Shown: positions 1 through 59,874 of the stretch, one piece after another
Layout of the letters: the number at the start of each line of letters is the position of its first letter
How positions within the stretch are numbered: the first letter of the stretch is position 1
IMG/VR virus record: IMGVR_UViG_3300025133_000113
Location: 1 to 59,874 of that record
DNA from: a virus
Taxonomy: Duplodnaviria > Caudoviricetes
Strand: one strand, 5' to 3'
Length of the DNA: 59,874 nt
Translations under genes and position numbers: made by a program
Notes under the pieces: generated by a model
What the model saw: the letters and a program-made list of their open reading frames with translations, nothing else
Databases searched by the model: none
What the model was told of the DNA's origin: nothing

Positions 1-168
1 GCTGTAATAGATAAGCATCAGGTTCAAGAGCTTTCTTATTATTGGCAGTTGGTTGATATGCTTCCTTGTGGTGAGGAAACTCTAACGTATTCCCAGAGGG
101 GTGCGGCTGAAGAGAAGAGGGTTAAGAAGGTAACGGAGTGGTTATTAATTTTTCAATACCAATCATGA
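1..168 (+). CDS. partial hypothetical protein (5' end outside window)
   Basis: Frame 1 is open from base 1 to TGA at 166-168, which overlaps the next ATG (ATGA coupling). Confidence 0.55.
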   Translation, partial: AVIDKHQVQELSYYWQLVDMLPCGEETLTYSQRGAAEEKRVKKVTEWLLIFQYQS

Positions 169-650
169 TAGACGGAGACGAAAATAAAGTAATACCTTAT
201 GAGATAGCTAAACTAGCCAAGGAAGCTGGTTTTGATGAAGGTGTCAGAGGCTCTTACATCGACCATCATGATGGTGCTGAGAATAACCGTGGGGAATCCA
301 TTGCTGGAACCGTTGGGTTGAATCTGTATGATTACATCATTAACTGTAAGATAGATTACTCCAATGAGTATTACACTTACTATGCTGCTCCGACCAGAGA
401 GATATTGAATAACTGGTTAATTGAAAAGCATCAGATATTTGTGGATGTGGTTACTGACCGCACTACTGCGCCTAAGTTTGCAACTGACGTAAATCGCTTT
501 GTGGGCAACCCTAAAGACTTATCTGAGAGAGAGTGGTACTGGGAGACCATAGAGCATGAGAGGTTTCTGTTCAGGAATCGTCTAGAGGCATGGGACAACG
601 GATTATATAGTGCCTTGACTAGTTTGATACCAGAAGAGAAGGAAGTATGA
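165..650 (+). CDS. hypothetical phage protein
   Basis: ORF 138..650 with start moved to the coupled ATG at 165; EIAKLAKEAGF...APT...WL.EKH pattern recalled from Bacteroidota phage proteins. Confidence 0.7.
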   Translation: MIDGDENKVIPYEIAKLAKEAGFDEGVRGSYIDHHDGAENNRGESIAGTVGLNLYDYIINCKIDYSNEYYTYYAAPTREILNNWLIEKHQIFVDVVTDRTTAPKFATDVNRFVGNPKDLSEREWYWETIEHERFLFRNRLEAWDNGLYSALTSLIPEEKEV

Positions 651-862
651 TTAAGTTCATAATCGGCATATACAATGACGCAAAGGATTTGTCACCATTA
701 CTGGTGGTAATCTGTTGTGTGGGTTCTTTTATTTTGGGTACCCATTCGTCACCAGAGGGAATTCCTTTGAGTGCTGGTATGATAGGTTTCACTATTGTAT
801 TCACAGGTTTTGCGGCAGTAGTATTGATAGTGAGTAACATAATAGATAATTGGAAAGAATGA
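647..862 (+). CDS. small membrane protein (2 TM)
   Basis: Two hydrophobic stretches; ATGA overlap with upstream gene. Confidence 0.7.
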   Translation: MIKFIIGIYNDAKDLSPLLVVICCVGSFILGTHSSPEGIPLSAGMIGFTIVFTGFAAVVLIVSNIIDNWKE

Positions 863-1107
863 GAGTATTATTGATTGTATTAATGGGGTTATTAACTGGT
901 TGTGTCGCTGAAGACTATTACGACTACGGACATATAACCGAAGTTAATCAGTATCTATCCAATAGATGCCTTTGCAAAATAACGGTTAGAACACATTACA
1001 CGATGAATACGGTCACCAAGATATGGATTGAGTGTCCATGTGAAAGTGTCGTGGGGCAGACATTAATGACTTACCCGATGGGTGAGGAACCAAAAGAGAG
1101 TTTATAG
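859..1107 (+). CDS. putative lipoprotein
   Basis: ATG at 859 gives MRVLLIVLMGLLTG-C, a signal peptide with lipobox. Confidence 0.65.
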   Translation: MRVLLIVLMGLLTGCVAEDYYDYGHITEVNQYLSNRCLCKITVRTHYTMNTVTKIWIECPCESVVGQTLMTYPMGEEPKESL

Positions 1108-1172
1108 TGAGTATATCAACATGGATTGTAATACTTCTATTTATTTACCTAATATTTAGAGACGATGACTAA
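1107..1172 (+). CDS. putative 21-aa membrane micropeptide (not in ORF track)
   Basis: GTG..TAA, MSISTWIVILLFIYLIFRDDD; fills the gap and overlaps both neighbours. Confidence 0.4.
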   Translation: MSISTWIVILLFIYLIFRDDD

Positions 1173-1392
1173 TATAAGACCGACAAGAGAAATGTTCGTT
1201 GGAGAGGAAGCAATCTTCGAAGGATTCGTGGTTGAGGAAGGAACTGGGCACATTGTGAATCCAGAGTTGGGTTTGACCGCATTTATTGCAGGTTCTCAGA
1301 CGGAAGGGTACTATAAGTGTATGTGGACGAGCGTTGAGAGTGTTGAGCGCAGCATTGCGTACCAGAAAGAGAGAAAGGGATTATCAGGATGA
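1165..1392 (+). CDS. hypothetical protein
   Basis: ORF in a tightly packed operon. Confidence 0.65.
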   Translation: MTNIRPTREMFVGEEAIFEGFVVEEGTGHIVNPELGLTAFIAGSQTEGYYKCMWTSVESVERSIAYQKERKGLSG

Positions 1393-1601
1393 ATACGGTA
1401 GTCGGCATAGGGATGATATTATCCATCTGTGTGGTAATAGCCAACTTTGTTGGTTTACGCCCAGATTGGGAAGCGCATCAGATGCAGAAGCCAGCACCAT
1501 GGGTAGAATGGTTATTATTTTTTTATTTAGGTGTTATGGGTTGTGGTTGGATATCTATAATTGGGATAACCATTAAGGTATTATTCTATACGACCTTTTA
1601 G
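1389..1601 (+). CDS. small membrane protein (2 TM)
   Basis: Two hydrophobic segments; ATGA coupling. Confidence 0.65.
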   Translation: MNTVVGIGMILSICVVIANFVGLRPDWEAHQMQKPAPWVEWLLFFYLGVMGCGWISIIGITIKVLFYTTF

Positions 1602-1627
1602 ACGACTTAGACAACAATTTAGACAAG

Positions 1628-1849
1628 ATGATGAATCCGTATAAGTTCATAGCAGCAATATTATTGGGAGTTTCTGCGATAGTAATCGTTGGATTTTTCG
1701 GTTGGCTATTAATATGGTTAGCTAAGGCGATATTATTTACAGCAACGGCTGTCATAATATTAGGGGTAATCATGTTACTTGCTGGTATGCTTGCTGCGGT
1801 TATAATGTCACCGTTCATATTATTTTACTGGTGGTTAACTGACGATTAA
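1628..1849 (+). CDS. highly hydrophobic membrane protein
   Basis: Almost entirely apolar 73 aa. Confidence 0.7.
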   Translation: MMNPYKFIAAILLGVSAIVIVGFFGWLLIWLAKAILFTATAVIILGVIMLLAGMLAAVIMSPFILFYWWLTDD

Positions 1850-1868
1850 TATAAAAACAAGATAGATT

Positions 1869-2237
1869 ATGGATTTAATGAGTAGAGGTGACTTTCTGAG
1901 ACGAAAGGGGGTGGACATTGCAACGGCAGTGGAGTATGACCAGTTTATGGATTGGGTACCAACGTTGGGTATGTTTGTTCAATGCAAGAATGAAAATGAA
2001 CCTTTAATTAAGGGTTTATGTACGGAAGAGGAATGGGAGACAGCCAGTCAACTATTGGTGTTCAAGGATTTCGATTTGGATGATTATGGTGATGGTTTCG
2101 CAGCCGTCACCAACGGCAGTTGTTATTTAATATTCCAAGGAATCAATATCACAGATGAGAGTGATGGTATGAGTTTGAATGTGCGTTGGATTGAGGATTT
2201 GGTCGAGCATGAATTGGGATTAACACATCCTTGGTGA
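1869..2237 (+). CDS. hypothetical phage protein
   Basis: TLGMFV.C...F..F pattern recalled from Flavobacteriaceae phage proteins. Confidence 0.7.
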   Translation: MDLMSRGDFLRRKGVDIATAVEYDQFMDWVPTLGMFVQCKNENEPLIKGLCTEEEWETASQLLVFKDFDLDDYGDGFAAVTNGSCYLIFQGINITDESDGMSLNVRWIEDLVEHELGLTHPW

Positions 2238-2243
2238 AATAAA

Positions 2244-2275
2244 TTTGGTATTGTAAATAATAATTAGTATATTTG
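2244..2275 (+). promoter_or_regulatory. Bacteroidota sigma70-type promoter
   Basis: TTTG (2244) - 20 nt - TATATTTG (2268); ATG 4 nt downstream. Confidence 0.8.
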
Positions 2276-2279
2276 TAAA

Positions 2280-2492
2280 ATGGATATAGGAAAAGGGGTA
2301 GCAGACGCATTTAAAGTTTTATTTGTAGGGACTATAATCGGTATACTTTGCACGTTAGGGTTTGGTGGGTTAGCACTGTTTGATTACTTCACTGACGATG
2401 TATATGAGGTGAAGGGGTTGGTGGTTCCAGATATACACGTAACAACAGTTAATGGTGTTTCGGATACGACATATGTATATACTTTTGAATAA
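2280..2492 (+). CDS. small single-TM protein
   Basis: Hydrophobic segment; directly follows promoter. Confidence 0.7.
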   Translation: MDIGKGVADAFKVLFVGTIIGILCTLGFGGLALFDYFTDDVYEVKGLVVPDIHVTTVNGVSDTTYVYTFE

Positions 2493-2689
2493 TGTTTAAC
2501 GTAGCACTTTATTTCGCAGACATGGTAGCAGATTTTTTTAGAGCCGCATTTAAGTATATTATACTTACGTTATGTGGGGTAGCTTTGATGATATTTCTTC
2601 TTGTAATGTTCACAGATGGTAAATGCACTGAGTGCGAAGAACGAGAAGCAATAGAGAAGATTGATGAACAAACTAACCTTATACATTGA
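2492..2689 (+). CDS. small single-TM protein with CxxC
   Basis: TAATG coupling; hydrophobic helix then CTEC. Confidence 0.65.
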   Translation: MFNVALYFADMVADFFRAAFKYIILTLCGVALMIFLLVMFTDGKCTECEEREAIEKIDEQTNLIH

Positions 2690-2873
2690 CAGAGTGCATA
2701 AAACCGTTATTGGATTAGGAGCATTGGGTATGGTCATGGGTTTCATTGGGTATTACAATGAATTACCTTTGGACAGTGCATGGTTTGGTTTAACCAAATT
2801 GGTAGTGTTCACATCTGGGGTATTAGTTTTAGTATTATTAGTATTAATGGGTATTCAAGCATATAAGAAATGA
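2664..2873 (+). CDS. small membrane protein (2 TM)
   Basis: Two hydrophobic segments; ATG at 2664. Confidence 0.65.
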   Translation: MNKLTLYIDRVHKTVIGLGALGMVMGFIGYYNELPLDSAWFGLTKLVVFTSGVLVLVLLVLMGIQAYKK

Positions 2874-3175
2874 ATAAAATAGACGAAGTAAGAGCAGACA
2901 TTGAAAAAAAGAAAGCAGAGTTGGCACGATTGGAAGCCATGGCTAAGGATGGTGATAGAGATGAAGCCATAAAGCACCTACATGAATTCTCTGTAACGGA
3001 GAAGGTAGAGTTCTTCAATAACACATATCTGGAAGCTTTAAACACCCTATTAGCAATGGAGAAAGGTGTTTACCATGAGGATAATGACAATGCCACTTAT
3101 ATGTGGGAGACCGTCTTTGATTTGTTGGCTAAGGATAAGCGTAAGTTTGATAAATACATAAACTCTCTGGACTGA
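2870..3175 (+). CDS. hypothetical protein
   Basis: Coupled ORF with N-terminal coiled-coil character. Confidence 0.7.
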   Translation: MNKIDEVRADIEKKKAELARLEAMAKDGDRDEAIKHLHEFSVTEKVEFFNNTYLEALNTLLAMEKGVYHEDNDNATYMWETVFDLLAKDKRKFDKYINSLD

Positions 3176-3360
3176 TGAAAAAATACAGATTAAGAATTTT
3201 ATACATGGGTGGTACAATTTCGTACTACAACCACAACGTTCTCGCTAAGGAATTTGATATTAGTGATGGAGCTTACGTATTCTATGATGAGGTAAATGAA
3301 TTAGTATTTGCTTCTCCCGTAAAGGTAACAGTAATTGAGAATATTAAGAAATTAGATTGA
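3175..3360 (+). CDS. hypothetical protein
   Basis: TGATG coupling. Confidence 0.65.
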   Translation: MKKYRLRILYMGGTISYYNHNVLAKEFDISDGAYVFYDEVNELVFASPVKVTVIENIKKLD

Positions 3361-3644
3361 ACGATAAGATATCTAAAATAGAGCTTATTGAGTTTGTAAA
3401 GCAGTTCGCCAAGAAATATGGGTTTGATGCGTCTGTATTCGCCAATGAATTAGAAGATTGGCAGAGTACCCCTAAACATTTCATCAAGATTAAACGTATG
3501 GGGTTAACGGTTGGTACCATTGACATCAAAGGTGCTGAGGCACCCAATCAGCGTGAGGCAACTATGCTTGTTTACAAAACATTTCCAGAGTTTGATGATA
3601 GGATTGATACGTTTGAATACTATACTCATTCACAAGACATTTGA
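3357..3644 (+). CDS. hypothetical protein
   Basis: TTG start overlapping the upstream stop. Confidence 0.6.
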   Translation: MNDKISKIELIEFVKQFAKKYGFDASVFANELEDWQSTPKHFIKIKRMGLTVGTIDIKGAEAPNQREATMLVYKTFPEFDDRIDTFEYYTHSQDI

Positions 3645-3662
3645 ATTAATAACAGGTTAATT

Positions 3663-3827
3663 ATGTGGGGATACACAATAGAAAGATGGGTTACGGATGC
3701 TGATGGTAACATTATAGGGGTTGATATGACCTGTGATAATGGAGATAGGCAGTATTTGACAATGGAAGAATATGTTAAATTTACAAACAGTAGAGATGAG
3801 CGAAAAGAGTGTAAAAAGGAAGGTTAA
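3663..3827 (+). CDS. 54-aa hypothetical protein (not in ORF track)
   Basis: MWGYTIERWVTDADGNIIGVDMTCDNGDRQYLTMEEYVKF...KKEG fills the gap 3645-3795. Confidence 0.6.
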   Translation: MWGYTIERWVTDADGNIIGVDMTCDNGDRQYLTMEEYVKFTNSRDERKECKKEG

Positions 3828-5100
3828 GTATACCAAATTAGGTTCACATAATTCAGTTGAATTAGATGAGCTACTAAAGGATTACAAAGAAAGCCCACAG
3901 AAAGCTAGAATCAAGCTTCTGATGAGGCAAACCACCAACAAGGCAGAGTCCACACGTATTGTGGTATTCCACAAGAACAAGAAGGATTGGTCTATTGTTT
4001 CCTACATCAAAAGGTGGGGTGTAAGTAAGACCAACAAATTATACTCGCATGAGAGGCTTAATTGTCGATTAACCTTCAACAGCAAGGGTCTATGGTTGGT
4101 GCGACCCAAGGGTAAGGTTAAATCCTTTGCCATGAATGATTTATACCAATTCAATGAGGGGTTATATGATGGTGCTAATCTGGTTCAGGACGAGTTAATT
4201 AAACGTCTTCCGTTCATGGAGTTATTCACAAACCCATATTATCGTTACATTCTATTCTCAACCATACGGAACAAGAAGTTATACAACCTGAAACGGGTTG
4301 TGAGGCATGTATATTGCATATCATATACTACTTTGAAGCGAATTCAGGAAGATTTGCCAGATAGGATTAATGGTATACAGGACCCACTGGATTGGCTTAA
4401 ACCTAACATTCAATTCTTAAAGAACGTTGATAACATCAAGAGTGAGTGGGTGGATAAGAAAAAGGAGTTGCAGACGTTCAATGATGCGATGCGACTTGCC
4501 AAGGTATTGAACAAGCAGATTAATTGTTCTTGGAGTACCAGACGATTGAATGATGAGCACGTAAGGTGGTCTAATGAGATTGCTGAAGTTCTATACAAGG
4601 GTGACCAAACACCATTGAAAATAAATGAGATTTATACTCAGTTTGCTAAGGCGTCTGGTTATGAGATTGCTACGACAAGTGACCAATTATTCGTATTGGG
4701 TATGGTGCAACGTCATTGTGTTGCCACATACACACCACAAGTTAATAATGGTACATGTGCCATTTATAATATCGATGGTGCTTGTTTGGAATTGGGTAAG
4801 GAGTATAAAAAGATTAATAAGGATAGCGTACTTCAGCTTACATTGCGACAATACAGAGGATACAAGAATGGACTGGTTAGTCCTGAAGCTAACGATAAGG
4901 TGGTAGCCGCAATAACAGCCTTTAACGAGAGTATTATACCCAATGGTAAGGGTTTAAGCTCATATCAGAAGTTCTTAGCTAAGGTATTTGGTAGTAAGGA
5001 TAAGGTTATCCTTGATATTAAGAAGGGGATTGGTAAGGCTAGTTCACTTAGTCCATCATTGATTGTGGAAGACTTACCAGAGGACGACTTACCGTTTTAA
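3796..5100 (+). CDS. PcfJ-like domain protein with SSB-type DDLPF tail
   Basis: LGMVQRHCVATY...LRQYRGYKN motif near the C-terminus; ends PEDDLPF; likely start at ATG 3796. Confidence 0.7.
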   Translation: MSEKSVKRKVKYTKLGSHNSVELDELLKDYKESPQKARIKLLMRQTTNKAESTRIVVFHKNKKDWSIVSYIKRWGVSKTNKLYSHERLNCRLTFNSKGLWLVRPKGKVKSFAMNDLYQFNEGLYDGANLVQDELIKRLPFMELFTNPYYRYILFSTIRNKKLYNLKRVVRHVYCISYTTLKRIQEDLPDRINGIQDPLDWLKPNIQFLKNVDNIKSEWVDKKKELQTFNDAMRLAKVLNKQINCSWSTRRLNDEHVRWSNEIAEVLYKGDQTPLKINEIYTQFAKASGYEIATTSDQLFVLGMVQRHCVATYTPQVNNGTCAIYNIDGACLELGKEYKKINKDSVLQLTLRQYRGYKNGLVSPEANDKVVAAITAFNESIIPNGKGLSSYQKFLAKVFGSKDKVILDIKKGIGKASSLSPSLIVEDLPEDDLPF

Positions 5101-5495
5101 TCTATTAATTCCTCAGCGTGTTCATCAGCCGCATTAACCACAACAACTGTTGGTGGTGGGGTTGCTTGAACGGTTGCTGGTCTATTCGTTGTGTTAATAG
5201 CTTGTCTTGATTTTGTTCGTTCGTACAGCACTTCAATTTTAGTATCCTGAGAATAGTTCTTAGTCGTATTAGGTTTAACCTCTTCCTTCTTAAGTTCGTT
5301 CAGTTTACTCATTATTTCGACTTTATCTGACTTACGATTAGCTTCAGTCTTAGTGAATAGACCATATGAGGTACCAAGTATTGATGAGATACCGAAAATC
5401 AATAATCCAATGATATACTTACCCAGTTTCATACTTAGGTTGATATTCCCTTTATCGCTGACGATATTCTCAGCTACGTTTACGTTCTTGTCCAT
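5097..5495 (-). CDS. single-TM protein, late-promoter operon
   Basis: One hydrophobic helix followed by a charged segment. Confidence 0.65.
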   Translation of the reverse strand: MDKNVNVAENIVSDKGNINLSMKLGKYIIGLLIFGISSILGTSYGLFTKTEANRKSDKVEIMSKLNELKKEEVKPNTTKNYSQDTKIEVLYERTKSRQAINTTNRPATVQATPPPTVVVVNAADEHAEELID

Positions 5496-5497
5496 AA

Positions 5498-5956
5498 TTA
5501 ATATCTTGAATAATCAAATGGGCTACAAGCCTCAAATGTTAATTGAAAGTTATTCTGTCGGCTATGCGACCAGAAGTGGGCAACGGGTCTCCCCAAGGCA
5601 TAATCAGCCGTTGCGACTGCCACTGGTACTTGTACCGTATTATATATTCTACCGTCTCTACCATCAACTTCATGCATAACCACAAGAAGGTTTCTGATAT
5701 AGGTTATCGCTTTATCGTTATGAACACCGTCACGTTTGGTCTGGAAATATGAATTGGAATACAGATATACTTGATAGATATACATCTTACCATTCCATTG
5801 TTGTGTTACCGACCAGTAGAAGGACCCCCATTCATTTGGGTTCTCTATTTTCCAGTCAATATAATTTCTGCTTCGTTGCTGGTTTTGATAGGATTGTCCT
5901 GTCACAGTACCAATACCCAATAACAAGAACCCCAATAGTAGAATAAAACGCTTCAT
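5498..5956 (-). CDS. secreted protein with signal peptide
   Basis: MKRFILLLGFLLLGIGTVTG-Q; Gln at +1 is typical of Bacteroidota secreted proteins; late motif upstream. Confidence 0.7.
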   Translation of the reverse strand: MKRFILLLGFLLLGIGTVTGQSYQNQQRSRNYIDWKIENPNEWGSFYWSVTQQWNGKMYIYQVYLYSNSYFQTKRDGVHNDKAITYIRNLLVVMHEVDGRDGRIYNTVQVPVAVATADYALGRPVAHFWSHSRQNNFQLTFEACSPFDYSRY

Positions 5957-5971
5957 GATGTCATCTTTTTC

Positions 5972-6011
5972 TATAAATATTTGGTAGTCTGAATAAAATT
6001 ACTTATATTTG
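5972..6011. promoter_or_regulatory. overlapping divergent promoters (late motif on -, host-type on +)
   Basis: ATATTTAT on - at 5973-5980; TTTG (5980)-N20-TATATTTG (6004) on +. Confidence 0.7.
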
Positions 6012-6015
6012 TCAG

Positions 6016-6240
6016 ATGATAGTAAAATTGCAAGTAATTAGTTCACCACATATCGCTAGTGGTCAAATGGCTGAGGATTTCGAAAAAGTCGGCAAACTTA
6101 TACACATAGGTAAGGTTGGTTCACGAAGTATGGGTATTGTGATGGAAAATTTCAGTACCACACCAATCGTTAAGCGGGAAGGTAATGTGTTTACCACAGG
6201 TACGGGTAGTGTTTATAGATTAACGAAAATAGAAGAATAA
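6016..6240 (+). CDS. hypothetical protein
   Basis: ATG 4 nt after promoter; F.T.TGSVY.L motif. Confidence 0.7.
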   Translation: MIVKLQVISSPHIASGQMAEDFEKVGKLIHIGKVGSRSMGIVMENFSTTPIVKREGNVFTTGTGSVYRLTKIEE

Positions 6241-6241
6241 G

Positions 6242-6631
6242 ATGGCAACAGCATTAAGCAAAGACGTTACAAGAGAGTCAACCGTTGAACATGATGGTAG
6301 GCTTATCAACATTACCATAACGGCAGACCAGAAGGTCAGAATGAAGCCGAAGGGTATGAAAACAACTGGCGAAGTTGAGATTGGAATCTTAGAACTTTAC
6401 CACCAATTATGTGGGTGTGAAGGTGAGACTACATCTGAGGAAACTAAACCAAGTGGGGCAGTATCTTACTCCCGAAAGGAACCGAGTAAGTACCAACAAC
6501 CTCCTAATCACATGATAGAATCTGTACTTCATGACATCAGAAGTCAGAGTGCGATTGCGGGGTTGGACATGCCAACTATGGCTAAGTTCGACCAGATTAT
6601 AGTCAACTTAATATCGGCATATAAATCATGA
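6242..6631 (+). CDS. hypothetical protein
   Basis: ORF ends at a terminator. Confidence 0.7.
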   Translation: MATALSKDVTRESTVEHDGRLINITITADQKVRMKPKGMKTTGEVEIGILELYHQLCGCEGETTSEETKPSGAVSYSRKEPSKYQQPPNHMIESVLHDIRSQSAIAGLDMPTMAKFDQIIVNLISAYKS

Positions 6632-6661
6632 AAAAAGGTGAGCCTATAGGCTCACCTTTTT
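6632..6661. terminator. bidirectional intrinsic terminator
   Basis: Perfect palindrome AAAAAGGTGAGCC-TATA-GGCTCACCTTTTT between convergent genes. Confidence 0.9.
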
Positions 6662-6681
6662 AACTTGATATTTGGGTTAAC

Positions 6682-7431
6682 TTACGCTGTATCACCAGAC
6701 ATTGCTGGGTCTGAAACGCACATACATGGTTCCATCATACATACAGGACAAGCGTTACTAACGTATTCCGATTTATCATCTTCTGATAATGAATTATCAG
6801 ATGCTTCCATTGCTGGGTCATTGTAGTCTATTTGAGTTTGTGCAGGGTCAACATACTCTTCTTCAGTTGCCGCTACTGCTTCTGCCCTTTCTTCTGCTTC
6901 TGCCATTTCTTCAGCCTCTGTCATTTCTTCAACTTCGGTTGCGGCTACAGCTTCTGCTCTTTCTTGTATCTCAGCCATTTCCTCATTGTGGTATTCTTGT
7001 CCACCGCACATACAAGGGTCTTGACCACAGTTTCCACATTTCCATTCACCTTCTGGTTGACACATACAAGGGTTATTACCGCATGACGGGCATGACCATT
7101 GTTCTTGGTTATTATTGCACATACAAGGGTCTTGACCACAGTTTCCACATCCATAATGATTTTCTTCGTGGTGGTATTCTTCCTTATAACTTGGTTTAGG
7201 GTTAATGCTGAACAGGTTACCCAAGCTAATACTTGGTAGGTTAAGGTTGATTTCAAATCCGCCACCCATTTGCTCCTGAATCATTTCATAAGCCTTAATT
7301 TCAGCGATAAGCATGAGGGCATCCCCAAACACATCTTTTTGGTCTTCGGGCATGTTTTCGAAGAAACCACCAGGTCCCAATAAAATCTTACCGTACTCGT
7401 CTAATTGTCGTTTTTTTTGTTCTATATCCAT
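6682..7431 (-). CDS. acidic Cys-rich repeat protein (4x CxxCxxxPCMC)
   Basis: CGNCGQDPCMC x2, CPSCGNNPCMC, CPVCMMEPCMC; EEMAEA repeats; late motif at 7451-7458. Confidence 0.8.
   Translation of the reverse strand: MDIEQKKRQLDEYGKILLGPGGFFENMPEDQKDVFGDALMLIAEIKAYEMIQEQMGGGFEINLNLPSISLGNLFSINPKPSYKEEYHHEENHYGCGNCGQDPCMCNNNQEQWSCPSCGNNPCMCQPEGEWKCGNCGQDPCMCGGQEYHNEEMAEIQERAEAVAATEVEEMTEAEEMAEAEERAEAVAATEEEYVDPAQTQIDYNDPAMEASDNSLSEDDKSEYVSNACPVCMMEPCMCVSDPAMSGDTA
7006..7150. repeat. 34-nt exact direct repeat in the Cys-rich gene
   Basis: GCACATACAAGGGTCTTGACCACAGTTTCCACAT at 7006-7039 and 7117-7150. Confidence 0.9.
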
Positions 7432-7457
7432 AGTTTTTTTAGGTTTGATAATAAATA

Positions 7458-7919
7458 TCAGTCTACGGTGCGAACTATGAATTTATCTTGAAACTTTTTA
7501 CGTGGAATCAGGTACCCTTTGGTGTTACTTCCTTGGTCTCCAGAGTGTTCCGAGATAAAGAACTCATTTTGGGTTATCAAATATTTTAGGTGTTCGGTTT
7601 TAATGTACCAGATTTCCTTAAGATATTTGTAGTGCATAACGAACCAATCGGCTTCTGTGACGGTAATTCCAGAGGGTTTACCTCTTGAGAAGAATTCTAT
7701 GAACATATTACCAGTATCGTTATTATACAATCTGGTACAGAATACGTCCGTTTTAATCTCGTAGGTAACTTGTTTACCATCTTTCTCCATAATAACATCG
7801 TACCTAAAGTCTTTATTATCTGAAATGAATTTGATGCCAAACTTTTTAAGGTCTTCCACCACTACTTGTTCACCTTGTTCACCAATATGAATATCCTCAT
7901 TGAAATTATAGTTTGCCAT
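7458..7919 (-). CDS. PD-(D/E)xK-family nuclease-like protein
   Basis: GE..V...YD...YEIKTD...TGNMFIE...ADW; host-type promoter TATACTTG at 7924-7931. Confidence 0.7.
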   Translation of the reverse strand: MANYNFNEDIHIGEQGEQVVVEDLKKFGIKFISDNKDFRYDVIMEKDGKQVTYEIKTDVFCTRLYNNDTGNMFIEFFSRGKPSGITVTEADWFVMHYKYLKEIWYIKTEHLKYLITQNEFFISEHSGDQGSNTKGYLIPRKKFQDKFIVRTVD

Positions 7920-7958
7920 ACTACAAGTATACGTATAATCTTTTAGAATGTCCAGTAA

Positions 7959-8372
7959 TTATTTGGATTCGAAAATGTTTGGATTATCCTTGCCGTAATC
8001 TCTCATTATGATACCAGCAAGAGCATTAGCTTCGTTTTCGATATCTGAACCAGTGGCACCTTCGGCATTACTATCTGTTAGTTTACCGTTTTGTTGTTGT
8101 TGGTGATGAACCAATTCATGCGCCAGACTTCTCATTATATCCCCCAAACTACGATTTTTCACATAGACGAGAATTTCATCATTTACCATATCGTGATGAG
8201 CGTAGGTATCTGTTTTAGTTTTATCGTTGGTTAGTTGTATTTTAGGTACCTTAGATAACTTTAAGTACTCTTGGCACCATTTAACAAAGGTCTTTATGGA
8301 ATTGATTCTAGAGTCAGATGCTTCTTCATTCAATTTTCCTCTCAAATTATGTTTAATTCGATTTACGCTCAT
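7959..8372 (-). CDS. HExxH zinc metallopeptidase-like protein
   Basis: SLAHELVHHQQ...ENEANALAG; late motif 4 nt upstream of ATG. Confidence 0.75.
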   Translation of the reverse strand: MSVNRIKHNLRGKLNEEASDSRINSIKTFVKWCQEYLKLSKVPKIQLTNDKTKTDTYAHHDMVNDEILVYVKNRSLGDIMRSLAHELVHHQQQQNGKLTDSNAEGATGSDIENEANALAGIIMRDYGKDNPNIFESK

Positions 8373-8394
8373 AATTATAAATATAGATACAACT

Positions 8395-8838
8395 ATGAAG
8401 AAGAGAGTTATAATGACCGAGGGTCAAGTTAGCTGGTTACGATTACTAGCCGAGAGTTCTAACGCATTAGAACCTATAGAGTGGAAGATGAGTGAACTCA
8501 ACCGAAAGATTAAGAGTATATGGGATAAGGTGAGTTTTATCAGTGTAGCTGATTTACCTAAAGAAGTTAAAGAATTGAAGCGGTACTACGAAATATTAGA
8601 TAAATATGAAAAGGAATATTATGTTATTGGGGATGAGATTGAGGTCATATTAAAACAAGTTGAAGCTGCTAAGGGTTATGATGCTATGTCCGATTTGGAC
8701 AGTTACCTTGACGATAAGATGTGGGTGATAAATGAAAAGAGAGAGAAAGTGGCTGATGTGGTTCAGTCATTAATAAGTGCCGCTAAAATAAATCCAGCCA
8801 CTTCATTTCCAAAGGATACCCCAAAAGAGATAGGTTAA
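8395..8838 (+). CDS. helical hypothetical protein, possible internal head protein
   Basis: Start moved to ATG 8395 (MKKRVIMTEGQ). Confidence 0.65.
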   Translation: MKKRVIMTEGQVSWLRLLAESSNALEPIEWKMSELNRKIKSIWDKVSFISVADLPKEVKELKRYYEILDKYEKEYYVIGDEIEVILKQVEAAKGYDAMSDLDSYLDDKMWVINEKREKVADVVQSLISAAKINPATSFPKDTPKEIG

Positions 8839-8840
8839 AG

Positions 8841-8872
8841 TTTGCAATTCTCGATTAAATTCGCTATCTTTG
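8841..8872 (+). promoter_or_regulatory. Bacteroidota sigma70-type promoter
   Basis: TTTG-N20-TATCTTTG; ATG 5 nt downstream. Confidence 0.8.
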
Positions 8873-8877
8873 TCTAT

Positions 8878-9411
8878 ATGAGAAAGTTTATACTAGCATT
8901 TTTAGTCATATTTTCCTTATCTTCCTGTAATTGGATTGGTGTTGATGACACTAATAGTCAAAGGTTTGAGATTTCGGGAACTTGGTTATTGGTTCGTGGT
9001 AATTTCTATGTTGAGCGACATTACACTCACGAAGTAGAGGTCACAGACCATTTCGCTAATGGTTCCACCAGTAGTTTGAATGTTGATGGTAGTGATTTCG
9101 CAATTGAGGTCTTGGTGAAGGATTCAACTGAGTGGACATTTTACCCACAAAATACGGTTATAGATGAATTCTGGCTTAATCATGACGCCACACATCCATA
9201 TGCACTCAATCAGTTCACTGAGTACCAGTTTACGGTCTTCGAGTATCCTGTTGGTAACCAGCAGATTGGTGGAAGTGCAAGACCCCTTACTATTTTACAA
9301 ACAACTAATGAATATATGAAGATTAGGGTACAGGAAACCATTGGTTCAATTGATGGTTGGAATGTTACTTATTGGTCAATCTTGGAGTTTGAGAAGGTCG
9401 CCTCTTGGTAG
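8878..9411 (+). CDS. lipoprotein, lipocalin-like
   Basis: MRKFILAFLVIFSLSS-C lipobox; ISGTWLL resembles the lipocalin GxW motif. Confidence 0.7.
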   Translation: MRKFILAFLVIFSLSSCNWIGVDDTNSQRFEISGTWLLVRGNFYVERHYTHEVEVTDHFANGSTSSLNVDGSDFAIEVLVKDSTEWTFYPQNTVIDEFWLNHDATHPYALNQFTEYQFTVFEYPVGNQQIGGSARPLTILQTTNEYMKIRVQETIGSIDGWNVTYWSILEFEKVASW

Positions 9412-9673
9412 TGCGTTTCTTAGGTTTGCTAGGTGTCAAGTACCCACCCATCGCTTTTTTGATTATTTCATCATCAACATTGAATATGTCCTTTAAACTT
9501 TCGAATACGTTCCTTTTGATTCGGTCACGACCATTCTCAGATAGGTATATCACTTTATTGACATCTATTATGACACCTCTGGTGAATTTTTTATTCTTAC
9601 GGTCTTTGACCTTATCAATATTGAATGACTTGTATAAAAACTCTCTTATGTATAGAATTAACTGTGAATCCAT
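9365..9673 (-). CDS. basic hypothetical protein
   Basis: Late motif ATATTTAT at 9678-9685, 4 nt before ATG. Confidence 0.6.
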   Translation of the reverse strand: MDSQLILYIREFLYKSFNIDKVKDRKNKKFTRGVIIDVNKVIYLSENGRDRIKRNVFESLKDIFNVDDEIIKKAMGGYLTPSKPKKRTTKRRPSQTPRLTNK

Positions 9674-9687
9674 ACAAATAAATATCG

Positions 9688-10122
9688 ATGAGGTTTGATG
9701 AAAATATACATTTTCACTTCATGTCCATCATGAGTGAGATGGTGGTGATGTATTATGACCATTACCATGGTGTTACGGTTGCCGCTAGTCTTCAAAGCAC
9801 TAGGCAAGAAACCCCATCCACGATATTGGTGAGAAGTGGCACTAAAGGGGCTTTTGAGGCATTCTGCGGCACTATTAGGCGTTATGTGGTAAATCCTACC
9901 ACTAAAGACTTTTACGTAACGGAGAGGCGAGAAGAGGTACTTATCACTTGGTTGATGATGGAGCTTGAGGGTGAGTTCGGATTGGATGAGGCAATGGCGG
10001 CAGAGATGATATCAGATTTTTTTGCCGATTACTATTACCGTGATATTTATACAATACAGAAGACAATTAATGATTATTTCTTCCCTAACGGGTATTACAA
10101 CAAATTAAAAGGTAACTTATGA
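9688..10122 (+). CDS. hypothetical protein
   Basis: ORF coupled to thioredoxin. Confidence 0.6.
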   Translation: MRFDENIHFHFMSIMSEMVVMYYDHYHGVTVAASLQSTRQETPSTILVRSGTKGAFEAFCGTIRRYVVNPTTKDFYVTERREEVLITWLMMELEGEFGLDEAMAAEMISDFFADYYYRDIYTIQKTINDYFFPNGYYNKLKGNL

Positions 10123-10421
10123 TAGTAACAGATGCAAATATAGATGAAACCATCAAGGATGGTATAGTATTATTAGATTTTTGGGCAGAATGGTGTGGTC
10201 CTTGTCGAATGATGACACCAATAATTGAGATGATTGAAACCGCCAACCCTTCCGTTAAGGTGGGTAAGGTTGATGTGACCACAGAATCTAGGTCAGCAGC
10301 CAAGTTCGGAGTGCGTGGCATCCCTAAATTGGTATTCATGAAGAATGGAGAAATCGTTCATGAATCTACTGGTGTAATGGGTCAAGGCGCAATTCAAATG
10401 AAATTAAATGAAATTGCTTAA
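10119..10421 (+). CDS. trxA: thioredoxin
   Basis: DFWAEWCGPC active site; VRGIP cis-Pro motif. Confidence 0.95.
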   Translation: MIVTDANIDETIKDGIVLLDFWAEWCGPCRMMTPIIEMIETANPSVKVGKVDVTTESRSAAKFGVRGIPKLVFMKNGEIVHESTGVMGQGAIQMKLNEIA

Positions 10422-10444
10422 GGCTGCGTTATATTTATAGATGA

Positions 10445-10792
10445 ATGAGTAAGAAAATCGTCATAAATGAAACTCAGTTGGATAGGCTGGTTAATCGACT
10501 TAATGAGAATAATGGTATATATTCCAAGACCGTTAATAAAATCAAGGACGATTTAGATATGAACTATGAACCACAGGTGGTTACCGAGCGTAGAGGTGGT
10601 GAATACTTCGAAAGTGCTGGATTCGCAATAAAAGCTGATGGTACGCTTACTAATGGTAAGGACTTATTCAAATATTTAAGTAATAAGTATGATGATGTTG
10701 GTGGTGACTTCCTCAAGCAACTCATACGGGATTGGGCTGATAAGAAGATAGTTAATGGTGCGTTAACTAAAAACATGTCGATGAAAAAGTGA
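10445..10792 (+). CDS. hypothetical protein, possible internal head protein
   Basis: Late motif at 10431; N-terminus KKIVINETQL..L..RLNE. Confidence 0.7.
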   Translation: MSKKIVINETQLDRLVNRLNENNGIYSKTVNKIKDDLDMNYEPQVVTERRGGEYFESAGFAIKADGTLTNGKDLFKYLSNKYDDVGGDFLKQLIRDWADKKIVNGALTKNMSMKK

Positions 10793-10793
10793 G

Positions 10794-11108
10794 ATGAAAG
10801 ACAAGATAAGAGATATACTACGGGAAGCTAACGGCAGTGTGGATACTTATCTAGAAGAAACTTTCGAAAAGAAGATTTTAGAGTCGATATCGACCAGAAA
10901 CAAGAAAAGGGCTGAAGCTTGGCTCACCTATAATCAGGTAATTCTAGAGCTAAAACACAACGTAAAGGATGGTCTAAGGGTTAAAGAACTTCAGTATCGA
11001 TTAACGAATTCCGAGAACCCCAATAAAGTATGTCTGGATGTTCTGATTGATATTAAGAAAAATAGTCCAGAACTAGAACGATTGTACTACAAAATAATGA
11101 ACTTTTAA
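10794..11108 (+). CDS. hypothetical protein, paralogue of 11174..11515
   Basis: Shared EL.YRLT..ENPN.V.LD.L motif. Confidence 0.7.
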   Translation: MKDKIRDILREANGSVDTYLEETFEKKILESISTRNKKRAEAWLTYNQVILELKHNVKDGLRVKELQYRLTNSENPNKVCLDVLIDIKKNSPELERLYYKIMNF

Positions 11109-11173
11109 TGGTCGTTAGGTGTAGCTCATTGCTATTTATAGAAGAATAACAATTCTATTAAAAACAATGTGCC

Positions 11174-11515
11174 ATGAGCCTAAACGATTTTATAATAGAC
11201 CACGGTTACAGCGACAATAGGTACCTAAACACTGCCTACAAACGTTTCCTACAACGTGAAGTAAACACACTCATTGATGAAAGTAAAATTGAACGATGGG
11301 AAATCTACAACATGATAGCCGATGAGTTAGTAAAATTTGGTTACCTGACTGAATTCGAAGAGCTTAAGTATAGACTTACTGAGCTAGAAAACCCTAACGA
11401 TGTGATACTAGATATCTTATCTTATATCAATGAACCACCAACCATATTTATGACCCTATATCATATGATTGAGCAATATGCAGATGAGGATTTTTATTCT
11501 AAATTCGGTACGTAA
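11174..11515 (+). CDS. hypothetical protein, paralogue of 10794..11108
   Basis: ELKYRLTELENPNDVILDIL. Confidence 0.7.
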   Translation: MSLNDFIIDHGYSDNRYLNTAYKRFLQREVNTLIDESKIERWEIYNMIADELVKFGYLTEFEELKYRLTELENPNDVILDILSYINEPPTIFMTLYHMIEQYADEDFYSKFGT

Positions 11516-11547
11516 CTTGTTTTAGTCGGAAAAAATCTGTATCTTTG
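11516..11547 (+). promoter_or_regulatory. Bacteroidota sigma70-type promoter
   Basis: CTTG-N20-TATCTTTG; ATG 4 nt downstream. Confidence 0.75.
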
Positions 11548-11551
11548 ATTA

Positions 11552-12976
11552 ATGGGTAAGAACACCACCGATAATCGCATCAACTACCTTATTGAACAGT
11601 TCAACGTCTTCGATATCGATGATGAAGGTGAGGTGTTGGATGAGTATGGTGAGGCTGGCTTCAGTAGTATCGTACAGGTACAAGACCCTTTGACTGATGA
11701 GGTGATTGCTTTCCATTCGGAGAAGTATCGTAACGAACGTTCCACCAAGTTAGTCAAAAAGGTTTCCGTTGAGGTAACCATTCTTGGTCGCATGATAGCG
11801 GCTGACCCCACGAATAACAAGATGTTTGTACAGTGGATGCTAAAGGTGTTCACCAATATGCTTAAATATGGTTCCGATAAGGATGCCATACGTTTTGCTT
11901 GTGAGGATTTACCCATAGCCAAGGAATATCTTGAGGTATTTGAGGCTAATAAGCGTAAACAGACCTTCGATAGGTACTGCAAAGCCAATTTCAACCTTAA
12001 ACATATACAGGATTACAGTAATATCAACCAGTATAATAATCTATCAGAACTATTTGATGCTGTAGACCCTTACATTGAGAAGGATGTCTCTGGGCTTAAA
12101 CGAGCCATGCAACGTTCTGTTGATATGAGGGAAGCTGAGATAAGTTTCAAAGACCGCCATTTCACAGTATTCATACCTAAAACCAAAGAAGCTGCCACCA
12201 TATTTCACAAGTTCACCAAATGGTGTACTGCGGTTCCAAGTCAAACCAATTATAAACAATATGTTAATGAGTTAAGACCTGATGGTAAGAAATCCAAGTT
12301 ATTTGTAATCATACCCACAGACCTATTTGAGGGTACTGGTGAAGAATTGTACCAGATTCACTTCGAGAGTGGTCAATTCATGGATAAATCAGACAGAAGT
12401 GTTGGTACCCTGAACATATTCAACGAAAGTGAATCTCTCAAGAACTATATCATGAGTGAATTGAGAAGTTTATTGGATATGGGTGGAAATGCTATGAACA
12501 ACAAGTATATGAGTTGGATATACAAGTTCGAAATGGGTTATTTACTATTCGATTTATTGGATGAGAAGTTGGATAATATGAGGGTTAAAGATAAAGCAAT
12601 AAAGAGGGTACCTAAAAGTATTTCCAGATATGGACGATTAACCAGACTAGCTTTAACAGGGTGTCAGATTGACGAGATTGATGAAAATCTTGGTTATTTA
12701 GATAGGTTGGAGTTATTGAGTTTGAATAGAAACAACATATCAAAACTTCCTGACAGTATAGGGCAGTTGAAGAAGCTAAAATATTTAACATTGGGTAATA
12801 ACCCACTATTTGAGTTACCTTATACCATTCGAGAGTTGGATACATCCAACGGTGGAAGTTTGATTTGGGTCAGCATCAGTAGCCTTTACTTAGCTGAGGA
12901 AATTAAAGAGTATTTACCTAACGTGACCATAATTATGAATACACCAAAACCATACACTTATGCTGAAAACTTATAG
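11552..12976 (+). CDS. leucine-rich-repeat protein with N-terminal WCT-motif domain
   Basis: About four 23-aa LxxLxLxxNxIxxLPxxIxxL repeats at the C-terminus; TKWCTA...YQIHFESGQFMD. Confidence 0.85.
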   Translation: MGKNTTDNRINYLIEQFNVFDIDDEGEVLDEYGEAGFSSIVQVQDPLTDEVIAFHSEKYRNERSTKLVKKVSVEVTILGRMIAADPTNNKMFVQWMLKVFTNMLKYGSDKDAIRFACEDLPIAKEYLEVFEANKRKQTFDRYCKANFNLKHIQDYSNINQYNNLSELFDAVDPYIEKDVSGLKRAMQRSVDMREAEISFKDRHFTVFIPKTKEAATIFHKFTKWCTAVPSQTNYKQYVNELRPDGKKSKLFVIIPTDLFEGTGEELYQIHFESGQFMDKSDRSVGTLNIFNESESLKNYIMSELRSLLDMGGNAMNNKYMSWIYKFEMGYLLFDLLDEKLDNMRVKDKAIKRVPKSISRYGRLTRLALTGCQIDEIDENLGYLDRLELLSLNRNNISKLPDSIGQLKKLKYLTLGNNPLFELPYTIRELDTSNGGSLIWVSISSLYLAEEIKEYLPNVTIIMNTPKPYTYAENL

Positions 12977-13112
12977 ATTAGTAACCAAGGATGGTGAGAC
13001 CATCAAGAGCATTGAATGTTATGGAAAATATGATGCCGTAGTCATCTTCGGTAAGATTAAGAATCTAAAGGTTAGAGACCTACTGGAAATTTTTTCAATA
13101 GAATGTGATTAA
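12960..13112 (+). CDS. 50-aa hypothetical protein (not in ORF track)
   Basis: MLKTYRLVTKDGETIKSIEC...LLEIFSIECD; overlaps the LRR gene end. Confidence 0.55.
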   Translation: MLKTYRLVTKDGETIKSIECYGKYDAVVIFGKIKNLKVRDLLEIFSIECD

Positions 13113-13186
13113 AATTAACACTTTCGCTATCCTGTTCTATATTTATCTGTAGAAAAATAAATTTAAGCTTAAAAAATTTTCCAGAC

Positions 13187-13387
13187 ATGTCAGATAAGAA
13201 AACAAAAGTAGTAAGACTTAGCGAAGCTAAGATAGTAGATATCATTGATAAATTGGCTACTGAAGAAGTAAACAAAAGATTAGCAGAAGCTAAGAAAGCT
13301 TCAGATGCAGCTTTGATTGAAAACGAAATCAAAACACTACAAGCAAAACTAGGTAAGCTCAACGAGACTACTGAAGTAGCAAAGTAA
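13187..13387 (+). CDS. small coiled-coil protein, possible head protein
   Basis: Own late motif (13139) and terminator; KVVRLSE N-terminus. Confidence 0.75.
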   Translation: MSDKKTKVVRLSEAKIVDIIDKLATEEVNKRLAEAKKASDAALIENEIKTLQAKLGKLNETTEVAK

Positions 13388-13408
13388 TTAAAAGTACAAC
13401 AAAAACGT

Positions 13409-13435
13409 AAAGCCGAGGTATATGCCTTGGCTTTT
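13409..13435 (+). terminator. intrinsic terminator
   Basis: AGCCGAGGTA-TA-TGCCTTGGCT hairpin followed by a T run. Confidence 0.75.
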
Positions 13436-13454
13436 CGTGCTTTACCCCTACCAG

Positions 13455-13486
13455 GTTGTTTTATGAATAAATAAGGTGTATATTTG
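13455..13486 (+). promoter_or_regulatory. Bacteroidota sigma70-type promoter
   Basis: GTTG-N20-TATATTTG. Confidence 0.7.
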
Positions 13487-13504
13487 TAACAACAACAAAC
13501 AACA

Positions 13505-14302
13505 ATGACAGACGAGAGAATTATACTCCCTGTTGGTAAAGCATACCAACGGGTTATTCGTGAACGTAAGGACGAGGAAGAACGAAATTCACCAGATGAA
13601 CCTATCTGGCATGGAATCAACAGAGACATATCAAATGCGGTGGTTAAACCCATCGAACGTAGTTTAGCGAAGGAAATCGTGGAGAAGTATGAATGGTTAG
13701 GTTGTATGCCAGCAATTTGTATGTATTACTTCGGTATCTTCTATGATGATGTCTGTGCTGGTGTGACGGTATTCGGTAAAGAGTATAGTGAAAACCTTGG
13801 GCATTGGGATAAGTACCATTATACTGGTAGGATGTTATTATTGGCTAGGGGTGTCTGCGTTAATTGGGCACACGAACACTCTGGTAGTAAGCTAATTATG
13901 GAGAGTATAAAGCAATTACCACCAGAATATGATGTTATAACGGCAACGATTGACCAAGCGGCAGGGGAAGTTGGTACTATTTATCAAGCGTGTAACTTTG
14001 TTTACACTGGTAGCATGAGAGAATCTAACCCAAATATCAAGAATGTGAAACCTAAGAATAGGTTTGGCGTTAGAATAGCTTGTGATAAATTCCCAAATGG
14101 AAAAATATACGGCTCTAGGTCTATGAGAGCTAAGGTTGGTAGTCAAAAGAAAGAAGATATACTAGCAGCATACCCTGATGCCGAATTCGTACCACAATAC
14201 AATAAGCACAGATACTTCTACTATCGTGGGAGTAAATCAAATAAAAAATTCTTAAAGAAACAAGTGGCTCATATGATTAAGTCATACCCTAAGCGTTCTT
14301 AA
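13505..14302 (+). CDS. Mom-like (GNAT-fold) DNA adenine modification enzyme
   Basis: GEVGTIYQACNFVYTG matches the Mom-family GTIYQA.N..Y.G motif; LARG, KHRYFY. Confidence 0.7.
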   Translation: MTDERIILPVGKAYQRVIRERKDEEERNSPDEPIWHGINRDISNAVVKPIERSLAKEIVEKYEWLGCMPAICMYYFGIFYDDVCAGVTVFGKEYSENLGHWDKYHYTGRMLLLARGVCVNWAHEHSGSKLIMESIKQLPPEYDVITATIDQAAGEVGTIYQACNFVYTGSMRESNPNIKNVKPKNRFGVRIACDKFPNGKIYGSRSMRAKVGSQKKEDILAAYPDAEFVPQYNKHRYFYYRGSKSNKKFLKKQVAHMIKSYPKRS

Positions 14303-14340
14303 CATTTGCTTTTTACAGAAAAAACCTTTATATTTACAAG

Positions 14341-15078
14341 ATGGACAAGAAAATAATAGCTATAGCAGCGACACTAGTAGTAGTAATGGCAATCATTCTA
14401 GCACAGACGATTTCCAATCGCTATAACATATCACAACTATCCGAAACGGTTAGTTGCCATGACAGCGTATTAGCAGTTATGAACCCAATCCCACATAACT
14501 TCAATCATGTTATGAGGATATTCAGCCATTATAATCCAGAAGTGGATACCAATATTACCACTACGTTCCTAGATGTCGTTAACCATTTCGAATTGGGTAA
14601 TGACACTACGGTATTGGATTGGTTAATTGGGCAGGTTTGCCTTGAGAGTGGTGCCAGACAGTATTACCAGTCAGAACATAAAAAAGCTGGTAAGGTCATC
14701 AGAGGTACTTCAGGTGAGGTGGGTATTACTCAGATAATGCCAGTTACGGCTATAGGGTACCTTAAAAAACATGTTTTAGATGAAACTGAGTTATATGACC
14801 TTGGCGCAACTAACTTCGATTTCGTTCACGAAAAGGGTGGTCATAGGAAGGAAATCATCGAATGGTTAAGTAATCCGACCAATAATATAATATTGTGGGG
14901 ATTGATGACCAGAGATAATCTTCGAGCCAACGGTATGTTGAAGGGTCTTGTTGTGTATAACGCAGGTCAGAGAGGTATGGAGAGGTTTACTAAGCGTAGA
15001 GCGCCAGAGGAACATTCATATATCGTTCACCTCAAAGATACTTTGGGTGACATAAACGAGATGTTAGCTGATTGTTAA
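14341..15078 (+). CDS. membrane-anchored lytic transglycosylase (SLT domain)
   Basis: N-terminal TM; LES catalytic Glu, GITQIMP.TA, NP..NI, YNAG; promoter TTTG-N20-TATATTTA at 14305-14336. Confidence 0.8.
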   Translation: MDKKIIAIAATLVVVMAIILAQTISNRYNISQLSETVSCHDSVLAVMNPIPHNFNHVMRIFSHYNPEVDTNITTTFLDVVNHFELGNDTTVLDWLIGQVCLESGARQYYQSEHKKAGKVIRGTSGEVGITQIMPVTAIGYLKKHVLDETELYDLGATNFDFVHEKGGHRKEIIEWLSNPTNNIILWGLMTRDNLRANGMLKGLVVYNAGQRGMERFTKRRAPEEHSYIVHLKDTLGDINEMLADC

Positions 15079-15986
15079 TGACCTCTTTCGAATGCGTGTA
15101 GTCCGTCATTAACCCTATTCGCACCAGCACGTTCCCAGAACATTCTATTGTTCTCATTGGTAGGTACGTATAACTTATTCATTGTAGGTACTTGTCGGAA
15201 TAACATTGGTATAGCGTCACGGATAATCTTCAAAGGTTTTTCTTCCTCAGCACCACCAATATTCAAGATAGTGGCTTCATCATCGGATGGTGAACCAGAT
15301 ACATTACTGATTTCTATGCCACCTAACGGTCTATCACCATCATAGATGATATAGATAGTGGTTTTAGGGTTTTCATCGGCTATAGATATCTTAGTCGCAG
15401 CCTCATGTATACTTCTACGTATCATTGGGAACGCTTCCTCATCAATTCCAGCAGCATCCATCTTACTGTAGTAGTCAGGTTCATCTATTAGATGGTCTTT
15501 GGCTATTTCTTTAGCTTTAGCATCATCATCAGTGTGTTCCTTTTCATCTTCGGCACCAGCTTTAAGCTCGTCTTTTATTTTATCCACATCAATATCGTGA
15601 TGCTTGGCTATGTCGCCAGTTGATAGGTTGTCAGCTTTACCGCCTTTGATTTTATCTTCGTTCATCGTCTTTGGTTCTCTAATTAATGTATCTTGAAATC
15701 GATAATCTTTATTTCTACCCTTGTTCGGTACGAATCCGAAACGTTTATAGAAAGAGATTAACCTACCTTTCGAGCTACCATATGAGCTTGACGCTGTTAA
15801 CGTCACTATCATATTATTTTTATCCGCATAATCTATGATATCATCCATTATCTTAGTACCATAACCCTCTTCCTTTACACCATCTTTTAGGATTATTGAG
15901 TGTAATCTCAGGTGGTCACCCTTTTCTGAAATGAATAACTCATCCAAAACCTCATCGTACTTAGAGTTTAATATGTCCTCTATCAT
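15075..15986 (-). CDS. GNAT-like / His-Glu motif / GNAT-like modular protein
   Basis: GYGTKIM...LISFYKRFGF; GGKAD...EKEHTDD...EIAKDHL...YYSK; C-terminal FWERAGA; late motif at 15991. Confidence 0.7.
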   Translation of the reverse strand: MIEDILNSKYDEVLDELFISEKGDHLRLHSIILKDGVKEEGYGTKIMDDIIDYADKNNMIVTLTASSSYGSSKGRLISFYKRFGFVPNKGRNKDYRFQDTLIREPKTMNEDKIKGGKADNLSTGDIAKHHDIDVDKIKDELKAGAEDEKEHTDDDAKAKEIAKDHLIDEPDYYSKMDAAGIDEEAFPMIRRSIHEAATKISIADENPKTTIYIIYDGDRPLGGIEISNVSGSPSDDEATILNIGGAEEEKPLKIIRDAIPMLFRQVPTMNKLYVPTNENNRMFWERAGANRVNDGLHAFERGH

Positions 15987-15998
15987 ATCTATAAATAT

Positions 15999-16024
15999 AA
16001 AAGGGTTGAGTAAAAACTCAACCC
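15999..16024 (-). terminator. intrinsic terminator after clpC
   Basis: GGGTTGAGT-AAAA-ACTCAACCC stem with a T tail on -. Confidence 0.75.
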
Positions 16025-16047
16025 CTTCAAATCACAGTTTACTAAGC

Positions 16048-18528
16048 TTATTTTTTAACGTAAACCTTACCTTCTTTCTTATCGAAGGAAATGTTCACCG
16101 TATCACCTTCTTTGACGTTCTTCAATAGAATCTCATCAGCAATTAGGTCACCAACATGGACTTGTATCGCTCTAGCCAACGGTCTGGCACCATATTCATC
16201 ATGGTAACCTTCATCAGCTAGGAACTCAATAGCACCTTTATCTAATTTGATATCATATCCTTTGTCAATCAATCTAGCTTTCAATGCCGCCAGTTCGATA
16301 TGGATAATCTTATGTATATCAGCTACCTTCAATTGGTTGAAGATGATGCAATCGTCAATACGGTTAAGGAATTCAGGAGCAAACTTCTTCTTAAGTGCTT
16401 TCTCAATGATACCTCTATGCTTTGCATCCTTGTTCGCCAAGGTATGTGTGGTCTTAAATCCTAATCCGTCACCAAATGCGCTCAATTGCTTCACACCCAC
16501 GTTGGATGTTAGTACGATAAGACAGTTCTTGAAGTCTACTTTTCTACCCAGACCATCAGTCAACTGACCTTCATCCAGTAATTGTAGTAGGATGTTGAAT
16601 ACGTCAGGGTGCGCTTTCTCAATCTCATCGAATAAGATAACAGAGTAAGGCTTTCTACGGACTTTCTCGGTCAATTGACCACCTTGTTCGTACCCTACAT
16701 AACCTGGAGGGGCACCTACTAATCGTGATACTGTATACTTCTCCATGTACTCACTCATATCCATTCTAATCATGGCATCTGAGTCACCAAACATTTGTAT
16801 TGCGAGTTGCTTTGCCAGTTCAGTTTTACCAACACCAGTAGGACCCAAGAATATGAAGGAACCGATTGGTTTGCTCTCGTCCTTGATTCCAAGTCTGTTA
16901 CGTTTGATTGCTTTGGTCACCTTATCGATGGCATCATCTTGCCCAATAATTGCTTTCTTAAGCACTTTGTGCATACCCACCAATCGTTTGTTCTCTTGGC
17001 TTGATACTTTACTTACAGGAATACCAGTCATATTGGCTACAACCTCACATATTTCTTCCACACCGACTTTGGTTCGCTTCTCATCCAGAGATTTCTCCCA
17101 TTCTTCGCTTGCTTTGGCTAGTTCCTTCTCAATCTTAACACCTTCATCTCTCAGCTTTGCCGCTTCCTCATAACGTGATTGATTAACCACTATTTCCTTT
17201 TCACGGTCTACTTTGTTTCTAGCTTCTTCCAGACCTTTAATGCGTTCTGGTTTAACTTGGGTTAGGTTTGTGGCTGCACCAGCCTCATCCATAACGTCAA
17301 TAGCCTTATCAGGCATCGCTCGGTCACTTATATATCTGTCAGACATCTTAACACATTCTTCAATGGCTTCGTCCGTATAAAGAACCTTGTGATGTTCTTC
17401 GTATTTACCTTTAATGTTGCTTAGAATCGTGGTTGTTTCTTCCAAGGTTGGTTCTTCAACCAGTACTTGTTGGAATCTACGTGTTAATGCCCCATCTTTT
17501 TCGATATTCTCTCTGAATTCGTCAAGTGTGGTGGCACCAATAATCTGTAGTTCACCGTTAGCTAATGCAGGTTTGAAGATATTAGATGCATCCAACGCTC
17601 CTGTTGCATTACCAGCACCCACCATTGTGTGTAACTCGTCAATAAACAGGATGACATTAGGTGATAACTTCAATTCATCCATTATAGTCTTAATACGTTC
17701 TTCGAATTGACCTCTATATTTAGTTCCAGCTACTAGAGATGCAAGGTTAAGAGAATATATCTTCTTATCTTTTATTACCCTTGGGGCTTTATTCTTTTGA
17801 ATTAATAAGGCTAACCCTTCAATGATAGATGTCTTACCAACTCCTGGTTCCCCAATAAGAACTGGGTTATTTTTTTTACGTCTGGATAGAATCATGGATA
17901 CCCGTTTGATTTCCTTTTCTCTACCCACCACAGGGTCTACTTCACCCTTCTTAACCGCTTCAGATATGTCTCTACAATATTTATCTAATTCTGGTGTATG
18001 ATTTTGCCCTTTAGTTAGTGTCCCTGTTCTCTTAGGGCGCTTTGGTCTTCTGCTGCCAGTGTCTTCATAATCTTCTTCACTCTCATCATATCTGCTCATT
18101 ATTATAATAGCTTCTTTATATTCATTGTAATTAACACCAAACTTATTCATTGTTTTGGTGATATCATCTGTTCGTTTCAATATTGCTAGGAATAGGTGAG
18201 CCGTATCTATGGTGGTTTCACCTAGGTTCACTGACTCTGCTTCTAATTTTTTAAATACGCTTTGTACCGCATTGGAATACCCTATCGATTTGGTCTCATA
18301 GGGTCTTGGTGTAAGGTCATTTGTGTATACTATCTCGTATAGAGTATCATAAAGTTTGCTGGTATCGACCTTCATGTGGTCTAATACACTTATTGCTCTA
18401 TTATCTCCATCCAATAATGTACTAAGTATGATGTGACCTAATTGCACATCATACCCATTGTGTTCCTTAACACCTCTTTTAGCATCCGTAAGGATTGCCT
18501 TTAATTTAGGTTCAACCTCTCTATCCAT
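16048..18528 (-). CDS. clpC: ClpC-type AAA+ chaperone / protease ATPase subunit
   Basis: Clp-N repeats; GEPGVGKT and GPTGVGKT Walker A; FIDELH, FDEIEKAH; UVR-type YEEAAKLRD; LGF loop. Confidence 0.92.
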   Translation of the reverse strand: MDREVEPKLKAILTDAKRGVKEHNGYDVQLGHIILSTLLDGDNRAISVLDHMKVDTSKLYDTLYEIVYTNDLTPRPYETKSIGYSNAVQSVFKKLEAESVNLGETTIDTAHLFLAILKRTDDITKTMNKFGVNYNEYKEAIIIMSRYDESEEDYEDTGSRRPKRPKRTGTLTKGQNHTPELDKYCRDISEAVKKGEVDPVVGREKEIKRVSMILSRRKKNNPVLIGEPGVGKTSIIEGLALLIQKNKAPRVIKDKKIYSLNLASLVAGTKYRGQFEERIKTIMDELKLSPNVILFIDELHTMVGAGNATGALDASNIFKPALANGELQIIGATTLDEFRENIEKDGALTRRFQQVLVEEPTLEETTTILSNIKGKYEEHHKVLYTDEAIEECVKMSDRYISDRAMPDKAIDVMDEAGAATNLTQVKPERIKGLEEARNKVDREKEIVVNQSRYEEAAKLRDEGVKIEKELAKASEEWEKSLDEKRTKVGVEEICEVVANMTGIPVSKVSSQENKRLVGMHKVLKKAIIGQDDAIDKVTKAIKRNRLGIKDESKPIGSFIFLGPTGVGKTELAKQLAIQMFGDSDAMIRMDMSEYMEKYTVSRLVGAPPGYVGYEQGGQLTEKVRRKPYSVILFDEIEKAHPDVFNILLQLLDEGQLTDGLGRKVDFKNCLIVLTSNVGVKQLSAFGDGLGFKTTHTLANKDAKHRGIIEKALKKKFAPEFLNRIDDCIIFNQLKVADIHKIIHIELAALKARLIDKGYDIKLDKGAIEFLADEGYHDEYGARPLARAIQVHVGDLIADEILLKNVKEGDTVNISFDKKEGKVYVKK

Positions 18529-18551
18529 AGTTCCTATTTTTCTAGCTGAAA

Positions 18552-18614
18552 CAAATATACTTCATAATAAATGAAAAATCAACTTGTTATTCTTAAATAA
18601 ATATCGTATATTTG
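18552..18614. promoter_or_regulatory. back-to-back divergent host-type promoters
   Basis: GTTG-N20-TATATTTG on - (18583..18552) and CTTG-N20-TATATTTG on + (18583..18614). Confidence 0.8.
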
Positions 18615-18675
18615 AGTTAAACTGACTAACGATTAGGTCGGTTACATCTTAAAACAAGTAAAAACATACAAAAAT

Positions 18676-19119
18676 ATGCTATTAGAAAAGAAAGAAATTA
18701 ACGGAAAAACTAAAGCGCTTTACGAATCAAGTAACGTTTTAGCATCAACTTACTGTCCAATGTCAAATGTGTTGCAGGTTATCTTCAAGAACGGTACCAG
18801 ATACGCCTATAAGGATGTGAGAGCAACCGATTACATGAGATTTGAGACTGCTGACAGTCAAGGTAAGGTATTAAATGCCAACATTAAACCCAACTATGAA
18901 GTTGAAAAGCTGGAAGGTGTTGATGCTGCCGTAGTTATTGCGGCTGTAGATAAAGCTAAGACTGCTGGTGAGACTTCATTATTCACTGAGTGTGCTGATA
19001 GATTAGCTCTTGGTTTAGAGAAGTTTGAGGGTAAATATGACCTTAAGTTTGTACTTACGGTTAGAAAAATAGCGCAGCAAACATTAGATGCTGTTGGATA
19101 CGAAGAAGAAACCAAATGA
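18676..19119 (+). CDS. KTSC-domain protein
   Basis: SSNV....Y......LQVIFKNGTRYAYKDV....F..ADSQGK..N.NIK. Confidence 0.85.
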   Translation: MLLEKKEINGKTKALYESSNVLASTYCPMSNVLQVIFKNGTRYAYKDVRATDYMRFETADSQGKVLNANIKPNYEVEKLEGVDAAVVIAAVDKAKTAGETSLFTECADRLALGLEKFEGKYDLKFVLTVRKIAQQTLDAVGYEEETK

Positions 19120-19493
19120 GCAACGAGAAAATAGAGTTAGACGAGTTTATTAAACTCGCAATAAAGAATTGGGGTGAGGATACTCCGACACTAGACGAAC
19201 GCTTTGATAGTCGTTGGCGGTTAAGATTCGTGATGGATTTATGTGAAATAGATTTTGATGAAGAGTTCGGTGAGGATTTCCCTTACGAATTTGTTGATGA
19301 TAAAGAAGTCATTGGACATAAGAATAGTTACATCAACTTCACCGTTATTAAGCGTAAGAGTGATGGTAAATATTTTCAGATTCATACTAGAAGTGGTAGT
19401 TATGGGACTGATATGAGCGATGATTCGTTTACTGAAACTAAAAAGGTGGTGGTGGAACCACGTTGGGAGTTTCAAGATTGGAATATGGACTAA
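19116..19493 (+). CDS. hypothetical protein
   Basis: Coupled ORF; KRKSDGKYF motif. Confidence 0.7.
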   Translation: MSNEKIELDEFIKLAIKNWGEDTPTLDERFDSRWRLRFVMDLCEIDFDEEFGEDFPYEFVDDKEVIGHKNSYINFTVIKRKSDGKYFQIHTRSGSYGTDMSDDSFTETKKVVVEPRWEFQDWNMD

Positions 19494-20014
19494 TGTTCAA
19501 TGAAGGTTACTTAAATAAACGAGAGAGTGGTTGGACAGTTAAATGGTCTGACCTACACTCTTTTGCTCAGGGGAGACATTGGAACGAAACACCTTTACAT
19601 CCAGAGCAACAACCAGATTGGGTATTCCCAGAGACCATCCCACTTGACGACACTTTGGTAGTGGAGTTTGAACACGTAACTGATGGGTACGATGCTGATA
19701 ACTTCACACCTTGGAAGTACGCTAGAATTAAAACACCAACAACAGAAATGGAGAAAATATACAACCAAATTAAGAGTGAATGTGAATTACCAGTAGCGGT
19801 ATTCACATATTCTCACAGAGATTTTGAGGGGGCGATTCATCCGTTCAATAGTATTCATGTAAACCTTAGAGGTGAAGATGATGAGAATAATATTGACCAA
19901 ATGATGACTATTAAGAAGAAGTATGGAGAGTTCTTCATGTTCTTCAATGCTAGTGATGAAGGTAAGAAGTTCTGGGCGAATAACCCAATAACGATTAACC
20001 CAACAACAGAATGA
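19493..20014 (+). CDS. hypothetical protein
   Basis: Start moved to the TAATG-coupled ATG at 19493. Confidence 0.7.
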   Translation: MFNEGYLNKRESGWTVKWSDLHSFAQGRHWNETPLHPEQQPDWVFPETIPLDDTLVVEFEHVTDGYDADNFTPWKYARIKTPTTEMEKIYNQIKSECELPVAVFTYSHRDFEGAIHPFNSIHVNLRGEDDENNIDQMMTIKKKYGEFFMFFNASDEGKKFWANNPITINPTTE

Positions 20015-20427
20015 TAGAAAATTACTTTGATAAACAGTTTAAGACCTTACTGGGGGCTAAGATAGCGGTGTTCCTTAAGAGGATATACGATTGGCATATG
20101 TACACCAGAGAGGGTTGTAAGATTTTAGTCATGCGGTATCACATTTACAAATGGTTGGAGAATCCTGACCGATATGTGATACACGGTAGGGTTCATTGTG
20201 ATGTTCCCAGATTCCCATACATACCACCAACCCTAAACCTAGAAACGGGGCAAATAGACCTTAGATTCAACCAATTGGCTAATGACCAAGATTTCTATTT
20301 TGGTATACCAGACAATTCACATCTAACTGATGGTCAGAGAGAAGCTGACTGCAACGGTGCGCTCAAGGAAATACAAGATAGGTACTACCCCGTTACAGCT
20401 AACATTACTTGGAATGAAGTCGAGTAA
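20011..20427 (+). CDS. hypothetical protein carrying a copy of the portal clip peptide
   Basis: TGQIDLRFNQLANDQDF vs portal TGQVDLRYNQLANDQDF (15/17 aa identical). Confidence 0.8.
   Translation: MIENYFDKQFKTLLGAKIAVFLKRIYDWHMYTREGCKILVMRYHIYKWLENPDRYVIHGRVHCDVPRFPYIPPTLNLETGQIDLRFNQLANDQDFYFGIPDNSHLTDGQREADCNGALKEIQDRYYPVTANITWNEVE
20245..20295 (+). repeat. 51-nt diverged duplicate of portal gene segment 31096-31146
   Basis: 45/51 nt identical, in the same reading frame. Confidence 0.9.
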
Positions 20428-20575
20428 AAAGGTTGAACTAATAGATTTAAGTAAGGTTCCAACCTTTAGAGAAATGTATATATTCTGGGATACACCAGAG
20501 GAAATGCACCAATGGGCTAGGAAAAAACTAATGGTACCAAGAAAATATTTAGGATATGACGAAAAGAAAAGATAG
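20414..20575 (+). CDS. hypothetical protein
   Basis: Start moved to ATG 20414. Confidence 0.55.
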   Translation: MKSSKKVELIDLSKVPTFREMYIFWDTPEEMHQWARKKLMVPRKYLGYDEKKR

Positions 20576-20837
20576 AGAGTGGGAAAAGACCTTTGAAGAA
20601 TACTGTAAGGAATTTGGATATGAGGAAAAATTAACATTAGTGCCGACCACAAGGTCATTCGCTGAGTTGATATACCACCATTCCGTATACGTTAACAGCC
20701 AAAAGAACCTTAGTTGGAGAAGAGGAATACTGCGAATTGAGAAGATATTGGATAAGTACGCTGAACTTAAACGGACTGAGATGTTGGATAAGTACGCTGA
20801 AGTTATGCAATTGGAACAGAAACGAAATAATAAGTAA
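20556..20837 (+). CDS. hypothetical protein
   Basis: Contains the short internal repeat LDKYAE x2. Confidence 0.65.
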   Translation: MTKRKDREWEKTFEEYCKEFGYEEKLTLVPTTRSFAELIYHHSVYVNSQKNLSWRRGILRIEKILDKYAELKRTEMLDKYAEVMQLEQKRNNK

Positions 20838-20850
20838 AAACCAATAGAAA

Positions 20851-21213
20851 ATGGAAGAATTAAACGGTAGAGCAGAAATGGAAATGCGTGAGGCTAGTCG
20901 AAAGATGGTAGCTGATATGAAAGTTAAACGAGAAGCTGAAGAAGCTAAAGAAGCTGAAGAAGCTGATAAGGTTTTGGTTAGTTTAGATGGTAATCCTCAT
21001 GATACCCTTAGATTTGGTATCGCAACGTATCGAGGTGAAGGTGACCCAGTATTAGCGATTGATATGGCTTTGGCTAAGTATAATGCGGCTAGTATACGTA
21101 ATGATGAAGGACCAATTACTGAATTCATAGATACCAGCATGGATAACCCATGGGTGCGTGTATTCACTGTTGGTGACCTAACTCAAGTTCACGCAAACTA
21201 TCATGAGTCATAA
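20851..21213 (+). CDS. hypothetical protein
   Basis: ORF with an A-rich leader. Confidence 0.7.
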   Translation: MEELNGRAEMEMREASRKMVADMKVKREAEEAKEAEEADKVLVSLDGNPHDTLRFGIATYRGEGDPVLAIDMALAKYNAASIRNDEGPITEFIDTSMDNPWVRVFTVGDLTQVHANYHES

Positions 21214-21234
21214 TTATTAAACAAACAAAATAAA

Positions 21235-21516
21235 ATGACTAAATTAAGTACTGAGGAAGGAGAGAATGGTAAGGAGCGAGTATTCGTTAGTCCTCGTGTT
21301 TACACGGTTGACCCGCCTGAGTTCTACGTAGACCGTAGGTTGCATGCCATATGGTTTGCATTAACAGCGTGGGACGATACGGTAACCTACTATGATTTGT
21401 ATCGAGATGAACCAAACGATAGGAGTTTGGTGGTGGGTATGAAATATGCTGAATTAGAAAGATTATACGACAGCCTATACAATTACGATGGGTCAACAAA
21501 AAAGAAAGATACCTAA
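21235..21516 (+). CDS. hypothetical protein with tail-sheath-like N-terminal motif
   Basis: RVFVSPRVYT resembles the sheath N-terminal (F)xSPGVY motif. Confidence 0.65.
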   Translation: MTKLSTEEGENGKERVFVSPRVYTVDPPEFYVDRRLHAIWFALTAWDDTVTYYDLYRDEPNDRSLVVGMKYAELERLYDSLYNYDGSTKKKDT

Positions 21517-22664
21517 TGAACAACCTAGATAAACAATATCAAGCCTTACTCCAAGACATCTTGGATAATGGGCACGACAAAGGGGATAGAACTGGTACTG
21601 GTACCAAGTCAGTATTCCCACGAATGATTACACATAACATGGCTGAGGGTTTCCCTCTGCTGACCACCAAGAAGATGTACCATAAGGGTATCTTCACTGA
21701 GCTATTATGGCTCCTACGTGGTGATACCAATATCCAATGGTTATGTCAGAATGATTGTAATATATGGGTTGGTGATGCTTATAAGAGTTACCTATCTAAA
21801 ACAATGTTTAGTTCGGATAATGGTGCTCTTGAGGAATTAGACGGAATGGATTTGGGGACTGGTGAGTTAAAGAAGGTGTATAAACAACACACAAAAGAAG
21901 GTTTCATTGAACGTATTAAAACCGATGACGAGTTTGCTGAAGAATGGGGAGACCTAGGTCCTATCTACGGAAAGCAATGGAGAAATTGGGAGCCACCCGC
22001 TTGGAATATCAAGAATGGTGGGATTGACCAAATAGCAAATGCGCTTAACGACTTAACCAATAATCCTGATAGTAGGAGAATCATGGTTAATGCGTGGAAC
22101 GTGGGAGAAGTATCACATATGACATTACCTCCATGCCACTTCGGGTTCCAATTGTGGACAAGAGAGTTGAGTTCATTTGAACGAGAGGAACACTTTGCTT
22201 ACAAAATGAATAATATGACCCACCAAGAACGATGTGAATTGCATCCAAATCACCGTGAGGAAGATGTACATGAGAAGATGGATGAGGAAGGTGTACCTAG
22301 ACGAGCAATATCGTTAACATGGCAACAACGAAGTGTTGATACCTTCCTTGGTTTACCGTTTAACATTGCGTCTTACGGAGCTTTGTTGATGATATTTGGT
22401 GAACTGGTCAATATGGTACCAGAAACGCTTACAGGTGTTCTAGGAGATACCCACCTATACAACAATCACTTAGAACAAGCCAAAGAACAGATTGGTAATG
22501 AACCTTTCGACTTACCTAACCTTAGAATCAGTACAGAATTCTGGAACCCAGAGAATGTGCTTGGTACTAACTGGGATGAAATAATCAAAGGTATTGAGTT
22601 GGAAGACTTCCAATTGGAAGATTACGTGTCTCACGAGACGATTAAAGCACCATTAAGTAATTAA
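21516..22664 (+). CDS. thyA: thymidylate synthase with two insertions
   Basis: DRTGTGT, FPLLTTKK, DLGPIYGKQWR, PDSRR, LPPCH, QRSVD.FLGLPFN, HLYNNH. Confidence 0.97.
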   Translation: MNNLDKQYQALLQDILDNGHDKGDRTGTGTKSVFPRMITHNMAEGFPLLTTKKMYHKGIFTELLWLLRGDTNIQWLCQNDCNIWVGDAYKSYLSKTMFSSDNGALEELDGMDLGTGELKKVYKQHTKEGFIERIKTDDEFAEEWGDLGPIYGKQWRNWEPPAWNIKNGGIDQIANALNDLTNNPDSRRIMVNAWNVGEVSHMTLPPCHFGFQLWTRELSSFEREEHFAYKMNNMTHQERCELHPNHREEDVHEKMDEEGVPRRAISLTWQQRSVDTFLGLPFNIASYGALLMIFGELVNMVPETLTGVLGDTHLYNNHLEQAKEQIGNEPFDLPNLRISTEFWNPENVLGTNWDEIIKGIELEDFQLEDYVSHETIKAPLSN

Positions 22665-22667
22665 CAT

Positions 22668-22949
22668 ATGAACTATACAAGACCAAACGACCCAGATTAC
22701 GAAGATAACGCCAATGATTGGCTTAACTCAGCACTAATATTCGCTAGCGCCCTAGGGCACATATTACGTGAAGAAGAAGGTGTGATAGTGGATATCAAGA
22801 ATGATATGATAGATACCCTACCAGAAGAATTCGAAGGTTATGAAAAACTTATAGTGTTCAGGGCTGCTGGACAAATCCATATCCAAGGGTTTGATGAGGA
22901 TGCACCAGAAGGTACTATGGTGATGATGTGGCAAGATAATCCAAACTAA
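22668..22949 (+). CDS. hypothetical protein
   Basis: ORF downstream of thyA. Confidence 0.7.
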   Translation: MNYTRPNDPDYEDNANDWLNSALIFASALGHILREEEGVIVDIKNDMIDTLPEEFEGYEKLIVFRAAGQIHIQGFDEDAPEGTMVMMWQDNPN

Positions 22950-23002
22950 TATGTCTTTACAAATAATGCTTCTAACCTATATTTATAGGAAAGAGTTTTA
23001 TT

Positions 23003-23467
23003 ATGGAAAAAGATTATATGACACCGCACCTAAAAGGTGAGTTCGCAAGAAAGAACAGGTTTATAATTACTTACCCAGAAGCATTGGGTTTGGATGAGTG
23101 GGTGACATTCAGTTCATCACCACTAGAATTACAACTACCCGAAAAGGGGTTACTAGATGGTATCAGTGACCCACTTGCACCAGAAGCGGTGGTTTATTCG
23201 GATTTGGTGATTGATATTTATGACCCCATCACCCCTTCAAGCGCCCAGAAAGTGATGAAGTTCATGGCAGATGAATTCAACTGTACTACCCCAAGACATC
23301 TACCTTACATCTACAAGAAACTTGACCCTACAGGTAAGCCTAGTGAGACTTGGGAAGTTTGGGCATTCATTAAGGCAGTTGATTTTGGTGAGTTAAATTA
23401 TGATGATGATGAATTAGTCAAAATAAGGTTAACTTTAGGGGTTGACCATGTAACCTTACTTCATTAA
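23003..23467 (+). CDS. T4 gp19-like tail tube protein homologue (orphan)
   Basis: RKNRFI...YDPITPSSAQ..M...LDPTG...ETW....F...VDFGELNY......I.LTL..D; late motif at 22979. Confidence 0.7.
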   Translation: MEKDYMTPHLKGEFARKNRFIITYPEALGLDEWVTFSSSPLELQLPEKGLLDGISDPLAPEAVVYSDLVIDIYDPITPSSAQKVMKFMADEFNCTTPRHLPYIYKKLDPTGKPSETWEVWAFIKAVDFGELNYDDDELVKIRLTLGVDHVTLLH

Positions 23468-23529
23468 GCTAATTTTCAGCTTTTTTGAGTTATAGTCTAT
23501 ATTTATAAGGGAGAAAAGACTATTAATTA

Positions 23530-23811
23530 ATGGGATTACACGGAAATACACCATCAATCATTCATTCGGCTAGTACGGTAGATGCCGCTAGACTTACTGC
23601 GTTTACGTATTACAACGTATACGCTGGTGCAGGTGGGGGTACAGCAACAATAAATGGTACTCTGATGAATTTAGGTGAAGGAAGTGATGTATCTATGATT
23701 GTTAGAACGATAAATAACCTTACTGTTACAGGTAATGTTTACCTATTAGGAGATAAAAAGAACGTATTCGATGGTAGCCCAATAATTGGAGGTTCATTTA
23801 CAACGCAATAA
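23530..23811 (+). CDS. small late protein, probably virion-associated
   Basis: Late motif at 23499; G/T/N-rich composition. Confidence 0.65.
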   Translation: MGLHGNTPSIIHSASTVDAARLTAFTYYNVYAGAGGGTATINGTLMNLGEGSDVSMIVRTINNLTVTGNVYLLGDKKNVFDGSPIIGGSFTTQ

Positions 23812-23820
23812 ACTAAAACG

Positions 23821-24684
23821 ATGACAAAGAAGAGCAACATAATCAATCCAAACCAACCGAAAGGTCGTGAAATCAATGAAAGAATCATTGAATTGATGGG
23901 TCAAACATTAATCAAAGAGAACGTTGACCGTTCCGTAATTGAATTAACGAAGACAGGTCCTGATGGAAAAGTCTACGGTATTGTACGTGAGAACCACGAA
24001 TGGTACATTAAGACTGCTGAAGCTTCTGACACTCTTACTAGAAATAGTTTTGAGTATATGGGAGGTTTACAGAACAAGAAGTCTCACGCTTACCCATCAT
24101 ACGCTAAAGCTATCAAGCATCTTAACCAAAAGTTCCAGTCATTGAACGAATCGTTAGGTGTTAAGAGTGGCATCAACGTATTCCGTAATGACCATCTATT
24201 GGCAGAGGAAAAGTCTGAAGCTAAGGTTAATGCGCAAGAATTCGTACAAGATAAGAAAGGTGAGGAATTGGATAGTGAAGGTACACCTATTGATAAAGAA
24301 AATAGTGGTTCTAACACTGTTGGTACCAATGGTAAGAAGCAAGTTAAGAATGATAAGACTGACGTGAAAGCTTCGGATATGGTGGATATGTCTGAAAACG
24401 AACTTAAGATTGACGCAATGATTGCTGGTGAAGAAGAAGGTGACGTTGTTGAGGAATCTCAATTAGGTGCCGCATCATTCTTCCAAGGTGACGATATAAT
24501 CCTTAACATGAACGACACACTAAGTATTAGTCGTGGTGTTGAGGTATTGGATGACGCAATTGATAACGCAACTGGTGAGAAGAAGATTACCGAAATGCAA
24601 GCGGCTGAAGATATCCTTAAAGGATTGAGTAAAGACGAAGTAATTTCCATTCTGGAAAAAGTTACTGGTAAAAAAAAAAGTTAA
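23821..24684 (+). CDS. head-module protein, N-terminal part of probable frameshift fusion
   Basis: GPDGKVYGIVRENHEWYIK...YMGG..NK....Y.SYAKA.K.LN; ends in an A10 run then AGT TAA. Confidence 0.8.
   Translation: MTKKSNIINPNQPKGREINERIIELMGQTLIKENVDRSVIELTKTGPDGKVYGIVRENHEWYIKTAEASDTLTRNSFEYMGGLQNKKSHAYPSYAKAIKHLNQKFQSLNESLGVKSGINVFRNDHLLAEEKSEAKVNAQEFVQDKKGEELDSEGTPIDKENSGSNTVGTNGKKQVKNDKTDVKASDMVDMSENELKIDAMIAGEEEGDVVEESQLGAASFFQGDDIILNMNDTLSISRGVEVLDDAIDNATGEKKITEMQAAEDILKGLSKDEVISILEKVTGKKKS
24670..24679 (+). other. A10 slippery site (candidate -1 frameshift or transcriptional slippage)
   Basis: The -1 frame opens after TAA 24669-71 and the 0 frame closes at TAA 24682-84, so their overlap is essentially the A run. 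Confidence 0.7.
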
Positions 24685-25913
24685 AGGAAACTAAATACAA
24701 GTTAAAACTTGATAACCCTAACCCTGCACCAGCACCTGAATTAGGCGCTGATGATGGTGGTTTCGGTGGTGACGATGGTGGTTTCGGTGGTGACGATGGT
24801 GGTTTCGGTGACGAGCCTGAAATGGGTGGTGACGATAAACCATATGATGAAGAACCATTCGATGCTGACGTTGAAGCTGACGAAGCGTCAGACCCAAAGA
24901 AGTATATCCAACAATTGTCTGGAAAGCTGGGTCAATCCCTAAGAAAGTATGAAAAGGAAATGGGACAACCCGACCTAGAGTTGGAGAAGTTCGCAATTAA
25001 CTCCGTTGTATCTGCATCTAATACCGCAGAGATGGACGAGGAAGACCAAAAGGATATTATCGATAAGATTAAGTCTAGTGGGCTTGAGAATGATATCGCT
25101 GAACCAGACGCTGAAGACGCTGAAGTGGATGCTGATGCTGTTGGTGCAGAGTTACCTGAACCAGAAGGTGAAGAGTTTGGTGATGAGCCTGAGTTGGGTG
25201 AAGTTGCTATAATGGAATTAGGTGGAGGACCACCAGAAGATAGGGAATATGATGCGATGCAGACATATCATGACAGACAAGCTAATGCTGGTACAAAAAG
25301 TAACTACCACGTTAGTGTAGACAAAAAAGGGAACTTCAAAGTGGGGGAACCTGAAAAGAGATTCCCAAGTGGTAAAATTGTTAATGGTGAGAGGGTTTCA
25401 GATGATAAGTGGGGTAAAACCGAGCAAGTGTCAGAAGAAATTAGTATATTCGAGCAAAGACTTAGAAGTAAGTTGAATGAGAACCTTAAGTACCCTACCA
25501 GAGAGGTAAGAAGTGAACGTGGTTATTTAGGTGTTACAGTATGGGGTGATAGTGGAAGCGTATCGTTGGATATTTACTCCAAGCAGAATAACCCATATGG
25601 TGGTTCACCATGGAGTAAGATTCAATCTGGTGGTGGAGTTAGACCTGAAGAATTAACTAAAGAGTACATAATGCGTGAAGTAGGTGCAAGATATAAGAAC
25701 CCTGAGAGTTTTGTGGGGGAAATTGATGAGGTGTTGAGTAAATTGAATGATGGTTACGAACAAATGATGCAAGATATGAATCCAGAAATAGCAGAACCAG
25801 AAGTAAAACCTAAGAGAAAAGAGGAACAAGCACCTAAGAGAGTTAGGGAAACCGACCTACCATATAGGAAACCTGTGAGGGAAACTAAGACTAAACCAAA
25901 AGCGACAATATGA
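24672..25913 (+). CDS. acidic head-module protein, C-terminal part of probable fusion
   Basis: Frame is open 50 codons upstream of the first ATG (24822) with no ATG/GTG/TTG; KYIQQLSGKLGQSLR. Confidence 0.75.
   Translation, partial: KKKLKETKYKLKLDNPNPAPAPELGADDGGFGGDDGGFGGDDGGFGDEPEMGGDDKPYDEEPFDADVEADEASDPKKYIQQLSGKLGQSLRKYEKEMGQPDLELEKFAINSVVSASNTAEMDEEDQKDIIDKIKSSGLENDIAEPDAEDAEVDADAVGAELPEPEGEEFGDEPELGEVAIMELGGGPPEDREYDAMQTYHDRQANAGTKSNYHVSVDKKGNFKVGEPEKRFPSGKIVNGERVSDDKWGKTEQVSEEISIFEQRLRSKLNENLKYPTREVRSERGYLGVTVWGDSGSVSLDIYSKQNNPYGGSPWSKIQSGGGVRPEELTKEYIMREVGARYKNPESFVGEIDEVLSKLNDGYEQMMQDMNPEIAEPEVKPKRKEEQAPKRVRETDLPYRKPVRETKTKPKATI
24753..24810 (+). repeat. 21-nt tandem coding repeat (DGGFGGD, about 2.8 copies)
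   Basis: GATGGTGGTTTCGGTGGTGAC tandem. Confidence 0.9.
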
Positions 25914-26320
25914 AGTTAATATTCATACGTAATGTTGGTGAGGTATGGGATGGAAAATATATCTACGAATTCATATTCTCTGAGAATATAGAAGGGGTCG
26001 ATGGTGAAGGTTGGGATGCTTACCCTGCGAGTGGTAATCCTGAACCACCAGAGAAAGGATATATTAACAAGGTTGGTAGATTTGAGACTGATGAGTTCAA
26101 CCTTATCTGTATTCAGAATAGCGACACATTTGCTGTTTGGGATGCTGTGGATGGTGTGGTAGCATTCGCTTGGGAAGATATAACTGAATATGATACCTAC
26201 CCAGAGGATAGGCTTAAATTCTTTTATGGTGATGAATTAGAGAAGGTTACTGACTTATTGTACAGTAGAGATATAATTATAGAATGGAAATACGATAATA
26301 AAAATGAGCTACAAGGATAA
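25910..26320 (+). CDS. hypothetical protein in head module
   Basis: YEFIFS...W...PA...DAVDGVVAFAWE...RLKFFYG. Confidence 0.8.
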   Translation: MKLIFIRNVGEVWDGKYIYEFIFSENIEGVDGEGWDAYPASGNPEPPEKGYINKVGRFETDEFNLICIQNSDTFAVWDAVDGVVAFAWEDITEYDTYPEDRLKFFYGDELEKVTDLLYSRDIIIEWKYDNKNELQG

Positions 26321-26741
26321 AATAAAAAAAGCGCTTCATGAAGGTGAGAGTGCAATAGGGGTAACAGCAGATGAAGATAATTTTGATGACGTTGTTAGAG
26401 ACGTTAGTAAACTTAAAAGACAAGACTCAGGTTTGAATGTGACGGTTGATTACAAAAGTGATTCTGATAAGACCAACGAATCTGAAAAGGAAGAAGAGAT
26501 AGTCGAGAATGACGAGTCACAGGATGTTGAAGTTAATGCTGATAATTATTTCGAGAAGAAAAAACTTGGTGATGAGGCTGCTGAAGCAGATGCTAAAGAG
26601 AAAGAAAGCAAAGGGGTTGTTGAGGTTGTTGGTAGAATGAGCAAGGGTAAGTTGGAGAAGTTGGTTGAGCAGAACAAGAAGATTGGTAAAGCATACAAAA
26701 AGATAATCAAAGTTTCCGAAATACGAACTAAGAATGGCTAA
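26304..26741 (+). CDS. charged hypothetical protein, possible prohead core
   Basis: KIKKALHE N-terminus; E/K-rich. Confidence 0.7.
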   Translation: MSYKDKIKKALHEGESAIGVTADEDNFDDVVRDVSKLKRQDSGLNVTVDYKSDSDKTNESEKEEEIVENDESQDVEVNADNYFEKKKLGDEAAEADAKEKESKGVVEVVGRMSKGKLEKLVEQNKKIGKAYKKIIKVSEIRTKNG

Positions 26742-27999
26742 TACAGACAAATTACGTAAGAAAGCTCAAATGTTATCTTTAAGGAAAACCATCCTTCACG
26801 AAGGTATGGGTTACCCATCAGGAATGATGGAGCGAATGGATAGTTCCATTGAAGAACGCATTATGAACAGGGAAACAGCCATTGGTGACCACCCTGCGCT
26901 ACCTAAAGGTGGCGTAAGAGGGTTTGACCAAAAACTACTATTAGATAGGTTCCTAGAGGTTGTAAACAAGTATAAAGATGCTTACGATGTAAGTGAGATT
27001 GATACAGGTCAAGTTCTCCTTGAGGTACCTGAACTATTATTGGGTGTTGTCGAGGCTGAGAAGCCTCATAGAAAGGCTCTTGAGGATTTAGCTGTGGAGA
27101 TGATTAGAGAAGATTTTGATTTGAGTGAGGATACCATGATATTCGATGCTAAGTTGGTGGATAAGGTAGAGTTAGGACAGAAGTTAACCAACAGTGGTCC
27201 TGACGAAGAATATCAAATGGAATTCGAGAAGTACGAAGACATTGACAATGCTGAAGCTGAGGTTATGAACAGACGGTTCATTAACTGTATGATTCAAGGT
27301 GCGGCTATGAGATGTAATCACATGTTCAACCTTAAGAATGAAGAGATACAGAAATTCGACCCAACGTTACCTGCCAAGTATAAAAAATTGATGTCTGCGG
27401 CTGAATACATGTATTTTGTAATCCCTGAAGGTGTTAGTAATAAGGTCGTTAATGTACCTTCCAGTATTGGTGGTATGGTTGACGTTGATTATGATGAGAA
27501 TGAGGTGCCTGTGATTACCGTAGAAGCCCTAACGTTACCAGTAATGATACATGAATTGGTTAAGGGTGTTATGGAGGTTGTGGCACAACATGGTTTCACC
27601 GAAGATGATGCACTGAATGAGTATATTGTAAGTCAAGCTGACTTCTTAACGGCAGAAGCATCTGATATGAGAATGGGTCCTGCACTATGGGGTAAGTTTA
27701 TGGAAGCAATTGAACCTAGAGATAGTAATTTAAAGCAACACGTATTCTATAACCTGATTAAGAAGCCTACGTCTGAGTTCAACGACTGCATGAGGGAGAT
27801 TCTAGCAGGTACCAAGGAAGGTAAACGTCTGGTAGCTGAAATCATCGAAGGAGTTAAATCTAGGATGGAAGTGGATGACTCATTGTTGGATGAAACAATC
27901 GAAAAGGAGCAAGATTATGGTTCACATATCGATAGGAGTATAGATGAATTGGAACGTTTGAAAAAAGACCCCGATTTGGATGCCCTCTTAGGCATCTAA
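26734..27999 (+). CDS. hypothetical protein upstream of terminase
   Basis: RRFINCMIQGAA, IHELVKGVME, DMRMGPALW motifs. Confidence 0.8.
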   Translation: MANTDKLRKKAQMLSLRKTILHEGMGYPSGMMERMDSSIEERIMNRETAIGDHPALPKGGVRGFDQKLLLDRFLEVVNKYKDAYDVSEIDTGQVLLEVPELLLGVVEAEKPHRKALEDLAVEMIREDFDLSEDTMIFDAKLVDKVELGQKLTNSGPDEEYQMEFEKYEDIDNAEAEVMNRRFINCMIQGAAMRCNHMFNLKNEEIQKFDPTLPAKYKKLMSAAEYMYFVIPEGVSNKVVNVPSSIGGMVDVDYDENEVPVITVEALTLPVMIHELVKGVMEVVAQHGFTEDDALNEYIVSQADFLTAEASDMRMGPALWGKFMEAIEPRDSNLKQHVFYNLIKKPTSEFNDCMREILAGTKEGKRLVAEIIEGVKSRMEVDDSLLDETIEKEQDYGSHIDRSIDELERLKKDPDLDALLGI

Positions 28000-28032
28000 T
28001 ACGCTTAAATATAACATTTCACGCTTGTTAGC

Positions 28033-28040
28033 ATATTTAT
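28033..28040 (+). promoter_or_regulatory. phage late-promoter motif ATATTTAT
   Basis: Upstream of terminase; same motif at 10431, 13139, 22979, 23499, 33985, 34748, 34803, 38441 (+) and 5973, 7451, 8377, 9678, 15991, 41619, 46851 (-). Confidence 0.75.
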
Positions 28041-28052
28041 CTATGATAAAAC

Positions 28053-29876
28053 ATGTTAACAGCAGCCGAAATATTAGAAGAATACACGCAGTGTCTATTA
28101 GACCCGAAGTATGTCATTTCAACATACTTCAAAACTTTTGATAAGACACAAGAAGGGTTTGTACCGTTCGACCTATTCCCCAAACAAAGAGATATCGTTG
28201 ATGACTATAGAAAGCATCGATTCAATCTAGTAGCCAAGCCTAGACAGGCTGGTATATCCACTACAACACAAGCATATGCAGCCACCCTTGTCGGGTTTGC
28301 TGACGATAAGAATCCAGAGTGTATCGTGGTTGTCGCTAACAAACTGAAGTTAGCTAAGAAATTCACTAAAGGTATAAAGAACTTTGTTAATCAACTTCCA
28401 AGATGGGTGTGGGGTGACGAATATTACGGCACAAAAGAGAAGGAAGAAAAAGACATCTTCGTAACGGAGAATCAAGAAGAGATGGAACTGGTCAATGGTT
28501 GTTTAATCGTGGCTGTTGCGACATCTGAGGATGCTTTGCGTGGTTACACGCCTACACTACTTATCATGGATGAGGCTGCGTTCATCGAAAGGGGTGATGA
28601 ACTATTTGCTGCTGCCCTTACCTCACTTGGTACTGGTGGAAAGGCAACTCTTATTTCAACACCTAAAGGACAAGACCCACTATACTACGAGACTTACGAC
28701 CAAGCTAAGAAAGGTGAGAACGACTTCAATGTAATTGAGATGCGTTGGTATGAGGATTTGCGATATAATAAAGACCTCAGATGGTACAAATACTTAGATG
28801 ATGAAGAACTTGAAAAAGAGTGGTTAGAAGAATACGAATTCACCTTCGAATCATACGATAAAAAACTAAGGGCTGGCTATAAACCTACATCTTCATGGTA
28901 TGAGGAAATGTGTAGAGCGATGAATAACGATAAGCGTAGGATAGCTCAAGAGCTTGATGTATCATTCCTTGGTTCAGGTGGTAACGTAATTGATGATAAA
29001 TACATTAATCACCACGAATTGCACAACGTGTGTGAACCTAAGTGGAAAGCTGGTAAAGGTAACGAGATTTGGATATGGGAGAAACCCGTTGAGGGTCACG
29101 AATATATTCTAGCTTCAGACGTATCCAGAGGTGATGGGGAAGACTCATCTACATTCACCATCATAGATGTTACAACCATGGAGCAAGTGGTTGAATACAT
29201 AGGTAAACTACCACCAGATAAGTTAGCCGACATCCTATGGGAATATGGTATATTATATAACGCATTATTAGTAGTGGATATTACAGGTGGTATGGGTGTC
29301 ACGACAACTTTGAAGTTGAAGGAGATGAAATACCCTCACTTATATTACGAGCGAAGAGGTGATAAACTATTGAAACCTAGGAAGGAAGATAATAAGTATA
29401 AACCTAAGATTGAAACTCCTGGTTATCAGGTAGGTTCAGACAGGGTTGCTTTGGTTAGTAATCTTGAGAGGATGGTACGATTGAATTGTGATGAAGGTAT
29501 CAATAAAGGTATCAAGGTTCGGTCAAGCAGAACGATTAGCGAATTCCACACATTCATATACAAGAACGGACGTGCTGACCACCAAGAGGGTAAGCATGAT
29601 GACCTTATAATGGCATTGGGTATGGCGTTATTCATATTGGAGTTCTCCTTCAGTAAGTTAAAGTCATTGAAGACAAAGACAAAGACAATGCTTAATAGTT
29701 GGATAGTCAATAGTAGTGATACGATAGAACCACACTTAGAAAGTGGTAGTGGGTTTGTTGATAAAGCCAACAGGCGTAAGAAGGCTCAACCTAAACCTAA
29801 ATTTGATGCTACGACAGCTAGAAATATGCAAGACCCTTCGGGTCAATATTTATGGTTGTTCAGTGGCACTAAGTAA
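28053..29876 (+). CDS. gp17: terminase large subunit (T4 gp17-like)
   Basis: LFPKQ, KPRQAGISTT, LLIMDEAAF Walker B, ISTPKG, QEL, DVSRGDGEDSS, HDDLIMA. Confidence 0.95.
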   Translation: MLTAAEILEEYTQCLLDPKYVISTYFKTFDKTQEGFVPFDLFPKQRDIVDDYRKHRFNLVAKPRQAGISTTTQAYAATLVGFADDKNPECIVVVANKLKLAKKFTKGIKNFVNQLPRWVWGDEYYGTKEKEEKDIFVTENQEEMELVNGCLIVAVATSEDALRGYTPTLLIMDEAAFIERGDELFAAALTSLGTGGKATLISTPKGQDPLYYETYDQAKKGENDFNVIEMRWYEDLRYNKDLRWYKYLDDEELEKEWLEEYEFTFESYDKKLRAGYKPTSSWYEEMCRAMNNDKRRIAQELDVSFLGSGGNVIDDKYINHHELHNVCEPKWKAGKGNEIWIWEKPVEGHEYILASDVSRGDGEDSSTFTIIDVTTMEQVVEYIGKLPPDKLADILWEYGILYNALLVVDITGGMGVTTTLKLKEMKYPHLYYERRGDKLLKPRKEDNKYKPKIETPGYQVGSDRVALVSNLERMVRLNCDEGINKGIKVRSSRTISEFHTFIYKNGRADHQEGKHDDLIMALGMALFILEFSFSKLKSLKTKTKTMLNSWIVNSSDTIEPHLESGSGFVDKANRRKKAQPKPKFDATTARNMQDPSGQYLWLFSGTK

Positions 29877-29901
29877 TATTTAATATAAAACAAGATACAT
29901 A

Positions 29902-30099
29902 ATGGGACAAGAAAAAACGTTTACTAGAAAGAATTTCGGAACGCTGTACAAGTGGTCTGTCAGAACAGGACCCCAAGGTAAGAGTAAAACTAAACCTACT
30001 CCCATAACTGGTTGTAAGGTTGGGTATGTCTATAATAGAGTTATTGTTAATGGGCAAGCGGAGAACCAACCATACGTTGAGTGTGGGTATGTCCAATAA
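29902..30099 (+). CDS. small hypothetical protein between terminase and portal
   Basis: 65-aa ORF filling the gap. Confidence 0.55.
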   Translation: MGQEKTFTRKNFGTLYKWSVRTGPQGKSKTKPTPITGCKVGYVYNRVIVNGQAENQPYVECGYVQ

Positions 30100-30147
30100 G
30101 ACTTTATTTTTTAAGTAAAGGTATTATAATTATAGAAAAATAGGCAG

Positions 30148-32265
30148 ATGGCTGACAAGAAAAAAGATTTAACAATATTTCAAAAGTTGAATAGGATTTT
30201 AACTCCTGATGGAATTAATCCCAACTTAGAACTGAGTAATAAGTATTCACTAGGGAGCGATGTCCTATTGAAGACTGACAATAAGCAAGAATACGAGCAG
30301 CAAAAGCTACAAGCGAAGCAAAGTAAGTATTTAAGTAACATGTGGGGTAAGGTTGAGGACAACCTATTCCAACAAGCCATACAGTATGAGATGACCAGAA
30401 TCGGGGCTTACTCCGATTTTGAGAACATGGAATTCTACCCAGAACTTGCAGCCACCCTTGATATCATGATGGAGGAATCTACCACCGTAAATGATAAAGG
30501 TAGGGTACTTAATATCTATTCAGATAGTCCACGTATTAGAGGTATTCTGGAAGACCTATTTTTCAATAGATTGGATATACATACCGTATTACCTATGTGG
30601 GTGCGTAACACTTGCAAGTATGGTGATAACTTCGTATATCTTAATACAAGTGACAAATATGGTATCACTGGTGCCAAGCAAATGCCTAACTTCGAAATGG
30701 AGAGGCGTGAGGGTGGTGTATACGACACTATTACAGCTAAATTGAATAGTACATCTGAAAATGGTAAAGATAGGTCAGGTGAGAGCAAAGAAGAACGTGT
30801 ACGTTTCTTTTGGAGAGGTCGAGACTTAGAGTTTGAGTCATGGCAAGTAGCCCACTTCAGATTACTTGGTGATGACAGGCGATTACCTTATGGTACGAGC
30901 GTGTTAGAGAAGTCTAGAAGGATTTGGAAACAACTATTGTTATCTGAGGATGCAATGCTTGTATATCGTGTTACACGAGCGCCAGAGCGTAGAGTGTTCA
31001 AGATTTATGTTGGTAACATAGATGATGAGGATGTACAACCATACGTAAACGAGATTGCCAATCGATTTAAGAGAGCTAACGTAATTGACCCTAACACTGG
31101 GCAAGTAGACCTTAGATACAACCAATTGGCGAATGACCAAGACTTTTTCATCCCAGTAAGAGATGAAAATGCTCCTACCCCAATCGACACACTTCAGGGT
31201 GCTAGTAACCTAGACCAGATTGCGGATATCGAGTATCTACAACGTAAGTTATTTACTGCATTGAGGGTACCTAAGTCTTTCTTAGGATTTGAAGAGTCTC
31301 AGGGTGAGGGTAAGAACTTAGCATTGATGGATGTAAGGTTTGCTAGAACAATTAATAGAATACAACAAGCACTATTACAAGAGCTTAATAAGATTGCCAT
31401 AATACACTTGGTGTTACTAGGTTTTGAGGATGACTTGAACAGCTTCACCATTACAATGAATAACCCATCTACACAAGCAGAGATGCTTAGGATAGAGCAC
31501 TTACAGGCTAAGTTTACAGCTATACAAGCTGCTGTTGCCGATGCTGGTAATGGGTTTGGAATTATGTCAATGACAAAAGCCAAGAGAGATATACTTGGAT
31601 GGAGTGATGCTGAGATTAAGCAAGACCTTCTTGAACAACGTATGGAGAAAGCGGCTGCTGCTGAATTGGAGAATACTTCCAATGTCATTAAGAACACAGG
31701 CTTCTTCGATAAGGTTGATAAACTATACGGTGACATTGAAGTCGCCAGAGGTGGTGGTGCGGCTGAAGAAGGTGGTGAAGATGGAGGTCCTACTGGTGGT
31801 GGAGGTGGTGGCTTCGGTGGTGGTGGTATCGGTGGTGACGATATAGACTTTGGAGACGAAGAAGGTGGAGACGAAGAAGGTGGAGACTTCGGAGATGATG
31901 CTGGTGGAGAAGGATTTGGTGATGATGCTGATGCTGGTGGAGATGACTTAGGTGGTGATGATGCTGGTGGTGATGATGCCGCAGCAGAACCTGCTGGCGA
32001 ATTAGGTGAGATGCTTAAGATTGGTCAAAGAATCTTATCTGAGGAAAAACTGATATTGGTAGACAAGTTAACCAAGAGAAAGATGCGTCACAAGGAAATC
32101 CACATGAACAGGTTAATGGAGAGTATCACCAAAAGTGATATGGACGATGCTGTTAATGAAAACAGGATTAGTCTAACTGACAAAGGTATGCGTATAAACC
32201 AAAATGTTGATGATATGTTGAAAGATATTAACGACAGAATTGAGGAAGCGGATAGTGACGAATAA
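30148..32265 (+). CDS. gp20: portal protein (T4 gp20-like) with Gly/Asp-rich tail
   Basis: PYGTSVLE...EDAMLVYRVTRAPERRVF...DIEYLQRKLFTALRVPKSFL...DVRFARTINRIQ. Confidence 0.95.
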   Translation: MADKKKDLTIFQKLNRILTPDGINPNLELSNKYSLGSDVLLKTDNKQEYEQQKLQAKQSKYLSNMWGKVEDNLFQQAIQYEMTRIGAYSDFENMEFYPELAATLDIMMEESTTVNDKGRVLNIYSDSPRIRGILEDLFFNRLDIHTVLPMWVRNTCKYGDNFVYLNTSDKYGITGAKQMPNFEMERREGGVYDTITAKLNSTSENGKDRSGESKEERVRFFWRGRDLEFESWQVAHFRLLGDDRRLPYGTSVLEKSRRIWKQLLLSEDAMLVYRVTRAPERRVFKIYVGNIDDEDVQPYVNEIANRFKRANVIDPNTGQVDLRYNQLANDQDFFIPVRDENAPTPIDTLQGASNLDQIADIEYLQRKLFTALRVPKSFLGFEESQGEGKNLALMDVRFARTINRIQQALLQELNKIAIIHLVLLGFEDDLNSFTITMNNPSTQAEMLRIEHLQAKFTAIQAAVADAGNGFGIMSMTKAKRDILGWSDAEIKQDLLEQRMEKAAAAELENTSNVIKNTGFFDKVDKLYGDIEVARGGGAAEEGGEDGGPTGGGGGGFGGGGIGGDDIDFGDEEGGDEEGGDFGDDAGGEGFGDDADAGGDDLGGDDAGGDDAAAEPAGELGEMLKIGQRILSEEKLILVDKLTKRKMRHKEIHMNRLMESITKSDMDDAVNENRISLTDKGMRINQNVDDMLKDINDRIEEADSDE

Positions 32266-32317
32266 CATAAATGGGGTTTTTACCCATTTTTCACATATTT
32301 AATTTTAAAGGGTTATC

Positions 32318-33088
32318 ATGCAGAAAAATTTCGGAGAACTTAAATACATTTTAAAAGAATTTGTCGCTGACGGTATAGCGGAAAAAAAAGCCGCTAACAA
32401 GAAATTGTTAAAGGACTTTGTAACGTTACTTAAGGAGAACGAGATATTGAAAAGGGAGTTCACCATTTACAATAATATCGAAACTAAGGTCTCCCAATCA
32501 GAGACTTTCATATCCGAATACATCAAGGAGAATATCAAATTGGTAGAGGCTTATACGAAGAAGCAAATTGATGAAGCAAATGGTTTACTATCAGAAATGG
32601 TATCTACCATAAATGTAGAATATCCAGATAACCCACTATCACAATTACATGAATCTATTCACACATTAATGGTGGAGAAGAATTCCATTGGTAATATTGA
32701 TGATAGGGTTACAGCTAAAACTGTGGTTACTGAACACATTAAGACTAATGTGGATAAGAAGCCAGTGAGTGATAGATTACTACCTAATAGTTTCGTGGCT
32801 ACCCTTCTAGCTGAGAAGTTTAATAGGAAGTATGAGAATCTTGATACTGAGACGAAAATGGTATTAAAGACTATCGTAAATTCAGACCCAGAAACTCGTG
32901 AAGGTGTTTTCGTAGGGTTGGTACGAGAATGTGTGGAGTTGGTTGACACTAACCTTAAAGAATCAGAAGTCGAACTTAAAGAAAAGCTTTTATCCACTAA
33001 GGATAAATTACTTAGACTTCAATACCATAGTGATACATACATTAATGAGGTCGGAAAACTACTTGACCTTAAGAGTACACTAAGTTAA
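32318..33088 (+). CDS. helical hypothetical protein downstream of portal
   Basis: Position in head module; FNRKYENL motif; ATATTTAA variant upstream. Confidence 0.75.
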   Translation: MQKNFGELKYILKEFVADGIAEKKAANKKLLKDFVTLLKENEILKREFTIYNNIETKVSQSETFISEYIKENIKLVEAYTKKQIDEANGLLSEMVSTINVEYPDNPLSQLHESIHTLMVEKNSIGNIDDRVTAKTVVTEHIKTNVDKKPVSDRLLPNSFVATLLAEKFNRKYENLDTETKMVLKTIVNSDPETREGVFVGLVRECVELVDTNLKESEVELKEKLLSTKDKLLRLQYHSDTYINEVGKLLDLKSTLS

Positions 33089-33092
33089 CCTC

Positions 33093-33500
33093 ATGGCACC
33101 AAGTTTTAACAACCCAAATTACAATACCATGGTCGAACCAATTAAGTTGACCAGTAGAGACCTTATAAGTGAGACGACTTATGACGGTTGGAACTCATTA
33201 TCACATAATCTGTGTGACGGTGTAACATGTAAACGAATTAAGACCCCTGACACATATGAGGGATTCCTATTGAGGTATGACGTTGGTTGTCAAACCGCAC
33301 CACATATCAATACTGATGAATATGAGGTTCTTAATGTTAGAAGTGGTTCAATTGTAAACCTAATAACCAACGAAACCTGTAATGAAGGTGACACCATGTT
33401 TATAAACAAGAACGAAGTTCATGAAATTTACTGCACCGAAGAGGCGTATGTTTATGTCATAACTACCAAGAGAAAGAGTGAGTTAGCCTCTATCACCTAA
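33093..33500 (+). CDS. cupin-fold protein
   Basis: PH....YE.L.V.SG...GDTMFI.KNEVH. Confidence 0.7.
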   Translation: MAPSFNNPNYNTMVEPIKLTSRDLISETTYDGWNSLSHNLCDGVTCKRIKTPDTYEGFLLRYDVGCQTAPHINTDEYEVLNVRSGSIVNLITNETCNEGDTMFINKNEVHEIYCTEEAYVYVITTKRKSELASIT

Positions 33501-33504
33501 AGTA

Positions 33505-33536
33505 TTTGACTAAGTGGATTCTTTTCCGTATATTGG
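33505..33536 (+). promoter_or_regulatory. host-type promoter inside the head module
   Basis: TTTG-N20-TATATTGG; ATG at 33542. Confidence 0.65.
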
Positions 33537-33541
33537 TACGT

Positions 33542-33967
33542 ATGAAGAAGAAAGGGAAGAAAATTGTCGATAACGACAGCGAACAATTCACCATATCCTA
33601 CGGCACAGTAGATTATACCGACAATACATCCGTATACATTGACATATCATCATGGGTGGAACCATTAGTAATAGATAACACCAAAGCAATGATTAGTTTA
33701 ATGAGGAAATCCATACGCACAGCCGTATTCGGAAACCTACCTAATACTGAGTTCAATAACCACCAGTATATAACTGATTTGGATTTAAGAGAATCAGGAA
33801 TTCAATTGGGGAAACGTAGTTATATGTCTTGTAACATAACACTGTATACAACAAGGGATTTCCCAGATACCATAGAAGATATCAAATCAATGGTAGATGT
33901 TGTCGTAGAAGACCTTAATAGTAGGTTTACAGAGGTTCTGGTATTCAATAAACGCAAGAAAGAATAA
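33542..33967 (+). CDS. hypothetical protein
   Basis: Start moved to ATG 33542; YGTVD...W..P...DLDLRESGI..GKRSYM. Confidence 0.75.
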   Translation: MKKKGKKIVDNDSEQFTISYGTVDYTDNTSVYIDISSWVEPLVIDNTKAMISLMRKSIRTAVFGNLPNTEFNNHQYITDLDLRESGIQLGKRSYMSCNITLYTTRDFPDTIEDIKSMVDVVVEDLNSRFTEVLVFNKRKKE

Positions 33968-34005
33968 CTTTACTTTCCTTTCGCATATTTATCTAAAAAG
34001 TAAGT

Positions 34006-34704
34006 ATGCTGGAAATTAAGACATTACGGGCTGGGGAAACTGGCACAGGTTACCTAATTGAGCAAGATGCTGGTTATATCTCACCTACGGATGAGAGGAA
34101 CCAATCATTCATCAATGAGGTTAAGAAGTTAGGTGGTGGTGGTGTTTCTATACTTGAACCATTAAAGGTAGTTGCAGTATTACAGAAATACGGTGTTGAA
34201 AATCGTAACGGTAGAATCTACCCAGAACATATCCTTAGAGCACAAGCCGAGGAATATGATAAATTAGTACAAGACAATCGCGCACTTGGGGAACTAGACC
34301 ACCCAGAATCATCAATTATTTCAGGAAAAGAAGTATCTCACAATATCACTAAGATATGGTGGGAAGGAGCCACCCTTATGGGAGAGCTTGACATTATAAT
34401 GAGTCCAGGTTATGTAAACTTAGGTATCATTTCATGTGAAGGTGATAAGGTTGCTAATTTCTTAAGACGTGGAATTAAAATCGGTGTATCTTCAAGAGGT
34501 GTAGGTTCAGTTGAGGACGTAAATGGTGTTCAATTAGTACAAGATGATTTCGAATTAATATGCTGGGATGTGGTCACAAACCCATCAACTCCAGGTTCTT
34601 GGATATTCCAAAACAATAAGGAAGCAGGCGCCTTTAAAGAGAGCGTTGAAGAGAAGAAGCCTACTGGTTTAAGCTCAGGTTTAGATTCATTCCTATTGGG
34701 ATAA
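34006..34704 (+). CDS. gp21: prohead protease (T4 gp21-like)
   Basis: NRNGRIYP, ALGELDHP, VSH, GVSSRGVGS, DVVTNPS. Confidence 0.95.
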   Translation: MLEIKTLRAGETGTGYLIEQDAGYISPTDERNQSFINEVKKLGGGGVSILEPLKVVAVLQKYGVENRNGRIYPEHILRAQAEEYDKLVQDNRALGELDHPESSIISGKEVSHNITKIWWEGATLMGELDIIMSPGYVNLGIISCEGDKVANFLRRGIKIGVSSRGVGSVEDVNGVQLVQDDFELICWDVVTNPSTPGSWIFQNNKEAGAFKESVEEKKPTGLSSGLDSFLLG

Positions 34705-34851
34705 TTGGTTAATTATGCATAAAATTTAACTTTCGAGAAACGCTAACATATTTATAAACAGGTGAATATACCAACCTTTTTGAACTTTTGGTTCCACTGG
34801 CTATATTTATTAAGTAGAAAATAAGAAATTCGAGAAAATCCAGAATACAAA

Positions 34852-36528
34852 ATGGAAGGAAAAGATAAAGAAAAAGAAACTATGAGTGAAGCGGTTACTG
34901 ATATTGATATAATCAAAAACGCTTTAAGTGAAAACTCCAAAGAAATATTTCGACACGTTGCTGTCGAAGAAATTGAGGGAGTGGTTAAGGAATCTATTAA
35001 TGAAGATTTCGAAGAAGAAGACATCGATTTAGATGACGACTCTGATGATGTTGAGGACATGCCAGTTGATGGCGATGGTGACCTTGGCGCTGATGATGAC
35101 TCAATTGGGGTTGATGTTGACGCTGACTCAGATGGTGGGGACGACATTGCAATAGATGCTGAACCTGCGAGTATAGATGGTGTGGATGCAATGGCATCAG
35201 ACATGGACAGCGAAGTAGATTTAACATCTGCATCTGATAACGAAGTTCTAGCTGTATACAAGGAATTGTCAATGAGTGATGAAATTGAAGTTGTCGGAGA
35301 TGAAGTACACATGAACATTACCGAACCAGGTAAGTACATTATTAAGCCAGAAGGTGGAGCACCAGATATGGGCGCTGATTTAGGTGGACTAGGAGAACCA
35401 GATTTGGGAGGACTAGACGCAGAGATGGGTGCAGAACCAGAGATGGGAGCAGAACCTGATTTGGGACTAGAACCAGAAATGGGTGCTGAACCAGAAATGG
35501 GAGCAGAACCTGAACTGGAAGTACCAATGGGTGGTGAAGAAGAAGAAGAAGAAATTGGAATCGAAGACGGTTGCAAGAAAGAAGATGACGTTGTGTACGA
35601 AGTCGAAATTAACGAGAGCGAAGGTGCTCATCATGACCACATGAAGGAAACTACGCCACCTAATTCAGGTGATATAGACTCACAGACTTCTAAAGAATTG
35701 CCAGCAGACCTAACGGGGGATAACCTTGAAGGTGGATTTGGAGAACAAGAAGCTAAGAATGGTTCAGGTGATGCTCACGCAGAACACGTTATGGGAGCAG
35801 ACGGAAAGACTGACCCAACAGCAAAAACTAATGCTACAGCAAATCCAGGCGAAGAAAAAATCGAAGGAAATGGTGGTAGTTCAGAAGCAGCACACGGTGA
35901 CCATGTAATGGAAGGCGAAGATGAGGTTGTTGAAGGAGAGATTGCTGAAGAAGAAGTCGTAGAAGGTGAAGAGGCGTTAGACGAGCAAATTCCAGTAGGT
36001 AAAAGACAAAGTGTCGTTTACAAAGGTGGTGAAGACCGTACAAGCATCAAAGGTGCTGGTGGTGTAGCCAACAACAAAAAAGATGGAAATGTAACAGTAT
36101 CTAACAATACAAATGAATCTACAGAATACCAAAATTTAGTCAGTGAAGCAAACAAACTGAAAGAACAAAACGCAGCATTCAATAAGAAGCTGGTTGAGTA
36201 CAAGAAGATGTTGGCTGAGACAGTGGTGTTCAACTCAAACTTAACACATGTTGTTAAACTCTTTATGGAGAATATTACCACTAAAGATGAAAAGAAAAAC
36301 ATTATCACAAGATTTGATAATGAAGTTAAGTCATTGAAAGAATCTAAGCAGCTTTATAATAAGCTTGCTTCTGACCTAACAAGTAGAACTCCTTTATTTG
36401 AAGGTGTAAACCTTGACAGGACGGTATCGACAGGTTCCTCATCACTTAATGAGCAAACAACTTATGTTGACAAAGAGACTGCACGTATCAACGAATTGAT
36501 GGGACGAGTAGAAAAAATCGGAAAATAA
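34852..36528 (+). CDS. prohead core / scaffolding protein (gp22-like)
   Basis: Very acidic; between protease and capsid; EPEMGA repeats; C-terminal coiled coil. Confidence 0.8.
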   Translation: MEGKDKEKETMSEAVTDIDIIKNALSENSKEIFRHVAVEEIEGVVKESINEDFEEEDIDLDDDSDDVEDMPVDGDGDLGADDDSIGVDVDADSDGGDDIAIDAEPASIDGVDAMASDMDSEVDLTSASDNEVLAVYKELSMSDEIEVVGDEVHMNITEPGKYIIKPEGGAPDMGADLGGLGEPDLGGLDAEMGAEPEMGAEPDLGLEPEMGAEPEMGAEPELEVPMGGEEEEEEIGIEDGCKKEDDVVYEVEINESEGAHHDHMKETTPPNSGDIDSQTSKELPADLTGDNLEGGFGEQEAKNGSGDAHAEHVMGADGKTDPTAKTNATANPGEEKIEGNGGSSEAAHGDHVMEGEDEVVEGEIAEEEVVEGEEALDEQIPVGKRQSVVYKGGEDRTSIKGAGGVANNKKDGNVTVSNNTNESTEYQNLVSEANKLKEQNAAFNKKLVEYKKMLAETVVFNSNLTHVVKLFMENITTKDEKKNIITRFDNEVKSLKESKQLYNKLASDLTSRTPLFEGVNLDRTVSTGSSSLNEQTTYVDKETARINELMGRVEKIGK

Positions 36529-36564
36529 ATTAAAAAATAACTAGACAAACTAAAACTTAAAAAT

Positions 36565-38370
36565 ATGTCACACTTATTAAATACAGGTACAGTCGGAAAC
36601 ATCGGACTAAACCACATGAAAGACGTGAGAAAGAAAGTACAAGATAAATGGGATTCCACTGGTTTCCTTGCTGGATTGGAAGGACACATTAAGGAGAATA
36701 TGGCTCAGTTGTACGAGAACCAAGCTGGTAGCTTGATTACCGAATCAACTAATGCAACATCTTCAGGTTCTTTTGAGACTGTAGTTTTCCCTATCGTAAG
36801 AAGGGTATTCTCAAAATTGCTAGCGAATGATATCGTTAGTGTACAAGCGATGAACTTACCAATTGGTAAATTGTTCTTCTTTATACCACAAACATCTAGC
36901 CGTGTTGACGCTGCTAACCAGCCTGGTAGTAACTATAATGGTGAAGCAATTGTTCCAGGAAGCCAATTCTCTGCACATACATCTATGGCAGTAGACGGAT
37001 TACCTGATTGTGTAAATGCTGTTGCAGGTTGTGCTGTTACACCAATGATGGGTAAAAACCTATATGACCTTTTCTACAACGATGGTCTTTTTGATAACTC
37101 AAAAGGTACGTTGACTATTAGAGTAGGTACATTGTCTGCCGTTTTGCTTGATGCAAACGGAGATTTCTCTAATACTGTTGGTGCATTGCCAGCAGCTACT
37201 GACGGAACTGTAAGAGAAGCGATTATTCGTGTATCTGGTTTCGCGGCAAACCCAGACCTAGATAAAGGTCGATTGACTGGTCCTGATGGACACCCAATGG
37301 ACACTGAGTCATTCTTGGCGTCACTTACTGTTATTAACAATGGTGTTGCAATTCTTGACCCAGATGCTGACCCAATTATTGCAAACGGTGGTTCTGTACC
37401 TTTCCGAGTGGTAACACAAAGATATGGTAGTGGTATCGTAGGATATGATAACATTTGTGATGCAAATGGTGATATCTTCTTGGGATGTGATTTAACTCAC
37501 CCTGTAACTGCTGCTGGTACATCAACATTTGATGGATACGTAGGGGCTTCAGGTTTCACAGGATTATCTGCTGCAACTTTCAACGTTGCATGGGCTGAAT
37601 ACGCAAGTCTTGAGTTCGAAACTGAAATGGGAGAAGTAAGCTTCACACTTGATGAGGTTGTTGTTTCTGTTGAAGAAAGAAAATTAAGAGCTACTTGGTC
37701 TCCAGAGCTTGCGCAAGATGTTAGTGCATTCCACAACATTGACGCTGAAGCGGAATTGACTGCGTTACTTTCTGAGCAAATTGCTTCTGAAATTGACCGT
37801 GAAATTCTTAGAGACCTAAGAAAAGTAGGCGCATGGCAATCACGTTGGGATTACACGGGATGGAGAAAGTCAAGTCAAGCATCTAATGCTTACACACAAA
37901 AAGACTGGAACCAAACGTTAATTACTAAGGTTAACCAAATCTCTGCTCAAATTCACAAGTCAACTCTACGTGGTGGTGCAAACTTCATCGTAGTATCGTC
38001 TGAAATTTCAGCAATCTTTGATGACCTAGAGTACTTCCACGTTTCTGACGCAAGTCCAGAGCAAGACCAATATAACATGGGTATCGAGAGAATCGGTTCA
38101 CTAGGAGGACGTTACCAAGTGTATCGTGACCCTTATGCTCCATCTTGGTCAATGATTATCGGTCACAAAGGTAAGTCACTGTTGGATACAGGTTACATCT
38201 ACGCACCATACGTGCCAATGCAACTTACTCCTACAATGTACAACCCGTTCAACTTCGCACCAGTGAAGGGTATCATGACGAGATACGCTAAGAAGTCTGT
38301 TAATAACAGGTTCTACGGTGGAGTTCGTGTGGACGGAGTGCCAACATTCAACATCAACGAATTGAGATAA
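36565..38370 (+). CDS. gp23: major capsid protein (T4 gp23-like)
   Basis: FPIVRRVF, VSVQAM, RKLRATWSPELAQD, DAEAELTALLSEQIASEIDREIL, GYIYAPYVP, MTRY. Confidence 0.97.
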   Translation: MSHLLNTGTVGNIGLNHMKDVRKKVQDKWDSTGFLAGLEGHIKENMAQLYENQAGSLITESTNATSSGSFETVVFPIVRRVFSKLLANDIVSVQAMNLPIGKLFFFIPQTSSRVDAANQPGSNYNGEAIVPGSQFSAHTSMAVDGLPDCVNAVAGCAVTPMMGKNLYDLFYNDGLFDNSKGTLTIRVGTLSAVLLDANGDFSNTVGALPAATDGTVREAIIRVSGFAANPDLDKGRLTGPDGHPMDTESFLASLTVINNGVAILDPDADPIIANGGSVPFRVVTQRYGSGIVGYDNICDANGDIFLGCDLTHPVTAAGTSTFDGYVGASGFTGLSAATFNVAWAEYASLEFETEMGEVSFTLDEVVVSVEERKLRATWSPELAQDVSAFHNIDAEAELTALLSEQIASEIDREILRDLRKVGAWQSRWDYTGWRKSSQASNAYTQKDWNQTLITKVNQISAQIHKSTLRGGANFIVVSSEISAIFDDLEYFHVSDASPEQDQYNMGIERIGSLGGRYQVYRDPYAPSWSMIIGHKGKSLLDTGYIYAPYVPMQLTPTMYNPFNFAPVKGIMTRYAKKSVNNRFYGGVRVDGVPTFNINELR

Positions 38371-38393
38371 TCTCTCATTCAGATAATGATAAT

Positions 38394-38425
38394 AAGAAAA
38401 GGCTACCATATGGTAGCCTTTTCTT
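38394..38425. terminator. intrinsic terminator after major capsid gene
   Basis: Palindrome AAGAAAAGGCTACC-ATAT-GGTAGCCTTTTCTT. Confidence 0.9.
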
Positions 38426-38452
38426 TTGTCTTATAGTTTCATATTTATATAC

Positions 38453-38980
38453 ATGAAAAGCGATATTAAAATCTCACTTAGGGAAGCATTAGCCCTACAT
38501 GAAGTATCTGATGATGTATATGAATTGATTAAGCGTGATTACCCTAACGCTAGGATTACCATGTCACCTAAACGTGGTGATGGCACTCTTACTTATGCCC
38601 CAACACAACAATCAGATAAGGCGTTTGCAAAACCAACAGGCTTATGGTACGCCATAGGTACCGAATGGATAGACTGGGTTAGAAGTGAGATGCCCGATTG
38701 GGAAGGTGAAAACGCTTTCGCCTTAAGTATAGATGAGTCGAAAATCTTAAAACTCTCTAATCTCCAAGACCTGCAACAATTTGAGAACTTATATGGTGAT
38801 GGTGAGAGGTTTACTCAAATACGTTGGGATATGGTGGCAGCAAAATATGGCGGTATTGAAATAAGCCCTTATATTTATGAGGCTAGAATGAATATGATGT
38901 GGTATTACGGTTGGGATGTTGCCTCTGGTTGTTTGTGGGGTGATAATGTTGTCACCGATATCAACCCTATTGGTGGGTAA
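38453..38980 (+). CDS. Trp-rich hypothetical protein, late
   Basis: Start moved to ATG 38453, 4 nt after late motif; KPTGLWY...WYYGWDVASGCLW. Confidence 0.75.
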   Translation: MKSDIKISLREALALHEVSDDVYELIKRDYPNARITMSPKRGDGTLTYAPTQQSDKAFAKPTGLWYAIGTEWIDWVRSEMPDWEGENAFALSIDESKILKLSNLQDLQQFENLYGDGERFTQIRWDMVAAKYGGIEISPYIYEARMNMMWYYGWDVASGCLWGDNVVTDINPIGG

Positions 38981-38992
38981 CCTTTTTTGGTC

Positions 38993-39178
38993 TTAGCTTC
39001 TTACGTGGAATATCTCACTTACCTCACCAGTAGTACCATCATCATATTTGACTTTCATGACGAACACATACCCATTGAAATAGATATCAGTGATAGTAAT
39101 GTATCGTATTTCTTCGTCTACTGGTTCGTATTCGTATCTACCACCTATAACAATATCTACATCTGTTATTCTACTCAC
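38993..39178 (-). CDS. hypothetical protein
   Basis: Coupled ORF in a minus-strand operon. Confidence 0.55.
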   Translation of the reverse strand: MSRITDVDIVIGGRYEYEPVDEEIRYITITDIYFNGYVFVMKVKYDDGTTGEVSEIFHVRS

Positions 39179-39429
39179 ACTTTCTCGGTTATTGGTTCAT
39201 ATCGTTGTTGTATCTCTGAACATATGGTACACATATTTACATGCCACATATCGAGACGTGGGTCAAAATTCAGAGGTACAGGAATTATTGAACTTTCGCC
39301 ATTCTCGTCAACGTGTTCACATTCATCTTGTAAGGTTTTAATCAAAGTATCAACCTTTTCTAGTTGCTCTGTTAAGCGTTCTTTGGTGAGAAGCGCCAAC
39401 TCAACCTTTTCTTTGTGGAATTCACACAT
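39175..39429 (-). CDS. hypothetical protein with CxH / CxxC
   Basis: Coiled coil, then ECEH...CTIC. Confidence 0.65.
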   Translation of the reverse strand: MCEFHKEKVELALLTKERLTEQLEKVDTLIKTLQDECEHVDENGESSIIPVPLNFDPRLDMWHVNMCTICSEIQQRYEPITEKV

Positions 39430-39431
39430 AG

Positions 39432-39680
39432 TTAGTATGCTACTTCAATATCTCTAAACCTAAGTTGTTTGTCTGGAAAATCATCTAGTTCAATCCATCG
39501 TCCAACACCAGATGTGTCCCAGTATTGGTAACCACTCTTTCCAGCATATTGTTTATGGTATACATCTTTCTTGATGGTTATACGTTTGCGCATCTTATAA
39601 ACACGCTTGGTATTTATTTCAACTATCTCGTAACCATTCGGTGTGATATCACCCACTTCCGCTTCTTCTAAACTAGTCAT
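39432..39680 (-). CDS. hypothetical protein
   Basis: Operon member. Confidence 0.6.
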   Translation of the reverse strand: MTSLEEAEVGDITPNGYEIVEINTKRVYKMRKRITIKKDVYHKQYAGKSGYQYWDTSGVGRWIELDDFPDKQLRFRDIEVAY

Positions 39681-39864
39681 CTTTTTCAGGTTTCTTATCG
39701 AATTCGTTTCCTTGTGGTCTGTGAGCGAAACTGTGGTCTTTTTCAGCCACCAGTTTACGTATCCTACGACCTAGGTCTGTATCATTTGGGAACCTCTCAA
39801 TCAGGTCTCTAATATTTATCATAAGACCACTATTGTGTAAAATACTACTTGGTACGTTAATCAT
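39673..39864 (-). CDS. small protein with PNDxDLG..IRK motif
   Basis: FPNDTDLGRRIRK. Confidence 0.6.
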   Translation of the reverse strand: MINVPSSILHNSGLMINIRDLIERFPNDTDLGRRIRKLVAEKDHSFAHRPQGNEFDKKPEKDD

Positions 39865-39880
39865 TATCTATATAGATTAT

Positions 39881-39938
39881 GTACAACAAATGAGATGTTA
39901 TTGGGTAGGTTGCATAGAATAACATCCCACTTGTGTAC
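39881..39938 (-). other. 21-bp intergenic RNA hairpin
   Basis: GUACACAAGUGGGAUGUUAUU / AAUAACAUCUCAUUUGUUGUAC; one bulge, two G-U pairs, 15-nt loop. Confidence 0.75.
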
Positions 39939-40301
39939 TTACGTTGATATCCACTTTTCGTTTTCGTAATCATATTTGGCAATCATCATCATATCACCAC
40001 CATGTAGGAAGGTGAAAGAAGTCTCCTTTAATTCAAGACTCCTAACTGAATCACCTCTGGCGATTACTTCATATTCAGGTGCCCCTTCTAAGTAGTTGTG
40101 CGTTACCATAACTCTTTCACCTTTCAGTATCAAAGGTACGCTTAAACCGAATTGAACTTCGATGAATTTTCTAATGGTGGCACCTAAGTCTCCATCGTTT
40201 GGTGTGGTGTATACCATTCGTCTGACTTCCGTTAAACAGTCGTCATCACTGGCAGATGCACCAATCCACATCTTCATTATCTCTTCGTTAGTCAATTCCA
40301 T
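39939..40301 (-). CDS. hypothetical protein with PNDxDLG..IRK motif
   Basis: TPNDGDLGATIRK. Confidence 0.65.
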   Translation of the reverse strand: MELTNEEIMKMWIGASASDDDCLTEVRRMVYTTPNDGDLGATIRKFIEVQFGLSVPLILKGERVMVTHNYLEGAPEYEVIARGDSVRSLELKETSFTFLHGGDMMMIAKYDYENEKWIST

Positions 40302-40479
40302 CTAGTTTAGCTTTTAGCAAGTCTCGCGCCTCTATTCTTGTTTTGGCGGTAACATAATCACCCTTCTCACCATTAAAATAAGATGCAACTGACGATATGG
40401 TCATAGCGGCAACCTTTCTTGATGGTGTGGTACATTCGGTGTTAAAATGGTATATGAAATCATAATCTTCGTTTCTCAT
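40288..40479 (-). CDS. hypothetical protein
   Basis: ATG 4 nt after host-type promoter CTTG-N20-TATATTTG (40515..40484). Confidence 0.65.
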   Translation of the reverse strand: MRNEDYDFIYHFNTECTTPSRKVAAMTISSVASYFNGEKGDYVTAKTRIEARDLLKAKLDGID

Positions 40480-40493
40480 GGTACAAATATACC

Positions 40494-40530
40494 AAAAAAA
40501 AGCCAGTAAAACAAGTTACTGGCAATTTTT
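40494..40530. terminator. intrinsic terminator overlapping the downstream promoter
   Basis: GCCAGTAA-AACAAG-TTACTGGC flanked by A and T runs. Confidence 0.7.
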
Positions 40531-40541
40531 TGTTATAATAC

Positions 40542-41507
40542 TTACGCTTTACTACCGCAATTAGGGCAGAATTTGTAGTTGGTCTTGGACTTACTACCAC
40601 AGTTGTGACAGTATCGTCTCTTGTTCAACTCACTCGTTGTTATAGCCTTGGTAGACTCTGGCAACAAGTTAAATTCATACGTCTGGAAAGGGATTTCAAT
40701 GAACGTCTTGGTTATCTGAGTGAACTTCTGTGAAGAATGTGAACCCTCTTCAACCCGACCAGTTTCAACCTTCTTAGACTTCTTAACACTCAACCTTCTT
40801 AGAGGATTACTCGCATTGGTATCCACGAATGAACGTTTAAGGTCTTGACCCATTGATGCGCTCAGATTCATTTCACCTAGACTATCCATAGATGCCATAC
40901 CAAGGGTATTGGTAATAGAACCACAGTAACCAGCACTATTCGTACCAGCAGAACCAACTGTACCTGAATTTAAAAAGTCAGAACCACGTAAGTTGGATGT
41001 TGATGCACCTACACTCGTTGCACCAAAAAAGGTGTACGGATTAGGGTCAGTACTTGGAGAAGTCCATGGTTGGTTTCTCTTGTAATAATCCCAATCATTT
41101 AGTAATGGTAGGTCGTAATTAAAATGGTTATAATTAGGCTCCACATATTCCTTATGGAATGTAACCTTCAGGTCACCATTACTTTCGATAGCCTTACGCA
41201 CTTCAGATGTATTATTCACCTCATAGGTTTCAAATCTGAACTTCTTAGGAATATCGATGTATCGGTCTAAGAACACTCGTTCTCCTGGTCGTAATACTAA
41301 ACCACCTTGCCCTATACGCTTACCGTTCAGGGAGATACGAGCAGATATCATTTCAGATGTTGGGTTAAATACCTCAATCTGGAATTCTGTTCCGTTCTTT
41401 AAATAAAAGGTTGGTTTACCGTCTTTTGAGTACGACTTTAGTCTACTCTTGTTGATAGCTACATTGACAGTGGGTATAGCTTCCCCACGTGAGTTTGTGT
41501 GTGACAT
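40542..41507 (-). CDS. protein with C-terminal double-CxxC zinc ribbon
   Basis: GLVLRPGERVFLDRY; ETGRVEEGS; YCHNCG...FCPNCG. Confidence 0.8.
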   Translation of the reverse strand: MSHTNSRGEAIPTVNVAINKSRLKSYSKDGKPTFYLKNGTEFQIEVFNPTSEMISARISLNGKRIGQGGLVLRPGERVFLDRYIDIPKKFRFETYEVNNTSEVRKAIESNGDLKVTFHKEYVEPNYNHFNYDLPLLNDWDYYKRNQPWTSPSTDPNPYTFFGATSVGASTSNLRGSDFLNSGTVGSAGTNSAGYCGSITNTLGMASMDSLGEMNLSASMGQDLKRSFVDTNASNPLRRLSVKKSKKVETGRVEEGSHSSQKFTQITKTFIEIPFQTYEFNLLPESTKAITTSELNKRRYCHNCGSKSKTNYKFCPNCGSKA

Positions 41508-41645
41508 TTTGTTTAAGTTTTAATACGTCTTGTTATTAGCTCCCAATCAAATCATTACCACCTAGGATAATTCTTACGCCATATAGACGTTAGACTGAGA
41601 TATTGCTTAACTCTGTTTATAAATATAGTGAAAACTAAGAAAAAG

Positions 41646-41936
41646 TCAAGTTTTTGGTAAAACTAATCCAGTTTTTCTATAATTCTTAGCTAATTTGATG
41701 GCGTCTGGTTCACCTTTTAGATGGTTGAATATTATAGCCTCAAAGGTATCATCAGGGAGTTTTTTCATGAGCATGAAACGTATCCTGTGAGCGTCATATA
41801 ACGCCTGTAACTCGTGTATACCTAATTGGGTGACTATAGAAGCTAACTTCTTACCACCAATGACATCAGATAATGCTTGATTGTTACTTTGTGTATCTAA
41901 TTCATACCGCAAACTATTTGCTATCCTATCACTCAT
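41646..41936 (-). CDS. hypothetical protein
   Basis: Coupled to the upstream structural gene. Confidence 0.6.
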   Translation of the reverse strand: MSDRIANSLRYELDTQSNNQALSDVIGGKKLASIVTQLGIHELQALYDAHRIRFMLMKKLPDDTFEAIIFNHLKGEPDAIKLAKNYRKTGLVLPKT

Positions 41937-43351
41937 TGGCTATCTCTGAGTTCACTTTGAGAAACAATGCTGAAGTATAATACTTCCTTTAACGTGTTGA
42001 CTTCCAGATTGGTAGTCGCCTTTATATCAACAAAATATTCAGATGGTATTAGACTGGCTGTATCAATCAAGAAATAGTTATGATTGTTAGCCATTTCCAA
42101 TGGTTGGAAGTCGATAATTGTAAGTTCATTTATACCTTCCTTCGCATATAGACGGTATTGAACATCGTCCATTTTTTGCTCTTGGTTTACGGTATAAGGA
42201 ATCTTTGTTTGTACCGTTACTTTTCTAACGTCACCTCTCTTAATCTTCTCACCTCTGTTGATACCAGCAGCTACGATACCAGTCTTTTTAGGTAGCCCAG
42301 CAGCATCACCTATGTTGTACCAGTCATCAGCAGTTTTAAGGGCGAAATCAAGCGTTATATTAGGTCTACTGATACCGTTAATGGTAACTCCTGACCAAAC
42401 GTCATTAAACATCACACAATCCACCGCAGTACTTGTTGTGGGTACATTTATATCGATGCTGTAAACACCCTTTGTAACGTGCGTAACGGCACTTGAGGTA
42501 TAAGCTGAATATAATCCACCATCTTGGTCTAAGACTTGGACTGTCGGTAGAGCATCAAGATTAGTAGGTGTACCACCAAGGTTAACGTATAAGTATAGTT
42601 TATTATCTTTATCAAGGTAAAAATCGTGTCTATCATCAGTAATGTGGTCGGAATAAATGGTTTCAACATATGGTTCGTATATGCTCTGAGTGTGGTTAGT
42701 GAAGAACCCCACATATTGGTAGTTGTAGGTTACTAATTCTTCATATTCTTTTTGAAACGCCAGAGCTAAACCATTATTGGTTGCACCAGTTATTAGACCA
42801 TTAACAAATGAAGTGATATCCATATCAATATTTTCATTTCCTAGTGGGAAATTTTGAGTTTGAATGGTGATACCGCTTGTGGCTCCCGTAACAACCCCAG
42901 ATTCAGCCCATTGTCCTAACGTAGTAGCTGAGTACCAGTTAGATGGAACTGCATTGTATGCTGGTTGTCCAGCAGTAAACGTACAGTCTGAATAATCATA
43001 TCCGTTACCTTCAACCCAGTCTTGAGTTATAGGGAATAGGATAAGGTCGAATGAAGCTGCTCGGTCTTTACCATCACAGTTCTTTTCACCCAACATTGAT
43101 TTATCCAAACAACCAGTATTAATCATACGTAACGTATGTGTCATCTTGGTTAAGTCTGGGTATGTGCCACCACTGTAGGCGGTCTGTAATCTTGAAACAT
43201 CAAAATGGAATAGGAATCTAGTGTATTGTTGTGTATGGGTACTTCCAGTACCACCACCATAGTACAATTCCGTTACAGGATTTAACCCCGTATTGGTATA
43301 GCTATCTAGAATGATTGTATTGTTTCTATCGAAATAAGTTCTTAGTACCAT
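41933..43351 (-). CDS. putative virion structural protein
   Basis: T/G/N-rich beta-type composition; W.EG.GYD and FFT.HT...YEP motifs; late-like motif at 43364. Confidence 0.65.
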   Translation of the reverse strand: MVLRTYFDRNNTIILDSYTNTGLNPVTELYYGGGTGSTHTQQYTRFLFHFDVSRLQTAYSGGTYPDLTKMTHTLRMINTGCLDKSMLGEKNCDGKDRAASFDLILFPITQDWVEGNGYDYSDCTFTAGQPAYNAVPSNWYSATTLGQWAESGVVTGATSGITIQTQNFPLGNENIDMDITSFVNGLITGATNNGLALAFQKEYEELVTYNYQYVGFFTNHTQSIYEPYVETIYSDHITDDRHDFYLDKDNKLYLYVNLGGTPTNLDALPTVQVLDQDGGLYSAYTSSAVTHVTKGVYSIDINVPTTSTAVDCVMFNDVWSGVTINGISRPNITLDFALKTADDWYNIGDAAGLPKKTGIVAAGINRGEKIKRGDVRKVTVQTKIPYTVNQEQKMDDVQYRLYAKEGINELTIIDFQPLEMANNHNYFLIDTASLIPSEYFVDIKATTNLEVNTLKEVLYFSIVSQSELRDSQ

Positions 43352-43384
43352 TTTGCTTTATAAGTAAATATAGCGTAAAGTTGA

Positions 43385-44368
43385 TTAATTCACCTTAACA
43401 TTCTTGGATAATATAGTCTCCGTAGGGTACTCCAAGTATTCGACTATGAAGTTCTCACCATCAATAGCGCTAGGTTTAAGACCTGGAAATCTATGTATAT
43501 GATTCATGAGTGCCATTTCCAACTTTTTCATGTATTCTAATAAGGTGTCACCAAACACCAATGGGTGAGCCTCATCCAATATTTTCAATAACTCTTCTTC
43601 AGAAATATAATCATCTTGGTTTGTTAACGTGAACCTAGGTGCACCATCCTTATGTGTAAGTAGATTAATCTTATTGGCTACCACGTTGGCAACGCTACCG
43701 AATTCTGGCTTACTACTTCTGTTCTCACTCTCCTTCAACTTAGCATCGAACTTAAGTTGAATGTATGCTGGATTAGTCTTATTGAATATCTTATTATTAT
43801 CTAATACGTGTTGACCAGCACGTAAGAATACTTCATTCTCCTTTAGAATGAGGTCAGCATTATCTCTACCCTGTAATGCGATATCGTCATAATCAGGAAA
43901 GACCCCTTTAGCGTCCACCAATGTATCTATGTTCACATTAGGGGTTACAGGGGAAACACTTAAACTAGCCAAACCAGTTGTTTCAATAGTATCCTCTTTC
44001 AACCTCAATGGGCTGGAAATAATGGGACCTATGTAGAACCTATCAGCATACTTGGTACCATCATTGAAGGTGAATATGAATACCACCTCATTAACTTTTG
44101 GTACCACATTCAAGTGACTTGGCATTAGTGGAAAACAATTGGTCAGGTCACCATCGGCTATATTGGTATCCCAATTAGCTCCAGGTATACTGCAACGAAT
44201 TATTGTTGGGTCAGCGTTGAACCTTGCATCAGATTTGCGTTTTACCTCATCACTGGTATTGGGTGCCACTTGACCAACAACTTTAACGATACCGAGTTGA
44301 ATACCCATATCGTTGAATTGCTTATTGAATTCACTTGGTTGTCCGAATGTATATTTTGGATTAGACAT
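43385..44368 (-). CDS. baseplate hub / spike protein (gp5/VgrG-like)
   Basis: OB-type PKVNEVV..F, QGRDNADLILKENEVFLRAG beta repeats, C-terminal HIH. Confidence 0.65.
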   Translation of the reverse strand: MSNPKYTFGQPSEFNKQFNDMGIQLGIVKVVGQVAPNTSDEVKRKSDARFNADPTIIRCSIPGANWDTNIADGDLTNCFPLMPSHLNVVPKVNEVVFIFTFNDGTKYADRFYIGPIISSPLRLKEDTIETTGLASLSVSPVTPNVNIDTLVDAKGVFPDYDDIALQGRDNADLILKENEVFLRAGQHVLDNNKIFNKTNPAYIQLKFDAKLKESENRSSKPEFGSVANVVANKINLLTHKDGAPRFTLTNQDDYISEEELLKILDEAHPLVFGDTLLEYMKKLEMALMNHIHRFPGLKPSAIDGENFIVEYLEYPTETILSKNVKVN

Positions 44369-44531
44369 TTCTACTATTCAATATTCTAGTCGCTTTACCG
44401 TAACGTGCTGCCAGTTCATCTAGCTTATCACAATCCTTTAGCATTTTATTCTTAAGGGTCTCGTATTCGTTCATCAGAGATTTTTTAGCCATCTCCAAAT
44501 CACTATTTGATTTGTCTTCTAATTTTTCCAT
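44361..44531 (-). CDS. 56-aa coiled-coil protein (not in ORF track)
   Basis: MEKLEDKSNSDLEMAKKSLMNEYETLKNKML...RNV; coupled at both ends. Confidence 0.65.
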   Translation of the reverse strand: MEKLEDKSNSDLEMAKKSLMNEYETLKNKMLKDCDKLDELAARYGKATRILNSRNV

Positions 44532-44980
44532 TACTGTGCTACTCCATTACTACTTACAATACTTGGGTTTGTACCCACGCTGGTAACTGGGAATCCAGCA
44601 TACCCAACACCGTTGGTTTGAACCAGAATACTACCTGGGTCTATAGCGCTGGAAATCTTCATTTCCGTCTGTATTGCATTAACTACTTCTTCCATTCTGA
44701 TAACCTCTAAAGCGGTCATCACATTATTACCTTCTTTGAATATTTCTCCACCGACTGCATCGGATTCAGAAAATCTTGATATCACTCTGGCAGATATATC
44801 TCGTGCTGAAAGTCCAGGTCGCATCTTACTACCAATCATAACTAATGGTGGTGGTAATGACGTTGCTGGCGGCTTCATCATTGAAAATGCTGCTAATATT
44901 ATCTTAAGGATATTAGACATCGAACTTTTGCTATCTTTAGCTACGCCTACCTTCTGTGTACTTCTACATGTTTCTGCCAT
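44531..44980 (-). CDS. putative baseplate-associated protein
   Basis: PPPL...G...RPGLSA..I...I; position beside the spike gene. Confidence 0.6.
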   Translation of the reverse strand: MAETCRSTQKVGVAKDSKSSMSNILKIILAAFSMMKPPATSLPPPLVMIGSKMRPGLSARDISARVISRFSESDAVGGEIFKEGNNVMTALEVIRMEEVVNAIQTEMKISSAIDPGSILVQTNGVGYAGFPVTSVGTNPSIVSSNGVAQ

Positions 44981-44982
44981 GA

Positions 44983-46437
44983 TTATATTTGTATTGGGCT
45001 GTTTTCTCTCATCATTCTAATAACGTCTTGGGGAATTCCCGTAAGACTAAGTAATACCGCTAATTGAGCGTTAGCTTGTTCTTTACCCATTGCGACCACA
45101 TTAGCTGCAACCAGTTTCATTATGAAACTTAATACTTTATCCAATAGGGCGTTTATAAGTAGGTCTCTGATACGTTTCACCATATTCTCCAATAATGTCT
45201 TATTCTGCTTCAAGAAATCCACAGGGTCAATGTATGAGTTACCGTTACCGTACACAATCATGTAATTGATTAAGAATACAGTTATCACTTTAGGACTTAG
45301 TATCATACTCACAATCGACTTAATCAATGTCTCGAACATTAATCCAATGAAACTTAATTCTACTGAGTATACATCTACTGGGTCATCAGCACCTTGGTCG
45401 GCAGTTTCACGTGCCATATCGTCTATGCTGGCTGATACGATATCTTTTTGTTCAACCAATTGGGATTGTGTTAGACCAGACATTTTAGTTTTAAGGTCTA
45501 TTAGGTGTTCTATCGGCATCGATACGTCTACATCCCCACAGGTCTTAAGTTGTCTTACACCATTCTTTCGATTGATGGCTTTTTCCTTTATGTTTTGGAT
45601 TTGTACGTTGGAGAATTCAAAAAAGCTATTATCCACCACACTATCCTCATCAGCATTGATGATACAATTTACTATGGTCTCTATTTGCCCTTCCATCTCC
45701 AATTCAGCTTCAGACTTATTCACATCTCCCTGTACCGCAATCGTACCAAATAAGGTATCAATGATGTTGATTATCAGGTCTTCTGAAGCGAATAATTGAA
45801 TGCTATCCACGAACTTATTATTAAGGTCAGTTAGGTTGGTTATATTAGGTGCCGCCCTGAATACTACTGAGTTTGGTTCAGACAATGTGTTTTGACCAAA
45901 CGCTGATTCTAATATGTCTTCACCCGTATTAGGGTCTGACCACATTATCGGGGTGTTTATATCATCCTCTTGGATTGTATAATACAGGTATGTGTTGTAA
46001 TCGGTTGAAGTTAGTTGGTCACCAACATCATCAAATAATAATCCACCTGCTGGTGTTATTGGGTTAATCTTCATAATGCTGAGGAAATCCAACTTCTTGA
46101 CTTGTATTTCAAGACCAGCACCATTGTTTTGGAACCAATCTGGTAAGCTTGGGTCTATACCACAAGCCACAAGACCCTTTAATTCCACTTTTAAGGCGTC
46201 CTTAACGACTATCTCCGCTTCTGAGGTTGCGTAGACTAGAACATCAACTAAAGTATCTCTAAGCTCTTCGAATCCCACTAGCGACTTAATTAGGTCAACG
46301 AGGAAATCTAGCGCACTTCCACCATTATCAATTGATGGGAATGAGTTATTTAGTTTTAATGTGGGGAAATCATCGGTAAGGGTACGTAAAGCACCAATCT
46401 TCCCGAAGACTTTCTCTTTTTGGTCTACTATCGCCAT
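44983..46437 (-). CDS. hypothetical structural-module protein
   Basis: Long ORF in a late operon. Confidence 0.7.
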   Translation of the reverse strand: MAIVDQKEKVFGKIGALRTLTDDFPTLKLNNSFPSIDNGGSALDFLVDLIKSLVGFEELRDTLVDVLVYATSEAEIVVKDALKVELKGLVACGIDPSLPDWFQNNGAGLEIQVKKLDFLSIMKINPITPAGGLLFDDVGDQLTSTDYNTYLYYTIQEDDINTPIMWSDPNTGEDILESAFGQNTLSEPNSVVFRAAPNITNLTDLNNKFVDSIQLFASEDLIINIIDTLFGTIAVQGDVNKSEAELEMEGQIETIVNCIINADEDSVVDNSFFEFSNVQIQNIKEKAINRKNGVRQLKTCGDVDVSMPIEHLIDLKTKMSGLTQSQLVEQKDIVSASIDDMARETADQGADDPVDVYSVELSFIGLMFETLIKSIVSMILSPKVITVFLINYMIVYGNGNSYIDPVDFLKQNKTLLENMVKRIRDLLINALLDKVLSFIMKLVAANVVAMGKEQANAQLAVLLSLTGIPQDVIRMMRENSPIQI

Positions 46438-46820
46438 TAGTCTTCAATATCTTCGTCATCTTTACTATTCTCAATCATTTCACGTATATTCTTGAAATGT
46501 TCTTTGGTGACAGCTACATCGGCACCAGAATGTAGTTCTGGTTTTAGGTCACCAGCATGTTTAAGACTATCGTTCTGTAATTTACTTACTTCCAGTTTAA
46601 TCTTAACGTTATCCGTTTTGGTTTTTAGGAAATCTGTTTTAGCTTTGGCTATCTTTGCGTGGTCGTCCACGTCAGTTGGTTCAGCCACAAGGGTTATCTC
46701 ATTGATTCCACTCTGTGCTGACTTAATGTTATTACAGGCTTCATTATAAACTTCCTGTAGTACACCTTCTAGGCTTAGTAGGTTATTAACCTTAACTACT
46801 TGTTTCTTTCTTCTTGGCAT
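46437..46820 (-). CDS. helical hypothetical protein
   Basis: First gene after late motif at 46851. Confidence 0.7.
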   Translation of the reverse strand: MPRRKKQVVKVNNLLSLEGVLQEVYNEACNNIKSAQSGINEITLVAEPTDVDDHAKIAKAKTDFLKTKTDNVKIKLEVSKLQNDSLKHAGDLKPELHSGADVAVTKEHFKNIREMIENSKDDEDIED

Positions 46821-46875
46821 AATTCACGTTTTTAGTTTAGTGTTATACTAATAAATATCAAAGAAATTACAATTT

Positions 46876-47619
46876 TCAGTATATACCTTCGTCTAACCCC
46901 TTTATTTTCAATATGTCATATAACCCTTTAAAGCGTCTCATTGCCAGTCTGATATCCTTGGTGGTTAGACCAGTATGGTTTCTCATGGTCTCAAGTATCG
47001 CTATTTTATTATACTTACTTCCTGTGTTTACATGAGCTAAGATGGTCTCCCAATCATTCAGGATATCAATCAGAGCGTATCCCACCAGACGTTCATTCTC
47101 ACTGAGTTTCTTTTTACCAGTATCCTCACCCTCATCTAACTCAACCTTAATCTCTTGGATGAGTTTCGCCATGAACTTGTCAACGGTGAAATCATCATGA
47201 TTCTTAATCTCGTACTGGTAATCATCCTGTGTTTCCAAGAACGAACTCACATCATCGAACGATGAATACTTTTTCATATTCTTATCTTCGTTCTGGACTT
47301 GCCCCAGCACGTACCTCTTAATAATCGTTCCGTAATAAGAATAAGCTTTCTTGCCTCTCCCACCATCAAATTTATCCGCTTTCATCATAACATCACCCAA
47401 CGCATCCATGTGTTGTTGTTCGAATGTTAGACCTTTTCTGTAAAGCTTGTACGTCTTAATGATGTATTCCACCATTTTATAAAGTGGTTCTCTGAGATGT
47501 TCGTTGTAGATGCGTGTCCGTTCCATTTGGTCGTCACACTCTATGTATCGCAATACTGCTTCTTCTTGGTCAGGACCGAAATAATGCTCATTTTTCCTTT
47601 TTCGTCCTCTCTTAGCCAT
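46876..47619 (-). CDS. late-transcription sigma factor (T4 gp55-like)
   Basis: Sigma region-2-like KFD..RGKKAYSYYGTIIKRY; N-terminal HYF...EEAV.RY. Confidence 0.7.
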   Translation of the reverse strand: MAKRGRKRKNEHYFGPDQEEAVLRYIECDDQMERTRIYNEHLREPLYKMVEYIIKTYKLYRKGLTFEQQHMDALGDVMMKADKFDGGRGKKAYSYYGTIIKRYVLGQVQNEDKNMKKYSSFDDVSSFLETQDDYQYEIKNHDDFTVDKFMAKLIQEIKVELDEGEDTGKKKLSENERLVGYALIDILNDWETILAHVNTGSKYNKIAILETMRNHTGLTTKDIRLAMRRFKGLYDILKIKGLDEGIY

Positions 47620-48431
47620 TAGTCAGTTTCTGCCTTTTCGTATATTATTTTACGGTCTTCATTCCAGAAATACTCTTTCTTGGCTTTGTTCATCCACCAT
47701 CTGGATTCCACATCGTCCATTTCCTCTCTGTAGGTGTGGAATAACGAACCTTCTCTTAGGTTTACGTGTTTGTATCCAATCTTCGGGATAACCATGGTCT
47801 TAATACCACTATGTGTCATCCTCAATAGGAACTCGTAAATGAAGGTCAGCTTGATTGAAGGTTTGAAGCCACCGAAATCATCAATAACCTCTTTCTTCAT
47901 AACAACCCCATCGGTATTGAAATTCTGATATCTCAACAACGCATCAGTATCAAGTAATCCCATCTCATCTGAGAATTGATTAGCCCATACCGCTTCGTTG
48001 GTTCCACCCATGTATTGACCTTCCTCATTGACATCCACAATCATTGGCATAAAGATGCCAACATCTGGGTACGCTTTCACGTATGTCGCTACGTTCTTAA
48101 ACCAAATCTTAGAGTACTCGTCATCATATTCTAGGATGGAGAACCATTCGGTTTCAGTAGCCTCAATTCCGAAGTTGACCTGAGAACAGAAATCCGTCTC
48201 ACCATCATTTTCCAATACGGTATATTTGAGCATACTCTTTGGTACCATACCTTTAACCGTCTTAACGATTTCGCTACCTTTAGGTACTACTATGAATACT
48301 GCTTCGGGTGCGACCTCTTGTAGTCCAACACTCGCAATAGCTTGCTTCAACAATGTTGTAGTTGTTTCGTTCAATTCATGTACTGGTAAAATAACCGTTA
48401 CATCAAATGTCTCTTTTTTCTTGTTTGCCAT
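47619..48431 (-). CDS. GT-A (GT2-like) glycosyltransferase
   Basis: VTVILPVH, QVNFGI, WFSILEYDD. Confidence 0.8.
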   Translation of the reverse strand: MANKKKETFDVTVILPVHELNETTTTLLKQAIASVGLQEVAPEAVFIVVPKGSEIVKTVKGMVPKSMLKYTVLENDGETDFCSQVNFGIEATETEWFSILEYDDEYSKIWFKNVATYVKAYPDVGIFMPMIVDVNEEGQYMGGTNEAVWANQFSDEMGLLDTDALLRYQNFNTDGVVMKKEVIDDFGGFKPSIKLTFIYEFLLRMTHSGIKTMVIPKIGYKHVNLREGSLFHTYREEMDDVESRWWMNKAKKEYFWNEDRKIIYEKAETD

Positions 48432-48442
48432 TATCTTTCTTT

Positions 48443-49597
48443 TTAATTTGTTTTAGCAGCTTCTTCAGCAGCTTTCTTATTATCATTCTGTAGGGTTTCG
48501 ATTTCCTCAATCCTATTAGATACCAGTTTGCCATAAACCTCTTCGATTTTGACCCTCTGGGCATCTGGCGTATAAGCACCTTTACTTTCTTCCATATTTT
48601 CCAATATCTCAGAAGGTACGTTATCCTCCAACCACAACTTCATATATGTTGCAATCATTTCTGGTATCGCATGTTGAGTGTTAGTCCACACCCCGTTATT
48701 CTTAATCGTTGGTTGGTTGTCGGCATCCGTTGTTTCCATCCATTCTGGAATGAACTCTGGCATCTTACCTACTACTGGCACATCACATTCGAATGCTTCC
48801 AGTGGGAAGGTACCGAATCCAGCAGTATCATCAATCCATACCGCTAAACATGCTGTTGATAATTCATCAGCAAATGCTTTACGGGATAAACCTCTCATCT
48901 CCCTGAAGGTCACCCACTTGTATACTGGGTACTGCAAGTAAAACGCTTTAGCGATTTTAGCCGCTTGACCGTTGTCTCTACATAGAATAGTTACGGTAGG
49001 CTTCTTAGGCTTATCACTTGGTTTGAAATACTCTGGGATACTCACTGGTACCACCATCGTATTAAGTGATGGGAATAGTGACCTAAGATATTGTGCTTGT
49101 CTTTCGCTAGTTGTGATAGCATCATGGAAACCATAATCAGTGTTCCATCTCTTACCAAGACCCAATAGCTCCAATAAGTAGGATGGGCTTTGACTGAATA
49201 CCACTTTCTTACATGGGAATTCCTTCACTTGTTCCATGATATTTGAGAATATCTCTGGAATGATAATGAAATCACATGGTTTAACTTGTAACTTCTGGCT
49301 TTGAATTGAGATGTGAGATAACTCAGCATACTCTTCACCTAACCAATCAGCTAGACCCATGGAACCATCTTCCCCACGCCTTAATTTATAATCATCATGT
49401 TCATGAATGATGTGGGTCTTATATCCCAATTCACCTAGCACCTTTACGTGTTCGTAGATGTTAGCAATACCAGCAGTTGGGTTACCTTTGGTGTCTAAAC
49501 AGAAGAAGTAAAAATTACTCTCCTTGTTTTTTAGGTCCGCCACAATCGTTTCCAGTGATTGACCTTTCTTTTCTTCTTGTTGTTCTTGATTTTCCAT
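48443..49597 (-). CDS. GT-B (GT4-like) glycosyltransferase
   Basis: GIANIYEH, IIPE, GFGTFPLEAFECDVPVVG. Confidence 0.8.
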   Translation of the reverse strand: MENQEQQEEKKGQSLETIVADLKNKESNFYFFCLDTKGNPTAGIANIYEHVKVLGELGYKTHIIHEHDDYKLRRGEDGSMGLADWLGEEYAELSHISIQSQKLQVKPCDFIIIPEIFSNIMEQVKEFPCKKVVFSQSPSYLLELLGLGKRWNTDYGFHDAITTSERQAQYLRSLFPSLNTMVVPVSIPEYFKPSDKPKKPTVTILCRDNGQAAKIAKAFYLQYPVYKWVTFREMRGLSRKAFADELSTACLAVWIDDTAGFGTFPLEAFECDVPVVGKMPEFIPEWMETTDADNQPTIKNNGVWTNTQHAIPEMIATYMKLWLEDNVPSEILENMEESKGAYTPDAQRVKIEEVYGKLVSNRIEEIETLQNDNKKAAEEAAKTN

Positions 49598-49600
49598 ATT

Positions 49601-49921
49601 TTAATCTTCGTCTTCTATGTATTTTATTATTTCTAAATCTTCTAGCGTCTCAAAAGCTAACCTATACCCAAAGTATGATTCGGTTAACATCTGTTCCAGA
49701 CCTTCTTTGGTGTTAGCCTCAGTCAGTAATAGTATGTCCAATAATTTATTAATCATCTCATACTTGGTACCATCCAATGTCTCAACCCGTTCGTACTCTC
49801 TGTGTGTTATTGTTTTACTACCGACACTATCCGTCACAATATCTTTTTCAACCAATTTACCAGTTTTGGCTGGTATCGTTACCAGTTGATTTATCTTATT
49901 AAAATCTATTACGTATCTCAT
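49601..49921 (-). CDS. hypothetical protein
   Basis: Coupled ORF. Confidence 0.65.
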   Translation of the reverse strand: MRYVIDFNKINQLVTIPAKTGKLVEKDIVTDSVGSKTITHREYERVETLDGTKYEMINKLLDILLLTEANTKEGLEQMLTESYFGYRLAFETLEDLEIIKYIEDED

Positions 49922-50511
49922 ATCTCTACACTGTTAAAAATTGTTTCGTGAACGTCCGTAGCATCAATGAATTCCATCAACGTTGGGTAAGCGAAATCTG
50001 CGTCAGTATTATGGTTATAGGAGGCGTCAATCTTGACCGTAACCTTACCATCTGGTTTTGAATCCATAGCTATTGGATTGGCGGTTACCAATACGTCCAC
50101 GTGGTTCCACATATCCTCATATTCATTTACGAATTTGATTTCTGGAATTTCACATTCCAGCTTGGATAAAAAGAAGTAAGTGGCTGGTATTGCTCTACCC
50201 ACAGCCCTACTGATTATCATTACTTCAATACCTTCTTCCTCATCTACCATATCCATATTGAATATGTTCAAAGTGCTCATGATATTGTCGTGTAAATGGT
50301 CAGGATGACCAAATAGTTCCAGAGATGATTCTTCATAGAACATCTCATACATTTCTTTCTTAGAGTCAAACTCAAAATACTTCACCAAGTCGAACTCGGT
50401 TACCGTACTGAATGATATGTCATGGGTCTTCCCACGGTACTTATCCAACGTGTATGTCAGGTGACCCAAGAAGTCTCTTATGACCTCATCTAATGTTATT
50501 CCTATCTTCAT
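49918..50511 (-). CDS. 5'(3')-deoxyribonucleotidase-like HAD-fold protein, degenerate motif I
   Basis: MKIGITLDEVIRD in place of IGIDxDGVLRD; YN motif near the C-terminus. Confidence 0.6.
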   Translation of the reverse strand: MKIGITLDEVIRDFLGHLTYTLDKYRGKTHDISFSTVTEFDLVKYFEFDSKKEMYEMFYEESSLELFGHPDHLHDNIMSTLNIFNMDMVDEEEGIEVMIISRAVGRAIPATYFFLSKLECEIPEIKFVNEYEDMWNHVDVLVTANPIAMDSKPDGKVTVKIDASYNHNTDADFAYPTLMEFIDATDVHETIFNSVEI

Positions 50512-50547
50512 ACAACAAGAATAGGAACGAGAAGGGCTAAAGTAAAG

Positions 50548-51441
50548 TTACCAAGTAAATTTTTCTGAAAAAACTTTATTTAGACGTTGAAATATGCTTT
50601 CCTCAGCCATATATTCAGGTTCTAATACTGGTCGAGTTTTTATAACTTTCTCAGGGTCAACCTTTGGTAATGTGATTCCAGATGGTTTAGGTTTAATATC
50701 GGATAGGTCTGGAATCTCTTGCTTAGGGTAGTTATTCAATAACTTACCGATAAGTGGGTTTCGCACAATATCCGAATGTTTGAACTCGTAGAATCCAACC
50801 TCAGATACTTTCCTATGTCTGGCGAATAGGTCGAACAGACCGCTTTGTCGCACATCATTATACCTATCCGATTGGTCAAGGTCACCAGAGATAATCATCT
50901 TACTACCGTAACCAATTCGACTTAAAAGGGTTTGACATTGTTTTGGTGAAAGGTTCTGAGCCTCTTCTATGATAATGATTGAGTTATCCAAGGTCTTACC
51001 TCTGATGAATCCCAATGCTTGTATCAATAGGTAATCGTTCTCTTCTAACTTCTTCCTGTTAGCCTTACCCATTATCTTATCCACGATATCCAGAGAGGAA
51101 GCCAAATATGGCTCCAATTTCTCACGTACAGTTCCAGGTGTAAATCCTAATTTCTCATCAGCTTCTACTGCTGGTTTGGATATGATAATCTTCTTATATG
51201 AATTGGTTGAGTTCTGTAGTAACTCAATCGCTCTGGCGATAGACACGTAGGACTTTCCAGTTCCAGCAGGACCTGCTGCAATTATAATTTCTTTCTCTGT
51301 AATTAATCTTGAAAACTCCTTCTGAGCCACATTCTTACACTTAAGTCTAAATCTTGAAGGTAGGAGTTTGTTTACTATCGACCCGAAGTCACTCTCTTTG
51401 TATTCTGCGTTTTTAGCGCTTTTCCCGTTCACTTTTGCCAT
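50548..51441 (-). CDS. phoH: PhoH-family ATPase
   Basis: GPAGTGKS, LGFTPG, IRGKTL, EEAQN, GDLDQSD, DIVRNP. Confidence 0.93.
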   Translation of the reverse strand: MAKVNGKSAKNAEYKESDFGSIVNKLLPSRFRLKCKNVAQKEFSRLITEKEIIIAAGPAGTGKSYVSIARAIELLQNSTNSYKKIIISKPAVEADEKLGFTPGTVREKLEPYLASSLDIVDKIMGKANRKKLEENDYLLIQALGFIRGKTLDNSIIIIEEAQNLSPKQCQTLLSRIGYGSKMIISGDLDQSDRYNDVRQSGLFDLFARHRKVSEVGFYEFKHSDIVRNPLIGKLLNNYPKQEIPDLSDIKPKPSGITLPKVDPEKVIKTRPVLEPEYMAEESIFQRLNKVFSEKFTW

Positions 51442-51468
51442 GCATTGTAACTTTCTAATAAATATTCA

Positions 51469-52452
51469 TTAAAGCTGAGAAGTGTATAAATTCACCCAAT
51501 ATTCAATCATCTCATCCAACATGGATTCGAAGTCATATTCGTGTTCCCACCCTAATTTCTCTTTAGCTTTGATACTATCACCTTTAAGGTCTCTCAATTC
51601 CTCTGGTCTTAAAAACTTAGAATCACACTGTACATAATCTTCCCAATCCAACCCTAACGATTCAAATACGTACACTACTAGGTCTTTCACCGAATGTGAT
51701 ATTCCTGTGGCGCATACGAAGTCGTCTGGTTCATCTTGTTGGAGAATCAACCACATAGCTTTAACGTAGTCCTTAGCGTGTCCCCAATCCCTTGTGGCAT
51801 CTAAGTTACCCAACACTAATTCATCGGTCATACCCATGCTTATTTCAACTGCAATCTTAACCACCTTATTGGTTACAAAGTTAATGCCACGTCTTGGTGA
51901 TTCATGGTTGAATAAGATACCATTGGCTACAAACATACCATATGAGTTTCTGTAGTTTCTACAGATATTATACCCGTACACCTTCGCACACCCGTAAGGG
52001 CTTACTGGGTTCAATGGCGTTGTTTCCCTCTGGAAACCGTCAGGGTCTATGTTATTACCGAACATCTCACTTGATGAGGCTTGGTACATCTTTGCGTCAG
52101 GGCAAGCGATTCTAATAGCCTCTAAGAGGTTCAGAACACCCAATCCTGTGGCGTTAGCCGTATACATCGGTTGGTCGAAGCTAATCCTTACATGCGACTG
52201 CGCTGCTAAGTTATAAATCTCAGTTGGCTTGGCTTTATCCAAGACTTTAATCAGTGACGCCATATCGGTCATATCAGCATACTCTAATTTGAGTTTATCC
52301 ATGATATGGTCTATTCTGGCTGTCTGATTCTCAGATACGGAATTTCGTTTAACTATTCCCCAAACCTCATATCCTTTCTCCAATAAGAACTCGGCAAGAT
52401 ATGAACCATCCTGACCGTTAATTCCCGTTATTAGTGCTACGTTTCTTTCCAT
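51469..52452 (-). CDS. gmd: GDP-mannose 4,6-dehydratase
   Basis: ALITGINGQDGSYLAE, NLAAQSHV, QASSSEMFG, SPYGCAK, LFNHESPRRG, RDWGHAKDYV. Confidence 0.97.
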   Translation of the reverse strand: MERNVALITGINGQDGSYLAEFLLEKGYEVWGIVKRNSVSENQTARIDHIMDKLKLEYADMTDMASLIKVLDKAKPTEIYNLAAQSHVRISFDQPMYTANATGLGVLNLLEAIRIACPDAKMYQASSSEMFGNNIDPDGFQRETTPLNPVSPYGCAKVYGYNICRNYRNSYGMFVANGILFNHESPRRGINFVTNKVVKIAVEISMGMTDELVLGNLDATRDWGHAKDYVKAMWLILQQDEPDDFVCATGISHSVKDLVVYVFESLGLDWEDYVQCDSKFLRPEELRDLKGDSIKAKEKLGWEHEYDFESMLDEMIEYWVNLYTSQL

Positions 52453-53599
52453 ATGAATTTACGATATTACAAACTTTCTTTATTTCCTCAGTAGTCAAAT
52501 CCTGATGATTTGGTAGGTAGAATCCGAACTCATCGATTCTCTCGCATAGCGGTAATGAAGGTGTTTCATACTTCACCTTCCAGAATGGCTTATTTGCCAT
52601 GTTACCAGCTATCAGTGGTCTACACTCAATGTTAGCCTCACGTAGTTCGTCTACAATGTTATTCCTGTGTTCATTGATGACTGGGTACGCAAAGTTGGAA
52701 GTATAATCCCAATCCTCTTGGACTATATTCAACTCATTACACTGAATCATTGAATTATACAAGGTGAAGTTTTTGAATCTGGCTTCAGCGTATTCATCCA
52801 ATTTATCAATGGCTCTGATACCCAAGAATGCCTGTAGGTCAGTTGACCTCACATTCATCCCAGCCATATAGAACGTATATAGACCTTGGAACTCATCGAC
52901 ACCAAAGTCAGCCCTTAATTCCTGTTGCCTACTCTTAGGTAGGTCTCTATCCCACCCATGGCTACGCATCATAAGTAACCCATGATACAATGAAGTATCG
53001 TTAGTGTTAATGAACCCACCTTCAATGGTTGATAGGTGATGACCGTAATACATCGAGAATACCGAAGCTAACCCAAAGGTACCTAAGTATTCATCACCTG
53101 TTTTAGAACCCATGGATTCACAGTTATCCTCTAAATAGATAACATCATATTTATCACACAGAGTTTTAATACTATTCACATCAGGCACCAACCCTAATAC
53201 GGATACACCCATAAATGCGGCTGGACTGTCAGTCTTGAATATATCTTCCAACATATCCAAATCCACTGATAGGTCTTCATCGTTGGAGTCGCATAGTATT
53301 GGTGTCATACCCAATAACATCGGGGAGGAAACATCGGTTAACCAACTCAATGCTGGTACCACAATCTTATCGTTCTTCAGTTTCTTAAGCTCCTTCAAGG
53401 TAGCCAATAACAATAGGATTGCTGATGACCCAGAGTTCACGAAAACGCTATGCTTGGTTCCAATCTTATTCGCCCATTTATGTTCCAACTCAACGGTTAA
53501 CTCACCTTTGGTAAGTCTCGGTGTCGGGTCTTGTTGTAACCACTCACATAGAGCATCAATATCGGCTCTATTTATTGTGTCGCTTGCTAATTTAATCAT
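52418..53599 (-). CDS. colD: PLP-dependent GDP-4-keto-6-deoxymannose 3-dehydratase (ColD/E1 type)
   Basis: DegT fold (VNSGSSA, EDNCESMG); GHHLSTIEGG has His where aminotransferases have the Schiff-base Lys; RSHGW. Confidence 0.8.
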   Translation of the reverse strand: MIKLASDTINRADIDALCEWLQQDPTPRLTKGELTVELEHKWANKIGTKHSVFVNSGSSAILLLLATLKELKKLKNDKIVVPALSWLTDVSSPMLLGMTPILCDSNDEDLSVDLDMLEDIFKTDSPAAFMGVSVLGLVPDVNSIKTLCDKYDVIYLEDNCESMGSKTGDEYLGTFGLASVFSMYYGHHLSTIEGGFINTNDTSLYHGLLMMRSHGWDRDLPKSRQQELRADFGVDEFQGLYTFYMAGMNVRSTDLQAFLGIRAIDKLDEYAEARFKNFTLYNSMIQCNELNIVQEDWDYTSNFAYPVINEHRNNIVDELREANIECRPLIAGNMANKPFWKVKYETPSLPLCERIDEFGFYLPNHQDLTTEEIKKVCNIVNSYGKKRSTNNGN

Positions 53600-54531
53600 A
53601 TTGGTAATTGTTCTTTAAGTATGCTCTGGAATGTCTTTGATAGTCCAGCATATAAGTTGGTAGCCTCAAAGTGTGGTAACACCGTTAGGAGCTTCTTAAT
53701 AGATACATCTTTCCTGTATTGACCATCTGGCTTCTTAGGGTCGAATGTGAAGTTAGTTACACTTGTCTTAGTTAACATCTTAAAAACCTCTAAAGCGATA
53801 TCAGCGATTTCAGCGATTGAATAATTTTCTTTGGTTGCTACATTAAAACTAGTTCTAATATCTCTATCGACCAACCACTTAATAACTTCAGCTAAGTCGC
53901 CAGCATACATAAATTGTCGCAATGGTTCCCCAGTTCCGAATAATTTCACTTCATGTTCACCGCTATTATGAGCCGAAATAATCTTCTTCACCAACGCAGC
54001 AACAAAGTGGCTATTCTTACCCCACTTGTCATGTTCACCGTATAGGTTACATGGTGTTAGGTATTGATACTTGGTGCCGAATTGTTCGTTACACGCATCA
54101 ATATGAACTGCCAGACATCTCTTAGCGTAACCATATGAAAAGTTGGTCTTCGTTGGTGCACCCATGTGTAGCATATCCTCAGTCATTGGGTACTTATGTA
54201 CCAAGTCGGGATAGATGCACGTTGATAACATGCCAATAAATTGGTCAACACCATGAAGTCTAGATAGGTTGACCATATTGGTATTCATTAGGATGTTATC
54301 TTCGAAATAATCACAAGGTCGATTAATATTATCAATGATGCCACCAACCCTAGCAGCTAAATGTATTACCACATCAGGCTTGTGAGTTAAGAATAACAGG
54401 TTAGTCTCTGAGTAGCTTGTTAAATCACAATCTGCGCTGTTTACATAAACGGCTTTAGGTAACATTTCCTGTAGGTGTTTACCTACCATGCCACGACCAC
54501 CTGTGACTAATATTTTACGTTGTTTCTTCAT
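53596..54531 (-). CDS. fcl: GDP-L-fucose/colitose synthase (Fcl/ColC epimerase-reductase)
   Basis: GGRGMVG, HLAARVGGI, STCIYP, YGYAKR, NLYG, PLRQF; start ATG 54531. Confidence 0.9.
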   Translation of the reverse strand: MKKQRKILVTGGRGMVGKHLQEMLPKAVYVNSADCDLTSYSETNLLFLTHKPDVVIHLAARVGGIIDNINRPCDYFEDNILMNTNMVNLSRLHGVDQFIGMLSTCIYPDLVHKYPMTEDMLHMGAPTKTNFSYGYAKRCLAVHIDACNEQFGTKYQYLTPCNLYGEHDKWGKNSHFVAALVKKIISAHNSGEHEVKLFGTGEPLRQFMYAGDLAEVIKWLVDRDIRTSFNVATKENYSIAEIADIALEVFKMLTKTSVTNFTFDPKKPDGQYRKDVSIKKLLTVLPHFEATNLYAGLSKTFQSILKEQLPI

Positions 54532-55138
54532 GTAATACTCTATTATATAGTTCAATGTCTTCCTTATACATCTCCCTCACCATCTTGTTTATATCAGGAA
54601 CCGTCTGAAGGATTCTAACAATATGATTTTTCCCTTCTCCAAATATACCCATTTTTTTATTAAGATGCAATAACTTTCTATTAATACTGTAATCTTTACA
54701 CATATCATTGAATTCTTGCTCAAGGTTATCAAATAATAACATCCTATCGATTCTGAAATCGTTACCATCTTTATCAGATAGGAATGCAACTTGTGGTGCT
54801 GTGTGAACGTCTATGAACCCTTTACCTAAGAAAGTTCTAACCCTATCTATTGGGTTCTTAATCTTCTTTAGGTCTTTAAGTTCTTGTACCGTTTCATGCC
54901 TGATTAGTGTTTCTATGATACCAGCAGCAATTCTGGTTACAGGTTCTCTAATTATCGTGAATACTTTGTAATCAGATTTATCTTTTGGTAATTTAGATAT
55001 GTTGGTATGATATGGACTAATACGGAAAGTCTCCCTGATGCTGGTAGATGCAGTTTTAGGTATCCCCAAAAATACTATCTTATCTTCATCGGAAACCCAA
55101 CATAACCCTTTATGGTCTATTATCTCTTTTGAGTACAT
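54515..55138 (-). CDS. sulfotransferase (Sulfotransfer_2-like)
   Basis: IPKTASTS 5'-PSB, IREPVTR 3'-PB, HTAPQ, YKED. Confidence 0.8.
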   Translation of the reverse strand: MYSKEIIDHKGLCWVSDEDKIVFLGIPKTASTSIRETFRISPYHTNISKLPKDKSDYKVFTIIREPVTRIAAGIIETLIRHETVQELKDLKKIKNPIDRVRTFLGKGFIDVHTAPQVAFLSDKDGNDFRIDRMLLFDNLEQEFNDMCKDYSINRKLLHLNKKMGIFGEGKNHIVRILQTVPDINKMVREMYKEDIELYNRVLHEETT

Positions 55139-55775
55139 TTAATAACGTTTTTCCATATAAAACCCAATCTTCGTGATATAACATTTCAACTCGTTTTCTT
55201 ATTGCTTGGTTGGTGTTTACGATGTCTATGAGTCTATCCCGTCTGGCTTTGATAGTGCCCACATTCACATTCCTGTGACCCAACTCTACCTTTATCCCAT
55301 GTTTCTGGCAGAACAATTTAAAATCTACATCTAAATTCTCAAAAATCAATAGTTCATCTAAATCAAATAATTTACCTTCTCTATTAATTAGGAATGCAAC
55401 TTGTGGTGCCGTATGTGGCTCAAAAAAGCCTTTTTCTAGTACATTCAGAAACCCAGTCAGTAACTCTATGTCAGATTTTCTTCGTAATTCTTTAAGGTTT
55501 GATGGTGCAGTACTACCGAGACATTCTATAAGTCCACTAACAAATCTTTCGTTAGGGTTTCTAATTATAGCGAATTTTTTATACCCTCTTAAGCCATTTT
55601 TGGTGTTCAGATTTACCCTAGGGGTCTTACTTGTGGTACCAAAAGCATGTCTAATGCTGGATGAGGCATTTTTCGGTACTTGTAGAAACATAATTTTCTG
55701 TGGTTTAAATACCCAAGCTCTACCATTACGATATGCTATATTATTAATATATTTAGTCGCCTTTTTTTTCTTCAT
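55110..55775 (-). CDS. sulfotransferase (Sulfotransfer_2-like), tandem paralogue
   Basis: VPKNASSS, IRNPNERFVS, HTAPQVAFL, YHED. Confidence 0.8.
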   Translation of the reverse strand: MKKKKATKYINNIAYRNGRAWVFKPQKIMFLQVPKNASSSIRHAFGTTSKTPRVNLNTKNGLRGYKKFAIIRNPNERFVSGLIECLGSTAPSNLKELRRKSDIELLTGFLNVLEKGFFEPHTAPQVAFLINREGKLFDLDELLIFENLDVDFKLFCQKHGIKVELGHRNVNVGTIKARRDRLIDIVNTNQAIRKRVEMLYHEDWVLYGKTLLNVLKRDNRP

Positions 55776-56457
55776 ATCTAATTAGATATTTCTCAAATAA
55801 ATCACCACACTTATTCCTTAAAAATTTATCCCAAGATGACTTCAACCCCTTAGTTAATTTATTCGAATGGTGGATAACGTTTTTCCCTTTGGTTATTGAT
55901 GGTCGATATAGAGTTAATGATTTCTTTTTATGTCCATCTAATTTATTGACGAACTCGTCAATGTTATCCACCCCCTCACCTAGGAATTCAGCAATCTTCC
56001 GTAATTCACACTCAACATCTGTGATGAAATCTTCATAATAAACCAATAACTTCTCACCTTTAAAGTCATCGAAATAACGTATCACATCCACGTAATTACG
56101 AGAGGTCTTATTTGAGGAACAACTTCTTTGCAAAGTAGCCAATGTGATTTTAGTACCCTCATGGTGTCTAACAATCACCTCCTTGTAATTCCGAATAACC
56201 AGAATTAGTTTATCCACCCTTTTAGTACTAAAGGTTTCGTGTCGTTTTAATAATATGGGGTCAACTTTTAAGTCTACACCCAAAGTTGGAATATTACTAC
56301 CAATCGGGTTCTCTAATGGGGCTTTAGATTTAGTGTAGCCGTAAGTTGGTTTCTTGGTTATCGCTTCAACGCAATACCTAATCCAACTATTACCACTTCT
56401 TGGGTAACTCAATAGTATGTTCCCTTCCTTATGCATCAAAGAAATAGTCGTTATCAT
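55753..56457 (-). CDS. sulfotransferase (Sulfotransfer_1-like)
   Basis: SYPRSGNSW, LKRH, IRNYKE, YYEDF. Confidence 0.75.
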   Translation of the reverse strand: MITTISLMHKEGNILLSYPRSGNSWIRYCVEAITKKPTYGYTKSKAPLENPIGSNIPTLGVDLKVDPILLKRHETFSTKRVDKLILVIRNYKEVIVRHHEGTKITLATLQRSCSSNKTSRNYVDVIRYFDDFKGEKLLVYYEDFITDVECELRKIAEFLGEGVDNIDEFVNKLDGHKKKSLTLYRPSITKGKNVIHHSNKLTKGLKSSWDKFLRNKCGDLFEKYLIRYEEKKGD

Positions 56458-56731
56458 TTATTCCTTTATCGTCAATATAATAATCTGCGTATATCTTAAT
56501 ACCCGTCCTCAACTTATGGAACTTCAACCCCCAATCAGTTAGCTGGTCTTGGGTATGTCCGAACCAGTTAATACCTGATATGGAACCTCTGGCTGTATCG
56601 ATGATTATATGGTGACCCTCATCGTATAGTTTATTCACTACCTCAATCCGTTTCATATCGGGGACTGAACTCTCATATTCCCCATCGATTGTCTCACATA
56701 GGGTGTCGTCTAAATCAAAGCAATATATCAT
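56429..56731 (-). CDS. small capless HAD phosphatase
   Basis: FDLDDTL, TARG, GIK..ADYYIDDK. Confidence 0.85.
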   Translation of the reverse strand: MIYCFDLDDTLCETIDGEYESSVPDMKRIEVVNKLYDEGHHIIIDTARGSISGINWFGHTQDQLTDWGLKFHKLRTGIKIYADYYIDDKGINDNDYFFDA

Positions 56732-57345
56732 TTCTTAATATCGTATTCTAGGTACCTATAACCATTGGTTTTATGTGCTATCTTACTCTCCATCAGGGTA
56801 TAATTCGTTAATCGTTCATTCAAGTAAGTTGCTGGTAACATACAGCCGTAATACACCTTAGAACCGTCTTTAAGGTCACCTAACATCTTAAGTGTGTCGT
56901 GGTGTCGTATCTGCAAGTATAATTCCTCACACTTGCTGTTATTCACCTTATCTAAGAACTCATCCAAATACTCCTTGGTTACGAAATGTTGGATACAGGC
57001 GAAGCAACAGAAGATATCAGCTTCAAATTGGTCGAAGGAATCTGGTACCAAATGGAATTCAGTATTATGATACTTCTCCAATCGCTTCTTAGCATTATTA
57101 AGTGAGCGTTCCGATATATCGATACCGATGTATTTAGCGTTAGCTATCTGTAGTACCATATCACCAAAATAACCACCACCAACACCATAGTCAATTATCG
57201 TCTTACCATCAACCCTTTTCCCCATTCTGGGCATCACATATTGCTCAAATCGGCTCATTAATTTATTCTCATTCTCAGTGCTGATATTGAGTTGAACCAA
57301 TCCAGTGTCACACTTCTCCCAGAAATCCTTTAATTCATCGCCCAT
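56728..57345 (-). CDS. class I SAM-dependent methyltransferase
   Basis: IIDYGVGGG, GIDIS, CIQHF. Confidence 0.85.
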   Translation of the reverse strand: MGDELKDFWEKCDTGLVQLNISTENENKLMSRFEQYVMPRMGKRVDGKTIIDYGVGGGYFGDMVLQIANAKYIGIDISERSLNNAKKRLEKYHNTEFHLVPDSFDQFEADIFCCFACIQHFVTKEYLDEFLDKVNNSKCEELYLQIRHHDTLKMLGDLKDGSKVYYGCMLPATYLNERLTNYTLMESKIAHKTNGYRYLEYDIKK

Positions 57346-58196
57346 TATCCTCTTAGTTTTTTCAATGCTGGTAATTCACTCTTTAATATCTCCTTATCAA
57401 AAGAACCCATAGCCGTGTGAATTTGCCTTATGTATTTAGTTATCAACTTAACCCCGTCAACTTCCAAAGAACCTTTATGGTCGGTACCCCTCATATTTCT
57501 ATCCAAGGTGAAATGTCGCTCAATTATATTGGCACCCATAACGTAAGCTGCAAGGTCTGGTGAAATACTCATATGGTGACCACTCAATCCGAACGCTTTA
57601 ATCTTACCAGCATATCGTTCTTGATATGTTTTTAGTACGTTAAGGTTGATATCCCTATCCTCACATGGATACGAACTAGTGCACTGCATCAAATATTTGT
57701 CATTATCTTTGAATATATTATTCACCGCTTCATCCACATCCCCTATGGTGCACATACCTGTGGATATAATAATTGGTTTACCTGTTTTAGCCGCAGCTTC
57801 CAATAGTGGAATGTCAGCCATCCTTTGTGAAGCAATCTTGAGGAATTTTAAATCACAATCATTAACTAAAAACTCCAAACTGGGTATATCAGTAAAACTG
57901 GAGGTGAAATCAAATCCCCTACTCTTCACATACTCTTCTAATTCGAGAAATTCATCCTTACTTAGCTCTAACGCTTTTCGATGCTCATAGTAGGTATCTC
58001 CGAACGAATTTTCATTAATATATGGCATACCCTTTTGTGTCTCACTCAAACAGGTATCAATATCTCGTTTAGCCGTCTTGATACAGGAAACACCAGTACC
58101 AACCAGAGCGTCCACCATCTTCTTGGCTATGTTAATGTCACCTTGATGGTTCTGACCAATCTCAGCTATAAAGTACGGTTCGTTAGGGTTAATCAT
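57345..58196 (-). CDS. neuB: NeuB-family nonulosonate synthase, 9-phosphate (KDN-9P/Neu5Ac-9P) type, no C-terminal SAF domain
   Basis: FIAEIGQNHQGD, SFGDTYYEHRKALE, KIAS, ISTGM, QCTSSYP, GLSGH, ERHFTLD, GTDH; start ATG 58196. Confidence 0.88.
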   Translation of the reverse strand: MINPNEPYFIAEIGQNHQGDINIAKKMVDALVGTGVSCIKTAKRDIDTCLSETQKGMPYINENSFGDTYYEHRKALELSKDEFLELEEYVKSRGFDFTSSFTDIPSLEFLVNDCDLKFLKIASQRMADIPLLEAAAKTGKPIIISTGMCTIGDVDEAVNNIFKDNDKYLMQCTSSYPCEDRDINLNVLKTYQERYAGKIKAFGLSGHHMSISPDLAAYVMGANIIERHFTLDRNMRGTDHKGSLEVDGVKLITKYIRQIHTAMGSFDKEILKSELPALKKLRG

Positions 58197-58776
58197 CAAA
58201 TGTGTAGTTAAAGTAGTTGATATCACGTTCATGCATTCTGGCTACCAATGCTTCGGTGGTATCATTGTAATGTTCTTGATAAGCTGAATGTTTGCTGGTG
58301 TTCAATTTAGGTAGGTCAATGGTAATCCCAAGTTCTTCTGCCACTTCAGCAATCCCCTCTTCCAGATTCTCAAACCTGATTACCTTATCTACTAGTAAAT
58401 TAACGTCATCAGATTTATGCATATACATTCTTTTTCCGTTATGCCATTGCCATCGAGGTCCTGCAATCCAATCCAATTGGTTACCCACTTGGTTAATGTG
58501 TCCATGTCTAAGATATTGACCAAACCCCATATTGATGTGTTTACCATCCTTACGTTGTTGTTGGTAATGCCATTCAGATACCATTCGTTCCCATGGGTTT
58601 CTCACCACAGCAAACTTGAAGTACTCGTTGAAATCCTTATCACTCATCATCCGTCTATAGTCGAAGATGTTACGATGAGGGTTACCATTATCGTTAGCTC
58701 CCAGCGCTTTGCTTATGCTGCTACCAGCAGTTTTAGTGATGTGTACGAATACGCATTTATTGTTTTTGTGTATCAT
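58189..58776 (-). CDS. sulfotransferase (Sulfotransfer_2-like)
   Basis: FVHITKTAGSS, VRNPWERMVS, RFENL. Confidence 0.85.
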   Translation of the reverse strand: MIHKNNKCVFVHITKTAGSSISKALGANDNGNPHRNIFDYRRMMSDKDFNEYFKFAVVRNPWERMVSEWHYQQQRKDGKHINMGFGQYLRHGHINQVGNQLDWIAGPRWQWHNGKRMYMHKSDDVNLLVDKVIRFENLEEGIAEVAEELGITIDLPKLNTSKHSAYQEHYNDTTEALVARMHERDINYFNYTFDD

Positions 58777-59308
58777 TCAATTCCCATTTATAATGTATCT
58801 CTGAAGCCTCTGTTTGAATCATACCAACATACGTGGATAATTCATGCTTCGGTAATTGTAAACTATCCAATATCAGGATACCATTCTCTATCCCATCTTC
58901 ACCATAAGACCTTATTTCCCCAGCCTCACTACGCACTATCAATTCAAGACCTTTATCTATATCAGATGACTTATGTCCTATACTATTAGCCATAATATTC
59001 ACTATGATATCATATGGTCTATCCAATGACTTATATGCAAACTTTATTACGTCAAATATTGGCTCGTCTGGTGTGGTTGCGTTGATGGTTCTGTGTACCA
59101 CAATCAACCCCATATCGTTAGCATACTTAGCTATATCCTCATCATCGGTGGCTATAACCACAGAATCGATATGGTCACAACCCATCATGGCATCTAGCGC
59201 ATGTCTATACATGGGCTTACCATCCACTGGGTGAACATTCTTACGTGGGAACCTGTTCGAATTCCTCTTCGCTACTATTATCCCTACTACTGTTTGTTCG
59301 TGTATCAT
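58757..59308 (-). CDS. neuA: acylneuraminate cytidylyltransferase (CMP-nonulosonate synthetase)
   Basis: IIVAKRNSNRFPRKN...GKPM, VVIATDD. Confidence 0.8.
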   Translation of the reverse strand: MIHEQTVVGIIVAKRNSNRFPRKNVHPVDGKPMYRHALDAMMGCDHIDSVVIATDDEDIAKYANDMGLIVVHRTINATTPDEPIFDVIKFAYKSLDRPYDIIVNIMANSIGHKSSDIDKGLELIVRSEAGEIRSYGEDGIENGILILDSLQLPKHELSTYVGMIQTEASEIHYKWELNDTQKQ

Positions 59309-59874
59309 TTAAAACTGTATCTAAAGGTAAATAAGTGGCACCTGCCCCAATCAACCTACTTTTTTCTGCGGTTGAGATTATCTCAACTCCGTTATTTTTC
59401 ATTTGCTTGAACATTCGTTTCAACGTTGGTATCGTATTAGGAGTAAAAAAGGCTGTCTTCCTCAATTCTTTCACTGGTAACATATGCTTAAGAAACATAT
59501 TCCAATCCTTGTTAATGTTATCGAACCTATGTTTACCACGATACTTACTTCGCAATTTGACTATGTTATCCCTCAATTCTTGTTTCATCCCCTCATCAAC
59601 ATCGTAGAAATGTAACCTATTCATTTGGTTGAATCCAATATAAACCACTCGTTTGGCTCCCATCATATAAGCCAAATTTGTTACACTTAAACCTATATTG
59701 GCAGCACCGCATAGATAGTTACCATTACCTTCACCCACACGCCTTAACATCTTCATCTTAGGGTTATCGTGTATTCTATTCACTTTCACCCTGATTAACT
59801 TCTTCAAATTATATGGTTCGAAGAATTCCCTATCCGCTTGGAAGAACATAGCTTTAATGTTATCCATATTGGCG
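59241..59874 (-). CDS. Maf/sialyltransferase-like protein (5' end may lie outside window)
   Basis: SVTNLAYMMGAKRVVYIGFN....HFYD resembles the Maf/GT42-type LAY.MG...I.L.G.D...HFY motif. Confidence 0.55.
   Translation of the reverse strand, partial: ANMDNIKAMFFQADREFFEPYNLKKLIRVKVNRIHDNPKMKMLRRVGEGNGNYLCGAANIGLSVTNLAYMMGAKRVVYIGFNQMNRLHFYDVDEGMKQELRDNIVKLRSKYRGKHRFDNINKDWNMFLKHMLPVKELRKTAFFTPNTIPTLKRMFKQMKNNGVEIISTAEKSRLIGAGATYLPLDTVLNDTRTNSSRDNSSEEEFEQVPT

Follow-up and report, generated by a model that had tools for sequence, protein, structure and literature searches.

A small accessory gene of a T4-like phage carries a short in-frame tract derived from the clip region of its own portal gene

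The variable ('hyperplastic') regions of T4-like phages hold mosaic orphan genes, which are formed via illegitimate or short-homology recombination. The clip domain of the T4 portal protein gp20 comprises residues 279–358, and the available part of the structural report describes one clip strand that pairs with two neighbour-subunit strands, forming the only main-chain intersubunit sheet (PMC4493910). In the available sections of this and a further report, the contacts with terminase and neck proteins are made by N291, M292, R295 and K296 on helix alpha6, together with R339, and the contact given for N323 comes from a mis-assembled gp14 complex (PMC4493910, PMC12929587). For the Lit protease and CapRel, which both sense the major capsid protein, a short stretch of the structural protein suffices for recognition, as stated in the accessible text of PMC13581612. 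In literature searches, which were not aimed at exactly such cases, no description was found of a case comparable with the one presented here.

The window (the whole stretch of 59,874 nucleotides that was analysed) comes from a large marine T4-like phage. The following features of it are considered here.

19463–20014, + strand: upstream gene, 183 aa (from the ORF list; it has a relative, P0007, with 60% identity)
20011–20427, + strand: carrier ORF, 138 aa, an orphan accessory gene (from the ORF list and the coding score)
20011–20130, + strand: N-terminal module of the carrier ORF, residues 1–40 (common to the N terminus of the small protein P0003; helical in a low-confidence model)
20131–20427, + strand: C-terminal module, residues 41–138, which begins with a methionine, is homologous to the small protein P0002 and holds the tract
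20230–20244, + strand: what may be an upstream remnant of the tract, containing indels (from a gapped alignment, a shared 7-mer and alignment A5; it carries no significance figure)
20245–20295, + strand: portal-derived core of the tract, 17 codons, 45/51 nucleotides identical to the portal gene
30148–32265, + strand: portal gene, 705 aa, the source lineage of the tract (from PF07230, phrog_213 and similarity to T4 gp20)
31096–31146, + strand: portal copy of the tract, residues 317–333 (placed by alignment with T4 gp20 and the clip boundaries in the available part of PMC4493910)

The match between the small ORF and the portal gene, which an earlier note on this DNA had described, is confirmed when the two stretches are compared again. 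Positions 20245–20295 and portal positions 31096–31146 are identical at 45 of the 51 nucleotides, without gaps, and the reading frame is kept on both sides, the tract being codon-aligned in the ORF (20011–20427) as well as in the portal gene (30148–32265). The encoded peptides of 17 residues are TGQIDLRFNQLANDQDF and TGQVDLRYNQLANDQDF, and the six differences consist of four synonymous changes (ACG/ACT, GCT/GCG, GAT/GAC and TTC/TTT) and two conservative replacements (I/V and F/Y). The second-best match of this 51-mer across the window, on both strands, is 28/51, and the best non-self match of 155 control 51-mers from the same island is at most 33/51 (mean 28.7), so that chance is excluded as an explanation of the match. 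An all-against-all blastp of the 262 stop-to-stop frames of at least 60 aa recovers the same pair with an E value of 1.8e-7, and no other pairing of a small frame with a structural gene reaches the cut-off of E ≤0.05. Judged by this comparison, the tract in the small ORF is portal-derived and in frame. Another patch, between the ORF at 9688–10122 and positions 28449–28481 of the large terminase (TerL) gene at 28053–29876 (27/33 nucleotides, in frame), was considered and rejected, being at chance level and giving no blastp hit at E ≤0.05.

The portal gene is identified by PF07230 (Portal_T4; E 1.3e-74, residues 88–493), by phrog_213 (portal; E 3.9e-60) and by the T4 gp20 chains 3ja7 and 6uzc (E ~1e-25). 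Portal residue 258 is aligned to T4 gp20 residue 259, and the tract peptide then corresponds to T4 residues 318–334 and falls, by this alignment, inside the clip domain (279–358), as the earlier note had placed it. Residues 317–333 are among the most conserved stretches of the own portal family, and T317, G318, Q319, D321, N325, D330, Q331 and D332 are invariant columns in 45 portals. The further suggestion, that the copied peptide is the region contacting terminase and neck proteins, is not in agreement with the T4 contact residues given in the available parts of the reports, which are mainly outside the copied stretch; N323 and an unnamed clip beta-strand might be inside it.

The boundaries of the tract are sharp. 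In register with the portal gene, the 60 nucleotides on each side of the core are identical at 16/60 and 17/60 positions (27–28%, as for random sequence), and the expected identity of a neutral flank as old as the core (dS 0.62) is ~58%. A gapped local alignment pairs 20239–20295 with 31091–31146, its strict version stopping at 20239 and 20295. Slightly upstream, ACCCTAA at 20230–20236 equals portal 31088–31094 and is followed by the imperfect repeat ACCTAGAA, and relative to P0002 and the portals the ORF has a four-residue insertion, TLNL, at 20230–20244. Anchored Smith-Waterman tests of the flanks give p values of 0.15–0.44 upstream and 0.72–0.81 downstream. When the core is masked, the score of the upstream part (13.05) is matched by 90/200 column shuffles, and that of the downstream part is equalled by 54/200 shuffles, the best hit of this part being non-colinear. 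The flanks without the core have no match with the portal profile, no further portal fragment was found in any of the frames of 18.5–22 kb, and an HMM of five related portals matches ORF residues 74–100 only (27.9 bits). The weaker upstream echo that had been noticed before (PDRYVIHGRV vs PERRVFKIYV) holds as far as its register is concerned, which HHalign and MAFFT also choose, but alone it is not significant (90/200 shuffles). HHalign, when comparing the two small proteins with 89 portals, places residues 5–67 on portal residues 272–345 (probability 97.3, E 1.9e-11); this score is driven by the core, and, as the extension is colinear, a longer and older portal ancestry of the C-terminal module is conceivable. 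In the MAFFT alignment A5, YIPP/YIDP of the small proteins sits on VIDP of the portals.

The portal comparison set consists of 89 distinct portals out of 473 relatives found. Several codons of the ORF tract are rare among these portals (GGG in 2/89, GAC at 321 in 15/89 and CTT at 322 in 12/89), and sharing such rare codons ties the tract to the lineage of the own portal. The portals nearest to the tract are the own portal and that of the closest relative (45/51 each), the others listed having at most 43/51.

The claim that the peptide is maintained by selection is borne out only in part. The synonymous excess corresponds to a pairwise dN/dS of 0.08 (four synonymous changes and two replacements; Fisher p 0.009, with a p range of 0.009–0.022) and leans towards some constraint on the peptide. 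On the ORF branch, with three synonymous changes and two replacements (five changes in all), omega is 0.15–0.21 with p 0.043–0.078, and purifying selection on the tract peptide is borderline; over 17 codons a synonymous excess can mimic selection while resting on five or six changes. The synonymous divergence of the core from the own portal is 4/15 identical-residue codons (27%, when saturation is ~50–55%; P 0.043), which is compatible with the synonymous level of 40% between the own portal and that of the closest relative.

The carrier ORF is intact and lies within a packed run of same-strand genes, its start ATG and the stop codon of the gene before it overlapping in ATGA (20011–20014). Its coding score of +0.128 is the best of the six frames, and is low and near the values of the neighbours. 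The ORF has no match in Pfam (E ≤0.01), PHROG, NCBIfam or PADLOC, and P0002 and P0003 fall in no family of PHROG, PADLOC or NCBIfam. Its structure model has a mean pLDDT of 42.2 and a pTM of 0.28, and the helical N-terminal module is seen in this low-confidence model alone; an Atlas model (pLDDT 0.50) has structural neighbours with TM ≤0.42 and no usable feature hit. Promoter and terminator scans gave results no better than shuffles, and the listed sequencing runs included no RNA run that holds the sequence. The island is located between the gene of a Clp-type ATPase and thyA, measuring 3.0 kb here and 0.8–1.7 kb in five relatives. Contigs from three further studies are identical to the window across the ORF, with zero differences (X2, 875 nt over 19860–20734; X3, 19893–20043 and 20072–20222; X4, 20220–20383; X5, 20156–20306). 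Contigs of all three studies span the tract, and the sequence is real. The C-terminal domain of the upstream gene is found at eleven metagenome loci that have no ORF homologue; this gene, which appears to accompany the ORF in the one contig that is related, is far more widespread than the ORF.

A HMMER search of 1.84 billion protein representatives (E ≤0.001) gives five hits, which are the ORF itself, P0002, P0003 and two repeat proteins. The stand-alone protein P0002 (82 aa) matches ORF residues 41–125 with E 5.3e-15 and 58% identity, and P0003 (103 aa) matches residues 2–56 with E 4e-7 and 45% identity, after which its sequence is different. The invariant blocks of alignment A2 are ENPDRYVIHG, ETGQ, LANDQD and TDGQREA. 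The repeat proteins are long and built of tandem repeats, with 8 matched stretches in P0004 and 5 in P0005, and were treated as repeat-amplified chance hits. Word-indexed searches return just the ORF itself and P0002; no ORF homologue was found in the phage collection, the JGI metagenome contigs or the prokaryote genomes, and IMG/VR scans with P0002 and P0003, as well as a JGI metagenome scan with A2, gave nothing. The confirmed loci in IMG/VR (9 and 65) are portals without exception. The longest contig is 1980 b for each of P0002, P0003 and P0007, and because of this same figure the three proteins would share one contig, on which the two ORF relatives are apparently a split version of the ORF.

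In ten related phage records (G001–G010, two of them 100% complete), only the portal genes match, and the ORF is absent from all ten. It is also missing from 5/5 syntenic Clp-thyA islands, including that of the closest relative, G007, whose portal is 83–86% identical. The carrier gene is rare and lineage-restricted, and its absence from 10/10 related records goes some way against the idea of a peptide that is kept in orthologues. In P0002, the only homologue covering the tract, the corresponding stretch is ETGQADYEFLFEKLANDQDMY, having 11/17 positions in common with the ORF and a two-residue insertion, and it shows no stronger conservation than the protein as a whole (58%). TGQ.D and LANDQD are retained, as are 8 (T, G, Q, D, N, D, Q and D) of the 11 tract positions at which portals vary little or not at all, and the middle of the motif has diverged. 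The alternating hydrophobic residues are kept, and the charge differs at polar positions (R to E, N to E and Q to K). Maintenance of the peptide, as the note had proposed, is not what this middle, these charge changes and the insertion suggest.

With moderate confidence, we favour recombination of a short tract, within an accessory gene that evolves fast, over a purpose-built portal mimic. The ORF would then be a young, lineage-restricted accessory gene in the variable Clp-type ATPase/thyA island, and apparently a fused form of two small genes, which the only known relative still has as separate genes. The tract in its C-terminal module, ~51–57 nt long and perhaps ~70 nt originally, was copied from the portal gene of its own lineage, probably by short-tract recombination (through gene conversion, or through a templated insertion while a break was repaired); neither a breakpoint nor a repair signature nor a donor intermediate was observed. 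The tract is predicted to encode a beta-strand-forming portion of the clip domain. Within the small protein this portion most likely acts as an ordinary strand of the structure, and its folding, as proposed, would account for its being tolerated and weakly constrained; it is probably not a portal-imitating surface towards terminase, neck or immune sensors. We infer the recombination mechanism, the structural rather than mimicking role and the gene fusion from these comparisons. What stands of the interpretation in the earlier note is the portal-derived, in-frame peptide of the clip in an intact gene, with its synonymous excess; the absence of the gene in relatives and the divergence in P0002 speak against the remainder. 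If the ordinary reading holds, the locus is a clean, datable example of phage orphan-gene construction, where an in-frame tract of an essential structural gene has been pasted into an accessory gene that is itself fusion-like, which is useful for understanding gene birth and is not surprising.

It is possible, but rather unlikely, that the small protein is a functional mimic which presents the portal's own clip beta-strand or strands to partners. Its docking is predicted to be by strand pairing, onto portal protomers or onto a strand partner such as the neck adaptor arm, and dodecamer assembly, motor docking or neck attachment would thereby be timed or blocked, in the own phage or in co-infecting relatives. 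The tract does map to the T4 clip, the site of the only main-chain intersubunit sheet in the available part of PMC4493910, and there is a nominal deficit of replacements in it; the portal-invariant TGQ.D and NDQD are present in both small proteins, and the 8/11 portal-invariant positions kept in P0002 could mean that the same interaction is preserved. The motif is common to the 89 distinct portals examined (of 473 relatives found), so that one mimic could address many competitors. This reading is weakened by the absence of the gene from 10/10 related records and 5/5 syntenic islands and by P0002, where polar, outward-facing strand positions are altered and the strand is two residues longer. 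Moreover, the T4 contacts, as far as the available text of the reports gives them, are mainly on helix alpha6, which is missing from the small proteins (A5 has a gap of 12 columns there), and the structure model of the ORF is not confident (pLDDT 42). That the most conserved strand of the own portal clip has been taken up into a small diffusible protein, which pairs with portal protomers or the neck adaptor arm, seems doubtful; such a protein would be a timing device for the phage's own head completion or a weapon against co-infecting relatives, poisoning portal-ring assembly or neck attachment in those sharing the near-invariant motif, and hence a 'self-peptide' that originates from structural-gene DNA and inhibits virion assembly. 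A true mimic would reveal a novel phage strategy for regulating or sabotaging head assembly, and would provide a handle on which part of the clip suffices for partner recognition. Unlikely as well is a C-terminal module that originates from a partial portal duplication, an old stand-alone clip-domain paralogue of ~residues 272–345 with alpha6 lost, which has diverged almost beyond recognition and in which a later gene conversion, with the portal gene as donor, re-homogenised the core. The masked-core flanks are not significant (90/200 upstream; 54/200 downstream, where the best hit is non-colinear), the five-portal HMM covers ORF residues 74–100 only, and the family profile is built on just two sequences. 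In agreement with such a paralogue, however, HHalign and MAFFT put IYKWLENPDRYV on VYRVTRAPERRV, and YI(P/D)P on VIDP, in an arrangement colinear with that of the core, and IDPETGQ of P0002 matches IDP.TGQ of the portals, further upstream than the identity of the ORF reaches. The synonymous divergence of the core (27%) is below saturation and the flanks are at noise, as would be anticipated if an old paralogue contained a conversion tract of young age.

It is very improbable that the protein is an immune decoy, soaking up or blunting a portal-sensing STAND receptor of the Avs4/Avs11 type. The gene does sit among small accessory genes, where anti-defence genes are often found. The statement in the earlier note that portals are ligands of Avs4 is supported, portals being described as triggers of Avs4 and Avs11 in the available part of PMC13581612. 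The decoy itself is not, since the same partial text has Avs1–4 recognising folds over extended interfaces (PMC13581612), so that a tract of 17 residues in an unrelated 138-aa protein cannot reproduce this recognition; the ORF shares 17–28 residues with the portal and has no PF07230 hit. The sensor would also be expected to be triggered, not blunted, by a protein that faithfully mimics its activating ligand, and the ORF matches no PADLOC or anti-defence family. As anti-Avs proteins, the available part of the EVADES preprint names a DNA ligase and a protein with a Rossmann fold, and no portal mimic. Equally hard to believe is a conserved unit that consists of nucleic acid, whether a structured RNA, a DNA site bound by a protein or a duplicated target of a homing endonuclease or intein. 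Four insertion sites make the portal genes of the relatives a hot spot for inteins, and homing-endonuclease-like ORFs (named from sequence reading) adjoin the island in the closest relative, but the intein sites, at ~106–111, 156–165, 251–252 and 353, miss residues 317–333. The tract has no Rfam hit at E ≤1, its RNA folding z-scores are -0.35 and -0.63, and the codon entropy at its conserved residues is no outlier within the portal gene. A flank remnant of an intein or homing endonuclease was rejected, no portal intein site of the relatives being within 317–333, and so was a DGR template/variable pair, as the differences (G/T, A/G, T/A, T/G, T/C and C/T) are not adenine-specific. An assembly artefact, in which portal reads are spliced into an unrelated gene of a chimeric contig, is barely credible and is already refuted as far as the contigs show. 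The window is a metagenome-derived viral record, estimated to be ~18% complete, but X2 (875 nt) and X4 (164 nt), from other studies, carry the tract and both ORF flanks without differences, and the tract differs from the portal at six positions, in frame.

When compared with the T4 gp20-type portal (PF07230), the ORF has a core of 17 residues that is homologous to portal residues 317–333 of the clip, the homology perhaps extending to ~28–35 residues in all (up to portal 312–344). At 138 aa it has no stem, wing, crown or alpha6 helix and no PF07230 hit, and outside the tract it has no significant similarity to the portal; on these sequence grounds the small ORF is neither a portal nor a truncated portal. 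It also differs from the triggers of Lit and CapRel, whose motifs, in the available text of PMC13581612, act inside the structural protein and not as a free-standing decoy encoded by the phage. The ORF resembles the mosaic orphan genes of T4-like phages in being small, in lying in an island whose content varies between close relatives, in its modular build, with N- and C-terminal modules that are separate elsewhere, and in having almost no homologues. It differs from them in that one of its pieces has an identifiable donor, an essential structural gene of its own genome, and in that this donated piece is in frame and almost unchanged.

A small ORF (20011-20427, 138 residues) has received, in frame, a short tract copied from the portal gene of the same phage. 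The recipient appears to be a young accessory gene, probably a fusion, in the variable island between a Clp-type ATPase gene and thyA. The tract, 20245-20295, matches portal positions 31096-31146 at 45 of 51 bases, gap-free and codon-aligned in both genes, and the six differences are four synonymous changes and two conservative replacements (I/V and F/Y). The second-best match of this 51-mer anywhere in the window is 28/51, control 51-mers of the same island (n=155) never exceed 33/51, and when 262 open frames are compared all against all, no other match pairs a small frame with a structural one. The portal-like in-frame stretch described in the earlier note is thereby confirmed. A 33-nt resemblance between 9904-9936, within the ORF 9688-10122, and 28449-28481 of the large terminase gene (27/33 nt, in frame in both; KDFYVTERREE vs KDIFVTENQEE) is at about chance level, with no blastp match at E <= 0.05.

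The portal gene and the other head genes concerned are the following.

28053-29876, large terminase, T4-type head module
30148-32265, portal (705 residues), PF07230, E 1.3e-74
34006-34704, prohead protease, T4-type head module
36565-38370, major head protein, T4-type head module

The closest named portals, of Microcystis phage Mel-JY01 and Flavobacterium phage 'immuto', are 38-39% identical. Among the 473 related portals in IMG/VR some are on records of 270-370 kb, which places the phage in a large-genome group; the completeness of the window is estimated at about 18% (for the IMG/VR viral record of 59,874 bases), and the sequencing runs with its sequence are labelled marine metagenomes. The C-terminal third of the own portal is of Gly/Asp/Glu-rich low complexity (31737-31988), and acidic, glycine-rich repeats resembling it occur in two further head-region genes (24731-24841 and 35353-35517). 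Related portals carry inteins at four sites, near residues 106-111, 156-165, 251-252 and 353 in the numbering of the own portal (loci L008/L137, L009, L105, L107, L108, L142, L146, L151, L157 and L158); in L157 a single reading frame exceeding 1388 residues has three insertions, and in L108 one of 1463 residues has two. The related record G003 (54.5 kb; loci L006/L017) carries the terminase-portal module twice, in diverged versions that run in opposite directions, at about 6.6-10.3 kb (-) and 37.3-41.4 kb (+), with portals of 695 and 654 residues and large terminase copies 59% and 47% identical to that of the window; this double module may be a chimeric assembly or real.

Over 89 distinct related portals the tract follows the motif TGQ[IV]DL[RK][FY]NQ[LM][AS]NDQD[FYI], with eight positions free of any variation in a 45-sequence portal alignment. 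Two portals tie as nearest to the ORF tract with 45/51, the phage's own and that of L021/G007, the closest relative; the other portals listed reach at most 43/51. With the own portal the tract has in common the codons GGG (2/89 portals), GAC (15/89) and CTT (12/89). By these nearest matches and rare codons, the donor belongs to the phage's own portal lineage. When L021 is used as the outgroup, parsimony assigns three synonymous and two replacement changes to the ORF branch and one synonymous change to the portal branch. The ORF-branch omega is 0.15-0.21 (Fisher p 0.043-0.078, by the counting of synonymous sites) and the pairwise omega between ORF tract and own portal is 0.08-0.16 (p 0.009-0.022). 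The earlier suggestion that the peptide is selected is borderline: the synonymous excess and the low omega lean towards constraint on the ORF tract, on the basis of five or six changes. Synonymous differences are found in 4 of the 15 identical-residue codons (27%); gene-wide, the own portal differs from that of L021/G007 in 40% of such codons, and saturation lies at 50-55%. With a rate of 40%, four or fewer in 15 have a cumulative probability of 0.22; with 52%, used as the saturation value, the figure is 0.043.

The similarity to the portal appears confined to a short, sharply bounded tract. On either side of the core (20245-20295), the adjoining 60 bases have 27% and 28% identity in register, as for random sequence, and a neutral flank of the core's synonymous age (dS 0.62) would still be expected to be about 58% identical. 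A strict gapped alignment covers 20239-20295, a five-portal profile matches ORF residues 74-100 only, and no further portal fragments are found in any frame across 18.5-22 kb. The profile scores of the N- and C-terminal remainders are reached by 154/1000 and 286/1000 shuffles, and anchored local alignments beyond the core give p 0.15-0.44 upstream and 0.72-0.81 downstream. When ORF residues 41-138 (the C-module) and one homologue are compared with the 89 portals by HHalign, the alignment reaches portal residues 272-345 (probability 97.3), in the register of a weak upstream likeness noticed earlier (PDRYVIHGRV vs PERRVFKIYV), and MAFFT selects the same register; in the MAFFT alignment a 12-column gap marks the missing counterpart of helix alpha6 in the small proteins. 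This extension is a colinear hint, not a finding, because 90/200 shuffles attain the upstream HHalign score when the core is masked. Just upstream of the core, ACCCTAA at 20230-20236 equals portal 31088-31094, and at this site the ORF has four inserted residues that neither the portals nor its relative P0002 show; the original length of the tract may thus have been about 70 nt.

The start of the ORF shares ATGA with the stop codon of the upstream gene 19463-20014, in a tightly packed series of small genes on one strand, and the ORF frame has the top coding score of six (+0.128), low as in two neighbours. The ORF gives no match to any family of Pfam, PHROG, PADLOC or NCBIfam. It recurs unchanged in contigs of three further studies, which bridge the tract, so the ORF sequence is real and the strain widespread, and an assembly artefact is excluded by these independent contigs; the identical copies are uninformative on selection, and no RNA run is among those listed with the window's sequence. 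A HMMER search of 1.84 billion protein representatives gives five matches at E <= 0.001, including the ORF itself; two are tandem-repeat proteins and are not counted among the relatives. P0002 (82 residues, E 5e-15) is 58% identical over ORF residues 41-125 and starts at the position of Met41, and P0003 (103 residues) is 45% identical over residues 2-56 and unrelated thereafter. Residues 1-40 of the ORF match the N-terminus of P0003, and residues 41-138, Met first, match the stand-alone P0002. The longest contig is 1980 b for P0002, for P0003 and for P0007, the last being homologous to the upstream gene at 60% identity, and the three probably lie side by side on one contig; if P0002 and P0003 do share it, the ORF would be the fused form of two genes that the relative keeps apart. 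The tract of P0002 (...YIDPETGQADYEFLFEKLANDQDMY...) keeps TGQ.D and LANDQD, with a diverged middle that is two residues longer and altered in charge at polar positions; the alternating hydrophobic positions seem to be kept, as read from the alignment. Within the tract P0002 and the ORF are identical at 11/17 positions, not above the protein-wide 58%.

In ten related records, two of them 100% complete, only portal genes match the ORF (10/10). Only portals come out of IMG/VR when the ORF or the alignment of C-module and P0002 serves as query (9/9 and 65/65 confirmed loci), and a prokaryote genome collection gives no match. Of the five relatives searched with both the Clp-type ATPase gene and thyA, four have the island between the two; the record of the fifth, the closest relative G007, begins just upstream of thyA and does not reach the Clp side. 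The island measures 0.8-1.7 kb in the four relatives with both flanks vs 3.0 kb in the window; G006 has a homologue of gene 19116-19493 (71% identity) followed directly by thyA, and G007 lacks the ORF as well as genes 19463-20014 and 20556-20837. Gene 20556-20837 also appears to be missing from a variant in another study, where a contig joins 20554 to 20836 with six other letters between, weak evidence given a shorter side of 21 letters. Homologues of the C-terminal domain that the upstream gene encodes (...KYGEFFMFFN...NPITI...), a domain matching no known family, are widespread among metagenome contigs and frequently precede thyA directly (L168-L178); of these 11 loci, several with the homologue immediately before thyA, none has an ORF homologue at E <= 0.01 (best relaxed E 0.98). 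The thyA of G007 (L163, G007:C1, 1256-3268 and 3318-3503) is split by a 246-residue ORF that reads like an HNH endonuclease, followed by one like a GIY-YIG endonuclease, both names being from sequence reading. The thyA of the window is uninterrupted; its thymidylate synthase (21516-22664, 382 residues) has sizeable insertions, since the 266-position Pfam model is spread across residues 6-381.

There is about an even chance that the tract is a scar or a structural co-option. That it is a working clip-strand mimic, a reading for which there are just two family members to go by, seems rather unlikely; an older clip-derived paralogue, its core re-converted from the portal, is improbable. Conservation of a nucleic-acid element instead of the peptide is not supported: Rfam gives no match, the RNA folding z-scores are -0.35 and -0.63, and the codon entropy of the tract is ordinary for the portal gene. 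The differences between the copies are not adenine-specific, which rules out a DGR template/variable pair, and none of the four intein sites of related portals falls within residues 317-333, against an intein-linked origin. An Avs4-type immune decoy is unlikely, and the least likely of the three functions proposed in the earlier note: the ORF has no portal fold signal, while Avs1-4, in the excerpted account of PMC13581612, recognise folds across extended interfaces, and a true ligand mimic should activate the sensor, not blunt it.

The comparison with T4 gp20 places the pasted tract more closely. Residue 258 of the own portal aligns with gp20 residue 259, and portal 317-333 therefore corresponds to gp20 318-334. 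According to the available parts of Sun et al. (PMC4493910), N291, M292, R295 and K296 of gp20 are set against terminase, and R338 and K342 form the inner clip loop; charged contacts at R295, K296 and R339, and contacts of mis-assembled gp14 with K309, N291, N323 and R311, are given in the excerpts of PMC4493910 and PMC12929587. By this alignment the tract is within the clip, as had been proposed, but most of the partner contacts named in these excerpts are outside it. In the T4 clip, a three-stranded sheet is built from one strand of a subunit and two of its neighbour (Sun et al., PMC4493910, in the part available).

Follow-up and report, generated by a model that had tools for sequence, protein, structure and literature searches.

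Gene Order and Predicted Products of the Locus

The window (the whole 59,874-base stretch of DNA that was analysed) contains a pair of open reading frames, ORF1 and ORF2, located three genes upstream of the large terminase gene (TerL), with portal, protease and major capsid protein (MCP) genes nearby. The neighbours of the pair are thyA, ORFs of 93, 136 and 421 aa, and TerL. This order is common to the related loci: within the flanks covered, the 136-aa ORF (o136) is found in 43, the 421-aa ORF (o421) in 31 and TerL in 18 of 46 loci. The pair represents a conserved core gene, situated between thyA and the terminase, portal and head genes, in a T4-like marine phage lineage. The features of the locus are the following.

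23821..24684, + strand: ORF1, 0-frame product of 287 aa, ending ...TGKKKS (ORF listing)
24670..24679, + strand: A10 homopolymer, proposed as the site of slippage or shift (window sequence)
24672..24821, + strand: −1-frame leader, 50 codons without ATG, GTG or TTG, encoding KKKLKETKYKLKLDNPNPAPAP... and DDGGFGG repeats
24682..24684, + strand: 0-frame stop TAA, 2 nt 3' of the run, ending ORF1
24692..24694, + strand: +1-frame stop TAA, the end for an mRNA with one A fewer (GTT AAA GGA AAC TAA)
24749..24810, + strand: tandem repeat, 21 nt x 3, an acidic Gly-Phe linker (DDGGFGG) within the leader
24822..25913, + strand: ORF2 as a gene caller would take it, 363 aa (P0026; ORF listing)
36565..38370: MCP (phrog_138)

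ORF1 comprises a conserved N-terminal domain (residues ~1–130), a variable middle part, which is probably disordered, and C-terminal helices. In an alignment of 42 ORF1 sequences (A1), each of the 29 invariant columns falls inside residues 14–124, and residues 40–115 reach a pLDDT of ~80–90 in the AF2 model. ORF2 contains a conserved helical domain (o2ext residues ~51–145, with the invariant columns of alignment A2 at 62–137) and a C-terminal domain (o2ext residues ~270–370), which is confidently folded in the AF2 model.

Neither ORF of the window matches a family in Pfam, PHROG or NCBIfam. The PDB sequence profile search gave 0 matches, and Foldseek searches of the PDB with the whole models gave nothing at E <= 0.001. 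The VIA fold search, also with whole models, reached best Z scores of 5.7 and 5.8 and pointed to no clear fold; matches in the ESM Atlas did not exceed a score of 0.81 and a TM of 0.36, and those in BFVD are uncharacterised phage proteins only. Among GenBank phages there is no DNA match to the window and no tblastn match for ORF1, ORF2 or P0025. The C-termini of the relatives match unnamed PHROGs only (phrog_7595 in 38/50, phrog_727 in 14/50). The sole Pfam row among the relatives, TSKS, appears in 2/50 at E 8e-4 and was taken as noise. In one relative (P0015), the C-terminal 170–190 residues alone have matches, to hypothetical proteins from the phages Melnitz, immuto and HTVC008M.

The original prediction had placed both products in the head module as prohead proteins. 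Given the lack of a family or a clear fold in the searches listed above, this label is not upheld; the sole tie of ORF1 and ORF2 to head genes is their position near TerL, portal, protease and MCP. A tape-measure match was not found beside the gene pair, which also differs from the G/GT type, where small overlapping ORFs lie directly upstream of the tape-measure gene.

The A10 Run and the Local Reading Frames

The 3' end of ORF1 reads ...ACT GGT AAA AAA AAA AGT TAA. The −1 frame is closed by TAA at 24669–24671; from 24672 it reads KKKLKETKYKLKLDNPNPAPAPELGADDGGFGG... and continues into ORF 24822..25913, position 24822 being the earliest ATG, GTG or TTG past this stop in the ORF listing of the window. 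By arithmetic from the coordinates, the predicted fusion would have 286 + 411 = 697 aa. The original prediction had described this end of ORF 23821 (GGT AAA AAA AAA AGT TAA), a start-less −1 frame of 50 codons running into ORF 24822 and a fusion of approximately 697 aa beside the 287-aa product; the first two agree with the window sequence and its ORF listing, and the third with the coordinates.

Among A/T runs of at least 9 in the 59,874-base window, the A10 stands alone. Base composition predicts ~0.3 such runs, so chance could account for the presence of A10 by itself, but not for its conservation in related genomes.

Homopolymers are prone to error, and A11 is found in the assemblies of some relatives. 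A sequencing or assembly artefact could therefore be considered, the true genome carrying A11 and a single 697-aa ORF. This is extremely improbable: assembled Logan contigs of three runs from three studies (X1, X2, X3), one of them from a diverged strain, span 24670–24679 without an indel, and 42 further independent assemblies with different flanks show A10 and the same frame relation. The A11 error that had been named as the case against the predicted frameshift is thus contradicted by the contigs of the three runs as well as by the split state of 44/46 loci. Run X1 may be the source sample. Among the listed runs that contain this sequence, none is recorded as RNA. One X3 contig is without 18 nt at 24779, inside the tandem repeat.

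Conservation of the Run and of the Downstream Frame

Related loci (101) were reduced, by removal of those without both domain matches and of duplicates, to 46 unique loci including the window. These loci are kin, so the counts given below are not counts of independent events. An uninterrupted run of A10–A12, that is, at least about the length of the RNA:DNA hybrid (>=9), is present in 46/46. ORF2 lies in the −1 frame in 44 of them, with A10 (42), A11 (1) or A12 (1), and the remaining 2 have A11 in frame. The same split at an A-run, proposed as a check of the frameshift, is accordingly seen in 44/46 unique loci.

The run itself is 100% conserved, while pairwise identity of the 30-nt flanks is 39% and 48%. 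Its nucleotide sequence is kept more strictly than coding for lysine would demand: of the Lys codons elsewhere in ORF1, 25% are AAG (411/1622), and within the run none is. The first A of the run is the third base of a codon in 42 loci and the first base of a codon in 4. In the split loci, the 0-frame stop is located 1–4 nt 3' of the run in 37/44 and within 9 codons in 44/44, and the +1 frame is closed after 1–7 codons in 44/44, so that gain or loss of bases at the run would decide whether the product is truncated or extended. In all 44, the −1 frame is open for 250–931 codons.

A KYKLK[LVI]-type motif is encoded in 43/44 split loci, in 32/44 of them upstream of the first ATG, and the conserved downstream domain starts ahead of the first ATG in 14/44. 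Because this motif and this domain precede the first ATG, the start-less leader appears to be translated. As judged from the alignments, the downstream frame is evidently under protein-level constraint and is without a start codon of its own.

The same data bear on the reading that the ORFs are two separate genes, in which ORF2 starts at ATG 24822 or by re-initiation once ORF1 has terminated, and the leader is open by coincidence. Gene callers do predict a 363-aa protein from 24822, and they treat 116 of the best 120 homologues of ORF2 as proteins in their own right. However, the 50-codon leader has no ATG, GTG or TTG and is nevertheless conserved as protein, with KYKLK in 43/44; the conserved domain precedes any ATG in 14/44; the −1 relation holds in 44/44 split loci; and single-ORF versions exist in two clades. 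Separate initiation is very improbable on this evidence.

One-Frame Relatives and the Wider Family

Natural one-frame versions are of two kinds. In a sister clade, 21/21 unique loci carry a single ORF of 543–727 aa and no run of A9 or longer; in the in-frame A11 clade (L037–L039), the run is retained. The existence of both versions points to the fusion as the functional unit.

A profile search with ORF1 gave 926 cluster representatives. The best 150 of them comprise 107 ORF1-only proteins ending in KKK plus 0–9 residues, 9 fusions that have KKK, 18 fusions that lack it and 16 proteins with other endings. Of the 'longer' matches 16/25, and of the 'near' matches 4/120, are fused proteins that carry KKK where the two parts join. 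On a quick tree (131 columns), the split or in-frame state requires at least 3 changes.

Two further candidates were rejected. Fused relatives ending ...HLKKKLK hinted at a second shift site, but the three loci available from that clade have other endings, and a long A run is absent at that place. The fused protein P0001 was considered as the same phage as L050 plus one A; the two are 76% identical.

Phase variation of DNA, or a decaying gene, would also connect these forms: the long protein would be made from A11 copies only, and A10 would represent an off-state or a pseudogene. In-frame forms do exist (L037–L039 with A11 and scattered fused proteins with a KKK junction), and the changes of state on the quick tree could be read in the same way. 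The split state, however, is the norm (44/46 loci; 107 versus 9 among the best 150 of 926 representatives), and the contigs of the three runs all have A10. Moreover, ORF2 remains open for 250–931 codons in 44/44 split loci with its invariant residues kept, and this calls for expression in the A10 state. An off-state is accordingly quite improbable.

Proposed Mechanism of the Frame Change

The comparison of loci strongly supports a genuine programmed frame change at this site, which would yield a short and a long protein, since dozens of marine phages that are only distantly related share the run. Hence, from the original prediction, the shift or slippage at the run with products of 287 and approximately 697 aa is retained on strong comparative evidence, whereas the prohead label is not.

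In the proposed scheme, the two ORFs would constitute one gene that is read in two ways. Standard reading would give the 287-aa protein, which stops just past A10. A share of expression would enter the −1 frame at the run and give the 697-aa protein, consisting of ORF1 residues 1–286 and the start-less leader, followed by the two ORF2 domains, the conserved helical and the C-terminal one. The main cause could be slippage of a multi-subunit RNA polymerase on ten template T's, adding one A to some transcripts; the A11 mRNA would then read GKKKKLKETKYKLKL. Transcripts of other run lengths, or unaltered ones, would end within a few codons, with stops available in both other frames.

Transcriptional slippage adding one A is favoured over −1 frameshifting by the ribosome, with a probability of about 0.55. 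For a ribosomal shift 7 nt would be enough, yet the run is never shorter than 10 nor interrupted by AAG, which inclines the interpretation towards RNA polymerase. The two codon phases, the near stops in both other frames and the lack of a 3' stimulator that stands out lead in the same direction. Bacterial RNA polymerase is described as slipping efficiently on 9-A/T runs, with a hybrid of 9–10 bp (PMC5009743). For the E. coli enzyme, which may not be the polymerase of this host, the experiments described in PMC6260861 detected no slippage below 8 A's; the same source reports a preference for T over A runs in the coding strand, which is a point against slippage here.

Ribosomal −1 frameshifting or sliding on A_AAA_AAA would leave A10 in the mRNA as in the DNA, with tRNA-Lys re-pairing one base back. 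The canonical slippery heptamer is in phase with the 0 frame in both observed codon phases, and a 0-frame stop just past the site, as in the 37/44 loci mentioned above, can favour shifting. SD-like words are present at −18..−4 in 17/46 loci versus a 23% background, a weak enrichment. Over the 90 nt that follow the run, folding is somewhat more stable than in shuffled sequences (mean z −2.1; 26/46 below −2), and in 17/46 loci the fold of the first 45 nt begins at the base directly after the run. An example of such a fold is GTCTAAA...TTTAGAC in L002, L007 and L008.

Against the ribosomal reading, at least 10 uninterrupted A's are kept in 46/46 loci. The 45 nt after the run also do not differ from the background of their own genes in the expected direction (mean −4.5 versus −4.9 kcal/mol; 2/46 in the lowest decile; median MFE rank 0.46), and a consistently placed 3' structure was not found by single-sequence folding of non-pseudoknotted structures in these flanks, which are only 39–48% identical. 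Ribosomes are reported to slide on poly(A) (PMC4363877); however, in the PURE system, as described in that source, A9 and A10 yield little sliding product, and the yield becomes robust only when the run reaches A11. A ribosomal origin of the long protein is therefore possible but doubtful. The protein sequence is identical under the transcriptional and the ribosomal mechanism.

The mechanism, the ratio of the products and the need for both are inferred. A broader version of the slippage reading is put forward tentatively, at slightly under even odds. According to it, in a large, uncultured lineage of T4-like marine phages, polymerase slippage on a fixed A10 could act as the ratio setter, releasing the N-terminal module either alone or fused to a second conserved domain plus swappable C-terminal modules. 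A single A could toggle the gene between the split (A10) and the fused (A11) form, and the tract would have arisen in a family with a single-ORF sister clade.

A report of this site was not found in the literature searched. The nearest phage item is a one-off remark on a methyltransferase of a Campylobacter phage (PMC2853527).

Significance

Gene callers split this gene and treat 116 of the best 120 homologues of ORF2 as independent proteins, which would be without their true N-terminus. The mis-annotation of this widespread protein of marine phages would thus extend throughout public data. The family offers a natural series for the origin and flipping of recoding sites, which includes the unsplit sister clade, the A10 split, A11 in frame and two codon phases, and could serve as a clean test case of transcriptional versus ribosomal frameshifting in uncultured phages. 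Should the phage depend on a fixed proportion of the two products, the gene would mark an assembly or infection function conserved beside the packaging genes. If slippage on the A-run does set the ratio, a late-region gene of dsDNA phages would provide a deeply conserved example of programmed transcriptional slippage, with its origin and reversals visible in metagenomes.

Comparison with Known Systems

E. coli dnaX, a case of −1 ribosomal frameshifting, resembles the window gene in its slippery site of lysine codons and in yielding two products of different length from a single gene. It differs in its heptamer, A_AAA_AAG, and in the stimulators described for it, a 5' SD and a 3' stem-loop (PMC5009743). 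The window site has at least 10 A's, no placed 3' hairpin that stands out and a weak enrichment of SD-like words.

The capsid gene 10A/10B of phage T7 is a phage late gene whose two products are formed in a set ratio by a frame change. The tail assembly chaperone G/GT of phage lambda is similar in that, as reported, a late gene gives two products in a set ratio by changing frame shortly before its first ORF ends (PMC5009743). Both of these rely on ribosomal shifts, and their role and position are known. The window gene, unlike them, does not lie beside a tape-measure gene and does not itself encode the MCP, and its extension (411 aa) is larger than the first ORF.

Programmed transcriptional slippage sites include those of dnaX in Thermus, tssM1, mxiE/spa13 and IS elements. 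In Thermus thermophilus dnaX (tau/gamma, a run of 9), there are likewise a homopolymer of hybrid length, near stops, which occur in both non-zero frames, and two products sharing an N-terminus (PMC5009743). According to the same source, a single nucleotide is enough to swap the product that depends on the shift, and both orientations are natural in the window family, which is split with A10 and in frame with A11. The long product of Thermus is read in the 0 frame, whereas that of the window would need the shift; the proteins are unrelated.

The layout of the window site (A10, a stop 2 nt 3' of it and an alternative frame that stays open over a long distance) is like that of tssM1 of Citrobacter rodentium, where slippage at A11 before a stop is reported to give two length variants (PMC4256274). 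In this gene and in tssM of Yersinia pseudotuberculosis, the poly-A run directly precedes a premature stop; extra A's in the mRNA lead to the full-length beside the truncated protein, and both forms and their ratio matter, as described in that source. The tssM1 gene belongs to a bacterial secretion system, its function is known and its slippage is experimentally demonstrated, in contrast to the phage gene of the window, which is known from sequence. The genomes over which the window site is conserved, in turn, form a much broader and more divergent set than those of tssM1.

The A10 site and its reading frames

An uninterrupted run of ten A's closes the first of two adjacent ORFs, in the context ACT GGT AAA AAA AAA AGT TAA (sequence inspection).

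24670-24679, + strand: A10 run (sequence)
23821..24684, + strand: ORF1, 287 aa, stop TAA 24682-24684 (ORF listing)

The -1-frame stop TAA 24669-24671 is made up of the last base of GGT plus two A's from the start of the run, and this frame is open from 24672 to 25913. According to the ORF listing, the first ATG, GTG or TTG past this stop is ATG 24822, from which ORF2 is called, and therefore 50 open codons without a start (the leader, KKKLKETKYKLKLDNPNPAPAPELGADDGGFGG...) precede it. The +1 frame meets a stop four codons on (TAA 24692-24694). A shift inside the run or one A added to the mRNA is predicted to produce a fusion of 286 + 411 = 697 residues. The protein is identical in both cases, so RNA alone can discriminate between them. 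The coordinates of the original prediction, namely a -1 frame opening at the run, 50 start-less codons into the ORF at 24822 and a fusion of about 697 aa, are thus borne out. This is the single A or T run of at least nine in the window (about 0.3 expected from base composition); taken alone, it proves nothing.

A 21-nt tandem repeat in three copies (24749-24810) codes for the DDGGFGG linker of the leader. The portal C-terminal extension (31771-31979) includes an acidic Gly/Asp/Phe low-complexity stretch resembling this linker, the two DNAs being 75% identical over 73 nt. At 25910-25913 (ATGA), the stop of ORF2 and the start of the following gene overlap; that gene is a 136-aa ORF kept in 43 of 46 related loci.

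Among the sequencing runs listed as containing this region, none is recorded as RNA. Assembly error as the source of the split is ruled out by Logan contigs: those of three DNA runs, each from a different study, all cross the A10 run with no indel. Record 1 of run X1, possibly the window's own sample, spans 23821-24782 with 0 differences, and record 11 of X2 spans 24486-24782, also with 0 differences. Record 16 of X3 belongs to a diverged strain (A>C at 24660; deletion of an 18-nt repeat copy at 24779). The choice between A10 and A11 is settled as A10 in all three runs at the level of contigs, where minor variants do not show.

Genomic context and protein domains

The window, 18% complete according to CheckV (IMG/VR record), carries T4-like late genes (PHROG annotation).

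28053..29876: TerL (phrog_2)
30148..32265: portal (phrog_213)
34006..34704: prohead protease (phrog_207)
36565..38370: major head protein (phrog_138)

TerL is about 30% identical to TerLs of Microcystis, Flavobacterium and cyanobacterial myophages. The gene order thyA, 93-aa ORF, ORF1/ORF2, 136-aa ORF, 421-aa ORF, TerL is common to relatives. Elsewhere the window encodes a Mom-like DNA modification protein (13505..14302) and, on the minus strand, an acetyltransferase-like ORF (15075..15986) and an 826-aa ATP-dependent protease-like (Clp-type) ATPase (16048..18528; phrog_4871, E 5e-252).

No family match and no clear fold were obtained for ORF1 and ORF2 in Pfam, PHROG, NCBIfam and structure searches with whole models; because of this, the "prohead" label of the original prediction finds no backing beyond gene position. 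In the AF2 model of ORF1 (mean pLDDT 62.8), a small alpha/beta N-domain (~40-115) is confidently folded, the middle is disordered and helices follow at the C-terminus; in that of the ORF2 frame (mean pLDDT 58.8), a helical hairpin spans 75-137 and residues 270-370 form a confident domain. Relatives differ in the C-terminal portion of the long product. Unnamed phrog_7595 is present in 38 of 50 relatives' ORF2 C-termini and phrog_727 in 14 of 50. Residues 600-791 of one relative (P0015) form a module matching hypothetical proteins of Methylophilales phage Melnitz, Flavobacterium phage immuto and Pelagibacter phage HTVC008M. The protein is read here as modular, with an N-terminal module produced in two forms, on its own and extended.

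Conservation of the split

IMG/VR was queried with ORF1, ORF2 and two relatives, yielding 101 loci. Among the first 34, all 32 having both parts place ORF2 in the -1 frame; the other two hit the contig end. Retaining loci whose two conserved domains lie on the + strand and removing duplicates (identical first 300 nt) left 46 unique loci, the window's copy included. The same split at an A run, sought in relatives, was found in 44 of these 46, which share ancestry and do not represent 44 independent events.

Frame relation and run length in the 46 unique loci
-1 change needed, A10: 42 loci
-1 change needed, A11: 1 locus (L009)
-1 change needed, A12: 1 locus (L017)
In frame, A11: 2 loci (L037, L038)

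In 42 loci the first A of the run is the third base of a codon, and in four (window, L001, L005, L009) it is the first; the run is followed by G (38), C (7) or T (1). The 0-frame stop (TAA 41, TAG 3) lies 1-4 nt past the run in 37 of the 44 split loci. The loci are spread over several well-supported clades (quick tree, 131 columns), with N-domain identity to the window of 51-76%. Where A10 begins at codon position 3 (39 loci), pairwise identity of the 30-nt flanks is 39% / 48% and the run is invariant. Lysine codons upstream of the run in ORF1 are AAA (1211) or AAG (411), a usage that would retain three consecutive AAA by chance in ~0.42 of lineages.

All 44 split loci have 250-931 open codons in the -1 frame past the run, against a stop after at most 9 codons in the 0 frame and at most 7 in the +1 frame. 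In the -1 frame a frequent post-run word, TTAACTGAA, encodes L-T-E; its TAA and TGA fall in the other two frames, thus shutting both non-productive ones at once. This word or CTAACTGAA, likewise Leu-Thr-Glu in the productive frame, follows the run in L006, L010, L012, L014, L068 and others. A KYKLK[LVI]-type motif appears soon after the run in the -1 frame of 43/44 split loci, 5' of the first ATG in 32/44 and 5' of any ATG, GTG or TTG in 31/44. The strongly conserved ORF2-frame domain (residues 51-145 counted with the leader in the window; invariant columns 62-137) begins ahead of the first ATG in 14/44. These sequence patterns indicate that the leader and ORF2 are translated as an extension of ORF1.

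Single-frame versions

A search for length-shifted ORF1 gave 25 longer proteins, 18 with both parts in one frame and 16 with KKK at the junction. Of the 120 top-ranking ORF2 homologues, 116 are called as separate proteins and 4 as fusions. The ORF1 profile had 926 matches (E <= 0.001) among 1.84 billion cluster representatives.

Best 150 of the 926 ORF1 profile matches (profile built from split-clade sequences, which favours that clade among the top rows)
ORF1 only, ending KKK + 0-9 residues: 107
ORF1 only, ending otherwise (many probably truncated): 16
Fused, with KKK: 9
Fused, without KKK: 18

An in-frame clade of three loci groups with ten fused proteins (support 100, quick tree).

L037:1096-1106; L038:1027-1037; L039:4451-4461: A11 in-frame run, ILKKKRLTE

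Both alternative frames close here within 2-3 codons, so slippage, if any, would yield the short form. In this clade a small basic ORF (MNNPTVKPKPKV...; L037:1800-1920 and equivalents) separates the long gene from the 136-aa gene and resembles the basic tail at the C-terminus of the window's ORF2. The remaining fused KKK forms are dispersed over the quick tree, where well-supported branches force at least three state changes; known from protein sequences alone, these forms may be errors in single assemblies.

A sister clade found with the relative P0025 (41 loci fetched, 21 unique, within L102-L137) forms one clade on the quick tree. In each of the 21 unique loci, the same N-terminal and middle domains are encoded by one ORF of 543-727 aa that lacks any A run of nine or longer. 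This run-free ORF suggests that the A-run split arose inside the family. Several fused relatives (among P0012, P0014, P0017, P0018, P0020 and P0175) end in ...HLKKKLK* or ...LKKKDK*, ~65 residues past the conserved middle domain, which could be a second A-run site or a plain C-terminus. The three loci compared from the clade of these fused relatives end differently and lack a long A run at that point.

Mechanism at the run

RNA polymerase slippage is the favoured mechanism, with a probability slightly above one half (about 0.55). Parts of PMC5009743 describe efficient slippage of bacterial RNA polymerase on runs of 9, with a hybrid of 9-10 bp, and portions of PMC6260861 report E. coli polymerase as inactive in slippage below 8 A's and T7 polymerase as slipping on 3. 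Four sequence traits were weighed in favour of slippage: the length of the run, its upkeep in both codon phases as well as in the in-frame clade, the prompt closure of both non-productive frames, and the lack of an apparent placed 3' stimulator. The preference of E. coli polymerase for T runs (PMC6260861) counts against slippage.

A ribosomal mechanism, a distinctly less probable candidate, could be aided by the stop adjoining the run. Seven bases suffice for a -1 shift, as at the E. coli dnaX site A_AAA_AAG (PMC5009743, in part), yet all 46 loci hold at least ten uninterrupted A's. Ribosomes do slide on poly(A), though in the PURE system the effect is weak at A10 (PMC4363877, in part). Two further features lean away from slippage. 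Upstream SD-like words are modestly enriched (17/46 loci vs 23% background). Compared with shuffles, the 90-nt windows are more stably folded (mean z -2.1; 26/46 below -2), an excess due in part to GC-rich Pro/Ala-coding sequence farther downstream. No placed 3' stimulator was apparent in the first 45 nt (-4.5 vs -4.9 kcal/mol in random 45-nt windows of the same genes; median rank 0.46, lowest decile in 2/46 loci). DNA-level variation, separate genes and artefact share what remains beside slippage and the ribosomal mechanism.

Comparison with known systems

Homopolymer recoding that gives two length variants is already known in kind. For this gene family and phage lineage, the literature searched contained no report of such a site, and GenBank phages gave no match to the ORF1/ORF2 family. 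The unusually rich natural variation of the site should let the mechanism and its evolution be tested. Stops shutting both non-productive frames at once are common to this site and Thermus dnaX, as described in a section of PMC5009743, and the stop-adjacent run is likened to C. rodentium tssM1, where A11 directly precedes the stop (PMC4256274, in part).
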